From Paraphysomonas bandaiensis (taxonomy: Eukaryota > Protista > Chrysophyceae), in NCBI GenBank assembly GCA_965644295.1, contig CBFFRP010000172.1, positions 1 through 64,000 of the forward strand: a stretch of 64,000 nucleotides of DNA, written 5' to 3'. Numbering within the stretch: the first letter of the stretch is position 1; every line of letters begins with the position of its first letter. The notes below the pieces were generated by a model. The model worked only from the letters and a program-made list of their open reading frames with translations, was not told the DNA's origin and did no database searches. The translations under genes and the position numbers were made by a program. This document shows, in pieces, positions 1-64,000 of this stretch.

Positions 1-1
1 C

Positions 2-1753
2 CTGCGATCTTCTGGTTTTTGTCGGTATCATTTGCCTTGTCTCGCGCCTATGTTTCCTCCTGTGAGCCTTGCCTTGTGCGCAGCCATCACAAAGGCCTTC
101 TGGTAGCTGTGGCGAGCTCAGGTCGGATTTTGAAATAGTGATTCCTTTCACAAGATTCAACTTTAGTGCTTTTTGAATTAAGCCAATGGATGCGTGGGTC
201 AACCTTCGATGTGCCAGGGAGATCGAGGAACCGCTTGATGTAGATGCCAAGTTGCACTGGTCTTGGATGTAACCTAAATCGGATAATTTGATCTCGTATA
301 GACCGTTTTGTTTCCTGGCTGTGGTTAACAAAATTCCATCGTGGTATACGCGTGCCTCGTTTGGTCCGAATATAATATTGCAGTTGGCGTCTGTTGTCAA
401 CTGGCTGATAGAAATTAAAGTCTTTGACGCGTCTGGAACTAGCCTGCACTTGCTAATCAGTCCAAGCTTGCCGTATCCCAATGCCTGCATTTCTGATCCT
501 GATTTGGCGGTGTAAATTGTGGTTTGATCGTAAGTGAATTCGGAGAGTAAGCTTCGTGCTGCTGTAATTGATATTGTGCAGCCAGAGTCTAGAATGCCAA
601 ATTCCTGCTTCTCGTGTTCCGTATGTAGGACGTGGTTGTCTGTGATCATCCCAGAGAATGCACTGTAGTCATTGTCATCGTTTGGCCCCTCATCGTCATA
701 GTCTTCCAGTCTTAAGTTCGAATCCCGATGACTGTTTCTTGGGTATTTTGATGATGTGTTCTTGGAGTGATGCCCTTTCCCTCTTTTGTCGTCGTTTCGT
801 TTGTTTGTGGACTTCTGCATCTGTTGTATGTGTTCCCACGAGTGCTTGCACTCTGCTGCAATGTGGTTGGATCCATTGCATCTGAAGCACTTAACTTCGC
901 GCGAGGCTCTTGTGACTTTGCTGGGCTTGTTGAATTTCTTCTGTTTTCGCTGCCCGTTGTTGTGCTTTTGCTTCTTCGGTAGACGGGGGTTAAACGGCTG
1001 TTTGCCTGTTGAGCTGTAGTTTGCGCTGTCCCGTTTAGTTTCCGTATTTTGTGATAGTAGGGAGCCTACAGTGGAATGCTCGAATGCTCTCAATCTTCTT
1101 ATCAGCGTTTTATAATCATCAATTGGGTTCATTTGGAGGTTGATTGCCAGGTCCTTATAGGTCTGGTTCTCATTTGAGACCATCCCTTGTCGTATTCTTG
1201 AAATAAGGTCTTGTTCAGAGACTTTGTGGCCATGTGTAGCGAGCTTTAATCGCAATTTTTCGACTTCGTCCAGGAATTGATTGATTGTTTGAGCTTGCTT
1301 GATTTTGATTGATTGCAGTTGGCCAATGAGGTCGGTTATCGTATCATTTGAGGTCTTGTCTTTGAAATGCTTTTCGATCTCTGACCATGCCCTTTTTCCA
1401 TCTCCTTCAGGGACTGTTTCGATAATACCCTCTGCTTCCTCGTTTTGGCCAATCACCGCGCTGGATAGAAGTGACCATAGGTAATTGTTGCCCTCCTCGA
1501 AATACTGCATATTTTCGTCGTAGGCGTTTTTCCTGTATAGGTAGTCCTCTTCTGTTTCTTCCTCTTGACGTATAGGCTCCTCTGGCGCATCGTTTCTTAG
1601 GATGTATACTATCTTAGGCTTACGAAAGAACCAGGCTCTACTTTTCTTCTGCCATTTTGAGAAGTTCTTGGCGTCGAAGGGTGGCATGGAATCCTTCCTC
1701 TTGTCCGATGAGTCGGAGTCGGAGTTATCGTAACTGTTAGTCTTAGAACTCAT
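2..1753 (-). CDS. Copia gag-pol polyprotein, N-terminal part (open to window edge)
   Basis: Manual translation from ATG 1753: MSSKTNSYDN...PFDAKNFSKWQKK (copia gag N-term), CFRCNGSNHIAAEC (CCHC knuckle, ~850-890), GILDSGCT (aspartic protease, ~575-600), LAHRRLTH...CDGCAQGK (GAG-pre-integrase HHCC, ~60-215). No stop seen in the segments translated, which fits its absence from the ORF track. Confidence 0.9.
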   Translation of the reverse strand, partial: MSSKTNSYDNSDSDSSDKRKDSMPPFDAKNFSKWQKKSRAWFFRKPKIVYILRNDAPEEPIRQEEETEEDYLYRKNAYDENMQYFEEGNNYLWSLLSSAVIGQNEEAEGIIETVPEGDGKRAWSEIEKHFKDKTSNDTITDLIGQLQSIKIKQAQTINQFLDEVEKLRLKLATHGHKVSEQDLISRIRQGMVSNENQTYKDLAINLQMNPIDDYKTLIRRLRAFEHSTVGSLLSQNTETKRDSANYSSTGKQPFNPRLPKKQKHNNGQRKQKKFNKPSKVTRASREVKCFRCNGSNHIAAECKHSWEHIQQMQKSTNKRNDDKRGKGHHSKNTSSKYPRNSHRDSNLRLEDYDDEGPNDDNDYSAFSGMITDNHVLHTEHEKQEFGILDSGCTISITAARSLLSEFTYDQTTIYTAKSGSEMQALGYGKLGLISKCRLVPDASKTLISISQLTTDANCNIIFGPNEARVYHDGILLTTARKQNGLYEIKLSDLGYIQDQCNLASTSSGSSISLAHRRLTHASIGLIQKALKLNLVKGITISKSDLSSPQLPEGLCDGCAQGKAHRRKHRRETRQMIPTKTRRSQ

Positions 1754-1762
1754 CCGCTGCCA
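1754..1762 (-). promoter_or_regulatory. Putative primer-binding site (TGGCAGCGG), tRNA-Leu-like
   Basis: TGG-initiated 9-mer directly upstream of the gag ATG, complementary to a tRNA 3' end ...CCGCUGCCA as in some eukaryotic tRNA-Leu. Confidence 0.55.
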
Positions 1763-2063
1763 AAATAAGATTTAAGGTTAGTCTTAATATTTAGCAAGAA
1801 TATACTTGATATTATTAGAGATAAAGATTGAACGATAAGGCCTAATAGTATAATAGCAAGACACGTTTGAGCAGAGCGTTAGCACCACACACATGTGCGT
1901 ATCTTGTACAGTCGCGTATCATGTATAGTTTGGTAATTATTCAGTCTATTTGGTATTTCATTGTATATGTGTGTTGTATTCACGCGTTAAGAGATATACG
2001 TGAATCAATGACTCCTAATAAACATAAGTGTAATAACAAATACAAAGAAGACCTCGGTTTAAC

Positions 2064-2470
2064 GAACGATATATTGAAAATTGAAATACTATTGTTAGAT
2101 AGTAGATAGCGTTCCATCAATACTATTGATGAAGTTTTTGCAACCGGTTCAACAATACTATCGTAATATAGCAGTAGCATTGATCAGTAAGTAAGCACAT
2201 ACATATATTCCATATGTAGTACGTAGTACAAGGTACAAGCTATTAAGATCACTGTTAACCAAAGCCATTTCGCTGCTACTACTGTTATAATCACAAATTC
2301 TCATCATCTGGGCAAGCATCGTTGACGCCAGCATCACCATATTTATTTAAAATTATTTGAGATATTCATGCATCCGGCCACAACTGTCGGTTTCTTTTAG
2401 AACAACATCATATTAAGTGTAGTAGGATGCATACACTGATGAAATAAGTTTCGCTACGCTACATTTCATT
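2064..2470. mobile_element. Degenerate partial copy of hAT non-autonomous family 1
   Basis: AATACTATTGTTAGATAG..CGTTCCATCAATACTATTGATG, TCAGTAAGTAAGCACAT and GCATCCGGCCACAACTGTCG match the complete copies at 22184, 40926 and 58679; termini decayed. Confidence 0.75.
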
Positions 2471-2655
2471 TATATAATGAGGTCAACGTTCAGTTATTTA
2501 AGTTGACCAAACAAAATGACAAATATTGATATGCCCTGCTATTCTGTTACATGAGCTGTACTTTCAACGTATGAGTTTTTTTCGAAAAGTTAACAACTAC
2601 ATATCCAGTTGAATTTACTTAGAGATTGAGGTGTGTACAACGTAACCCGCCTAAA

Positions 2656-5600
2656 TTACAATATGTAGTCCGCCGTACTACCACTGGTAGTACCGGATGC
2701 CCCTGGCACCACACCACGAAACTTTAAATCATATGCTTCATTGCGGGTGCATAATGCAGAATATAAAGCTGACACAACCAAGGAATTCTTCGAAAATAAC
2801 TGTGGTTCATATTTTTTCGCCAATTGTAGAATATCTGGATGCATTTGTCCTGATAGAAGAGATGGTCACATTTTTACCAAATACACTACAGCTTTACCTG
2901 CTTGAAGTAAACGTAACACGATTCGACATATTGTATTTAAACAGCTCGGGTACATATCTTTAGCCTGTGTAGTACCACAACAGTATCAGTTCAATGCGAA
3001 CATTGATCATCGATTTACATACAGGATTCAAAATCGACTCGTAAACTGGGAACACTCCAGCTCTACGTTGAATGGACGTAGTCGTAAAACAAATCTGCGG
3101 ACACAATGAAACAGTTTAGTCCAATACTGCTAGCAGGTAAATATATCAGCTATACCCTACGCAATAACTCGGAAAGGACGTCTTCATTATTGTCAGAATA
3201 CTCCAGGACATCAGCGTATGTGCTCAAAGAAAGATTATCCAATGTAGGAACGGTATCAGTCAATTTTAAACCAGAGCACCTGCCATATATATAAAATAGC
3301 GTTACGAATTGCTTGGTCAGCATGCACGATGCTACTTACCTTTTATGAAGAAGTACTGTACCGTGGTCGCAGGCAACCCGAGGCAAATGTGATACGTATT
3401 GCATTGCCAACGCCAATTTAGCACCAAGATCACTGCTTTCCTCATGGCATTGTGATAGAATACATAACATCGCAGTCAACGGAGAAGACGAAATTGGTAT
3501 CGCCGAAACAATATTATTGCTGTTAAAGAGCATCATCACAGATATAAAAATAAAATATTTTCACCTTGACATGACGAGGACATGGTCAGATATAACACCA
3601 AATATTTCTACGCAACCATAGGGTCGGGTGTTTAATTTCGTAGTGACGGAATCATCAACACCAGTTGGCTACGTAAAACGTGTATTATACATATAGAAAG
3701 CAAAACTCATGAGCATATACCCCCAATTGACACAAGGTCTCAACTGAAGAAACGCAGCTCTTCCAATTGCTTCTAATACTTGAAGACGCTATAAATACTA
3801 TATTAGAGTTTCACCAGTATCATAGGAAAAAGTACCATTGGGCCAATAGCAAGGACCCAGCACCATGGAGACTTCCGATGGTGTTGATACCAGTAATACT
3901 TTCCCCCACCAAAACATGCTTTCAGGCACTTTATATGGAAGGGTAGATACTTCAACTGTTGTCACTGGAAAGAGGTCAATGCTGCCGGTACCAACCTCTT
4001 TCTCATCAGATGTACTCAAAGCAAGGATATTTATTCTAGTTTGAATCAGGACTGCAACATATTGAACACGGGAATCGAACTCTTTCAGGGGTGTCGAATT
4101 CCAACATACTGCAGTCACCCTAGACATAAGTGGCCCAACAGGAACCAAGCTAATGTCATCCACGTTGAACGCTACTCCAGAACTTGCTGACGCCGATTCA
4201 CTTCCTCCAGTAGCTGCTTTCGAAGAAGTACTACCGGAAGCCATATAATAGAACTGACTTCGATACGACATATGAGTAGGGATTTCAGCTGATGAATTCA
4301 GGCCGCTCGGTAAGTTTGCCTTATCATCAGAACCTTGCTGAGCGTGCATTGCCTCCAGCTCAATTTTAGAAATTGCACCCTTCTCCTCTTTTGTTGCTTT
4401 ATCGTTCATATTTATAAGAGTGGTGACGCATAACAGCGGTCCTCCACCGACGAGTTCCTCGACATCTTTCGGTGCCCCAGAACAAATCGTCTCAGTTACT
4501 TTTTTTCCGTTGGAATATATCCGCAACAGCATCATAGATGGAAAGCAGTCTTCTGCCGTTGTACTCTTCTTCCGGAATATTCCGAACTTCTTTCGCTTGG
4601 TGGCATCAAGGCGTTTACTTGGTGATATGATGCAACATAGGTCCAAATACTTACACCCATTGTCAACATCCCTTTGATTGCTTGAATCTTTCCGTACGGA
4701 GACCCACCCAATGGAGTAGCATTGCCCAGAGTCAATTTCTTTCAATCTACTGCTTTTAACAACACCTGGCTCCCTTGGATCGAGAATCTCATAGACAACA
4801 AAGTACAACGACTCTGGCCAGTATACAGCACAGTACTTACCTGCATAAACTTACCCAGGCGTTAACAATATAAAAAGAAAACTTACCAGTTGGACTAGGA
4901 TAAAAAAGGGGCTGGGAAGTCACGGTTGCCAATATTAGACTCATTGGTTTCATAGATTGTGGGCGTTTCTGCGTCTGAAGTGAATTTGCCTGGCCCATTG
5001 GGTTTCCAGCGGAGGCGAAGTCTGCACTCACTGGTATTTTTTCCTCTGCTGTGAGCTGAACAGTAACATTAGTCCCACTACTTTGATAATTAACGGATCT
5101 ATCATCGGTAGATACTGGCCTAGGTGTACTTGGCTTCGAATTCGAAAATGACCTACGTGATCCAATCTGTTGCTGTAACAGTCGTCGTGGGGTTGATTGA
5201 CGTTGTATAATAGGACTATCGCCGCCAGTAAAGGAATCACGAAGTGAGTTGGTCAAGTTATATTTGCATAGATGAATAACTCTATCAGCATAGCACAATG
5301 TCATATTTCCCCATGTAGGGTGATAGCCTACTGGGCTACCAGAATCTGGCCTTTTTGGGCACAAAGATAGAACCACAACGCCAACACTGGTGGCAACAAC
5401 AACAATATCTGGCTTCATGAAATGGGGCTGAACAGAATATACTTTAGCTGTAGGATCTCTGCCAGCGACGAACTTTGGAGAGAATATGTCCCATTCCTCG
5501 GAGGGATCTGGAGGTGAGCTTGCGGCAACTTCCGCAGAATACACCGACATTAAATGTGAAAGTGAGATATCATGAAGAGCTGCAAGCCGTAAAGACACAT

Positions 5601-7232
5601 CGTTGGAAGATTGGTCACCACTCTCGGATTGATCTTCAGGAGATGCCTCATGTATCTGAACAATTCCTATTGACTCCATTATTTTGGTACATAAATATAT
5701 ATTTTCTTTCAATTATATGTACCTATGGAATTTGTTTTCGAAGCAACGAGAAACGTCCCGACGGGATATCGGGGATGCTCCAAAGCTGACAATTGACAAT
5801 ACTTTGCCAAAGATGGAGGGAGAGTAGCTCCAGGTTTCACCTAAGACAACAACTTCATAAGAACTGTTATCGTTATTCCCCACGTATATAACCTTTCCTA
5901 CACAAGGAATTCTACCATGCTCACTTCCAGCATGAGAAGTTGCAGACATAGTTGTAATCGATGCTCTTCGTCCTGGTTTAACCGCTGCATCCGTCCCAGT
6001 GGCACTCTTTTTAACGGTAGACAAGTCCCACAATCTAAGAGAAGCAGGTCATTTCAACAACAAAGTTGACTCTTCTAAGCACCTTATGGTTCTGTCAGAC
6101 GACACGGTGTAAAGCGTATCACTAATTTCATCAAGATGCTGGGCTATGGAACCTTGGGAAAGAAGGTGCCCAACTGGATCACTTTGATGAATAATATTGC
6201 CAGTAATTTGGCTGTCCCAAACCAGTCCAGACCCATCATGCGCTATTCTTCGCGTTAATTTTTAAAAAAAATGGTATAAACTCTCACCGATACTAAGCAA
6301 TCTCATCCGACTTTCTCTAGGACTTAGACCCCCATTGGAGTTAGAGGTTCCAGTTGCGGGTATCCCCATACCGAGAGGTGATCTGTAATGGACATAAAGA
6401 CAACGGAAACGTAAAGAATATGAAGACTTACGTCTTCGGAATGAGACTTTTTAAGACACTTATCTCCCCTCTTGTCGTAGTCGTAAAAACTTTAACTTGT
6501 TTCCAGTTTACACAATCCCATATTCTAATATAACGTTAGAATACAACTATCAAAATGAGTACGCTACGATCATTACCGAATAGTTCCGTCCGAACAGCCT
6601 ACAGCACATAGGTCTGTGTATACAAATTCTGCACTGCAGGGAGTTTGCTTCGACAAATCTGACGAGGATATTGCCACTGTGTGTCCACTGCAAAAATCGT
6701 AAAACAATATAGCACCGTCACAAACTATCATTATTCGATTATAAGTATGAAAACTGCCGCTAGTAGGAGGGATAGATATCCCACCGCAGTGCCATTGCAT
6801 AGCTGTACGATCAATAAACGCAACGCGCTTTATATCTCCAATATCTTTGAGACGAAGGTTGGGATTATACTGCTCTTCTGCAATCTGAGTATTCCTACGC
6901 AAGAGATGCTGTTTTTGCCTGTATCCACTTAGAGTGGATGATGGCTTTGAATAAGTTCTAGCTGACACAAAACTATTGGGTTGAACGGACCCGCTGACAG
7001 TAGAGAAGCTCTTATCAATACATGAAACAATCGAACTTAAAGATCTTGTTTGTAAACACTCTTTTATACAATAATCCCATACGCTGATATGGTTTGCCTT
7101 ATCAGCGCTTATAATCCAGCTAAATTCTGGATGAATTTCACAAAATTTAACTTTTTGTTGAGTTTCATCATGTGGACATGCCCAGAAGATAACCTCCACT
7201 GGGGGGGGAGGAGATATGGCCTGTGCATCCAT
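2656..7232 (-). CDS. WD40 protein resembling TSET/TPLATE complex subunit TTRAY2 (TWD40-2/TstF); multi-exon, 3' end approximate
   Basis: Motifs KVKFCEIHPEFSWIISADKANHISVWDY, GDIKRVAFID, IMIVCDGAILFYD, AVGCSDGTIR-IWD, LYTVSSDRTIRLWD and KVYSVQPHFMKPDIVVVATSVGVVV are collinear with plant TWD40-2 as I recall it (HPTHPWLVTADxSDHVSVWNW ... RVYCMVAHPLQPHLVATGTNVG). ORFs 6573-7232, 5713-6033, 4837-5712, 3798-4808, 3336-3539 and 2656-2844 are joined by short GT-AG introns. Confidence 0.72.
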
Positions 7233-7769
7233 GGGGGTCCACAGGTGACAGGTATAGGGGGATATGTATTATATGGGGGATGAGAGATGATGATATGGAT
7301 AGTTGTGCATGGAGATGATGGTGGGCTGTGTAACTATATCATGAGGGCATATGTATCTCCCTACACGCCGTATGTATAGTGTACAGTGTACAGTATGCTG
7401 GGCTATCTACATCTATAATGTACTGCAGTGCTGTAGTACCTCTACACTGTACCTACGACTCTGGTCGTGCAGTACACACAGCAGCACATCTTTTTTGTAG
7501 CCAACTGTATTTGTATTGCATATACAGTACATCAGACCTATACCATCCAATGAAACTTCCCTGTTATTTCATCCGGCTATATGATTCGTCTCGGTGTGGT
7601 GTAATTTTGGTTAGCAGACCTGTAGCTATGGATCCACATGTGTAATGCCGCCCTATACATACACGTACACGTACATGCAGCAGTATATATATGGAGATAT
7701 TTGTCACAGTCACAATTTTCATTTACATCAATAGATACATGCAACCATACACTTAATTACGCCACAAAT

Positions 7770-10329
7770 ATGGGGAATTGTTGCGACTCCACACTGGCAT
7801 CATATGAGAAGTGGACAACACGTCTGAATAACACCAAAAATGAAGATATTGGCGCATTCTCCACACCCCGTCTCCTGTCGCCTAGAAACTACCTTATCGG
7901 ACCATTTATCGCTGAAGGAGGCATGGGGACTGTGTATGTTGGAATAGACAAATCAAGCAGACAATTTGTGGCATTAAAGTTTTTTGGATATACACAAAAG
8001 AAACCAGTGGATGATAACATCGCCCGTGAGATAAGTCTCATGATGGCAATGAATGGAGTTCAAGGCACAGTTCAAATACACGGCATATTTATGGATACCT
8101 GTAAGGGACGTGTTGCAAAAGACATTGAAAAAGTTTGGATTCAAGAATACCCGGTACGTGAAGCGATCTTTGGAATGCGGAATATAATCTCTAGATTAGG
8201 TGATTGTGATGGATTATCTTGACGGGGGTGCAGTATACGATGTTATTCAGCAGCGAGACAAAATTTCTGAATTTGATTTGCGGCGAATATTTAAAGAATT
8301 TATAGAAGCGTTGGATAGTATTCACAGCCGGGGATACATTCATAATGACATCAAGCTCGAGAACATAATGCTCGAGAGACAGGATGACCCGCTGAGTGCA
8401 GTTAAAATTATTGACGTCGGATTTATGCGATATCTACCTGCTGGGAAAGATATATATCTTGCAAGGAGCCCGTTCGGAACACCAGGTTATATGGCACCCG
8501 AGACATTGACACATTGTGAGTTTAGCCGTAAGACGGATATGTGGCAGGCGGGATGTGTTTTATACAGTATGCTCAGCGGAATTTCTCCCTTTCATGCGGA
8601 GGATCACGCACAGACAATAACAGGGAGATACTTTCCAATGACAGGTATTCTTTGTAGTGAATGACGTGTATTTCACCTTGTCGTAATGCCGTTTGTACGT
8701 AGGAGATAAGTGGAACCATATATCTGACCCAGCAATAGATTTAATATCCCGTATTTTACTTGTACCACCATCTCGACGACTATCTGCCCGAGAGGTCCTC
8801 TCCCATCCGTGGCTCAATACAGATGCTCCCAGGATACCTTTGGGTGAAAGCTATAATGCTAGAATTAAACAACTTGCACTGCGGCAGAAGTTGCGAGCTT
8901 TTTTCCTAAACCATGATGTGGCGGAGAAGACGAGGATCCGTGTGGATCATGTCAAGCGAATAGTTGCAAGAAATACCCAAAAAATGAGAGAAGATATGCT
9001 ATCTGACGGTTAGTGATTCAAGCTCTCGGTAATTTGTATTTAGTTATTGTACAGAGCAAGGATCCAGTGACCACTCGTCGCCCTCCAAGCCTAACCGGGC
9101 AAGTAGAAGTAAAGGCTCTTTGTACGAAAGTTTCCTTCCTTCTGTGAGCACAAAAGCAGCTACAGAAAATAATGAAGGAAAAAATAATAAGAGTGACAGT
9201 ATAGGGAGATCAAGAATTATTGGTAAACCCGTTCTATTCAGCCCTCTGCATGGATTGGACGGGATTAGGGGATCAGAAAGTGAGTCGGAAGTTGCCTCTC
9301 AAGCTCAGGCCGAGGCATCTGGCGTTAGTACTGTGAGTTCATTGAGCTCTAATAGCGAAGATAAACCTTCCAATGCTGTGGAAGATATTAGTGTGCGTCA
9401 CTGGATTAAGAGGCAGTACTCCTCGAACACTTACGACGATAAAATGGGTACATTTCGGGAGCTTATGGTCCGTCTCGTTACAGAGGTAAGCATCTTCTGA
9501 CATGTTCCTCTGGGTTTTCTGATTTCGCTTTTTTCAGGACGGAGGGAAAGCCGTTGATAGAATTGCAGCGTCACATCACTCTCGAAGAGGTGGGCAAGTA
9601 GATTATCACGATTTTGTGTCAGTTATTACGGAGGCCGGATTACCTGATCTTGCTCGAAGAGAGATATTCGGTTTGTTCGATATCGGGAATAAAGGTCAAT
9701 TATACAAACTTAATATTAAGAAGTGATGTTTTCATGTAGGGTCAATTGATTTGATGGATTTTTTACTGACAATGCTCGCATTACAACCGGGACATTATGA
9801 TGATTCCAATGGGCCATGTGAATCCACGGCTGGTGGTGCTCCTGCTACAGGTGGTGTTGGCCCTGACAGGAGTGATACACGAGAAACCGCGCAGCTGTAT
9901 TTCAGTCTTTTTGACTTGCATGATACTGGTTACATAGAACTGGAGGAATTCCGACTTGCTCTTGGATGCATCCTGGAGACCCAGCCGAAGGGAAGAAGAG
10001 GGTCTATGTCTACGCACGGTTCCCTGCACTCTGCCGTTTGTGTGGAAGATATTGCTCCGCTAACTGACCGGACAACTTCCAAGCTTTCTCTGGCCATGCA
10101 AAGCACAGCATCGGCTACTTTTTATACCAGACACACTGGTAATATGTCCTACCTGCAAGCTCAAGTGTTGGATTCTGCGCAAGTTGATGAAATGTTTCAA
10201 ATAATTGATTCGGATAAAGATGGACGCATTAGCATCCATGATTTTCAGAAGTTCTACGACACTATAGTGATGATGTCAGATAATGCTGATTGTATAAATA
10301 TGAGTATTAGCAGTGTGCTAAGTACTTAA
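7770..10329 (+). CDS. Calcium-dependent protein kinase-like (CAMK kinase domain + EF-hands), N-acylated; multi-exon
   Basis: Start MGNCC at 7770. Kinase motifs AEGGMGTVY, VALK, IHNDIKLEN, DVG, GTPGYMAPE, DMWQAG; junction RIKQLALRQKLR; EF-hand loops DIGNKGSIDLMDF (spliced), DLHDTGYIELEEF, DSDKDGRISIHDF. Confidence 0.88.
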
Positions 10330-10718
10330 TTATATAAAAGAATATATAGAATTGTGTGGTCATATGACGTGTGGGTATTCATATGGAACTTGTATTAAGC
10401 AAAAACCGCTGTATTAGCTAATGTTTGGTAGCGAACATGGGCTGGTTGTTGATATAAATTGGGATGTGGAGTGCGTTTCCTCTATTTGAGATCCACTTGT
10501 ATAGTGTGTTTCCTGAACATAATGCATTTGAATATTTTGACAGTTCTATACGGCTCAGTGAATATTACGTTTGTTATTACAACTCTCTGGTTACAACATA
10601 AAAATAAATACTAAAGTCTGTGGTAAGAAATAAAGCATTCGCTATTGATGTAATTTCAATTAAAAATTGCAACAGATACTACCAAATAGATTCATGTCCA
10701 GACAGAAAATAAAAACTT

Positions 10719-12212
10719 CTACAACTCCACAAACGCTTTCTTCTTTTTCTCTTTTTTTTTGATAACACTGGAATAATGCTGTGTAGCAGATCGACAAGTC
10801 GAAGCACCATTAGAGACATTGGAAGGATGATATATTTGGCGCAAATATTCAACACACGCTACTTTATTTCTACTAATAGCCAAATCAAGAGGAGTCTGTC
10901 CTTCCGAATCAAAAACATCTAAATTCGCACCGCAATCTGTTAGCTGGCGCAGTCCTGAGAGGTCGCCAACGTATGCTGCATCGTGAACAGGAAAGTTTCC
11001 AAACCTGAAAGGCGACGATACATTAGGGTCGGCCCCAGAAATTAATAGCGAACGTAAGCATTCGTGGCCTCTATTTAGTCCGACAGCGTAAGCCACTGGA
11101 GTTTTAGAATGAATATCACGTGCATTTAACTTGATCCTGGCACCAGTGTGCATGATTCGATTCAACATTTCAGAATCACAGCCGAACCTATCTCTTATCA
11201 TTCCCACGTAGGCATCGAAGTCAACACCACAAGGAGGGAGAGTTCCAGTGCTTGTATCTGGCATTGACAGCTTGTGACGACAGTAACATCGCCAACAAAG
11301 TAGAAACCTCATACACTCCGTGCTGTCCGCCATTGCAGCGAGGTGAAGCACTGTCCATCCCTGTCTCTCAGTGCTAGACAAGTCAGCTTGACACTGCACT
11401 AATAGCTTCAAACACTCCAGGTTATTGCAATAAGTTGCCCATATTACGGCATTCCAACCATTTTGATCTCCCATCCGTGCAAACCATCTCGAATTCGTTA
11501 GCATATCTCGAAGAGAATCAACATCTCCAGCTCGTGCTACATGATTTGCGGGAATTGAAATGTTTCTTGCCGGGTCTCCATATTCGTTCTTCGAAGTGTA
11601 TATAGCTTTTATACTCTCTCTCCGAAGAAAAGATGAATACTCTTCATCACAAATTACACCAAATACTTTCAATAAATCTAGCACTTCATAACCAGACCCC
11701 TGAGCATTGCAACGAACTGCTGCCATTGTATAGAGATCCGTGTTGTATGGATACATATACTTCATGTTACCTGTTCTTTCCTTCCAATGAAGTATAAAGT
11801 TTAGACGATCAGATGAAAATATCGCACTGTAGTGTGATAACAGATCCTTTAACTCATCATAAAATGGTTGATTTAGTTCCTCCTGACTGTTAAAACCCCA
11901 CACACACCGCATCAGACACATCCATGCCTCAAACTCCTCTGGAGTGATCCCCTGAGACTCTAAATCAATCCGTCTATACACTGTAATAACTTTTCTCATA
12001 TTCGTCACAGTGACCATAATAATATCTTTAAAGTAGATCAAAGATACGCCTCTGTCTTGTTTGGTATTCTTTATTTCCCATCCAAACTCATACGCATCTT
12101 CTAACTCCTCAGCTGATACATTTCTAGTTGACATCTGCTGTATTCCATGAGTGGTGAGGTCAAGTGATAGTGTTGTAGATATTTTGTTGTTGCTATAAGT
12201 GAAAGTGGACAT
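10719..12212 (-). CDS. Ankyrin-repeat protein with N-terminal DUF4258-like (RelE/BrnT-like) domain
   Basis: 497-aa intronless ORF. ANK repeats GWNAVIWAT, GWTVLHLAA, KTPVAYAV, GNFPVHDAA, GQTPLDLA; N-terminal LTTHGIQQMSTRNVSAEELEDAYEFG...KVITVYR; basic C-terminus KKKEKKKK. Confidence 0.85.
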   Translation of the reverse strand: MSTFTYSNNKISTTLSLDLTTHGIQQMSTRNVSAEELEDAYEFGWEIKNTKQDRGVSLIYFKDIIMVTVTNMRKVITVYRRIDLESQGITPEEFEAWMCLMRCVWGFNSQEELNQPFYDELKDLLSHYSAIFSSDRLNFILHWKERTGNMKYMYPYNTDLYTMAAVRCNAQGSGYEVLDLLKVFGVICDEEYSSFLRRESIKAIYTSKNEYGDPARNISIPANHVARAGDVDSLRDMLTNSRWFARMGDQNGWNAVIWATYCNNLECLKLLVQCQADLSSTERQGWTVLHLAAMADSTECMRFLLCWRCYCRHKLSMPDTSTGTLPPCGVDFDAYVGMIRDRFGCDSEMLNRIMHTGARIKLNARDIHSKTPVAYAVGLNRGHECLRSLLISGADPNVSSPFRFGNFPVHDAAYVGDLSGLRQLTDCGANLDVFDSEGQTPLDLAISRNKVACVEYLRQIYHPSNVSNGASTCRSATQHYSSVIKKKEKKKKAFVEL

Positions 12213-12500
12213 GCTCAGTATCGGCAGTTAACTATATACCATTACACGACATTCCACTCTACAATCATCAAGATATTATCAGTATCGTGCAGTGTTTGGC
12301 GTCTTGTGTCTTCATGCATGTGTCTCTACCGTACAGATGATGTGTACCTGTATGCGGGGGAATCTACGTACTGTATCAGGTGCAGCCGGTACAGTATATC
12401 CATGCATGGTATCTTGTTGGGGACAAAAAATCAATAATCTGACTGCAAAAAAACGACGAATACTGCAGAAATAGCTACATATCCAGAGGGGACTGCTGGA

Positions 12501-12730
12501 TACATACAGTACATATACATACAGTACATATACATACAGTACATATACATACAGTACATATACATACAGTACATATACATACAGTACATATACATACAGT
12601 ACATATACATACAGTACATATACATACAGTACATATACATACAGTACATATACATACAGTACATATACATACAGTACATATACATACAGTACATATACAT
12701 ACAGTACATATACATACATATACATACAGT
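12501..12730. repeat. 15-bp minisatellite (TACATACAGTACATA)n, ~15 copies
   Basis: Near-perfect tandem copies read directly; they produce spurious YVYVL/MYMYC ORFs. Confidence 0.97.
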
Positions 12731-13210
12731 AGCTGGATATACGGACTGCTGTGCGTGATCCAGAGTCAGAGTCAGAGTCAGGCCATGGCTATCATGATAC
12801 TGTACTACATTCATCTACCTCTATACTCATGTCTTCAGATTGAAATTCAGATAGCTCATGATTCTATTACGAGCTCTTGAAGCCGCCTCGTTCATGTTGA
12901 TACGATGAGCTCCAGGTGGTCCCTACAGACACAGACAACGAAGATATCCACATTAAATCACTGTACACTTTATGTGTAGCATTATTTGTACGATGATCTT
13001 GCTGTAGTTATTGATGTATCATCGTGTGGTGTGTATGGGAGGTCGACACACCAACCTGCATATATTACCCCCGATATCCAGTACCAGCCAGTCGGAGTGC
13101 ACAACATACTCGGCGACAAGAACAGAATGCATAGTGCTGGTCAATAGATCTCGGTTTAGTGTTCACAGTATATCAGGATTATGTATTGCTGTATAGCACA
13201 CCTATAGGTA

Positions 13211-14111
13211 CCTATCGGTAGAAGACAAAAGACCTGTAGGTACCTGAGTTCTGAACCTATAGATGTTGTTCCAAGTTCCACATAGGCAACGCAGCGGTGA
13301 AGAGTGTAACATATCTATTTTTATTAGATTATTTCTAATTTACATATATGTACAGCATCACTACGTTACATTCTTGCAGTTTTGATCTGTAAGTAATATA
13401 AAATTTATTTAATGTCATTAAAAACATGTTCTCTTCACACCTACTACGTTATTTATTCCATTTCGACCGTTTTACCACAGGTTTGGGCATCACATCGACT
13501 TTTCCTCTATATTATGATGACAGTTAATATAATCCACAACGGTGAAAAACGAAATAACCAAAAACTATCTGAAATTCGAGACTTTTCCCCATATGTATGT
13601 GAAGACATCGCAAGAATAATCTGGCATTATGAAAAATCTGGCATGTCAATAATACTCTCAAAATTAATACTATCGTGAAAGAACTGAGGTTGTCGTCGCC
13701 TCCATCAAAGATATATTATGGACATCTGAAATCTGCTCCAGAGGGCTACAGACGGTACGAATCCAATTCAGGAATCGCGGAGTAAACTGGTGGTGAATGA
13801 GAATGTTTTGGAATTCTAGGTTCTAATAGTAGTAGTTGCCGTTAAATATTACTTTGTACTCCTGTCAAATGTAAATACGTCGTATTTGAATATATCTCTG
13901 GAGCAGATTTTAGATGTTAGCATAATATCTTTGTGTGGAGGACCTAAAAGCATTTGTTGAGCCGTTGCCTCAATAATCATATGGCGCTAGGCTATCCATA
14001 TTTTCATCGAAGTCGTAGGCTTCAATCATGATGCATACTGCCTCACAATGGCAGTTTGCATATGAAAAATGAAGGCGCTAGGCTACAGGTCTTTTGTCTT
14101 CTACCTATAGG
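13211..14111. mobile_element. Tc1/mariner-like non-autonomous element (29-bp TIR, TA flanks)
   Basis: CCTATCGGTAGAAGACAAAAGACCTGTAG (13211-13239) is inverted at 14083-14111 with 1 mismatch; TA on both sides (13209-10, 14112-13); no intact ORF. Confidence 0.72.
13699..13941. mobile_element. Nested foldback/MITE with ~45-bp imperfect inverted repeats
   Basis: CCTCCATCAAAGATATATTATGGACATCTGAAATCTGCTCCAGAG (13699-13743) versus the reverse complement of 13896-13941, CCTCCACACAAAGATATTATGCTAACATCTAAAATCTGCTCCAGAG. Confidence 0.6.
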
Positions 14112-14491
14112 TAGCGTCATTAGGCATGCCTCTCGGTGGCTGGGTACCTATTAGATACCTGCAGTGGAGGTCGAGCGGTCTATAAATTTTCCCACCGACG
14201 CGAATTATGATATACATGACGAGTACATCATTGCAAGCCCCGATTACATCATTGAACCTTGTTGTGATAACAACTGTTTCTCCGGTAAATGCCGATTATT
14301 GTCTTCTACTTGTATGACGTCTAATAGGTCTATACTCAGGTCGTAATTACTCAACGGTAGGAGTAGCTGGTGTTATTTCAGCTATATTTCATAACGCATG
14401 GTAAATATTATAGCCAATGTTGGTCAACGAGATGGTCTGGTGTTCGCTTTAGTATGGCACTTGTACATGTATGTTATGAATGTGTGCACAC

Positions 14492-14936
14492 TAGGGCCTG
14501 GTAACCATTAATGGTAATGCCATTATAATTGCCGGGACATTTTTAATTAATGCCATTATAGTTGCCGGCAACCGGACTACCTTTAATGACCTGTACTGCT
14601 ATATATAGAACTGAGTGTTATTAAGATAATATAGAATATAGTATCTCCTCCTATTCCTATGAGCCGATTACATGTTGTGGAATGGTTATACCCTCCATAA
14701 AGCCCTGCAAGAAGATCCTGACGTGCCAGTAGAGTGCGAGAAGTAGTTAAAATTTGTAGTCTGCTATTTAACTAAAAATTAGTAATTAAGGGAGCACAAC
14801 ACTATCTATTATATGAGTGGTGCTATCTACTTTAAGTTAGTAGGTATTAATGGCCATTATAATTGCCGGAACATTTTTCATTAATGCCATTATATTTGCC
14901 GGGAACTGGACTACCATTAATAATTATCAGGCCCTG
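14492..14936. mobile_element. hAT-type MITE family 2
   Basis: TIRs (T)AGGGCCTGGTAACCATTAA ... TTAATAATTATCAGGCCCTG; 8-bp TSD GTGCACAC/GTGCAGAC (7/8); subterminal ATGCCATTATAATTGCCGG repeats shared with the copy at 60043. Confidence 0.85.
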
Positions 14937-15448
14937 GTGCAGACTATGGAGGGAAGACATTGGAGTCAGCTTGACTTCGTAACAATAGATGCCTGTTGAC
15001 TGTTTCATGACATCAATATAACTTCCTGACAATAATATTGTAACCCTATACCAGAGGTTATACAGATGAGATGTGGTGCAGGGGACGCTAACACTGACAC
15101 CGCTGACTCTGAATAAGGTAGTAGTAGTCATGAAACCAAATTAAGCTTTGATAAGTGATAGATATTACGATATAGAGAACGCAATAAGTGAAGGTGAATT
15201 TATAGCTGCTTTATTCGTGCTTCCATACACCGAGTAAAAGTTGGAATAAAAATCTTCATGTCATTCATATTCTCATACTCCACATGTACATATTTGAATT
15301 TCATTTAACATTTATTATTACCTTCACTATTCACAACTAACATGCTGTGGCACACTTAGCTTTCACATGGGCAGAGTAGTGCGTGCATGAAGTTCGAAAA
15401 TAAGTATCTATATCTATTTTGTAGGCACTGCATTGAGATGTACTGAAA

Positions 15449-18400
15449 TTAGAGCCCTCCGAGTATTGCCAATGCACTCGATGCCCACTGAGGTGCGACA
15501 CTATTCACAGCGTAGAATTGCAGCACAATAGTGACAATATCGACCGCTCCAGCAGAGACAAGCTTTACCCGGTTACTCTCCTGGTGAGCACAAAGTACAC
15601 AAATCACTCGACAACACAACTCAGCAAACTCAACTCTTTGATAGAATTGTTGCATAGCAGTCACAACAAATCGACATATCCCTGCCGAGCCTAATTTCGA
15701 CTTGTTGGCATCATAGTCCACTGATAGGTTCAGAATTAAGTGACATACAGCAGTGCACACGGAAAAGTTATCGATATGTATCTGCATAACCTTAGTTAAG
15801 GCTTTGCATATCCCAGCACCACCCAGACGAAACTTTCCGTCTGCCGTAGTCGCTATGTTTGAACTAGCTTGGCAACAAATAATTGCGAATTCGGGATCTA
15901 GAATGTGCTTGTGAAGAGCAGCAACCAGTATGGAATACACACCTCTGTCAGTAAGTGCAGTTATGTTACTGCTAATATCACGGTCTACTGAAGACGTATC
16001 ACTGTCACTTTCGTTCGGGGGGGGGTGCGATGTTAGGTAAAAGAGTACATAGCACGAATTCACGGCAACACGAAGGCTTTTCATGTGCTTTTCGAATAGT
16101 TTCGTGAGCAGGGAGCAAATTGCTGCACCGCTACATAGATGAATATTGGCAATACATCCGTCCAATAGACAGCGCAACGCCACTACTCCCTCTGCCACAG
16201 CTTCTTCTGATCTTCCGTGAATCTGAAGATAATGTACAATGAGTTCAATCACATCATTGTTTCCAAGTAAAGACTGGTTTGCAAGATTATTGCAAGATAG
16301 AGCCTGGATTGCCATGCACCCATGCTTCACTGCAGATACATTTTCAGTGCCGTGGGATTTCAGTGTCGAATATACTGCATCGCAGCACCCTTCCGCACTT
16401 AGGAGATTTTGAGTCACTCTTCCACGACTAGCAAGCTCGAACACTGCCAGATAAGCTTGTATGACAACCGCAGTACTGGTTTGTTGAACTTGCAGCGCAA
16501 TCACAACACTCTCACACACTTTCGCAGCCACCAATTTCTGTAAATTCGAATCATCCCGAGCCAATCCAGCAATTGACCTACAACATTCTTCAGTCGCTCT
16601 TTCATTTCCAATGTGAACCCGCATGGCATCGACTACAGCCTCACAAGCCCCACTGTCACCAAGCCTAGCTATATTTCCCTCTTCTCCACACAGGTTAGCC
16701 ACTGCCCTCCATGCAGAGTGAGCAGCTACCTCGTCTTTTATATGATGCTGAACAGCAGCCATCAGAGCCGAACATGCACCAGCGGGACCAAGCCATCCGC
16801 TGTTGCCCGGATTCATTGCCAAATTCGCCAATGCACTGAATCCCTTTACCGCAATTATATTTTCATGGGCGTGTCTCTGTACCGCAGATACAACAGCCTC
16901 GCAGGCTCCAGCTACACCTAGCTTCATCGTATTTCGATCATATAATGCGAGACTCGCAACGGCTCCGCACCCTGCTCCTGCAACCTCTGGACTGGCTTGG
17001 TGTGTTTGCATTGCTATGGCTACTGCATCACATACGCCAGCAGATCCCATTTTGGCAATATTGGAGTCATGACCATCCACCATAATCTCAACCGCCCGAC
17101 ATCCCCACATCGCTACCAGTTGGCTCGTTCGATGCATTTCTAGTGCCATCAAGATTGATTTACATGCACCTGCATTTCCCAGTTTCGACCGATTGTTGAA
17201 GTTTTTAGTAGCTAGTGTTACAATGGCCTCGCATCCTGTATACGCAACTTGCTCGTTATCTGCATACTTTTGTAGAACCTTCGCTACTGCCTCACATGCA
17301 CCATTCGCCCCCAGTCGCTCCCGATAGATGTCATGATCTGCTCCAAGAGTATGAACTGCTTTGCATGCAGCCAAAGCTAGGGACTGGCTTCCGATGCATT
17401 TCTGAAGAACTACTGCCACCAACACATCCCCACTTCCAGTACCTCTTTGTAACGAAACTATCACGGCTTCGCATGCACCACTGGCAACAAGAGTATCTCG
17501 ATTTTCTTGATCCTTAGCCATGCTACTAATTGCCTGACAACCCCATTCAAGAACTAGGTCATTCTTAGAGTGATGTATCATAATCTGAACAATAGTTTCG
17601 CCACAACCGTCTCTCTCTAGCGTATCATACTGAGAGGACAAACTGTCGAATGCCCTGCAGCCGCTCCAGCAAACAGAAACATCACTTAGATGCGTCCTCA
17701 TGGACCGCACAAGAGACCCACAGGCACCAAGAGCCGCCATCTTCACTGCATTCTGTAAATGGTCTCTTGCCAAACTGCCCACTGCCATACTAGTCTGAAA
17801 CATGACACCGCTATTAAGAATGTACTCATCAAAACAGCTGACAACTATTTCGCAAGCATTATATACACCAAGTTGAGCCCTATTGTCTGCATCGATAGCA
17901 AGTGTACTAATCGATCGACATGCGAATTCAGCTACTCCAGAGTCGGTCTGAAACTTGTCCAGTGCTTTTACAATACCCTCACAAGCGTTGGTGCGTCCCA
18001 AATTTGCTGTATTCTGCGCATTATTCAACGATAGCCAACTAACAGCTCGACAAACTGCGCGCACAACAACTAGATCTGTCTTGTGACGATTTAAAATGTC
18101 AATAACAACTTCGCATGCTCCTGCAACACCCAATTTCACTCGATTTTCCTCATTCTCTGCCAAGTTACTTAGCGCATTTAAGCTGATGGCCACAATTTTT
18201 CCGCATGACACATGGATCTTCATTACAGACACAATTGCCTCAGATGCACCACATTTACCTAATTTCTCAGTATTAGAGATCTCATTGTGTGAGAAGTTTA
18301 CCAGTAGGGTGCACGCATGCTCTGCTATGACCTCATCATTTCGGTAGTGCAACAACATCTCAATGACGGATTCACACAGTTCCATTGTGCCCATCTTGGA

Positions 18401-21400
18401 GCTCATTTGAGAATCCAGAGTAACTGCATTTGCAGACAAACAAACCCATTCAATAATGTTTCTATTTTCAAGGTGGTTAATAAATATAGCCTCCAGGGCA
18501 TCCGCTACTAAACTTGATCGAAATTTCGGCCAATTTGACTCTTGCGAGGCAATATTCACAATTGCTTTGCATGCCCACTCTATAATTTCACTGTTGCTAA
18601 TGTGTTTGAGCGTCGCAAACGCAATCGCATCACAAGCCCCTCCGACGCCAAGCTTGACAGCATTTTCTGTATTGACAGATAAATTACAAATAGCTTTACA
18701 ACCCCATTCGGATAAAAATACAGATTTGCCACTGTACTTTAGAACTACCCGTGGGATGAGCTTACATGCACCGGATTGCCCCATCTTCGTGAGGTTTCCA
18801 ACGTGATTCACTACTAAATTCGATATTGCCCACAGAGCTTGCTCAGCAACATATCGACTACCGAGGTGTTTCTGAAGCATGGAAACTATACTCTCACAAA
18901 CCCCAGCCGCTCCTAACCATATACGTATGTCAGTGTTGCCTGCCATAAAACCAACAGCCTTACACAAACATGCGCATATCCATGAATTGCCAGTGAATCG
19001 CCTCGAACATACAACAATACCACGACTGATCCCAATATTTCCCAATCTACTACCCATCACATCATCCTCTGCAATTTTCGCAAGAGTAGAGCATACCCAT
19101 TGACACGTTTTTTCACTATCCGTAGAAGATCTCTTGAGAATATTTACCATAGTTTCACCAATTCCATTATCCATGAGGCGATGTCTATTGGAACGATGTA
19201 ATGCAAGGCTAGATGTGGCATACCATACCCAGTGAATAATATCTTCTATATTTTCCCATCGTTGGTTCTGATGTTGCTGCTGCTCGAACTTTTTGTTAAT
19301 ATCGACTAAAAAATGGCACACATTAGTGGATGTGCCAATGTCTTCCTGACAGGCATCATTGTCAAGAACGACATTGCGAATGGCAATACAACTCTCTCGC
19401 ACCACCTCCAGAGACTTCTTATGACGTTCCAAAATGGATACTAATATTGCAATACCACCTTGCTGTCTAATGATATCTTGATTCTGGGGGTTTGGATAAG
19501 CCAAATTAGCTAACGCAAAACATGCACTTTCTGCAAGAATAGCATCTTCCGTCCCGAAATTCTTCATTATACATATCACTAGTTCACAAGCACCGGCCCT
19601 CCCAAGCGTGTGTTTGTTCGTCTTACATTGAAATGCTATGTTACCTACAGCCCGACAACCCCATTTCAACACATCCGGTGATTGATGCGAGGCAGTGTTA
19701 AGGGCTGCATCAACTAATATGCACGGTAGCATCGTACCAGCCAGTGTCTCTCTATTTTCCGGATGACATTCCGTAAGGCAGAACAACGCCCGACATATCC
19801 ACTCCATTACCAATTCGCTCCCACCTGTATGATGCGCAACCATCTCTTCCAGACTTCCAAATACACCCGAGCTCGCCCAGAGAGAGCGAGTGGATGAGTT
19901 CGTAGCCAGACAGCACAAGGCCTTACAGGAGAGCTCTGCGACCATTTCGATATTGCTGTGTTGACTCATCGCTAGAGCTATAGACTGCACAGTCCCAGCA
20001 GCAACGAGCCTAGGCTTATTTACATCAGGTAGAGCTAACCAATACAGCGCTTGTAGGGCGCTTTCGCATATTATAATAGACTCCACATGAGCTTGTAGAG
20101 TTTTGGATACCGCAGCGCACCCTCCTTGCCTTCCTACTATTATTTGTCTTTCTCGACTACCTTGTATTAGGCGGCATATTGCTGATAAAGCATCATCCAA
20201 AGCCTGCACATCATCTCCATCCCCACTAAATCCTGTCCGCCGGAGAGTTGAGAGACTCCCTTCTAAGGTGAATGGAATATTGGACTCAGTTGAAGCCGTC
20301 TGAAAGTGAGAGGACGGAGTTGTACTATCATAACTGCAGTTTGAACCACGAAACCGGATTATACATGCTGCATGAACCCATGCTAGGTTGCCTCCTTTAA
20401 CATATAGGTTTTCATCATGTACCAGCGTGTCATCTGTGTCATCGAAAGATGCTTTGCTGTCGACTACAGCGGGTGTAGCAGATTTACTGGTGCTCATATA
20501 TTCACTTTTGGTATCTTCAGATATTGAATTTTGTTGAGAGCCTGAAAGGACCGAAGTACTTATATACGAGTACATCTTCTGCAGCATACCCCCGCCCTGA
20601 GAGAAAATGCCTGTCACTGAAGGCATAGTCGACGATGATGAGTCATCCGAGGATGCTTGGGTGTTGTCGGAGGCGTATTCCTTGAACCCGTCGCCCTCCT
20701 CCAGATCGTGAAGCGCTGCGGTTGCAGCAGCGTCTACTTCTTTTTGCTTTTCTATATAATATACATTAAGGGAAACTAACCACTTAATATGTTTACCAAG
20801 TTTAATATCTCGTGCCCGGCGAATTGACCCAGTTGTGGAATCGGCTGATGGTACTGATGGTGTTTCACATGCAACTTTTGGCATCTTACTCAGGGAGAGA
20901 ATATCTCCAGATACAGAATCTAAACGATTAAACAAGAGTAAGTTGATGCGGTCATCACCGATGCAGCTGCTCACCCCTCACACTCTTTTCCTTGTTATCT
21001 TTAACAGCCTCATCATCAGCCCCATCAGAAGCAGGTATGCTATCATTTCCACTGCCTAAACTATCTATCATATCTTCATCTGGATCCTCTGGATGTGTAT
21101 CACTCTCTCGATTGACCTTATTATCATCTGTATCATATCTAACGCTTGATTTCATGTCAGTGTCCACTGATGAGCCCTGCTCACTTAAATGTGTGTCTAC
21201 CAGACCTCCCTATGTACATCAAATCATACGGATATCCATTACCAATTCCCATCTATACACATCTCCTTCACAACTATAGTGAGGGATATTAACGGGCGTT
21301 AGATGATTTAATATGGTAACTACAGTAAAATATGGAGCGATTGTATGCTGCTGTTGATTGAGGGTCACACTATGACAGAATGCAGTGTACAGTGGACGAT

Positions 21401-21823
21401 ATACAGTGTAGGATTCCGAACACTATCCATAATACAGAACATAGATAACGTATCGGCAGTCAGGATCTTATTTTTCGGATATATATTGAAGCAAAATTCC
21501 TCTATATTACTGCAACACAACTATGGCTAGAATACAGATAATTATTGTCTCAATATTAGAGGCATCTGAGAACAAAAATATACAAAGGACAACATATACA
21601 TCCATCCACCAATCCTATCCCTTATCTCTCATTTGATTGGTTACATATATATCTGAATGGTGCTGTACAAATCAAACACATGCATATCACTGTGTAGTGT
21701 GGAGGATGCGATAGAAATGGATGTGATATTCGACAGTGTACAATAGCTTGAGGTGAGTTTATTTAAATCCTCATTCTGTATCTTATTTGCGGCCTCTGAA
21801 AATGGAACCACTGAAATCCACAC
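15449..21823 (-). CDS. Very large armadillo-repeat protein (>1800 aa); 5' exons and start uncertain
   Basis: 1841-aa ORF with dozens of ~45-aa ARM units (e.g. LGxAGACEAVVxAM..H....VAxWGCRAIxxL). An upstream acidic exon (ORF 20955-21167) joins via a GT-AG intron 20974-20920; further short upstream exons are likely. Confidence 0.88.
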
Positions 21824-22183
21824 GTTTAGTTCATTAAGTAGTGTACGATGAGATTAACTCACGGTTGAATATATACGAAATATAGAGAAGCAACGACGGG
21901 TATGTCATTCTACACTTGCTCGAAGAAAGTGTGTACTACACACGTTGACTCTCCATATTAATCACGATCCAAGAGAACATCTTACATCTCTTGAGCCATT
22001 ACTACCACTACGTGAATCATTCCGCAGTTATCAACAATTCTCTTTCCAATTAATTTCTCTGTTGTACTTATTCTTCACTACATAGTATTTCCCTGTACCA
22101 CCTTTTAGTAACGATTTTACGAGGCTCAACTCAAGTGAACTTTTCAGATATGGAGACTAAAGCCTGATGAAATATATTCCTGC

Positions 22184-22971
22184 CAGGGCTAGGAAACAAT
22201 ATATTGCAATACTACTGTTAGATAGCGTTCCATCAATAGTATTGATGGAGATTTTAAACAGGCTCAACAATACAATTACAATATATTGTCAATGTATTGC
22301 AATATATTAGTATGAGTAATCAGTAAGTAAACACATCCGTAGATTTCATTTTTAGTATTAGTCATTAAGATCACATGACAACCAAACCAACTACTGCTTA
22401 TAGCTAATAAAAATTCACCTAGTTCTCATCCTCTGAGCCATCAGCGGTGACGTCAACATCACCATATTCATCCACAAAATTTATTGAAATATGCTAGTAT
22501 TCGGCCACAACTGTCGAATTGCTTTCAGAAACAACAACATATTAAGCAGGATGGATGCTTTAGCGCAACACTGATATAATATATTTAGCTGCGCTGAACA
22601 GACGCTCCCATGTATTGGAAGTACATACCAGGGACTGGTAACCGTTAATGACTCGTGGATCTGTACGTTTCTTAATTTTTTGAGCTGGCTGAAGATTTTT
22701 AGTCGCATAGTCAACATCAGCTTCATCATCCTCTGTAAAGTTGTAATCAATTTCTCGGTTATTTATATCCATTTTGCACCCTACAGTTGAGAATCTTCTC
22801 TTATATGACTATCATAATATTGATTGCAATATATTGCAATATATTGTGAGATACTTTAACAGAAACAATATTGATGGGATTTTTGGCCGGTCGACCAATC
22901 AATATATTTTACAATGTATTGCAATATATTGTACAATGTATTGCAATTCAATATATTGTTTCCTAGCCCTG
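22184..22971. mobile_element. hAT non-autonomous element family 1, complete copy (788 bp)
   Basis: 23-bp TIR CAGGGCTAGGAAACAATATATTG; perfect 8-bp TSD ATTCCTGC; internal minus-strand relic TSNTWERLFSAAKYII of the hAT C-terminal dimerisation domain. Confidence 0.95.
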
Positions 22972-23312
22972 ATTCCTGCGATGTTGTCGCACTTACAAAA
23001 ATATAACTGCAGAAATATCATAGTCACATAATATATAACATCAAAGTGGGAAACTACGTAGGCTGCAATAAAGTTACACCTAAAGCTCAACAAGTGTACG
23101 AGAATATGTCGTACACTTGTATACTATAAAAGTGTTAGTCATGCCGTATGCTTGATCAATTATACATTACAACATGCTACTTTATTTCAGCTAAACATCA
23201 CTAACCCTATTCCGTTATGAGCGCACAGCAATAATTGATAGTGTGACATTTATATCATACATCAGAAGCGAAAGACACAGACTATAGCAAAGAACAACGG
23301 TTGAACGCGATA

Positions 23313-24415
23313 TCATGCGGCTGTCTTCTTTCTGGCCAGATATCTTTCTTTCGCAGCTCGAATAGCTTCCTCTTTCGATATTACTGGTGCAGCGGGAGGA
23401 GTTTTTTTAACAGGTTCCGTCTCCTTCTCTATATCTGCAGAATCAGTTGCTGTGGCCTCTTCGATTGTGCGTTTAGTGCCTACGCATTGCGTGGGTGGTT
23501 CCGCTGATTCATTGACATCTTTCTCGGAAGCTGGCGATCTATCGCTTTCCACCGTATTCGACTTCGGTGACATACTGTCTTGGATTGGCTGTTTTGGGCT
23601 GTCCACTTTCTCCACTGGGGAAATGTCTTCTTCCTCCATGCGGCGCCGTTGCCTATCGCTGCCTGCAGTGTATGCACTCACAGCGTGCTGCACATCCCCA
23701 CCCATGGCAATATTTTTCGTCAGAAGATTTGAAAAAAAGCCGTGCATACCACGGCTTTCAGCTCCAGTCCGTTTCTCCACCTCATCTGCGATTCGATCCT
23801 CATACTCCCATTTGCGGTCTTCCATTAATTTCTGCTTATATGCTGACGTCACGAATTTTGGCTTATCACCAAACTCTGCATCTTCCTGTTGCCGCTCCTT
23901 CAGAAGGCGCCTAGTTATTAAAGCAGTCATGTTACAGTAATAAGTAAGTAATATAATTCAGGGTGACCTCTCGTATATTCGATCCTTTTCTTTCTCCCTC
24001 ACGGCTGCAGTCGCTTTAAGTTTAGAAATATATTGTGACTTCTACATTCAAGCATGTGAGCAATAAACCACACCAAATGCAAATTACACACCTTCTTATC
24101 CTCTCCTAGTAACGAGCCTGATGCAGCGAGGAGTCGGTTAGTGCTGGCGGCCTTAAACTCGTCATAAGACCCGTCATAGTCGTATAGCTTCGCTTCTTCT
24201 TCAGAGAGAGACTTTCTCAGAGTTTCGATATCCGTCGATTGTTTCGTCAGCTGTTTGTTGGCACGTACAATATCACCTCTGCGCTCTTCCTCCTCCTCAT
24301 CGTCATCTTGAGAGAAAAAGGCCGCTACTTTATTAGCAGTGGGGATTTTTTTAGCATTAGTTTTCTTCTTCTGTAGACCGTATTTGGCGGTCGGCTTCAC
24401 AGTTCGGAGTGACAT
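23313..24415 (-). CDS. NSRP1: Nuclear speckle splicing regulatory protein 1 / CCDC55 homolog (DUF2040); multi-exon
   Basis: KYGL, YDYDGSYDEFK, ERQQEDAEFGDKPKFVTSAYKQKL and C-terminal AAKERYLARK are characteristic; ORFs 23999-24415 and 23313-23930 are joined through a small exon by two short introns. Confidence 0.88.
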
Positions 24416-24837
24416 TAAATCGAGAGCATGAAATATAGTTAATCGATGCGTTTCTACTTATGGTCAGTCTAGGAGTGGAGGGTATACATACATGTCGGAG
24501 GTTGCAATATATAGGGGGGCTATGTGTTTGCTACATATTTTACATGCACAACAGAATACACCCTTTCTTAGTGAGAAACTTCGTACAAAATATCCAAACT
24601 TTTACAAAAATCATTGATTTTACTATTCTACCTGATTTCTGAGTATTTTTCTCATACTGGTATACTATACTGGTATGCTGTGAGTCAAGCAATGTACTCT
24701 CTCTTGTACATAATATGTACTGTACTCTTTGTCTCTCCATAAGAAAACTATGAGTCATAAACTACATCCCTCCAACTAAAACCCATACGAATTATTCGCT
24801 TAAACATGCACTAGTCATATCTATTGACCTCTACTAG

Positions 24838-25866
24838 ATGCTATCCACAGCCTATCTGCTACGAAAACTGTGTCCCATACTCTCTACTCGCCATACCTCC
24901 ACCTTATGTCCACGCACACAGCGACCGCTATCAGTGAGAGACGTATACAAGGCTGCTATGAAATCATTTAAGGCGTCTAATGTACCTGAAGTAGAACATT
25001 CAGCCAGATATCTTCTATGTGAGGCCGCTGGTATAGACTACACATGGTCTGCATTCCAGGGCAGTCTTGATATGACTCTATCCGATCACCAAATGAAGAG
25101 AATGGAATCGCATTGTACCAGGAGAATAGCACGGGAACCTATCCAATACATCATTGGGAACTGGGATTTTAGGGGCAGGGTTTTTCAATGTGCCTCTCCT
25201 GTTTTAATACCACGCCCGGAAACTGAAGAAATGGTGGACCTGATTATTTCCAGTGAGATTCTAAGAGATATCAAGCGCCCCAGTATTCTTGACATAGGAT
25301 CTGGAAGTGGTGTTATTGGCGTATCATTGCTTGCAGAGATTCCCTCCTCTAATTGCGTCGCTATTGATCCACACCCATCTGCCGTCTCTCTGTCACACAA
25401 GAATGCGTCCACTATCCTCTGCTCGACCTGTTCTTACAGTCAGTGTCCTGAAGGAATTCAATGTTGTCGATATACAACACTACAATGTGATATACAGACA
25501 ATGTGTTCTTCGTCCAGTACTGAATACCAGCAGTACATAGGGTCGTTTGATTTACTGGTATCCAACCCCCCATATATACCTTCAACAGACATACCTGATC
25601 TGGAACCTGAGGTCAGGATACATGAGAGTGAGCTTGCTTTAGATGGAGGACCGGATGGACTCGATATCATCCAGAGCATCGTACAGTTGAGCCCATCACT
25701 TTTATCCAGCAGCGGGACGAAGGAGCTATGGATGGAGGTATCACCCACCCACCCTCAAGCAATAGAAGAATCCCTCGAACTATTACCTGACTGCCGATAC
25801 ACGTTTGTTGAAGGAATTAAGGACATGTACGGAAGGCCTAGATTCGTTAGACTTAAACTGAAGTAG
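24838..25866 (+). CDS. HEMK1: Release-factor glutamine methyltransferase HemK/PrmC, probably mitochondrial
   Basis: RRIAREPIQYIIGNWDF, VLIPRPETE, LDIGSGSG, LVSNPPYI, LALDGGPDGL; basic, hydroxylated N-terminal extension. Confidence 0.93.
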   Translation: MLSTAYLLRKLCPILSTRHTSTLCPRTQRPLSVRDVYKAAMKSFKASNVPEVEHSARYLLCEAAGIDYTWSAFQGSLDMTLSDHQMKRMESHCTRRIAREPIQYIIGNWDFRGRVFQCASPVLIPRPETEEMVDLIISSEILRDIKRPSILDIGSGSGVIGVSLLAEIPSSNCVAIDPHPSAVSLSHKNASTILCSTCSYSQCPEGIQCCRYTTLQCDIQTMCSSSSTEYQQYIGSFDLLVSNPPYIPSTDIPDLEPEVRIHESELALDGGPDGLDIIQSIVQLSPSLLSSSGTKELWMEVSPTHPQAIEESLELLPDCRYTFVEGIKDMYGRPRFVRLKLK

Positions 25867-26297
25867 TAGATCTTCTTATACAATGTTGGAAAATCTTGGT
25901 GCTGTGTGTTCGTAATCTATTCACACAACATGCTTTCTATATTTCTATATAACTAAGTGTGCATAGGTACTTGTATCTATAATAAAGTAGTTTCATTTTT
26001 GTACATATAGTATGGAGAGCAGTAAATTTATCACTACAGCCGTGCAACGTACTCTATATTCTATATTAGCGCCTCTGCATGACGAATGATCACTACTCGG
26101 TCTTTACGAACACAGGGGGTATCATCAGTCATCCATAATCCATACTCCCATTGCAATGTACTAAAAATCAATAGTTCACTTAGCTGTTAAGAGTATATAC
26201 TTTACAAGCGAACGAAAGATGCATGACTATAGCTTATAATACACTAACACGAAGTATGTAGTGTTTTGTATCAAAGAGTAGCCCAATTAACACATTC

Positions 26298-29130
26298 TCA
26301 ATTCTTATCCGCTGTAATTTGACTTAGAACCCATGACATTTCGAATGCCCTCTCTTTGAGATCTTTGTACCTATAATAACATTTTAGGCTAAAACCTGAA
26401 AGCAATTCGCTCGACATACCTATCCGATGCACTGAAATGTCCTGCACTTAAGTCCGTCTTCATCAAGAGCTGATTGTCATTAGTTTTAAGTTCCCGAAGT
26501 TTGGCGACCCACTTGGCGGGCTCCCAGTAGGCCACACGGGGATCGTGAAGTCCAGCAGTTACAAGAAGTGCAGGATAATCCTGCATCAAATTTAATATGC
26601 TAACCAAGCGACACAAAAGTTCCAAAGCACCTGGGGAGCTACATTGGAGTACGGACAAAACTTCTTCATGTAGTCGAAATAATCCTTTTCATTAGGGTTC
26701 CCCCACTCCTCCCATTCACCCTAAATTACAATGAGAACGGACTTTAATCAAATAATAAATGTCAAAAAATTATACACACCACTGTCAGTGGGATAGTCGG
26801 ATCACTCATGGTGTTGAGAACGTCTACGAACGGAACATCCGCAACGGCTGCGCGGAAGAGATTAGGATACATATTAACAGACGCACCAATGAGAAGCCCC
26901 CCCGCGCTACGCCCTACTACTGCCAGTCGACTGGCCTCAGTAACCCCCTGGTTAATTAAATGCATAGCACAGTCCGCAAAGTCGTGGAACGTATTCATCT
27001 TTGTAAAATACTTGCCACCCGCCTCGTACCATGGGTATCTTCCCATCTCACCACCCCCACGAATATGCGCTATAGCGTACACAACTCCACGGTCAAGAAG
27101 AGGAAGTCGAGTATAATCAAAGTTAGGGTCCATCGAGCTACCATAACTTCCGTAGCCATACATAAGTACAGGAGTGTCTTGTGGTAGACCACTGTTCTCC
27201 GATAGCACGGATCGACTGAAGACCATGCTAATTGGTATATTGCACCCAGAAGTCTTCGATGAGGGTGCATACATTCTAGCAACAGCATACTTTTCGCGTT
27301 CATAACCAGGTACTTCTTTTTCTTTGAGTACTTTGCGGTCCCCGGAGATCATATTAACTGATAATACCTGCTGAGGTGTTAGCAAGCTGGAATACTTGAG
27401 CCGAAGCTCCTGTGTGTCGTATTCCATGTTCCCGTAGGCACTTATTGAGTACATCTCTTCTGCTAAGGGTAACTCTTTCCACTCTGCTCCAAGAGGAATA
27501 TTCCGGCCCTCTGCAGACAGAACCCAGCATCGTTGCCCGCCACCTTCTCGTCCAAACACTACCATGGCTGTCTTGAACGGTAACACATACCTAACCTCAA
27601 CATTCGGGTTATACGGGCACATCTCTTCCCACCTATCAGTGGTTAGTGAAGGCGACGACGTAGGGATACGACACAGTTTGCTGTTGTGTGCACCCTGAAA
27701 GTTTGTGACGATGTAAAAAAAGTCCCCGTGGTGGTCACATGAATATCGCAGCTTCTCCACCCTTGGTTGTACGGTTCGTAATTCTCCAACAGCTTTGCGG
27801 TGGCCATTGCCTCCAACAACTCCAGCAATTGACACAATGTGTTCTTCAGAAGTCTCTATACTCTCGCTACTAATGATAAGATACTCTTCGCTGCTTGTCT
27901 TGTTCACATCTACACAGAAGAGCTGATTGTCCTCCCGGTACAGAAGAACGTCAGAGTCTTGACTGGTCCCTGCAGGAGAGCAACAAAATTGAATATCGGG
28001 CGACAAAAATAGCAACAAATGGTAAACATATCACCCTGAGACCAAATATTATGCCAAAAATACGCACCTAATACATGCATCCAAACTTCATGCGGTCGGT
28101 GCTCCTCGTCCATCTTCGTGTAGAAGAGAGTGGAATCGTCGCCACCCCACACGACGTCTCCAGAGCATTCAGTAAGGGTGTCTATCACACTGCCAGCAGA
28201 ATGACCTGCTCCCGCCCGCAGATCACATACACGGATCGTATACGTCTCGTATCCTATAGATTTAGTTAGGACCTGGAAGGTTATGTCGTAAAACAATAAG
28301 ACGGTATATACCGATGTTGTCCACTGCATAAGCGAGCAGCATGTGACTGGGACTGGGCTCACATGCCCCCACAACACAATAGTCATGGCCTTTAGCAACC
28401 TCGTTTTCATCAAGAAATACTTCCTCTTTTCCCTTCTCCTTGTCTGAGGATAAAACGCGGCAATGAAGGCGGTAAGCCAAGCCTTCTTCAGTCCTTGTGT
28501 AGTACATGTACGGTCCATGGCGATACGGAACCTAGTAGGGCTATAAAGAAAACACTTGAAGGCATCTTTTTCACCGACACTCACCTCATCGTCCGTCTGC
28601 TTAAGATATCCCAGCATTTCATTGTATAAGGAGTCTTTGAGAGGAGCCAAGCATTCAGTCATTTGCTCACAGTATCTGTTCTCTTCTCGAATGTGATTCA
28701 GCACCTGAGGAAGATATTAGAAATGCATTTTCCACTGAAAGTGTCATAATACCTCATCTTTAGACCTTGTTTCGTCTCTCATCCAGTTATAGTAGTCTAC
28801 TCTCTCCTACATATACATATATATAGTGAGCAGTGTTGAATATATAAGAGCCAGCAGTTCAATACCAGAGGCGGGTCCATAGCTTTATCTCCCCGATACT
28901 CGTCAGGCTTTGCCGGATGCTTTCCGAAATATATAGTCTCAGCAACCTTCTTTGCTACTGGAGCAGCAATACGAGAATATTTCATAGACTATATACACGT
29001 ATATATATATATAGTGTTAGCAGAGAGAGTGATAGATAGAAGAGGGGACCTTCATACGGCTCATGGCTGCACCGCGAACTAGTAGAGAAGAGCCCAGGAA
29101 CAGGGCTGGTCCTATTAACCGGGTATCCAT
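26298..29130 (-). CDS. Oligopeptidase B (protease II, S9A); multi-exon
   Basis: [25 protein letters not shown] nucleophile, [27 protein letters not shown]. Probable first exon [24 protein letters not shown] (hydrophobic leader) at 29130; last exon ends ...ADKN* at 26298. Confidence 0.93.
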
Positions 29131-29212
29131 CTTGTTAAAGTAGTGGTTGATATTTAGTTAATAGAAGGACACTTCTTTGGAAATATTGGAATCATATATC
29201 ATATAAACGTAC

Positions 29213-29274
29213 ATGTGTGTATGTATGTATGTATGTATGTATGTATGTATGTATGTATGTATGTATGTATGTAC

Positions 29275-29305
<31 letters not shown>

Positions 29306-29350
29306 TGTATGTATGTATGTATGTATGTATGTATGTATGTATGTATGTAC

Positions 29351-29381
<31 letters not shown>

Positions 29382-29462
29382 TGTATGTATGTATGTATGT
29401 ATGTATGTATGTATGTATGTATGTATGTATGTATGTATGTATGTATGTATGTATGTATGTAC

Positions 29463-29493
<31 letters not shown>

Positions 29494-29602
29494 TGTATGT
29501 ATGTATGTATGTATGTATGTATGTATGTATGTATGTATGTATGTATGTATGTATGTATGTATGTATGTATGTATGTATGTATGTATGTATGTATGTATGT
29601 AC

Positions 29603-29633
<31 letters not shown>

Positions 29634-29654
29634 TGTATGTATGTATGTATGTAC

Positions 29655-29685
<31 letters not shown>

Positions 29686-29694
29686 TGTATGTAC

Positions 29695-29725
<31 letters not shown>

Positions 29726-29766
29726 TGTATGTATGTATGTATGTATGTATGTATGTATGTATGTAC

Positions 29767-29797
<31 letters not shown>

Positions 29798-29798
29798 C

Positions 29799-29829
<31 letters not shown>

Positions 29830-29893
29830 TGTATGTATGTATGTATGTATGTAGGTAGGTAGGTAGGTAGGTAGGTAGGTATGTACGTAGGTA
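29213..29893. repeat. (TATG)n microsatellite ~640 bp with periodic TACA interruptions, ending in (TAGG)n
   Basis: Directly visible; source of the spurious YIHT/YVCM ORFs. Confidence 0.98.
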
Positions 29894-30019
29894 AGTGTCG
29901 ATAGGTACTGTGTTTTCGTGTAGGAGTATGTCCACTATTTAAATGAGTGTGTTGTATAGTGGCCATCTGAATGTTGCATTCCACAATACTGCACACCCGG
30001 CTGTAAAATAAGTCAGTCA

Positions 30020-33000
30020 ATGGATTTTTATTATCTCTTCTTATTAGCATGTGCTGTCTGTCTCTGTCAGTGTTCAGATACTCCCAATCCCTATGAGATC
30101 TATCTACAGGGCCAGCACAGTCAGTACACTCTGCATGATCCATCTACAGCCCTCTATTTATACAATAAAGCCCATGAAATCATATCTCTCTCCAATGATA
30201 ATATTCAATACGACTACAGTGGCATGTATAATGACATCGGTGTGCTGAGAATGAACAGCGGGGAACTGGAACTAGCCGCAGAGGCCTTTCAGATGGCCAT
30301 ATCTCTCAATGACCAGTGTATCAATGCATACAGTAATTTAGCCGGTTTAAAGGCGAAATTTGGAGATTTTAATGGAGCGGAATACTTATATCGTGTTGCT
30401 ATTGGGGTTTCGGGGGCTCCAGCGGAGTTGTATTACAACTACGGCGTTTTCTTGTAAGTAAATGGAGTAATTGTCCTCTGTTATTTAATAGTTCACAGAG
30501 TTGAATTAGGGCGACTTGAAGAAGCAAAAGATATGTATAAAGCCGCACTGCAGGTACCATTATCGTCATCACGAAATGTCGTTCGATGTGTTGTCCGCAT
30601 GATATGAGTGTACATCTGTAGAGAAAAAACGATTTGGTTCCTGCTCTGGGAGCTTTAGCCTTGGAGTCATGCAGGGAGGGCAATTGGACTGCAGCGAATG
30701 AGTTTTACGAGGTATCATTGGTTTTTATTAAATTGTTTCAACTTTTTTAATGCTACGGTCTAGATAGCGAAAGTTCGAGCCCACATGATGCAGGATACTC
30801 CAACCTATAACAGCCTTGTTCTGCAACAAGCGCTGGGAGTTATTCCCCATTTTTTTGTTTCAAAGGAACAAGCTGATGATGTTCGTCGAACTTATTTAAG
30901 AAACTTATATGGTGCTATTCAGGAGCTTCCCATTGATAGTATTGTGTCACCAATTGAGTCCTTGGGATGCTCCTCTATTGGATACTATCTTATATACCAA
31001 GGTTGTATTTATACCAGATGATATGGGAGTGTTGGTTATACGGTTTTATAGGCTACAATGACTTGATCCCACGTCAGTTGTTGGCTTTTCTCTATTCCCG
31101 CGTGTCATTAACTTACATCTACGACTACCCTGCATCTCTCAACTTGCCGGCCTTTAACAACGTAGTACAGCAGCCACATATTTCGAGAAGATTGTATGAA
31201 TCTGTCTGTACTGAACCAAGTAAAGTGGTCCGTAGTGACGACCGAATCAAAGTAGGTTTTATGTCAGCGTTTTTCTATCATCATTCAGTGGGACTTCTAC
31301 TGCAAGGAGTCATCAAAAACATTCGTAGTGACCTGTTTCATAAGACACTGATTCTTATTCAACGTGGCTCAGACGACGTCACTGAGAAGCTGATCCGATC
31401 GTGCGATATCACTGTGCGCCTTGATCAGACACGCGTATCCGCAAGGGACCTACAGCATCATCGCCAGCGTATTCGATCGTATGATCTAGACGTACTTGTA
31501 TTCGGTTTGTTATTTTACTTTTCCGTATATTTTCACATTCCGTCATAATAGGTGAAATTGGCATGGATACAATGACATATTTTTTATCCTTTTCTCAACT
31601 TGCGAGAAGATCTATTGTTTTTTGGGGACATGCCATTACATCAGGAGTTCTTGACTACCCCTCCCTGTATGGTCACTTGAGTAATGAAACGGGAGATGGG
31701 GGTTGCTGGAGCAGAGGGGGGCCAGACTATTTCGTATCATCGGTTTTGTTTGAGAAGAATCGTTCGCAGCTGAGGTATACGGAGCGACTTCTGCTTCAAG
31801 AGGTATAAATGTGCTGCTGAGATCACTCACCCGTTTTTGATCTGTATACCAATTGTCGTTTCCATTCTGCAGGGTATGACAACGTATTTTGAACGCCCTC
31901 TTCCTCCATTACGGTACGATGTGCTTGGTTTACCCCCACTTGGCGCACATGACTCACAGTTTGCAAGCGCACCACCTGGACTATCATGGAGAGCAACTCT
32001 CCCTGACAAAATGTCTTTTTTGAACTTGATGCTGAGTTCACCGTCTCATGCAATCGAGAAAACTGTGGACAATGTTGAACACCATTTGCGTGAACTTGGA
32101 CTGAATCGTAGCGACGTCAATTTATATGGTGTCCCTCAGGTGCTAATGGTTGAAATGCCTACGTACTGTGTTACTTATATTTTGTTTCTCATATAGACAT
32201 TGTACAAACTGTCCCCCACGATGACTGCATTGATAGCACGTGTCTTGTTGTCCGATCCACACGGACTCCTTGTGATTCCTGATGGGCAGGTATTGATCAG
32301 TAAATCATACTCACACTTTTAATGCTTATGTGCAGGACGGAACTCTCGTTCGCATAGCAAAGAGTTTAATGAGAAAACAATACGGGGAGTCTTTATTTCA
32401 TCGAGTGCTTTTTGTGCGCACCATGACAGTATGTACCATTCAATATTAAAATGTGAACAACATAACAGAACATTCTAGGGCCAGGAATTCATTACTCTAT
32501 GCGCTGTGTTCGACGTAGTCCTTGACACTTTTCCTGTTGGAGGGGGGAGGTGATAAATATTTTTGACGTAGTGTATTGTATATACAACCAATGCCATCCA
32601 TGCAGTCAATTGAGTAAGCTCTCATTATGCAGGTCATCTTTCGAGATATTTTCGACAGGAACTCCTATTGTCTTGTTGTACCCACATACATCTATTCTCG
32701 AGCTGACATACGGTACCTATGTACTGAATGTTTACTCTTTGCATTCATAACGTTTTTAAAGGCATGTACGAAACGATGGGAATTACCTGCGATCATTGTA
32801 TTACTTACTCAGAAGGTGGTTGGCTGTAGATATATGGCTTCATCTTTAAAACTCGTGTTGCGTAGACGATTTTGTTCGATCTTCTGTTGCCGTGGCATCA
32901 AACCGCACTCTCCAAACTGAGCTACGCCAGAAGATTTTAAGTAACAATTATAGGTTGTACGAGAATGCATCCGTCATAGAAGAGTGGAATGACATGCTCC

Positions 33001-34852
33001 TTTACGTTGCGAATTCTCCGAGACCAATGCCTTTTCAAGATGAATCCGTGAAACATCATATTGTGGCAAGTGTCAGTGATAGAGACATTGAACACGATAT
33101 CAAGAATCTGAAGAAATATGACTTCGTGGATTCTGAAAATGTGACTGCGATAGATTTAGCGCTATCAGTTCCTTTCAGTGAGCCTGCTGTTCGGCTTAAA
33201 GACTGTATTACTTCAAGAACAGCTATATTTAACAATAAAGATTATTCCCAACCCAATGACAAAGGGAGTTCATTGTGGATAAGTAATTCTCATGGAAAAC
33301 ACCAGAGTCGTGATATTCCAACGCCAAATGTCACTGTCGCTGTTGGGTTTATTCTTGGGTACTCACCTTATGTGAAAGAGAGAAAGGGCCACACAGTGAG
33401 AGATGATGAGGTTTCCAATTATTTCGCCTCAGCTGTTAGGAGTGTCGAAGCTGCGCTTGGACACAATATTCCCGGTGGTAACGTCAAAGAGGTAGATCTA
33501 CGTGAAAATATTTTCAACTGCGTTAATTGTCATTCCTATTGTAATCTGTAGGTCCTTGCTGTGGATGATGGTTTGTCCGGATTCACCGCCGCCGAACGTA
33601 TTGCTTTGTCTACTATGTACCCACGGTTCACATTTGTTTTCGAGGTATTTCCTATTAAACTATGGATTTGTTATTATGATTGATCATCACTATGCTGGCA
33701 ATGTGGCACAGAGCACTGTGAGCCGCAAAGGGCAGCCGAACCAAATTCGTGCAGGACTAAATGCTCTAAACTCGCTGATTAAATTGTCAACGTCAACGTT
33801 AGTCTATCTATGCTGATTACGGTTTTTCTGTGGTATAATTATAACGCAGGTATTTGCTCGTAGTCCCCCCTTACTATCGCGTTAAGATGGCGTCATTTGG
33901 TTTGAATTTCCTAAATGGTGCCATTCACGCGCTTCGATCATTTGAATTTGGCTCATACCGGTGTGAGACAATGTCTTGTCAGAATGAAACTGTGGTGAGG
34001 CAGGCAGCTCATATAGTTCTTCTGAAGCAGCAAGCGCACGGCGAGCGATCAAAAAGCAGTGAAAATCAATACTCCTTTTATAGATCTTCGTTGGATCTGT
34101 GCAATAGAGTGGAAGAGTATTTAGCGTCTGTGGGTAGATATTTAGCATTGGAATGTCCCGGCTATCCAATGGCTCCAAATTGTTCTGGTGGGTATATGCC
34201 TTCTGATAGAAATATTTCGTCGCCATCACGTGACACAACTATATCGCGCCAGCCCTTAATTGAAGGGTATATGGAGAGCACTTTGAAATTTGTGTGTGAT
34301 GGGCTTTCAGCATCCGACCACATTACCTCTTTCTGCGCCCAAGTGTACAACTATTCTCACCTAAATACTTTTATCCGGTATCATGCTTCGAATATATTGA
34401 ATCACGGTACGATTGATGAATATGTCAAAGGCGTGGTCGTCGACACCATGCGGTACATTTATACCGTCCCCTCTGTGTGGGACATTGATGCACTTGCACA
34501 TATTGTGCTGGATGGAGAAAATCAATACAGACTATCGTCGAATTATACCACAGATAGGAAGCTGACGAAATCAGATTTTATTGCCACGAAACGCTCTTCA
34601 AAATTGCACACCAGTGCCGGTTTAAGCAAGTCGAAAAGGCGGGTGGATTGGAAAACTCACAGAAGAGCAGCAGTAGTGTTCGACAGGGAAGACGCGGTCA
34701 AGTACGTCATGCCGCCAGAGAAGAGCAGTTTCTCTGGGAAAGAATGGGACAAGTATCATTCCAATGGAGGGAACAGGTTTGCGCTACGTTTACTCTCAAC
34801 AGGGGTTAGAATCGCATACTTTGCTCGCGACGACGTATTCGAAGTTTACTAG
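30020..34852 (+). CDS. TPR + GT41 (OGT/SPINDLY/HMW1C-like) glycosyltransferase with signal peptide and long C-terminal extension; multi-exon, 3' end uncertain
   Basis: Hydrophobic N-terminus MDFYYLFLLACAVCLCQCS; TPRs (YNDIGVL, AYSNLAGL, LYYNYGVFL). GT41 motifs IKVGFMSAFFYHHSVG, DVLVF-GEIGMDTMTYFL, FWGHAITSG, PQ-TLYKLSP, DVVLDTFPVGGG-RSSFEIFSTGTPIV. Confidence 0.8.
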
Positions 34853-36441
34853 ATTTCACCTAGGCGGCTAAGAAGAGATAAGAAGTGTCATAACACATTG
34901 TTGTCTGAATAGAAGTATTTTCTGTGCTAGCTTCAAGAATAGCTACCTGTCGAAAATAGTATAGGCATCACTGTTGATATTTTTTGTAGATAATTAACCA
35001 TTATTACATCGTTATATATTACTGTGAAACGTGACACAATTCGATTTGGTAATGAATCGGTGCCTTGTGTCCAGTGAAAAACTTCTTGAAGTGGTCGTTG
35101 CATATTTATCAAAGACATGCTGTTGATTGATAACTGTGAAATATTTATAATATATTATATGGTGCTGCATTCAGATTCCATGTAAACATTAGCCCACATC
35201 AGTGGGTCTCAGGAAGAGTTCCTATATATATATATATATATAATATATATATACAGGTAGAACTGTGTGATAGCTAATAATTGTTTATTAATTGACCAGT
35301 AGTGAATGTCTGATTATTTAGCAATAGGCGTTGAGACGAATATTAATTGACCCCCCACAAAGTCGGACTCGCACCTTTTCGTGGTTTTCAACAATCATTT
35401 CATTCCTAAGGTGATGATTCATGCGTAATAATCTAAATGCCGAGGGGTCAATCTTTAACTAACTACATGTAGTAATTCTTAGGATTATATGTACGCACTT
35501 GAATTATTCCTTGCCAGACACAAATTGATGGTATTAAAAATACTCCAATTAATTGAAGCAGATTATAGCCCACTAGAGATGACATTGCTACTTGATGTCC
35601 CAATTTTAATTAATGAAATCTCGATAATTGGCAATTATTTGTTTTCTCAGCCCTTCTATAGCTGACTCACCTATGTACATATATGAGTTAAATCAAAGAT
35701 AAGATGCTGCAGGTGACGATATGCAGCATTGGATGACTTCCGCAACTGACACAAACACGAAAAAATACATTTTGTGTCGTTTTTTTTGCGACGTACTTTG
35801 CGACGCAATTTATGACGGACTTTGTGACTCGTGACACGACACAAAAAAATACGCCGTTCGTGGAAGTCATCCATTAGCAGATATTTAAATAGTACATGAC
35901 AAGCGAAGAGAATAATGATATACGCCTATATAGGAGATTTTATGAAGCTGTTGAAAGGCATTGGCAATATAATAGGTTATAGCTTGTAGAAACTTCCTTG
36001 TTATATGAACCTTGAAGTCATGAAAACAGGTTTATGAATACAACTGCTTACTGTTACCTTCATATCAGTAAGTACTGTCTAATAAGCAATCGCTATAGTA
36101 GGCCCAGTCATCTCAAAAAAGTGTGGGTTAATTAAACTATTATCGAACTAAGTTTTAACTTCCTCAATTTACGACGCTCACAGACAATATATTCTTTCTG
36201 TATTTCAAACCCTCTGAAATGCACATTGCATCATTACTTCACAGTATATGATCTAAGTATGCACACCCATGAAAATCGTTGAGTGTGGCTATATATTCGC
36301 ACACCATATGCAGTGTCTAAAACACCACCTATAGATTTCCGTTTTCCTCGTTAACAGCGATGTCAAGCTCGCTTGGGTTTCGCGCCATTGTTGTCGCTAC
36401 ATCATAAAATCAATGTCATTCGATATGCGACTGCTGTAATT

Positions 36442-38835
36442 CTACTTACATATTGACGTCAGTATTTTTACTACACTGACGAGTGTACACGGCTTTACTA
36501 TGACATCATTTGCCCCAGAAGCCATAAACCGGTCAATATCTTCAGGTGTTACATTTCCAGTCAGAAAAACTATCATTCCTTGGTACCCCAAGCCACGAAT
36601 ACACACAGTGGCATCTGTTCCACACATCTCAGGCATTGTAGCATCCATGAATATTAAATCAAAGGGAGACCCAGCTCCAATTGATTCCCGAACTTTCGAC
36701 ACTGCTACCATACCATTTTCTGCTTCTGATATTTGACCAACTCTTGGTTGTATCAAGCGTTTCAGCATTTTTCGATTTACAGCAGAGTCGTCAACTACGA
36801 GAACTCTAATATTGTTGGCAACACTAGGGATGGCTTCTACACTTTGTTCGTCAGTCTCATGGGACAACATTCTAGTGACTTGATCCTTCACAACTAATTC
36901 AGAAGCAGGCTTAGGAGCTACATCTAGTTCCACGTAAAACATCGATCCTTTTCCTGGCTCAGACTTGACCCCTATGCGCCCCCCATGCAGATCCACAATC
37001 TTTTTAGAAACTACAGTACACCGCACTTAGAAAACAGCAAACACTAATACAGATAACTTACTCCACAATCCTATACCAGACCCCCCACCATTCTGCAGCT
37101 GAGCAGCATCAAACTGAACGATTTCACCAAAAAGCTTCTGTTGGTTCGGCTGGCACATAGTTAATCAAATACGCACAGAAACAACTACAAGTTACCTTGG
37201 AGATTCCAACGCCGGTATCGTGGACCTCGATCCGTAGTGTGTCGAAGTCCTCAACATTATTAGAGGAAGATATATCTGTGGCTTTGTCCACACATGGCGG
37301 AGAAATCAACAAGCTCAAATTTGAATCTGTAGTTTGAACAGGTCCTGATATCTTATGTGTGAGATACGCATACACATCCACTTTGCCCTCCGCTGGAGTG
37401 AACTTCAGTGCATTAGAGATGAGGTTGCGAAGCACTTGACTGATCTTTCGATAATCAGCATTTACATGAATACCATTCTTCTTGAGAGCTGGATCGATAT
37501 GAGTCTCTCCAGCATGAGTATACGCGACTTGTTTCTGTCGAGCCTATACATATATTAGGCAGATACCATAAACTAGATTTAAATACACCTGCACACCAAA
37601 GGGGTCAGCTACATCTTGAATTAGATCGGCGGCAGGGATATACTCTCTTTCCAGTATAACATTACCAGCCTCCAGCTTATTGGCCATCAAGAATTCGTCC
37701 AGTATTTCAATGGCCACTCGACAGGAGATGTCAATATCATCGAGAATGCCTCTAACATCTGAATTGCCGCGAATCCCTCCGGAGTATTCTTTGGCCAGCA
37801 GCTGAATGCCCATATATACAGCGTTGAGAGGTGTGCGAATCTCGTGAGACATATAACTCACATAGTCTCGTTTGGACTTAATAATGTGCTGACAGAATAC
37901 AGTCAGGACATATATTACATTTACCATCATACAATACATACCTCGGCAATTGTCTTGTCGTGCCTTGCCTGCCTCCCTGGGATGGTTGTCGCAAGAATGC
38001 AAATGAAAACGTCAACTAATCCAGATGCGGACAAATCATTGGTCACAAGCAGAGAGATATACTTCAGCACAATATTGAGAGTGAAAAGTGCAGGGTAGAA
38101 AGTAGCATACGCAGCATCTGATTTTGCAGTTGGGGGAGATTTCATCATCTTGTGCCAACGAAGCATCACAATGCCACCGACAATTATAGCCGTGGCAATG
38201 GATATCGCGCGACCAATGGTATTCCACGAGTATGTCACTATATCAGGTCGAAATGGTCTCCATAAAAAAGTTTGCAATCCAAACATGGTCATCGCCCACA
38301 CAGTACCCACAACTACAACAGTTTTCCACGAACAATTATCATACAATAGAAAACTCAATAACGTCCCTCGTAGTAACGTTTCGCGTGTGCACATTCCAAT
38401 AAAAGCAAACGATGTAGCACTCGAATCGTTTCCTATCAAATATGCAATATACGTCATCATCCCAGGTAATGATAGGGATATCACAATCAAGTATCGTGGA
38501 AGCGTATGTCTTAATGGCATTCGAAAATCTAATAAAGTATCGAGAGTCATCGGCAGTGATGTAAAAAATGTAGCAATAAGAGAAGCGTAGAGCAATTGTC
38601 CATTACTGACTTGAATAGCGTCAAACAATTGAGCCTCTGAATATTCTTGATGCATTAATATGGGTAAGAAAACCAATAGAGTTGATATGATTGTTAATAA
38701 TATGCATATCTCACGAGGATATAATCCAAATAAACGATATCGTCGACGTTTCATTGGGAAACAGTTGAATTTGTCCAAGTAATGAGGAGTGTTTCTCACC
38801 ATATGAGGCGCAGTCTCCACTGCAACTATGGACAT
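36442..38835 (-). CDS. Hybrid sensor histidine kinase (multi-TM sensor, HisKA, HATPase_c, receiver); multi-exon
   Basis: About 7-8 TM segments; H-box MSHEIRTPLN; N-box LRNLISNALKFT; G1 VHDTGVGI; G2 GGGSGIGLW; receiver VLVVDDS...DLIFMD...FLTG...VKP. Confidence 0.93.
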
Positions 38836-39369
38836 ATATATATACTGCCTTCAATGGAACAGAAATTGAGAATAGAGGTGTAGCATTGTATATCTGCAGC
38901 AGTGTACATGCATGTAGGGTATGGTGTCCATCAGTCGCTTGCACAGACATGAACATACCCTGCTGCTGCTGTTCTGTATGTGCTGCTGTATCTCTTGTAA
39001 CGTCGTATGAGAGGGAAAACTCAAGGGCAAACTACGGCTGTATATATTATAAATACATGTCCATTTGTCCACCTACAACATACACTATATATACAGTTCT
39101 ATATACACATGCAGCACAGTCAATCCATCTCCCAGAGTATATAGAAATGTGGGTACCTATTTTTTGCAGTAGGAATTCCTAGTGGGCTGGGTGTATGTAC
39201 ACCACCTATACGCACGTACAGTACCTATCCAGCAGTATACAGCAGCAGACTCTGGACATGTGACACATGGGCATCATTACATAACCCACAGCATACTGTG
39301 ATTATGCATTCAATTGTGGGCCACCAGCGCAATTGTTAATTCTGTACAGGTGTTGATTGTAGTATCAAT

Positions 39370-40629
39370 ATGAGCGGGCCTGTATGTGGTTCTTTCCATT
39401 TAAATCTGATATATATCAATGTTGTGCTGTACGCACTGTGCTTCCAGCTACAGCGACCTGTTGAGCCTTTCATGGTGGAGCAACTTGGAATTAACAGTGA
39501 CTCTTCTGGAGAATATGCAAGACTGCAGTCATTTTTTTCTATAATGCAGATGATGGGTTCACTTTGCTTTGGAATATTGCTTGATCGCTTGGGATCCAAA
39601 GGAGGATTTATATTGTCGTTTGTTGCCTCTGCTTTGTGCTATACTTTGATAGCTCATGCTGACTCGATATTCATGCTTTATATGTCCAAAATTCCTACTA
39701 TATTTCAAGGGGGGTTTTTGTGTGCTCAAGCGGCTGTGGCTGAATTCACTCCTGACGGTGAAGAACGTGTGCGCGCACTTGGGCGACTGACAGTTGCCTA
39801 CACAGTGGGGTCAGTTATAGGTCCAGCATTGGGAGGGTACTTGGGTTCTGCTGGAAATTATTATATCGGTGCTAATGTTGCTGTTGCGGGGTCCTTGCTT
39901 TCGATTTTGCTCTGTCTCCTCATGCCAACATCCAGCGCCGAACAGCGTAATGATGATAGCAAGCCGGAGACAGGATCTCGCAGCAACTTCGATGGTATTA
40001 TGGGCGTTGTCAAGAGTGTATGGCCACTTCTATGCGCAAAAACAATTACATCAGTTGGGAATTCCATGGCAGCAGCTACCCTACCTCTGGTGTTGAAGAA
40101 CACTTACGGCTTCAATGAACAAGGGCTTGGGACATCTATGTCTGTTATATCAGGGTTCAATGCTCTTGTGAACGGTGTATTACTGGCCCCAATAGTTGCA
40201 TTTCATGGGGGAGGTTTGGTTAGGGTGATTCGTAATTGCTTGATTGGGATGACACTTCTTTACCTGCTACAGTTTATTGTTGTGGGAGCTATATTAGATG
40301 GCATGCCTCTCATTCTATCTGGTGCCTATCCTTTCCTAGTAACTTGTGTGTTTCTAAGTATGCATCAGTACGTACTATCTACTGTTATTACTGCTGAGTC
40401 TACTGCATTGGTTGATGAAAGTGCCAAAGGTACACTTCTTGGGCTGGAGCACTCCTTATTCGCTGCAGCTAGAATTGTGTCGCCCCAACTAGGTGTGTTA
40501 ATTTTACAGGCAGCAGGTATTCAAGGTGTTAGTGGGGCTTGTTGTGGTGTCTTTTTTTCTGTATACATCGGGTGGACGTTGACACATATTCCTGAAACGT
40601 CTTGCAAAGGAGAAAAGAAAGAACATTAG
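39370..40629 (+). CDS. MFS transporter (DHA1/SLC22A18/TetA-like)
   Basis: 419 aa, ~12 TM; motif A GILLDRLGSK; motif C GSVIGPALGG. Confidence 0.92.
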   Translation: MSGPVCGSFHLNLIYINVVLYALCFQLQRPVEPFMVEQLGINSDSSGEYARLQSFFSIMQMMGSLCFGILLDRLGSKGGFILSFVASALCYTLIAHADSIFMLYMSKIPTIFQGGFLCAQAAVAEFTPDGEERVRALGRLTVAYTVGSVIGPALGGYLGSAGNYYIGANVAVAGSLLSILLCLLMPTSSAEQRNDDSKPETGSRSNFDGIMGVVKSVWPLLCAKTITSVGNSMAAATLPLVLKNTYGFNEQGLGTSMSVISGFNALVNGVLLAPIVAFHGGGLVRVIRNCLIGMTLLYLLQFIVVGAILDGMPLILSGAYPFLVTCVFLSMHQYVLSTVITAESTALVDESAKGTLLGLEHSLFAAARIVSPQLGVLILQAAGIQGVSGACCGVFFSVYIGWTLTHIPETSCKGEKKEH

Positions 40630-40925
40630 GGTTAGATATACGGGTAAATTATTTCGGGAAATACATCATTGCAATTGTTGTGCATGAGGTAGTATAACTC
40701 ATGTACATTAGCTTTGACGAATATAACTCCTGGTGCATAATACAGACGGGAATTAGGCCTATGTTGAGGTGGTAGTGCATAATATTTTTGAAATAAATAA
40801 TCGTCGCATTTTTTTCTGGAACCAAACTAACGACTACTATAGGTCAGAAAATTACGAAAACTAGCACGCTGCCTATACTCTGTGTGTTTGGGCATATCGA
40901 AGTTGCATAACACATACATCTACCT

Positions 40926-41915
40926 CAGGGATAGGGAACAATATATTGCAATACTATTGTTAGATAGCGACGCTATCGTTCTTAGTTTACAAGAACATAT
41001 ATAGCGTTCCGCCAATAGTATTGATGGAGTTTTTTAAACCGGCCCAACAATTGTAGTGCTATTAAACATTAATCAGAAAAGCACAAGTCATTAAGATTTA
41101 AAATCGCATGACAATCACACCCACTGTTGGAAATTGCTCATTCTTAAGTAGATCTCAGAGAGAATTTGTCGTTAGACTAGATAGATGTACTAATATCGTT
41201 TATACGAAGTTGTGATAAACAACACAAACTCATTTTGTTCCATGCATAATCTCCTACATATGTGAACCTCTCGTTACTAAACATATCTTGAAAGATCAAA
41301 CTATAGGGAACATTGTCTTCAAGTGACATACTGAATATACTAGAATAAGATCCATATTTTAATACCCACTACTGCTTAGCTAAAAACTATTTTCCTCATA
41401 CTCATCCTGAGTCATCATCCTCGGTGACGTCAACATCACAATATTCATTCAAAATAATTTGAAATATTCTTGCATCGATTAGTTTTCAGAAACAGCATAT
41501 TTAGTATTTAGTGTAGTAAGATGCATACGTTTGCGCAACGCTGATACAATAAGTTTAGCTGCGCTGAACAGGACGTTCACATGTGTTAGATGTACATACT
41601 ACACCACCCTTGCGCCTGTACTTAGATATTTCAACTTTCGTTTCTTAATTTTTGAGCTGACTGAAGAAATTTTTCCGCATAGCCAACATCAGCTTTATCA
41701 CCCTCTGTATTGTTGCAATCACTGTCAGAACATGGATTTATGTTTATATACATGGACTTATATTTTGCACCCTACAGTTAAGAAGCTCTCGATATATATA
41801 TAGATTGCAATATATTGTGAGCTACTTTAACAGAAACAATATTGATGGAATTTTTGGTTGGCCCACCAATCAATATAATTTACAATATATTGCAATATAT
41901 GGTTCCCTATCCCTG
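40926..41915. mobile_element. hAT non-autonomous element family 1, complete diverged copy (990 bp)
   Basis: TIR CAGGGATAGGGAACAATATATTG ... CAATATATGGTTCCCTATCCCTG; TSD ATCTACCT/ATCTTCCT (7/8); internal homology to the 22184 copy. Confidence 0.92.
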
Positions 41916-42803
41916 ATCTTCCTCACTGCATAATTTAATATCAAATGTACAGTGTGGCAAAACTCCTGCTGTAACATTTAAAATAGCCGATATCATCAAT
42001 TGTATATTTTCTGCAAGGACTTCTATACAGCAGTTTCATTGTATTTTTATACACACGCCTTGTGCGGTCAACGACACCCCATAGATGTACATTCTGTGAG
42101 TCTGTCAGAATTGTGGCACACAAAGTCATTATATCAGACCGCAAATGATGCAATCTGATTCTGTCAAATGGTGCTCCAGTCTGTACCGTGACGACTTCTA
42201 GCAGGTACTCTCTGTGTGCCTTTACACTTAATATAAGACAACATTATTCCAAGTTATTTCAACAAGCGCGAAATATGTGTACTATCGTAGCTATTACGCA
42301 CATCATAGCAGCTTTTATGTTTTTATGTAGTATGGGTGACTTCCAAAACCTCAAGGTAAGCGAGAACAGAAACTGTGGAATTGCTTGAACTATACGCCCA
42401 CCTACCTGCACCATCACGCTCTCTGCTTGTTCATTCCAACCGCTCAGCTCCTGCTCAGCTCCTATTGAATTGTATCCAATCATATATAAATAGTTGGTGC
42501 ATAAGCTGCGAAGTGTTAGAGGATGGTATACAGGTGTATACGACGTATAAACGCTGTCATTAACATATCGTCGATATCAATCATATGGAAGAATGGATCT
42601 TATGCATATCTTGTGTATGGCTGTGCATTTGAAGACAAAGACAGTGAGTGATAGTACGTCAATATTGAGAGAAGTGAGAGGATGTTCTTCTGATGTATAA
42701 GATGTTTGTTTGTATATGAACCATACAGTCATATGGTGTTATGGTCGTATAGTTCATTACATAATTAGTTTAACATTGTTACTCCTTTAGCATAAGTATC
42801 ATT

Positions 42804-43889
42804 ATGTTTTCATTGCAAATTATGATTGGCGCTGCTGAGAGAAAAGTATCTGAGTCTGCTTTGAGATATAGCGGTATGCTTTTGTTTGTAAGTGCGTTTA
42901 TTACTGTGGAAGGAGTGGTCAGATACATATCAAGCGATCCCGATACAAACTATGGGGAGATATCTGATGTTGAATATCGATCTATCATATCAGGACTGTG
43001 GGAAGTATTTTTTGGGTGTCTTGGAATGATTACTGGGTTTTTGGCATTGGCATTTGATTTTCACGCCCCTATGCTGACAGTATTCAGTTTGGTATTTCAA
43101 ATTCTCTGTGGAGCTGTGACCTTTGCGGTGTACACCATTGAAGTCCCTGTACACAACTTCCGGCAAAATCTCTCCCCACCTGTGTATCCTGAAGACAGTT
43201 TTAATCGAGATCAATTGCATTTGGCAGTGTCCTTTGGCTATATTCTTAGTGGTGCATCTATCTGTGCTGTCGTTCAAGGTTTCCAGATATTTTGCACGAT
43301 ATCACTCTTGATGCTGCAGACATCTCACAAGGAAATGTCTACATTCCATCTAACGACTTTTGGGTTGTGGAACTCTCTACTTTCATTGGCTCTAGGTGCA
43401 TCCATGTTGGTTTTAGGAGGTCTCATAGAGCAACAAGAGGGCAGCGATAGCTTCAATGGTGCCTACATATTCCCTCCCAATTTTGTGAAGAGTGTCCCCG
43501 AGCTTTTTGTGTCCGGGTCACTTGTGTGCTTATATGGGCTAGCTCTGGCATGTGGGGCTATAGGAGGACGAAGTTGCATTGGAGCTCCAACTACGTGTGG
43601 TATCCTCGCATGGGCCTGGCTTGTTACTGTTCATGTGTTGTCACAGATTGTACTGGTGGACCAGGGCCTCAGTGGGGCGGCGGCACAACTGGTAGGTTTA
43701 GTGACAGTTCTTATATTTGCTCCCTTGTTCGTACTAGAACAGCGTGATCGCCAAATCCGAGAAGAAATTGATCGCGCTGAACCCACACCTGAAAGACAGC
43801 TCAATAAACACCAAGACTCTCAGGCCCGGACGGAAGATGTTACAGAGGGAGTGAAGGCGTCTGAACTTAGTGTGATAACAGGGGCTTAG
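42804..43889 (+). CDS. Multi-pass membrane protein (~8 TM), unknown function
   Basis: 361-aa intronless ORF with eight hydrophobic segments and a charged C-tail. Confidence 0.82.
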   Translation: MFSLQIMIGAAERKVSESALRYSGMLLFVSAFITVEGVVRYISSDPDTNYGEISDVEYRSIISGLWEVFFGCLGMITGFLALAFDFHAPMLTVFSLVFQILCGAVTFAVYTIEVPVHNFRQNLSPPVYPEDSFNRDQLHLAVSFGYILSGASICAVVQGFQIFCTISLLMLQTSHKEMSTFHLTTFGLWNSLLSLALGASMLVLGGLIEQQEGSDSFNGAYIFPPNFVKSVPELFVSGSLVCLYGLALACGAIGGRSCIGAPTTCGILAWAWLVTVHVLSQIVLVDQGLSGAAAQLVGLVTVLIFAPLFVLEQRDRQIREEIDRAEPTPERQLNKHQDSQARTEDVTEGVKASELSVITGA

Positions 43890-44364
43890 TTGCCGTATAG
43901 ACACTTAATCTGGTGTTTGTTTTCATTCTTATAATATTTGTCGTCGATCGTTTTTCTCATTGTTATTCTTTCGAATGAATCGTGCCGTCTATATTTCGAT
44001 TTCGTTTGTAAAATAATATTATTCACGCTTTTTATCAAAGAACAGAAACATGTCTATTGCTCTATTGAAAATCTTTGACAGGCGTATTTTCTCTGGTACG
44101 ATAATTTTCTAGTACAGCCATGTGCATGCACTACTACACTCTATAGCCAGAAATACATATTATTCTGGTAGGTGACCGAGCCATATCTCATAAACAGAAG
44201 TACTGCCTAGCAAAACATCGTCGAGAGCCAAGAACAATCAATTTTTTACTGTAATGGCAATATGCATACGCTTGCTCAATGCGTCATAACTACATGAAAT
44301 ATGATTTAATACAAATATTATATAACATCCAACATTTGAGCTGTTTTAGCAACGTATGTATAGT

Positions 44365-45720
44365 TTATTGAATAACACAGCATCGGCAATGCGATGATTT
44401 CTCGTCCTCATCCAATGGAGAATCATCGTGCTCGTCTATCTTGCTGATAATTCTGTCGTCAGCCCCGCTGGGCGTCTTCTGGAGAGTAGAGGAAGGCTTG
44501 CGAGTTAATGAGTGCATAGGGGAGGCAACAGGGCTCCCGGGCGACAAGCTGCTACTCGAGGAGACCATGGAAGGCCTATGACCAGTCAAACCAAACATGC
44601 CGATGCTATTATCAGTCAGATGAGGGTATAGATCTTTCTCAAAAACCATCAGAGACTGCGCGAAATTAGGGCTGGGGGATATCTTTGGTCTCTTATTTTT
44701 AGTGAACTCAAAGGCCTCTCTAAGACTTAACCCACGGGACTGCATCAAGTAGGCAATCACAAGAGTAGCAGACCTAGACACCCCCATCCGGCAGTGAAAG
44801 AGCACCCGCACAGTACCAGACACAGTCGCAGTAAACCCAGTGTGCTGACTTTGCGGCGTGAGATCCTCAGCGACCTCTTCCTTAGCAGCATTCTCTTCCT
44901 GAATGCCCTCTCCAGTATTTTGCTGATCATCCATTGCATTGTTCTGTTTATGGCTTTCTTCGTCTGGGCTCTGCTCCTGGTTCTCCTGAACTCCTTCCTC
45001 TGACACATTCACGTGGTCGTCTTCCGGTTCCTTTCTAGCTTCATTCTCTTCATTTTCTTCATTAAACTCTTCAGAAATAGATTGAGTTGCTGTAATAGGT
45101 CCAGATAAGGATGCGCCAGGCATGATAAAGTCGGAGGCGTCAGAAGACGGGGTACCAACGGTGCGCCACGTAAATCCAGCATGAGGAGGTGTGGCGGTCG
45201 CCGTACTGTCATAACTACCGTAGCGGTTGTGGGGCGTCAACTCCCTGTCTACACTCGGAGCAGGAGTTCTAATACTACTTTCAGCGCCGTTATCTTCTGA
45301 AGGCGTTGGCTGTTGACTTTCATCGATATGGCGTACCTCAACAGTTTCAATCACAGAGCTACTATTCGCATCAGTGGATTCAGGAACACCATTTTCCTTC
45401 GGTCCCTCACCACTTGAAGAGCTTAAAAATTTATATACTGAATGAAAATGCGAATAAATATCGCTTTCGTCATCGTCCTCAATGTCAATATTCATGTACG
45501 ATATAGACTCAGGAAATTTATTCGGAATGGCTCCATTGGATGCATTGACAATATGTGTAATATTCAATAACTTCAATATATCCTGATCTACAGCAGTATG
45601 CATGTCAGATAGATATAAGTGATCGTCAATGATAGTGCTCACTGTATGACCATACAGCATATCGATGTGCATGCTACTGGGCCGCACAGATATTGATGGG
45701 TTTTCATCAAGAGATGACAT
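44365..45720 (-). CDS. Dual-specificity protein phosphatase with large acidic insert and CaaX tail
   Basis: IIDDHLYLS, NITHIVNAS, IEDDDESDI, P-loop HCRMGVSRS, AYLM, ISPSPNF; C-terminus CRCCVIQ; first ATG at 45720. Confidence 0.93.
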   Translation of the reverse strand: MSSLDENPSISVRPSSMHIDMLYGHTVSTIIDDHLYLSDMHTAVDQDILKLLNITHIVNASNGAIPNKFPESISYMNIDIEDDDESDIYSHFHSVYKFLSSSSGEGPKENGVPESTDANSSSVIETVEVRHIDESQQPTPSEDNGAESSIRTPAPSVDRELTPHNRYGSYDSTATATPPHAGFTWRTVGTPSSDASDFIMPGASLSGPITATQSISEEFNEENEENEARKEPEDDHVNVSEEGVQENQEQSPDEESHKQNNAMDDQQNTGEGIQEENAAKEEVAEDLTPQSQHTGFTATVSGTVRVLFHCRMGVSRSATLVIAYLMQSRGLSLREAFEFTKNKRPKISPSPNFAQSLMVFEKDLYPHLTDNSIGMFGLTGHRPSMVSSSSSLSPGSPVASPMHSLTRKPSSTLQKTPSGADDRIISKIDEHDDSPLDEDEKSSHCRCCVIQ

Positions 45721-46131
45721 TGGACGATAGTCTATCACGCTATTGACAACAAAGCGCTACAATGTTGATTTGGAGTAATGCAGCAGTCTGACTTCTTGTC
45801 TTGTCGTATATATACATCTGCACTTGTATTTGAACTGCTCTGAATCATATCTATAGCATACCGCATACTCCATACCACATATTCATACACCAGAGTGCAG
45901 TGGGTATACCGGTATACCGCCGTATACAACATATGGTCACTTCATACCTATACCTCTGTACTCTTCACAATACAGTACTGTATTCCAATATTTTTACAAG
46001 CAACTTCTGCATACTCTGCTGTACCTCAACCCAAACCACAGAGTGAATCAGATGACACTTACATATCACTCCAGCACTCAGTAAACCACCTCTTGGTAGC
46101 CTTCCAAGCTATTTGTTACCCATCAGTTGAC

Positions 46132-46784
46132 ATGCCAAAGTTGTATTTCAGACATGGCGCTGTGTCGAGTGCGAAAACACTGAATTTACTTGCAGTGGCT
46201 CATAACTACAGATCACAGGGGAAACACTGCATACTAATGAAACCTGAAGTAGATAGTAGATTTGGCAGAGAAAAAGTAAAGTCACGGGCAGGTTTAGAAC
46301 AAGAGGCAGATGTGTTAATAAAGAGTTCTACGAATTTGCTCTCCCTTTCGAAGGGAGTGAGTAACATCCACTGTGTTCTTGTCGATGAGTGCCAGTTCTT
46401 GCAACCCAAGCACGTAGATCAGCTAAGAGAGATAACTTTGGTTTGGAATGTTCCTGTTATTTGCTATGGCTTGCGCACGGACTTTAGAACTCATTTATTT
46501 CCTGCCAGCAGACGGTAAGATGTCTACACTTCATCTTCTTGCTAATTACGTTTACTCATTGACCTAGTTTATTCGAGTTAGCCGATTGTATCGAAGAAGT
46601 CAAAACAACGTGTCATTTTTGTAACTCAAAGGCTGTTTTTAATTTAAAACACGTTAATGGACGGGCAGACGTTAGCGGCCCTGTAGTTCAACTCGGTGCA
46701 GAAGAAAAGTACTTCCCTACCTGCCACGTCTGCTACCGTAGGAACCTAATGGATGCTGGAGAAACTCTTCCAGAAGCTAAATAG
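46132..46784 (+). CDS. tdk: Thymidine kinase (TK1/bacterial-type); 2 exons
   Basis: MPKLYFRHGAVSSAKT, VLVDECQFL, PVICYGLRTDF; intron ~46515-46567; then LFELADCIEEVKTTCHFC...KYFPTCHVC (Zn site), stop at 46784. Confidence 0.93.
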
Positions 46785-47260
46785 TTACTTATATTACTAC
46801 AATCATATATAATTAATTTGAAATTTGTAAGTATTTTGTTTTCAACATCAATAGAATTTTTTTGAGATATACATAGCTATGTTTCATTCTGACACTATAC
46901 TCTGAGCATAATATATAAGGACGCTATATAATATATAACCTGCTGTAAATTCATGACATGGCATTGGCATTATGTATTAGTTATGTATCTTAGTAGAAAT
47001 AGATGTGTTAAGCTTTGCAGTATATATCAAAGTAGCTGTCCAGATTCTAATGTGAACGGTAGTACTTACGTACTTACAGAGCACAATACACAATACTGTA
47101 AAGTACGTATATTACATGCTGTATATTGCATGTTGTAGTTAGGACTAAAAATGAGTTAAAACTGAAATAATAGAGTATAATAATCGTATACAATTCAATA
47201 TATAAGAATATTAGGGCACACCTGTGTTGTGTCTGTCCAAGATCTATATATTGAAAGTCT

Positions 47261-47930
47261 TATTATTTAGCAATAGGCGTTAAGAACCTGCACCAATGTA
47301 GTGGCTAGTTGAATGCTAGACATACTACTTAGACCGCTACCCATAACTAATCAGCACAAATTCTATTTTCCTACTATTTAGCGCTACAGAATCTGCTTGT
47401 GCGTCGCCGCAAGCACCAAGATGCGACCACTTCCGTTCTTAATGATGATTGTGAGTTTCCTCGGACTCACTGGCGCGTGGTATCAGGGGATCTCCACTTG
47501 GGATGAGATTCTACCAGGCTCCGAGGTACGGGGTTCTGTATTAAGGTCCTGAGTGTACCGAGTGCTAGATGTGTGTGCTGAGAGGTGGGTGGAGAGGTGT
47601 AATGTGGCGTTGTCTCATTGCACCTTTTGGGCCTCAGGCATAGGTAGAGTTGGCGGAGACGGCGTCGTTGTCGAGGGCCTGAAGATTTTGTTCGGGCCGG
47701 TGATGTGTTCCTGTGTGTATGAGTGGTGGGGTTCGTGTGGGCGTGCAGTTGTGATGGTGCCTGTCTAGAACCTCTCCACCTGCGGGAAGGAGGGGTTCCA
47801 GGCCCTGTCCAAGATCTAGCGAATACATATGGCGTTGACATGATGATCGGTTATGAGATGAACATAGATGACAATGATAAATATAACCCTTTAATATTGT
47901 TACAGAGAGTTTAACGAGGTTGCACACCTA
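47261..47930. repeat. Unclassified dispersed repeat family 3 (possible degenerate retroelement end)
   Basis: TTAGCAATAGGCGTT and CTACTATTTAGCGCTAC...TGCTTGTGCGTCGCCGCAAGCACCAAGATGCGACCACTTCCGTTCT recur in diverged form at 51646-51791; the first motif is also at ~35318. The right boundary is uncertain. Confidence 0.6.
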
Positions 47931-48174
47931 AAGTTATGTCAAATTCGAACAAAGTGGTCTCGTTATACCTATTCAATGCTAATTCTGACCAGTTGCGAGA
48001 GCACCAAAACGCTTCAATAGTACCATACTAGTAGTAACATAGTAACTAACACCAAATGAATTATTACTAATAAATTTAACATATAATTCATCGTGCACAG
48101 AAAGTCATCGAAATGCAATCGACTGCGCCACGGACACAGCACGAACCGCTCATGCGCCTCAAAATAAATCAAAA

Positions 48175-49518
48175 TCATGAATGCAAAGTTCTAGCTTCTG
48201 TTCCATCGAACGGAGTCAACCTCTGCATGTTTCTAGTGATTGCACCGGAGGACTTTTCTTCCTCACCGCAGTCATTCTTCTCTTCTCCAGACGCGCCGTT
48301 TTCCAAATCATTATGAAATATGCTCATGCGGCAAGTCGGACAGCTGGCATTCACTCTTAGCCACTCGTCTACGCACTAGGAAGGGGCAGTTAGCAAAACA
48401 ATATGACTAGTAGTTTAACATACCTGGCTATGAAAGACGTGCTTGCACGGCATAACTCGAACTTTTTCCCCTACAGCCATGTCATTCAGGCAAATGGGAC
48501 AGGTGCTATCTCCTCCGCCAGGTAGAGTGTCAGCCTTGACAGTGACAAGAGGTATAGCTTCGATGGCATCCTCCGTCGCACCCTGTCGGCCACCATATAC
48601 ATCAGAGTGTATTGCGTACAATTTAGAAAGTACCTTAGGAGCTTGGGCATCCTGCATGCGGGCCAATATACGTATAAGACAGGGCATACAGAAGCAAAAT
48701 ACTGGAATGAGAAGAATAGCAACGATACAGGGTAAGCAGATCTGGATGTAGTTCACAATGAGCATCGCCACACAAAGATCGTAAACAGGCGACTTGAAGG
48801 CACTGTCACAGCTATACCCCAATATTAGAATTGGTACATATTCAACATTGCGCCAAATACTTACCTATCGTCTCCAAATATCCACATGTTTCCCACTACG
48901 AACCATATCAGACCAACGGCGTCAACCACATTTCTCGCGCTCGTCACTTTAGACTACACAGAGATATATAGATGACCATAAAAAACTAGTGTTCTTCCAA
49001 AAGACATAACGTACCAAGAGTGAGGGGCGGGAGTCCAGCCAACCTTTGAAAATATGCATGAAACAGACTAGACCAGTATACATAGCCATTCGAATGGCAG
49101 AAAGAGCACTCCACCACTTCCACCTCTGCATCCGTGGAGCGAAATTAACACATTCATCAACTACACAATCTAATAAAACACACAACTTACACTTCTATTT
49201 ATATCCTGGCAAGGATTTGAATCATTCCAGTGGAGAGAAAGTATTACCAAAGCTGCTAAAATCTGCAGAGGCAAATAAAAAACAAACATACATCACAACA
49301 GCACACACCTGTGGAAAATGTACCACGAATATCGCAGCGACTGTCACTCTTGCGCTGGAGAGTTCACTCAGGCGAGCATTGATTAGTGTTGGGTTCTCAT
49401 TATTTTCGCGTATGAGAGGAGTTTGTGCGTTATAGTTCTCGGGTAAAGACCGCAAGCCCAACTCTTGTGCTTGCAGCTGTCTGGCAAATGCTTCATCCGA
49501 TTCCAGATGGGATGACAT
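48175..49518 (-). CDS. Transmembrane RING-H2 E3 ubiquitin ligase with N-terminal ubiquitin-binding-like helix; multi-exon
   Basis: SDEAFARQLQAQE (MIU/UIM-like); TM segments; CPICLNDM...MPCKHVFHSQ|CVDEWLRVNASCPTCR; stop at 48175. Confidence 0.9.
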
Positions 49519-50115
49519 TACACTGCCTCCAGAGTGGGCCGGAATCCTAGAATAATGTGCTATTTTGGAATAAATATGAGCTCGGCTCAATATATAAGAC
49601 TCTCACAGAATAATTAAACTAATAACTCCTTAAATGATAAACTATATAAAATAACCTCTTAGACCATGAAGGCTATTTACAGGTTAACATCAATAACTAC
49701 AAAAGTAAAGAACTATGAACGGAATGAGGTCCACGGAAATATATAGAATGAAGATGATGATTGAGGGAAATGGAGCCGAAATCATACACAAGTCAACACC
49801 GTGCGTATTTTTTTGTAATGTACTCTGTGTACATAAAATACACTATGACAATATTCCTATAGAAACCCCACTCTTTCTACAGAAAGTACAGCAGAAGCCT
49901 ACTATACTATATATATTGTTCCGTTATCATAGGTATGTATACCGTATACAGAGTATGTATCCCGGTCTATCTCCTCGAGGTGTGTGTGTTGTGATAGGAT
50001 AGATCCGTGCTGTGATATGGTACCGTAGAGCTATGCATAGAATTCACATATATGTACATACATATATACACACCTAGAAAACACATATACTACTCTCTGA
50101 AACATATATTAAAGT

Positions 50116-51352
50116 ATGGCTTTTCCAGGCTTAGGTGGTCTACTTGGCGGTTCCAGCATGCTTAAGAAAGCAAAGAAGAAGGTCCCATTCGCAGACATTG
50201 ACTTAACTCTGTCTCCAGATAAAATAAAGAAGAGCCCAACTAATCGGATGAGAGATATAGGTCATATGCATCTCTGTGTAATGGGTTTGTGTAATGAGTG
50301 TTTGTATAGATACATTTCGTCTGCATGTTCCGCCAGAGGAAGAGAGGTCTGACTTTAAGATACCTGAATCAATGGATCGGATTAATATTCATGATCATAA
50401 GAATGTCATGGTGCTATGTGGAGGACATGTCGGGTTACATTTCACCTCACAGGTGCTCTAGTTGCGGATGTGTTGTATTTTGTGCTGAATGTATGACAGG
50501 AAATATCCGATATTATGCGACTGACGGGGGAGCTGGAACGCGCATTCAGGACACTCGAAGACTATTTTTCAAAGCTGCCCAACACATCCAAGCGATATTG
50601 CCTGAAGGATAATACGACACCTCCGGTTCCTGTGGCTGTGGACAACTCTGTCCAGCCCCCACCACCTCCCGAGTGTCAGCAGGATCAAGCTTGTGTGGAA
50701 GAGGTGATGACATTTCACACCCTTGCTGACGCAGTCGAGGACATTTTGAGGGAGACCCAAGACTTGGTCAGGCGCAAACAGTGCCAGGCTAGAGAGATTC
50801 CACGCGGCGAATGTGGGTACATCCGTCAATTTTTGTCTATTCTAAATGGATTTCTATTCCACAGCACTCAGTGTTGATCCGAACTGCGCGGAGGCAGACG
50901 AGCGACTTGAGTCTCTTCCTCGACCACAGTGGATTGAGACACTCTCGAGAAAGTTTTACACCCATACATCACCTGATTCAGATAATATATCTCAAGCTGC
51001 TGCTTCAGTGCCTCCTGTGGGCAAGTTCGCCGCGTTCTTGAGCTGCTGTCTGACGCACCAAGTAGATTGTACCGCGAGTGAATACAGGGCTCTGCTGGAG
51101 GTAAGCCGGTGTTTAGTCATGCTTGCTTCAGCAAAGAGTATCCTCATCTTATAAATTGTATAGCTTGTTCTTGCAAGTAGTGACCAGTATGGACAGCGTG
51201 GATCGATTGCCAACATAGAAGATGAGATTTTCAGTCACACACAAAAGTACTGGGCAAGCAGGTTCTTCCAGTTCATCAGAAAGCTCCCAGAGTTCAAAAC
51301 TGCTCTGAAGGACGAGAAGTCGCTTTACTTGTTTAATCAATTTATCCAATAG
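50116..51352 (+). CDS. Hypothetical protein; multi-exon
   Basis: Exons splice in frame (MAFPGLGG...RDI|DTFRLHVPP...FTSQ|EISDIMRLTGEL...|SLSVDPN...|LVLASSDQY...NQFIQ*); no recognisable domain. Confidence 0.65.
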
Positions 51353-51645
51353 CTAGATCTCACTCCTTTTATTTTTCCGTCCAACCCCGCCGTGCATTTA
51401 TGTTTGTTGTTTTTCATTCGTTTGTTATGTGGCAAATATTATCAACTAGCTTGTTTCTTTACATAGCTTTTCTGCCAAGTAACTTATGCTATGTTATAAC
51501 AGTAGCGAATATTTTGTTTGTATACCTGACAGCTTTATTGCACGCTGAAATGTAAAGTCACCAAATGAGTATTATGAGGTGTATTAAAATTTGTAATCAC
51601 ACTTTTAAAATCTATATCAACTAGAAGCAGTGCATGTCTTACTGT

Positions 51646-52085
51646 TAGCAATGGGCGTGTAAGAGTCAGAGCTAATGTAGCAAAACACAATTTAACTAAC
51701 TAGTGCTTAACTCTGATAGCCTACTATTTAACGCTACGATATAGCTGCTTGTGCGTCACCGCAAGCATCAAGGTGCAACCACTTTCGTTCTATCGCTCAA
51801 AGCAAACGCAGTGAGCAAGCAGAATGTTCATATACCTGGCATCTGCTATCTCAGGATTTTTGTGTCCTTCTAATGTGAATAGTCCGGATGCTTGGCTTCA
51901 GCAGGCAGCCCAATCCCCCGGATGCGCTTAAGGTGGACCCATTCCCGTAAAGCATTTGGCTATGAGTGGCAGAACAATATCTGCTGACAATATATGCGGC
52001 CACGTTAGTTTCCCCGAGAAATATCTCCGGTACTTATCCCCCAGAAGACCACGGAGAGGTGCGAGTCCGACTTTTTGTTGAGGGT
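51646..52085. repeat. Unclassified dispersed repeat family 3, second copy
   Basis: Homologous to 47268-47440; its right part GGTGCGAGTCCGACTTT is inverted-homologous to ~35359-35375. Confidence 0.6.
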
Positions 52086-52291
52086 ATCAACAACTAGATA
52101 CTTAGATATTAACTACTAGAGAATGATCAGTGGAGTCCATGTGTTGTAGAATATAGGCATATATACTCATAGTACATGTACTATGTACTGGTCATAATAC
52201 TCATAGTACAAGTCATAGTAGGTTCAGTAGATATAAAATATAGAGAAACATTGAGCAGTGACGCATTATACTTTACACTATATTACACACG

Positions 52292-55010
52292 CTAACCACT
52301 TGGCACAGATTCGTCGTAAAAAAGGAATTCAACTATTGTCATCAGTAACAACGATAGAGCTACACTTATCACAAAATATGCAAACATTAAGTTGAAATCT
52401 ATGCCACTACTAATAGATGGAATTTTTCCTTTATAAGATTTCGATTGCTCACTTACAGGTGCAATAGTTTCACTTTTGGAGGGGGATGATGTGGTCACAC
52501 TGGCCCAGTTTTCCGCTAACACACGTTGTGTGTGTGACGAGTTCACTGCGAGTACAGAACCATCTGTTTCGGTTACATTGCAGCAATGCTTATTCAGCGC
52601 AAGTACTTTCTCAAGTCTGTGCAGTTCCTCAGTTGAATCTGTAGTGAGAAATCATACCTCAAAATTTAAAAATGGAAGAGTGTACCTTGAACAGGCCCAA
52701 TATCCAACTCCTTTACTTTGCGCAAAGCCCTTTGGCTCTCAGCCCTGGCTTCCTCCCCTTCACCCATGCTGCAAGCCACAACAGCAACTAAACCCCAAGC
52801 ATGTCTTAATCTTTCTCGCTGCTCTGTATCATGGTCTTTTCCTCCTTTCCCTGCAGAAAGACTATCGAATTGTACCACAGCTGCGCGGGCTTCCTCTATT
52901 GCGTACTTAATTTTTCCAGAACGCATGTATGTATATGCAAGGTGAAAGTGGACATCTCCTTGTAACATTCTGTACGCCCGTGCCACCTCGCCTCCATCAA
53001 TAACAAGAGACTCGAAGCGCAAATGCATAGTACCATCGCTACTACTGCGCAACCTGACGGTTCACATAATTAGTCAGAAAAGTGCATACACAGCATATAG
53101 TACGAACTCACTTGTCATACTCCTCCCTTAGGGAATGAGCCCGCTCTAGACATCTCTGGGCAGCTCCCCTACTACTGGCACATACACCTCTTAAGTAATG
53201 CAATCGAATCCCGTCCATATACAACTCGTGTACATCTACCACCAGCTCATCATTCCCATTTTCTAACATAGTACGCTTCGTTTTCACTAGCAACTCTTCG
53301 CAGTGACGGGCTGCATATCCCATCAACTCCACTGCTTGCAAAGAATTCTCAATGCCCTCGAAGTTCTCCGTGTGTAGTATGTTATCGTCAAGTACAAATG
53401 GTGATATTTTCGACAGCTTCATATAATGCTCTCCACAGAGCTGATAGGTCTTGTAGGCATCCTTAAGACTTCCCAATCGCACGAACCTCTGCGCGATCTC
53501 ACATAGTTGCACGAAAATATCGTCTAGCTCTTCTAGATCGCAACAGGAGGCACTTTGCATCACACAGCTCTTGGTAGTTAAAAAATACACCCCCAGATTA
53601 CACTTGAGGATTGCTCCCTCTGCAGTATCTTCACCGCTAGCTTCAAGTTGGCTGAGAACCGACAGCGCCCCATCAACAGTGTCTAGCGCTTCAGTGGTTT
53701 GGTTGAGTGCAATATGTGCTTGAACGAGGTACTTGTATGAATCTAACAGCACATCAGAGTTAGAAGGGTACCCTAAAGGAATTCGACCATCTGCAAGCAG
53801 AGTAGGAGCAGCAGCAACAACATTCTGAAAATGAGGAAGGGCTTTGAGAGGGTGCCCCATCAGGCAGAGACACCGGCCCACCCCAGCAGATGCAGCGGCA
53901 TGATGTAGGTCGCTCTTTACTCCAAACTTGGGGGATGACGAAAATGTTAGCACTCGAGAGAAAAGAGAATTAGCGCGAACAACCGCTTCTCTCGAATTCC
54001 GTTCGGTCTCAGCTGCAGCGGCATCCTCGTTCCTGTGAAAAAATTACTATAATAGGTCAATATACAACAGAAGTAGTCTACGCACTTCGGTTGCACGTAG
54101 CATTTCAATGATGCGTTTGCACTCAGCAACATCAGATCCATTGAACGTCGTGTCCTTTCAATAGACGTCTCATCATTGTCATTATTGCCAGAGCATGATA
54201 TAAGTGATTCCGCGGCCTTCTCGTACGAAACTGACGCCTGTCGTCAACATGACATATGACAAACCATATATATCGACTTCGCACCTTATCAAATGCTCGC
54301 ATTCCATCCGCAGCTCTTGCAAGTCCCTCATACAATGACGAAACATCTCTTCCTGATTTGGCTACCAGGGCATCGGTGAACCACTTTCCCGCTTCCATCC
54401 ACTGTTCTTCAGATAGCAGAGTCCACCCATTCTTTCCATCATGAACACCTTTGGTTCGTCCAAACTTGGAGGCAATAACAGGCACACCAAGACGAGAGCA
54501 AGTTGAAGCGTGTAGATCAGTGTAATCATCTAAGGATGAATCATCCAAGTCGCAACGATGTTCGTGAATTATGTTTTGAATCTCACAGCTGAGGTTGTAT
54601 GCGCGACAAGCATTCTCTCGACTGGAATCCGAGCGCATCAAAGCACTAGCAAGAAAGTAGGTGCATTTCATTTGCTGAATTGGTTGAAGTTGTCGGCATT
54701 CTTGGCGCATATTTTCACATACATCAATACACATATCGTACTCTGATAGTTTAATAAAACAGCAGGCAGCATTGAGCATACAAGACACTAATACATCACC
54801 ACACTGTTCACTTATAGACTTCTCTTTAATAGTTCTCACTACATGCATATAGAGATCCGCTGCTTTCTTATAGCCATACTGTGTATTTCCCTCTACACAT
54901 TCTTCAAAGCACTGATCGGCTGTTAGTTTAATGCGATGCAGGGATTCGATCTCATTACTGTCCTCTCCATCCGTACACTCATCGATATCGTCCCATTTCT
55001 TATAGTCCAT
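52292..55010 (-). CDS. TPR-repeat protein with N-terminal DYxKWD motif and C-terminal TM anchor; multi-exon
   Basis: MDYKKWDDI start; TPR-like helices (LNAACCFIKLSEY, YFLASAL, GVGRCLCLMG, FHLAYTY); last exon FNLMFAYFVISVALSLLLMTIVEFLF is hydrophobic. Confidence 0.78.
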
Positions 55011-55533
55011 TGAGGATATATATAAAGGGTTATAGGTGATACAAGGAGGGGGAATGCATCTTAATTTGTGGGTGTATGAGCTGATTGTATGATCTCCAGG
55101 ATCTCCACGACATGCTCACATAATGTGGCACACTGTTGTACTGTTGTATTGCTGTACTGTCGTACTGTCGTACACATCATACTGTGGTCGTACCACACAT
55201 AATAAAATACAGTGCATATACAGTACCATATACAGCAGTATCTGTAGAGTGGGGGTATACAGTAAAAAATACACCCGTAGTCCTGTAGTTTTCACATACG
55301 ACCATATGGTCATATACACTCCCAACCAGCAATACTCCACCCCATAGCATCGGATCCAAAATTTTGAGTGTATACCAGCCCCTTCGATACCCCCGGCACG
55401 AGGGGCTCGTTAGGCTCTAACTTCTACTACGACTATTAGCTATGCCTTCCCCTGCACTTCTATATAATTGAATCCATACCTCATTCACGTACTAGATAAT
55501 CACATATTGGCAAGGTAACATATCCAAGTTGTC

Positions 55534-58432
55534 ATGATGAAGTATTTTATCCCCATTGGGTTACTTGCCTTCATTACGGGTGTTAACTCAGTGACTGTGG
55601 ATATGATTAATGGTACAGAAGTAGTTGATCCATGGCTTGAAACTGGATTTGTATCTATATCTGACAGATATTGGACAAGCGTTGAGACACTGGGCACTAC
55701 ATTCAAACCAGACTCTGTGATATTTGTCAGTTTACCTGATGTGGGTGGTCGGCACTATACGACTGGTACCCCTACCTCGATACGTATCACGAACAAAGTA
55801 TATAATAATGGGGTGTATACATTTGATATGAAACTCTTCCACCCGAATGATAGCTACTGCAGTAAAGAGTTTTATATTCCTAAATATCTGGAGAAACCTG
55901 TGTTAATTTCTTGGGTGGTAGCTAACAAGGGTGTGTATAACATCAGTGGGCATCAGTTCGTGTTGGACAGTGGCCTCGTTAATCGTACGCACAACCTCCT
56001 TGCTGGTGTAGGCGATACAGTTGATGTATTTAATTTTGAGTTCCCCACTGGATGCAATGCGAGCAATCCGAGTCAGATTTGCGCTTACCGCCAATCCCTT
56101 CCTCTTGAAAACCTAGGCGCTGTCTCTACTATTCAGACCTTTGTCAACGAGCACTATCTTCTGACACGTACATCCCGCATTAGGCGTCGTGATGTTACTA
56201 TCATTCTCACACCTCATGACTCATCAGATCCTTCGTACTTTATGATGGGCGAACACGAGGAGGTTGCATATATGGTTTTCGAGACTGGAGTCGTAATTAG
56301 CTGTGTGGAACGTGTGACGTTCGAGACGGTTCGATTCGACGATGTTACCAGTGAAGCTCTTTATTATTCTTATCACTTCTCCTATAAGTACGCCCCTGGT
56401 ATTTACGGAAGTTTGATCAGTCAAAATAGTCTTGTTGACTCTACTGGTGTTCGTGTTTTTGAGAGGACTGTGAGTGACGCTTATGTCATTACCCAGGAAG
56501 ACCAATGTGTTGAGAATCAAACTATTCATACGACTGAGGAATCCGTGGCTGCTCTTGTCGTTGGAGAGCTTTACAGTGCCGGAACTGAAGTGTGTGTGGT
56601 TAATTTCGTTCCACTTGAGTTTGGCTGTGACTATACAATACTCCTCTATGATTTGTTTGGAGATGGATGGGGAAATATTGAACTCGTTGTGACGACCGAT
56701 GGTTTCAGTCGAAAATACTCCCCTGATTGTAGCTGTCTTCAGATAGATATCTATTCTGATAGCTGTAATATTACTCTCAATATGACATCTGATGGAGACC
56801 CCATTGCTCCTTGGGAGGTGCTTTGGGTAACAGAGATTGGAGGGGAGACCTGGGTGGGTGATTTCGACTCAACTTTAAAGGCTAACAATCAAACTGTATG
56901 GTTTTATGACGACATGGTCGATTACGATCCGGAGAGTGATGTTAATGCTTGTCACGAGTGCAAGCACCCTCCACCCAAACCGAAGCCTGGGCCTGGTGGG
57001 TCTAAAGGCAAGGACGATGACACAACTACTGGTGATGATAAAACCACCCGTGATGATACCACCACTGGTGATGATGGTGCTGGCGATGATACTGTTGGTG
57101 ATGATGCTGTTGGTGGTGATGACACTGCTGCCGGTGATGATGGGGCTAGTGGTGGTGATGGCGACGGCAATGGCGAGGGCAGTGGAAAAGGTGCTGGTAA
57201 GGGTAAAGGGAAACGCCCTCCTGCGAAGGTTATCGTTGATCTATTCGATCATAAGAAGAATGGTGAGTATTTGTTTTCTTATGCTGCTGTTGTCTTACTT
57301 ATGGAATTTAGGCTGGTACGATGACAGTGGTGACTTCACTGATGTATGCGAAGGTGATGTTTGTGGGAGTCAGGAATGTGAAGATGAGGAAATTCAAGTT
57401 CCAAACATCCTCCACTATCCTCAGTATTTCATAATGAATGAGGATCGCACCAAGCTGATCAAATCTGGAACCATATGCAGTGACAACCGCGGGGTTGAGT
57501 TTTGCGAGGAGGTATTGCCTCATGATGGACGCTTCGTCTTCCGTGTGGCTGGCGAGAACCCACCGGGCGACAACGCTACTTGGTCTTTCTGTGGGCGCGA
57601 TGGAGGGATTAAGGAAGAACTGCAGTTCAGCATGCGCGCGGGCAAGTGTCATCCAGGGGATCAGTTCACTGCAGATGACTACTGCTCCGGTGTTACCACA
57701 CTTCTCAGTATTGGGGCAGTTCTCACCATCACAGATGTGTCTGCTGGCACTCTCTCCGAGTTTGATACAAAGACATTACAGCAACAGCTTACAGCTGTGG
57801 TTCCTGTCGTTCGTAATGTGAAAATATCTTCATACCAGCTGTCCGGATCTAATATCGAAGTTCAGACAGTAATCGTTGTTGCGGTTGAGGACTATGGTCT
57901 TGACGGCACGATCTTTTCTAACAAAGAATCTGTCTTCAGCACTGTATCAGATGCTCTTGCTTCCCCGATATCTAGTGGAGCTTTCCTTTCTGTCCTCCAA
58001 AACTCACTACGAAATTCTCCCCAGGGTGCTTCTGACGTGTTGTTGAAGGCCACTTCTGTATCAATTGACACAGTGGAAATGTCATCCTATGAGTATGTCA
58101 TGGGTATGAAGACTGACAGTGAAACTACTGAGTCTGCTGTTGAGGAAGAGACTGTAACGTCATCATCTAAGTCTAATGTGAACAGCTCCCCAAGTGGCAC
58201 TGTTCTAATCCTTTGTGGAGCTGTTGCTGGTGTTATTGCTGTAGCATTTGTGATCGCTAGAGCTGTTCGGAAATCGCGAATGGGCACCCCGAGTCACTTG
58301 CCCCTTCCCGACAACAGTGAACATGTTTCACTTGAATTCGATGACAACGCGGAGGAGGATACTATCCCTACGTTTGAGCTGAATGTCCAGGCGACGCAGC
58401 ATTCATACTTTAAGTCTTCTGAGAGGGTTTAA
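55534..58432 (+). CDS. Type I cell-surface membrane protein; 2 exons (intron 57263-57311)
   Basis: Signal peptide MMKYFIPIGLLAFITGVNS; beta-rich Cys-containing ectodomain; LYDLFGDGW and LFDHKKNGW motifs flanking a Gly/Asp/Thr linker; TM TVLILCGAVAGVIAVAFVIA followed by RAVRKSR. Confidence 0.85.
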
Positions 58433-58678
58433 TTGTGGTAGTGATATGTTGTAGCTAGTATTTAACAATTATTGAGATTAAGTAGCATCTTTTGATGGCT
58501 TGGCTGAGTTGAAATTGTGTGGGCTGTTTGGCGATGCTTGTTTCACAATATTCAGCTGGTAATAATCCAGTTTTTTAATGCAGCAACGAAATGAAATCTA
58601 TTCAGCAGCACTTTATCTACATACCTATAGAAGTGGCGTGAACGTGATTAGTGAACTAATTATTACACTACGGCAAAT

Positions 58679-59730
58679 CAGGGCTAGGAAACAATATATT
58701 GCAATACTATTGATGGATATTTTAAACAGGCCCAACAATACAATTACAATATATATTGCAATATATTACAGTTCGTTCACTCATAACTAACTGCTCCTAA
58801 TATCAGCAAGTATATTTCTGTAGTATGACTAATCAGTAAGTAAATGCATCCGTAGATTCCATTTTTAGTATTAGTCATTAAGATCACATAACAACCAAAC
58901 CAGCTACTGCTTATAGCTAATAAAAATCCACCTCATCCTTGTTCTCCGAGCATTCATCGGTGACGACAACATCACCATATGCATCTAGAATTAATTGAAT
59001 TATGCTTGCATCCGGCCACAACTGTCGATTAGCTTTCAGAAACAACAGCATATTTAGTATTTAGTGTAGTAGGATGATAATAAGGTTAGCTGCGCTGAAC
59101 AGGCGTTCCCATGTATTGGAAGTACATACTACATGACTCGTGGGCCTGTACTCTTAGATATTTCAACTCTTCGTGTCTTAATTTTTTGAGCTGACTGAAG
59201 AATTTTTTCAGCATATAGCCAACGTCAGCTTCATCATCTTCTATTTTGTTGCAATCACTGCTGAATGGAGATATACTCTAACAGCATCTTTCTCAGACCT
59301 TGTCAAATCAAATTCTTTGCCTGCTTGGATTTTTGCAATTCCATTATCAAAATTCGGATCATTAACAATGGAGCTGTGTTTCCCTAAAGCAGATAGGGGG
59401 TACCTTGCCCCGAAGTCCCTCAATAAGCCATTTTATTGTAACCATTTGATATCTTCTGCACTCGTACGCGCCCACAGACTTTGCATTCGTGTGTTGTTTG
59501 GTTCACCTTCAACAGGACTCCAAAAACAGCGGTAAATATCTCTACTTTTGTATGCATTCATCGTACAGATGTCTCTTCTTATCACTATAGGATATATATA
59601 CATTATATTAAGAGAATAACTGTACATACATGTGTAGGGGTGTACGTTTGATTGCAATATATTGCAATATATTGTGAGGCACCACCAATCAATGTATTAT
59701 TGCAATACAATATATTGTTTCCTAGCCCTG
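58679..59730. mobile_element. hAT non-autonomous element family 1, complete copy (1052 bp) with longer transposase relic
   Basis: TIR CAGGGCTAGGAAACAATATATTG; perfect TSD CGGCAAAT; minus-strand relics IVNDPNFDNGIAKIQAG...LTRSEKDAV and TSNTWERLFSAA. Confidence 0.95.
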
Positions 59731-59890
59731 CGGCAAATATTGCATAGTTTGATGATCCATCGATATATAACGCAGTTACGACGGTACTCTAACTACTGAA
59801 ACATGAATAAATTTATTAAGCTGTTCGGGATCCATATGCTCTCTAATCATATTGTACTATTATTTATTATTTATTCATCTCAGGGTTAGG

Positions 59891-59968
59891 CATGGCCTGG
59901 TAACCATTAAAGGTAATACCATTTTAAATACCGGGAACTGGGCAACCATTAATAGTTACCAGGCCCTG
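59891..59968. mobile_element. hAT-type MITE family 2, 78-bp minimal copy
   Basis: CATGGCCTGGTAACCATTAA ... TTAATAGTTACCAGGCCCTG inverted termini; TSD degenerate. Confidence 0.7.
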
Positions 59969-60042
59969 GGCTAGAGAGCAATATTTTGCAATACTATTAT
60001 TAGTTGTTAGATAGCAGAGAGCGTCTCATCAACTATATTGAT

Positions 60043-60185
60043 CAGAGCTTTGTAACCATTACCATTAGTGGCTCATTAATGGTAGTCCAGTTCCCGGCAA
60101 CTATAATGGCATTAATGACAAATGTCCCGGCAATTATAATGGCATTACCATTACTGTCATTACCTTTAACAGCTACCAGGCCCTG
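60043..60185. mobile_element. hAT-type MITE family 2, 143-bp copy
   Basis: Termini CAGAGCTTTGTAACC ... CTACCAGGCCCTG; perfect 8-bp TSD ATATTGAT; internal sequence is the reverse complement of the 14492 copy's subterminal repeats. Confidence 0.85.
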
Positions 60186-60378
60186 ATATTGATGGAGTTT
60201 TTAAACCGACACAACATGGTGGTATCATTATTCAGTAATTTAACAGTTGCGTAGATTCCATTTTTAGTACTAGTCATTAAGTTCACATTATGAAATTTAT
60301 CTCTATACGTTTCGTTCGTTGATGCTGTATAAGCATTTTTTATGTAGGTATAGAGTAGTATACAGTATACAGTAGGCG

Positions 60379-60711
60379 TTTACATTAGTAAAAAAGGTAA
60401 CTATTTAGTAAAAAAACTAGTCATTAAATAGTTAGATTTTTAACATTACAATGACTACGTTGACTAGGTGGATGTAGGTGTTTATCTAATCATGACTAGG
60501 TTTAATACTATAATTGGCTAGGTTGAGTCATTTATTGCTTTGACTTTACATTAGTAAAAAAGGTAACTATTTAGTAAAAAAAACTAGTCATTAAATAGTT
60601 AGATTTTTAACATTACAATGACTACGTTGACTAGGTGGATGTAGGTGTTTATCTAATCATGACTAGGTTTAATACTATAATTGGCTAGGTTGAGTCATTT
60701 ATTGCTTTGAC
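60379..60711. repeat. Near-perfect tandem duplication (166 + 167 bp)
   Basis: 60379-60544 is repeated at 60545-60711, apparently differing only by one A in a homopolymer; rich in TGACTA(G/C)G motifs. Confidence 0.93.
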
Positions 60712-61115
60712 TAGGTTTTTACACCGAAAATAGTATGACTAGGAAATTCACCCAATTTGACTACGTTGAATAATATATCTCGAGATAACTTTTTTATTTC
60801 AGTTGAATAAATAGGACAATAATCATTTACAGAATATGATATGATGGTTAAACCTTAAATTCATCAATACAAAATGATTCTTCGTTTATTATCATCTGGT
60901 GTGACTACGAGGGCTGTACTACTGTCGCGAAATCTTGCACGGAGTGCAATATACATGACCTGCATTCTATTGTTCCCTCGCTGTGCGTATATGAGGATTG
61001 CTTGTTCATGCAAAAAAAGTGGCAAACAGGTGATTGACTCAGCCACAATGGTAATATATATAAGATGGGTCACTTATTACTATTGTCAGTACTCAAGCAC
61101 ATGATTGCTAGACAT

Positions 61116-61692
<577 letters not shown>

Positions 61693-62049
61693 TTATATGC
61701 CTCTTCGCTCAACTGACAGGTTAGCCAAAGTGACAAATATGTAACTTAGAAGCCACATACATACATACACATACCTACATTGGGGCTACTTGTATTCTCT
61801 CAAACCATTATTTGCTTTCTCCTCATCGTATCTTCAATCGATTTTCAGTTCCACAAACTGAAAACTGGGGAGAATATGGACTCAGTTTATAATAATGCAT
61901 CTATCCTCTACAAACACCATATCTGACTTGGAGTGAAGTATCAGAAGAGTAACATCAGGCTCATTCATGTATCAAGTGACACTATAATGTGTTTATACTC
62001 CTAGATTATTGGTGTGGGATAACTATATACATCACTGGTTGAAACTCTA

Positions 62050-64000
62050 ATGGATAGTACGTTAAATATTTCGCCGAATTTATATGCTCGTAGATTACTT
62101 CGAGATGGAGACTCATCCTTCAGATGCGGTAATCTATCATCTGCGGAGAAGTGTTGGACTGATAGTATGAAATCTGCGTGTTCGTTTACTTGTTTTGATG
62201 CCGGTAAATATATTCCTTTATATATCTGTGTATTGTAATGTAGGATGTCATGTGATTATAGGGACCATATTTACTGCTGGAGGAAAGTTGGCTCATTTAT
62301 ATCATTCACAAAATCGTGAAATTGAAAGAAATGTGTGCATACAACAGGCCATCGCAGCCTACGATAAGGTATTTTCTTCTGAAGAACATCCGAAAATTAA
62401 GGCCATGGTAAACTCCTTACATGCCATGAAGTCAGTTCCTTGTACGGAATCCAGAAAGGTACCACCTATTAAGTCCACTGGGAATAGTGCTGCGGGCAAA
62501 ATAATCTATTCGAAAGATGAATTGATATCTATTCGTGATTCGAGTAGTCATTGTACCAGCATGAAATCGACTGGGAATAGCGTTATGAACAGAACAATCG
62601 ATTGGAAAGATAAATTGATATCTATTCGTGATTCGAGTATTCATGGTGCCAGCATGCAATCGACTGGGAATAGCGCTGCGGGCAAGTTAATCTACTCGAA
62701 AGATGAATTGATATCTATTCGTGATTCGAGTAGTCATGGTGCCAGCATGAAATCGACTGGGAATAGCGTTATGAACAGAACAATCGATTGGAAAGATGAA
62801 TTGATATCTATTCGTGATTCGAGTATTCATGGTGCCAGCATGCAATCGACTGGGAATAGCGCTGCGGGCAAGTTAATCTACTCGAAAGATGAATTGATAT
62901 CTATTCGTGATTCGAGTAGTCATGGTGCCAGCATGCAATCGACTGGGAATAGCGTTATGAACAGAACAATCGATTGGAAAGATGAATTGATATCTATTCG
63001 TGATTCGAGTATTCATGGTGCCAGCATGCAATCGACTGGGAATAGCGCTGCGGGCAAGTTAATCTACTCGAAAGATGAATTGATATCTATTCGTGATTCG
63101 AGTAGTCATGGTGCCAGCATGCAATCGACTGGGAATAGCGCTGCGGGCAAGTTAATCTACTCGAAAGATGAATTGATATCTATTCGTGATTCGAGTAGTC
63201 ATGGTGCCAGCATGAAATCGACTGGGAATAGCGTTATGAACAGAACAATCGATTGGAAAGATGAATTGATATCTATTCGTGATTCGAGTATTCATGGTGC
63301 CAGCATGCAATCGACTGGGAATAGCGCTGCGGGCAAGTTAATCTACTCGAAAGATGAATTGATATCTATTCGTGATTCGAGTAGTCATGGTGCCAGCATG
63401 AAATCGACTGGGAATAGCGTTATGAACAGAACAATCGATTGGAAAGATGAATTGATATCTATTCGTGATTCGAGTATTCATGGTGCCAGCATGCAATCGA
63501 CTGGGAATAGCGCTGCGGGCAAGTTAATCTACTCGAAAGATGAATTGATATCTATTCGTGATTCGAGTAGTCATGGTGCCAGCATGCAATCGACTGGGAA
63601 TAGCGTTATGAACAGAACAATCGATTGGAAAGATGAATTGATATCTATTCGTGATTCGAGTATTCATGGTGCCAGCATGCAATCGACTGGGAATAGCGCT
63701 GCGGGCAAGTTAATCTACTCGAAAGATGAATTGATATCTATTCGTGATTCGAGTAGTCATGGTGCCAGCATGCAATCGACTGGGAATAGCGCTGCGGGCA
63801 AGTTAATCTACTCGAAAGATGAATTGATATCTATTCGTGATTCGAGTAGTCATGGTGCCAGCATGAAATCGACTGGGAATAGCGTTATGAACAGAACAAT
63901 CGATTGGAAAGATGAATTGATATCTATTCGTGATTCGAGTATTCATGGTGCCAGCATGCAATCGACTGGGAATAGCGCTGCGGGCAAGTTAATCTACTCG
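62050..64000 (+). CDS. Protein with short helical (TPR-like) N-terminus and in-frame 31-aa tandem repeats bearing YxxxxLphi motifs; candidate eIF4E-binding protein (3' truncated by window)
   Basis: Exon 62050-62203 plus 40-nt GT-AG intron (62204-62243) plus exon from 62244 join in frame (..FDAG|CHVIIG..) and stay open through the repeat array to 64000. The start may lie further upstream. Confidence 0.75.
62474..64000 (+). repeat. 93-bp coding minisatellite, >=16.4 units, two variants (A/B) in a 651-bp higher-order repeat
   Basis: Unit starts at 62474, 62567, 62660 ... 63962 (step 93). Order A B A B A B A A B A B A B A A B A. A = STGNSAAGKLIYSKDELISIRDSSSHGASM(K/Q); B = STGNSVMNRTIDWKDELISIRDSSIHGASMQ. 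Confidence 0.97.

Follow-up and report, generated by a model that had tools for sequence, protein, structure and literature searches.

Near one end of the analysed DNA of the marine protist Paraphysomonas bandaiensis (the window, 64,000 nucleotides, G000:C172:1-64000, on a contig that continues to 66325), a transcribed and spliced gene encodes a tandem array of eIF4E-type motifs between two conserved domains. Its relatives in other protists carry one such motif each. The explanation that we favor, with a probability of roughly 60%, is an expressed member of a family of single-motif eIF4E partners in which recent unequal exchange multiplied a 31-aa piece holding only the canonical motif to 23 units, giving a putative multi-eIF4E binder.

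Gene structure and transcription

The gene comprises about 982 codons on the + strand. A 58-nt intron separates exon 1 (62050-62203) from exon 2, which starts at 62262 and runs to contig position 65053. The stop codon closing the array frame lies at contig 65054-65056. The parts that fall in the window, together with the neighboring gene, are listed here.

61348-61686, - strand: ubiquitin ORF
61933..62049, + strand: 5' untranslated leader, minimum extent, from the X1 RNA contig
62050..62203, + strand: exon 1, start of the conserved N-domain; ATG, 51 codons and one base, MDSTLNISPNLYARRLLRDG...CFDAG
62204..62261, + strand: intron of 58 nt, GT..AG, from RNA contigs of three runs
62262..62476, + strand: first part of exon 2, helical N-domain (TIFTAGGKLAHLYHSQNREIERNVCIQQAIAAYDKVF...) and linker, from relatives
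62477..64000 in the window and on to contig 64596, + strand: tandem array of 93-bp (31-aa) units, here units 1-16 and the beginning of unit 17

The transcript is spliced in frame with the upstream ATG. RNA contigs of X1, X2 and X9 end exon 1 at 62203, and the splice joint (L016 202->261, cut +1, GT..AG) is present in contigs from three runs and three studies. A preliminary description of this DNA had placed the intron at 62204-62243. Its donor was correct, but the RNA contigs put the acceptor 18 nt farther on, at 62261, giving 58 nt and not 40. This acceptor keeps the frame and removes six codons (CHVIIG) relative to the one at 62243. An independent database model, protein P0001, spans the splice (reading ...CFDAGTIFTAGG...) and joins exon 1, the units and the tail; exons 1 and 2 were searched separately, and the joined product is known through P0001 only.

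Upstream, the first record of the X1 contig (524 nt) covers L016:1-202 plus 68 nt beyond contig 62001. The leader sits in a 363-bp head-to-head gap with a minus-strand ubiquitin-fusion gene.

In the frame of 62051, the array translates without stops. A stop-free spliced frame through the 93-bp repeats had been proposed from the DNA, and both the translation and the RNA contigs, which cross the two array borders, bear it out. The C-terminal part of the gene is also present in a poly-A marine metatranscriptome. Within the array, RNA contig depth is only 2-3.5x the flanking depth, against 10-14x expected from the genome, a shortfall of 4-5 times. Because of this low depth, the copy number in transcripts is doubtful: the sequenced strains' transcripts may hold fewer units, or the assembly may over-count them.

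A tandem array of eIF4E-type motifs

Tandem Repeats Finder detects repeats of 93 bp that begin at 62477 and reach the end of the window (16.4 copies, 86% matches). The full array, at contig 62477-64596, has 22.8 copies, or 23 units of two kinds (15 A and 8 B), in the order ABABABAABABABAABAAABAAA. A units read K[L/I]IYSKDEL[I/V]SIR (n=15) and B units RTIDWKDELISIR (n=8); the B units have lost the Tyr. The window contains seven B units and nine complete A units, and a tenth A unit, unit 17, is truncated at 64000. The A count of nine plus one partial given earlier is therefore right for the window, and the true number is 15 because the array extends beyond it. One representative of each kind is given below.

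62834..62941, + strand: A unit (unit 5 with the 5 preceding residues), motif KLIYSKDELISIR, co-folded with eIF4E
62756..62848, + strand: B unit (unit 4), RTIDWKDELISIR, with Tyr replaced by Asp and a Trp one position later

The pattern Y....L[LIVMF] occurs 15 times, and the extended form, [RK]..Y.[RK]..L[LIVMF]..[RK], fits 15/15 A units, in agreement with the earlier statement that A units match the extended consensus at every position. In unit 4, the B representative, 12 base changes fall in unit positions 14-35 and a further one lies at position 71. The Ser/Gly-rich context noted previously is confirmed by the array composition (23% Ser, 8% Gly). Neither RAIP nor a TOS-like F[EDQS][MLIV][DE][LIVME] was found in the protein, and [ST]P sites are missing from every unit; exon 1 has one and the C-terminal tail has three.

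Variation among A units is synonymous (K8, Y11) or conservative (L9I, I17V) within the motif and mostly non-synonymous outside it. The units are near-identical in DNA and arranged in AB and AAB blocks; the expansion is therefore recent and gives no reading of selection on copy number.

An unnamed protist family with one motif

A HMMER search over 1.8 billion proteins turned up relatives of 197-333 aa that share the helical N-domain, the position of their one motif and the C-terminal element. Their N-domains match query residues 2-141 at 35-54% identity (phmmer, E 4e-8 to 4e-4). The family as assembled from all searches comprises P0005, P0007-P0011, P0017 and P0019-P0026. On this sequence evidence the gene belongs to an unnamed protist family whose members have so far been recorded only as 'hypothetical protein', in marine and other metagenome and transcriptome assemblies. 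No paralog was found in its own genome, making it the only family member there. For P0015 and P0018 the match is confined to the N-domain, in several stretches. Eight further weak matches to long proteins (P0002-P0004, P0006, P0012-P0014 and P0016) have no repeated motif and were set aside as compositional matches.

The family plan begins with a helical N-domain of ~110 aa that looks TPR- or MIT-like. A disordered linker follows, containing one eIF4E-type motif, Y-x4-[LI], most often in the form Y-x-[KR]-x-[EQD]-L-phi-x-I-R. At 13-20 aa past the motif comes a second conserved element (P..[EL].Y..I), which precedes a basic stretch, and the chain includes a C-terminal amphipathic element, W..AL..GIA.ALG.DHI.V. 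In relatives the second element reads RP.NELYGEI or P.IL.SY..I; in the array protein it follows the last unit only, as EPPLYREVIV. The C-terminal LDKWAADLSSGLAQAVGDDHILV of the gene aligns with the relatives' C-terminal element. Relatives also share the exon 1 segment and the intron position, with P0010, P0019, P0020, P0024 and L032:6594-6824 all breaking at ...FD[AP]G. B units had been considered as a non-canonical partner of A units, an idea unsupported by the family, whose second element differs in sequence.

Alignments A1 and A2 show no variation at the Tyr or the Leu. Position +5 is Ile in P0024-P0026; across the family it is Leu or Ile, with Tyr invariant. The +6 residue is hydrophobic in 7/12 aligned relatives and R, Q, H or K in the other five, three of which have Ile at +5. 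As judged from these alignments, the strict consensus is not universal across the family. A profile of the relatives' motif scores A units at 19-23 bits and B units at 4-8.5 bits (unit 5, 21.7; unit 4, 8.4). Single-motif relatives, which the preliminary description had suggested looking for, thus exist, and they keep both the Tyr and an aliphatic residue at +5.

Other searches added little to the membership. A word-indexed protein search with the whole of exon 2 gave no match among proteins 0.55-1.75 times the query length, and the same search with P0010 and with alignment A2 gained only P0019 and P0024-P0026. Scanning metagenome contigs with A2 and a back-translated YSKDELISIRD pattern gave no match, a result that says little. 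Pfam assigned no family to the relatives, and the A1 profile found nothing below E 0.3 among PDB sequences. In an AF2 model of P0010, helices span residues 54-118 at pLDDT 72-87. This model had no Foldseek match in the PDB at E <= 0.001, only KLC-TPR and MIT look-alikes, and ESM Atlas features gave a weak pointer to TPR clusters (0.91, with recognition below the tool's mark).

Predicted docking on eIF4E

We co-folded one A unit with the genome's own eIF4E and obtained an ipSAE of 0.83, compared to 0.02 for the best of three controls (range 0.00-0.02). In calibration, the mark was reached by 51/78 solved complexes and 2/108 mismatched pairs. Contact agreement between runs was at least 88%, and partner pLDDT was at least 64. 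Peptide residues K13-K18, L21, I22, I24 and R25 contact eIF4E residues 24-27, 61-62, 64-65 and 126-137. The interface is built from HPLQ (24-27), V61, E62, F64, W65 and helix 126-137 of eIF4E and from Y16, L21 and I22 of the peptide. The predicted complex thus places the A-unit helix on the dorsal eIF4E surface, as the preliminary description had anticipated for such a model, and makes Tyr and Leu its core contacts. The high score may reflect memory of solved eIF4E-peptide complexes, and it indicates likeness, not binding. The result does not discriminate the partner among ~5 eIF4E paralogs. The co-folded eIF4E carries T-V-E-S-F-W, near the S/T-V-E/D-E/D-F-W sequence described as the eIF4G/4E-BP-binding motif of eIF4E (PMC3388326).

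The Pfam eIF_4EBP profile also aligns to the motif, with the match limited to profile positions 32-63. The whole of exon 2 scores 27.1 bits summed over repeats (cut-off 24) with no single stretch passing, and units 18-23 score 22.7 bits with one stretch passing. Single units reached no Pfam threshold, and among relatives the profile matches 1/9 (E 0.01).

These predictions suggest how the protein might work. Each A unit would form a short helix that docks dorsally on eIF4E, against the residues corresponding to human H37-P38-L39, V69, W73 and L131-L135, and would compete there with the organism's own eIF4G motif (MYIYCKAELLKLK). If A units do dock in this way, one polypeptide would hold several eIF4E, or would rebind one with high avidity. 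Bound eIF4E and its capped mRNA would be withdrawn from initiation, or clustered.

A more ambitious and rather unlikely version makes the protein an eIF4E sponge or scaffold, in line with the sponge or condensate role proposed in the preliminary description. Up to 15 eIF4E with their capped mRNAs could gather on one polypeptide, driving storage granules or buffering free eIF4E. A strain-variable array length would then set translational capacity, B units would be spacers or make contacts at a second site, and the N-domain might recruit partners.

Comparison with known eIF4E partners

To our knowledge, a single short motif defines the known eIF4E partners, each of which binds one eIF4E. The array protein shares with 4E-BP1/2/3 (PF05456), the metazoan and fungal translational repressors, a canonical Y-x4-L-phi with basic residues at -3, +2 and +9 in a disordered chain. 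Beyond the motif there is no homology. The array protein has 15 motifs where 4E-BPs have one, and it adds the helical N-domain and C-terminal element that they lack; unlike them, it has no TOS, no RAIP and no Ser/Thr-Pro in its units.

The organism's own eIF4G candidate (G000:C258, read as L041) has IYCKAELLKLK ~112 aa upstream of its MIF4G domain. This sequence resembles the A-unit IYSKDELISIR at Y0, K+2, E+4, L+5, the hydrophobic +6 and +8 and the basic +9. Whereas eIF4G has one motif before a MIF4G domain and promotes initiation, the array protein lacks MIF4G and would compete.

In overall plan, the array protein resembles 4E-T, Cup, Mextli and GIGYF, motif-defined partners of eIF4E or 4EHP with effector domains. 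In these proteins a canonical motif is combined with a second element 15-30 residues farther on and with a distinct domain that recruits other factors. The 4E-T motif, YTKEELLDIK, is very near YSKDELISIR, and the Y-x-Y-x4-I of the P0024-P0026 subclade resembles the Y-x-Y-x4-L-phi form of GIGYF. We know of no tandem array of canonical motifs in any of the four, and their sequences are unrelated to the array protein. Neuroguidin, which reportedly has three eIF4E-binding motifs, is like the array protein in carrying more than one per polypeptide; its motifs are few, dispersed and non-identical, in contrast to the 23-unit tandem array, and the protein is unrelated. A literature search for multivalent or tandem eIF4E-binding proteins found none, and another found no 4E-BP for diatoms or stramenopiles, which does not prove absence. 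So far as we are aware, 15 good motif copies and 8 altered ones in a single protein have not been described for any eIF4E partner.

Alternative explanations

The gene might instead encode an ordinary single-site eIF4E partner that works through its last unit and the downstream element. The other 22 units would then be a young, neutral minisatellite, possibly strain-variable or over-assembled, with no sponge or scaffold function. We consider this rather unlikely, yet several observations favor it. Near-identical DNA units in AB/AAB blocks point to recent unequal exchange, the second conserved element is kept by the last unit alone, the RNA depth of the array falls short of the genome's prediction, and every relative found has one motif. 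Against it, the extra A motifs are intact and would lie exposed along a chain rich in Ser and Gly, the motif is spared by the few variants seen among A units, and the array stays in frame between two conserved domains. Moreover, if one A unit binds, the others should too, regardless of their origin.

The two remaining alternatives question the eIF4E connection or the exposure of the motif. It is improbable that the Tyr/Leu helix of the family binds a partner other than eIF4E, such as its own TPR/MIT-like N-domain or another helical-repeat receptor, in which case the resemblance to the eIF4E motif would be convergent. In its favor, Y-x4-L-phi is a short pattern that occurs often (14 times in 18,772 aa from the window's other open segments, and Y....L[LIVMF] in 4.5% of random 31-aa units of window composition), one subclade has Y-x4-I with a polar +6, and the N-domain weakly resembles peptide-binding TPR and MIT folds. 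However, the extended pattern arises by chance at only 3e-5 per unit, the 4E-BP profile aligns to the motif, the co-fold sets Tyr and Leu on the dorsal eIF4E surface while controls fail, and the motif copies that of the organism's own eIF4G. Least probable is that the array folds, as a beta-solenoid or as a 31-residue helical toroid, into a structured repeat that buries the motif and has a structural or surface role. AF2 run on a single sequence of 10 units does return an all-beta solenoid (pTM 0.59), and phmmer against PDB sequences matches a designed 31-residue-repeat toroid (E 3e-4). The solenoid has a mean pLDDT of 60 with 0 residues at or above 90, and we set it aside as a known class of artefact, since AF2 is documented to yield unrealistic beta-solenoids for perfect repeats (PMC11795689). 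The toroid match rests on the common period and S.EELL words. An array that is 23% Ser offers few core-forming residues, AF2 renders the relatives' motif as a lone short helix within a low-confidence chain, and inspection of exon 1 by eye revealed no signal peptide.

Implications

If the multi-eIF4E reading is true, the 15-motif protein would be a natural test of valency versus eIF4G competition, of eIF4E buffering and of mRNP condensation. Its single-motif relatives are a candidate family of eIF4E-binding repressors, small, conserved and easy to test with peptides.

The array and its repeat units

Tandem Repeats Finder identified a 93-bp period that begins at 62477 and reaches the window end after 16.4 copies. 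The contig (G000:C172) has 66,325 bases, of which the window covers the first 64,000, and on locus L016 (C172:62001-66325) the full array extends to contig 64596, a total of 22.8 copies. It encodes 23 units of 31 residues each in the order ABABABAABABABAABAAABAAA.

Repeat units of the genomic array
A unit, n = 15: TGNSAAGK[L/I]IYSKDEL[I/V]SIRDSSSHGASM[Q/K]S
B unit, n = 8: TGNSVMNRTIDWKD[E/K]LISIRDSSIHGASMQS

The array is open in the frame starting at 62051, and in the other two frames every unit contains stops. This confirms the stop-free frame of the preliminary description, which had also correctly counted nine full A units plus a partial one inside the window. Past the array, some 150 further residues precede the stop at contig 65054-65056. 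Both the basic eIF4E-binding pattern, Y....L[LIVMF], and its extended form, [RK]..Y.[RK]..L[LIVMF]..[RK], are matched by 15 of 15 A units, extending to the full array a consensus match first claimed for the window. Among simulated random 31-residue units with the amino-acid composition of the window, the basic motif occurred in 4.5% and the extended motif in 3e-5. The context is Ser/Gly-rich as described earlier (23% Ser and 8% Gly across the array).

B units differ from A units by 12 substitutions inside 22 nt and one further change. They have Asp in place of the Tyr and Trp one position later, and are probably poor binders. Variants among A units are synonymous (K8, Y11) or conservative (L9I, I17V) within the motif and mostly non-synonymous beyond it, with few events overall.

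Transcription and splicing of the array gene

Part of the array-gene stretch was found in sixteen public RNA runs of eight studies, including poly-A marine metatranscriptomes, and four of these runs were aligned to L016:1-3400. Contigs of X1, X2 and X9, from three studies, reach from the unique N-terminal region to L016:514, within the first unit, and skip a 58-nt GT..AG intron at contig 62204-62261 (L016 204-261). The intron had been proposed at 62204-62243; its donor stands, but the RNA contigs put the acceptor 18 nt further on. With the 58-nt intron, the frame from the ATG at 62050 loses six codons (CHVIIG) and still enters the array frame. Other RNA contigs extend from the final units past the stop, as far as about contig 65167, and the C-terminal part is present in the poly-A metatranscriptome X5. 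Removal of the intron is in frame in the contigs of three studies, and RNA contigs cross both array borders.

Exon 1, pieces of exon 2 and units served as separate queries, and the joined product is known from P0001, a JGI protein (362 aa, 98% identical) in which exon 1, three units and the tail are joined exactly as inferred. P0001 is an independent collapsed assembly of the array-gene mRNA. Word depth of the RNA contigs in the array is just 2-3.5x that of the unique flanks, compared to a multiplicity of 10-14 for the same 31-mers in the genomic array, so 23 units is a count for the genomic array and the mRNA may differ. This deficit suggests either fewer units in the RNA-source strains or a contig depth that is non-linear in repeats. 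In the C-terminal tail, past the window end, a single X9 contig ('organism C') lacks 45 nt without loss of frame (L016:2764-2808, contig C172:64764-64808). The skip has GT..GT ends, is not shown by other runs, and may represent either an allele of that strain or non-canonical splicing.

Features of the window upstream of the array gene
55534-58432, + strand: a pair of long open frames (596 and 508 aa) that overlap
60379-60712: 167-bp direct repeat, 2.0 copies, 99% identity, AT-rich, upstream of the ubiquitin gene
61348-61686, - strand: ubiquitin-family gene with C-terminal extension (Pfam ubiquitin, 113.6 bits)

The ubiquitin gene lies head to head with the array gene, and because their ATGs are only 363 bp apart, the two may share a bidirectional promoter. 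Poly-ubiquitin arrays on contigs C243, C71, C565 and C333 match it at 82-86%. Neither of the two long frames belongs to a Pfam family; the 508-aa frame gave a sub-threshold EB1_binding match alone (20.5 bits, cut-off 25).

An unnamed family with a single motif

Searched exhaustively with HMMER, 1.84 billion representatives yielded 18 matches, P0001 among them. Seven further proteins of 197-276 aa (P0005, P0007-P0011, P0017) match the N-terminal part at 35-54% identity, and further searches added P0019-P0026. The relatives come from JGI, ENA and Logan assemblies, and none has a name beyond 'hypothetical protein'.

Layout of the family
Part 1: N-domain, GVIF.AS.KLA.L..SQ.REIE.NV.IQQAL...VF, then a linker
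Part 2: one motif, at a homologous position in relatives
Part 3: second conserved element 13-20 residues after the motif, RP.NELYGEI or P.IL.SY..I
Part 4: basic Lys/Ser-rich stretch
Part 5: C-terminal W..AL..GIA.ALG.DHI.V, also in the array gene (LDKWAADLSSGLAQAVGDDHILV)

Single-motif orthologues, suggested earlier as worth seeking, exist and retain the motif (P0005, P0007-P0011, P0017, P0019-P0026), as in SIYSKEQLISIRDN, FRYSREELLIIRNN, IKYTRSELMIIRNT, VSYTRQDLMIIRDS and LVYPKEQLMAIRNS. Alignments A1 and A2 have few invariant columns, and these include Tyr and the +5 Leu; three members (P0024-P0026) have Ile at +5, reading RY[IV]Y....I, and the +6 residue is polar in five. Family members also share exon 1 and the position of the intron, after ...FD[AP]G. 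The gene call of P0024 reads through this intron, and at another locus with a family member (L032:6594-7497) the two exons are called as separate genes, the upstream one ending ...QFDPG.

The array gene is the sole family member in the P. bandaiensis genome, where no paralog of it was found. Its second conserved element occurs after the last unit only (EPPLYREVIV), and therefore the amplified piece contains, of the two elements, just the canonical motif. Scored against a profile of the motif in relatives, A units reach 19-23 bits, B units 4-8.5.

Neither Pfam nor PDB sequences gave a match to the N-domain, and Foldseek gave none that was significant; the domain looks TPR- or MIT-like. In the AF2 model of P0010, the N-domain helices are confident (pLDDT 72-87), the motif stands as an isolated short helix (132-141), and confidence is low elsewhere; such a model is typical of a linear motif within a disordered chain. 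Ten units given to AF2 alone yielded an all-beta solenoid (pLDDT 60, pTM 0.59). Such predictions for perfect repeats are documented as unrealistic (PMC11795689), so we give this fold little weight. A phmmer match to a designed 31-residue toroid reflects the common period.

Predicted binding to eIF4E

Positions 32-63 of Pfam eIF_4EBP align to the units. Exon 2 scores 27.1 bits (cut-off 24), but this is summed across repeats; units 18-23 reach 22.7 bits with one passing stretch, and single units have no match. From the sequences compared, we take this as motif-segment similarity, not homology to 4E-BPs.

The genome has at least five eIF4E-family loci. The best, on C108 (L009:1402-2067, - strand, best Pfam score), has no introns in its frame and carries HPLQ and T-V-E-S-F-W, and a second paralog, on C430, has T-V-E-H-F-W. 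The S/T-V-E/D-E/D-F-W motif, with V69 and W73, is described as the eIF4G/4E-BP-binding site (PMC3388326). By eye, the C108 paralog keeps the W43/W46 equivalents of human eIF4E and has Tyr (EYRAS) at cap-stacking W56, so it may fall outside class I. The intron-containing C430 paralog (TVEHFW) looks nearer to that class.

A co-fold of one 36-aa A unit with residues 18-206 of the C108 eIF4E gave 0.83, compared to 0.02 for the best of three controls; such a pass may reflect solved complexes remembered by the model, and it gives no indication of which paralog binds. The tool's calibration had 51 of 78 solved complexes reach the mark, against 2 of 108 mismatched pairs. Contact agreement across runs was at least 88% and partner pLDDT at least 64. 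H24-P25-L26-Q27, V61, E62, F64, W65 and residues 126-137 of eIF4E contact K13-K18 (KLIYSK), L21, I22, I24 and R25 of the peptide. The predicted mode is the canonical dorsal-surface one, with Tyr and Leu central, in line with the helix docking that had been expected on the organism's own eIF4E. The eIF4G candidate on C258 (MIF4G, 38.8 bits) carries MYIYCKAELLKLK about 112 residues upstream of its MIF4G domain, and the A unit matches this motif at Y0, K+2, E+4, L+5, +6, +8 and +9.

A candidate multivalent eIF4G competitor

We favor, with a probability of roughly 0.6, the reading in which the array protein competes with eIF4G in a 4E-BP-like way, belongs to a family not described before, and became multivalent through recent tandem amplification of its canonical motif. 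At the motif level it would work like 4E-BPs, 4E-T or Cup. It falls outside Pfam eIF_4EBP, however, because similarity is limited to the motif, the protein has no RAIP or TOS motif, and the units have no Ser/Thr-Pro sites. In the limited library of literature searched, we found neither a tandem array of canonical eIF4E motifs in one protein nor a description of a diatom or stramenopile 4E-BP. The sequence is compatible with a role of the extra motif copies as sponge, avidity device or condensate scaffold, and also with a neutral passenger expansion.
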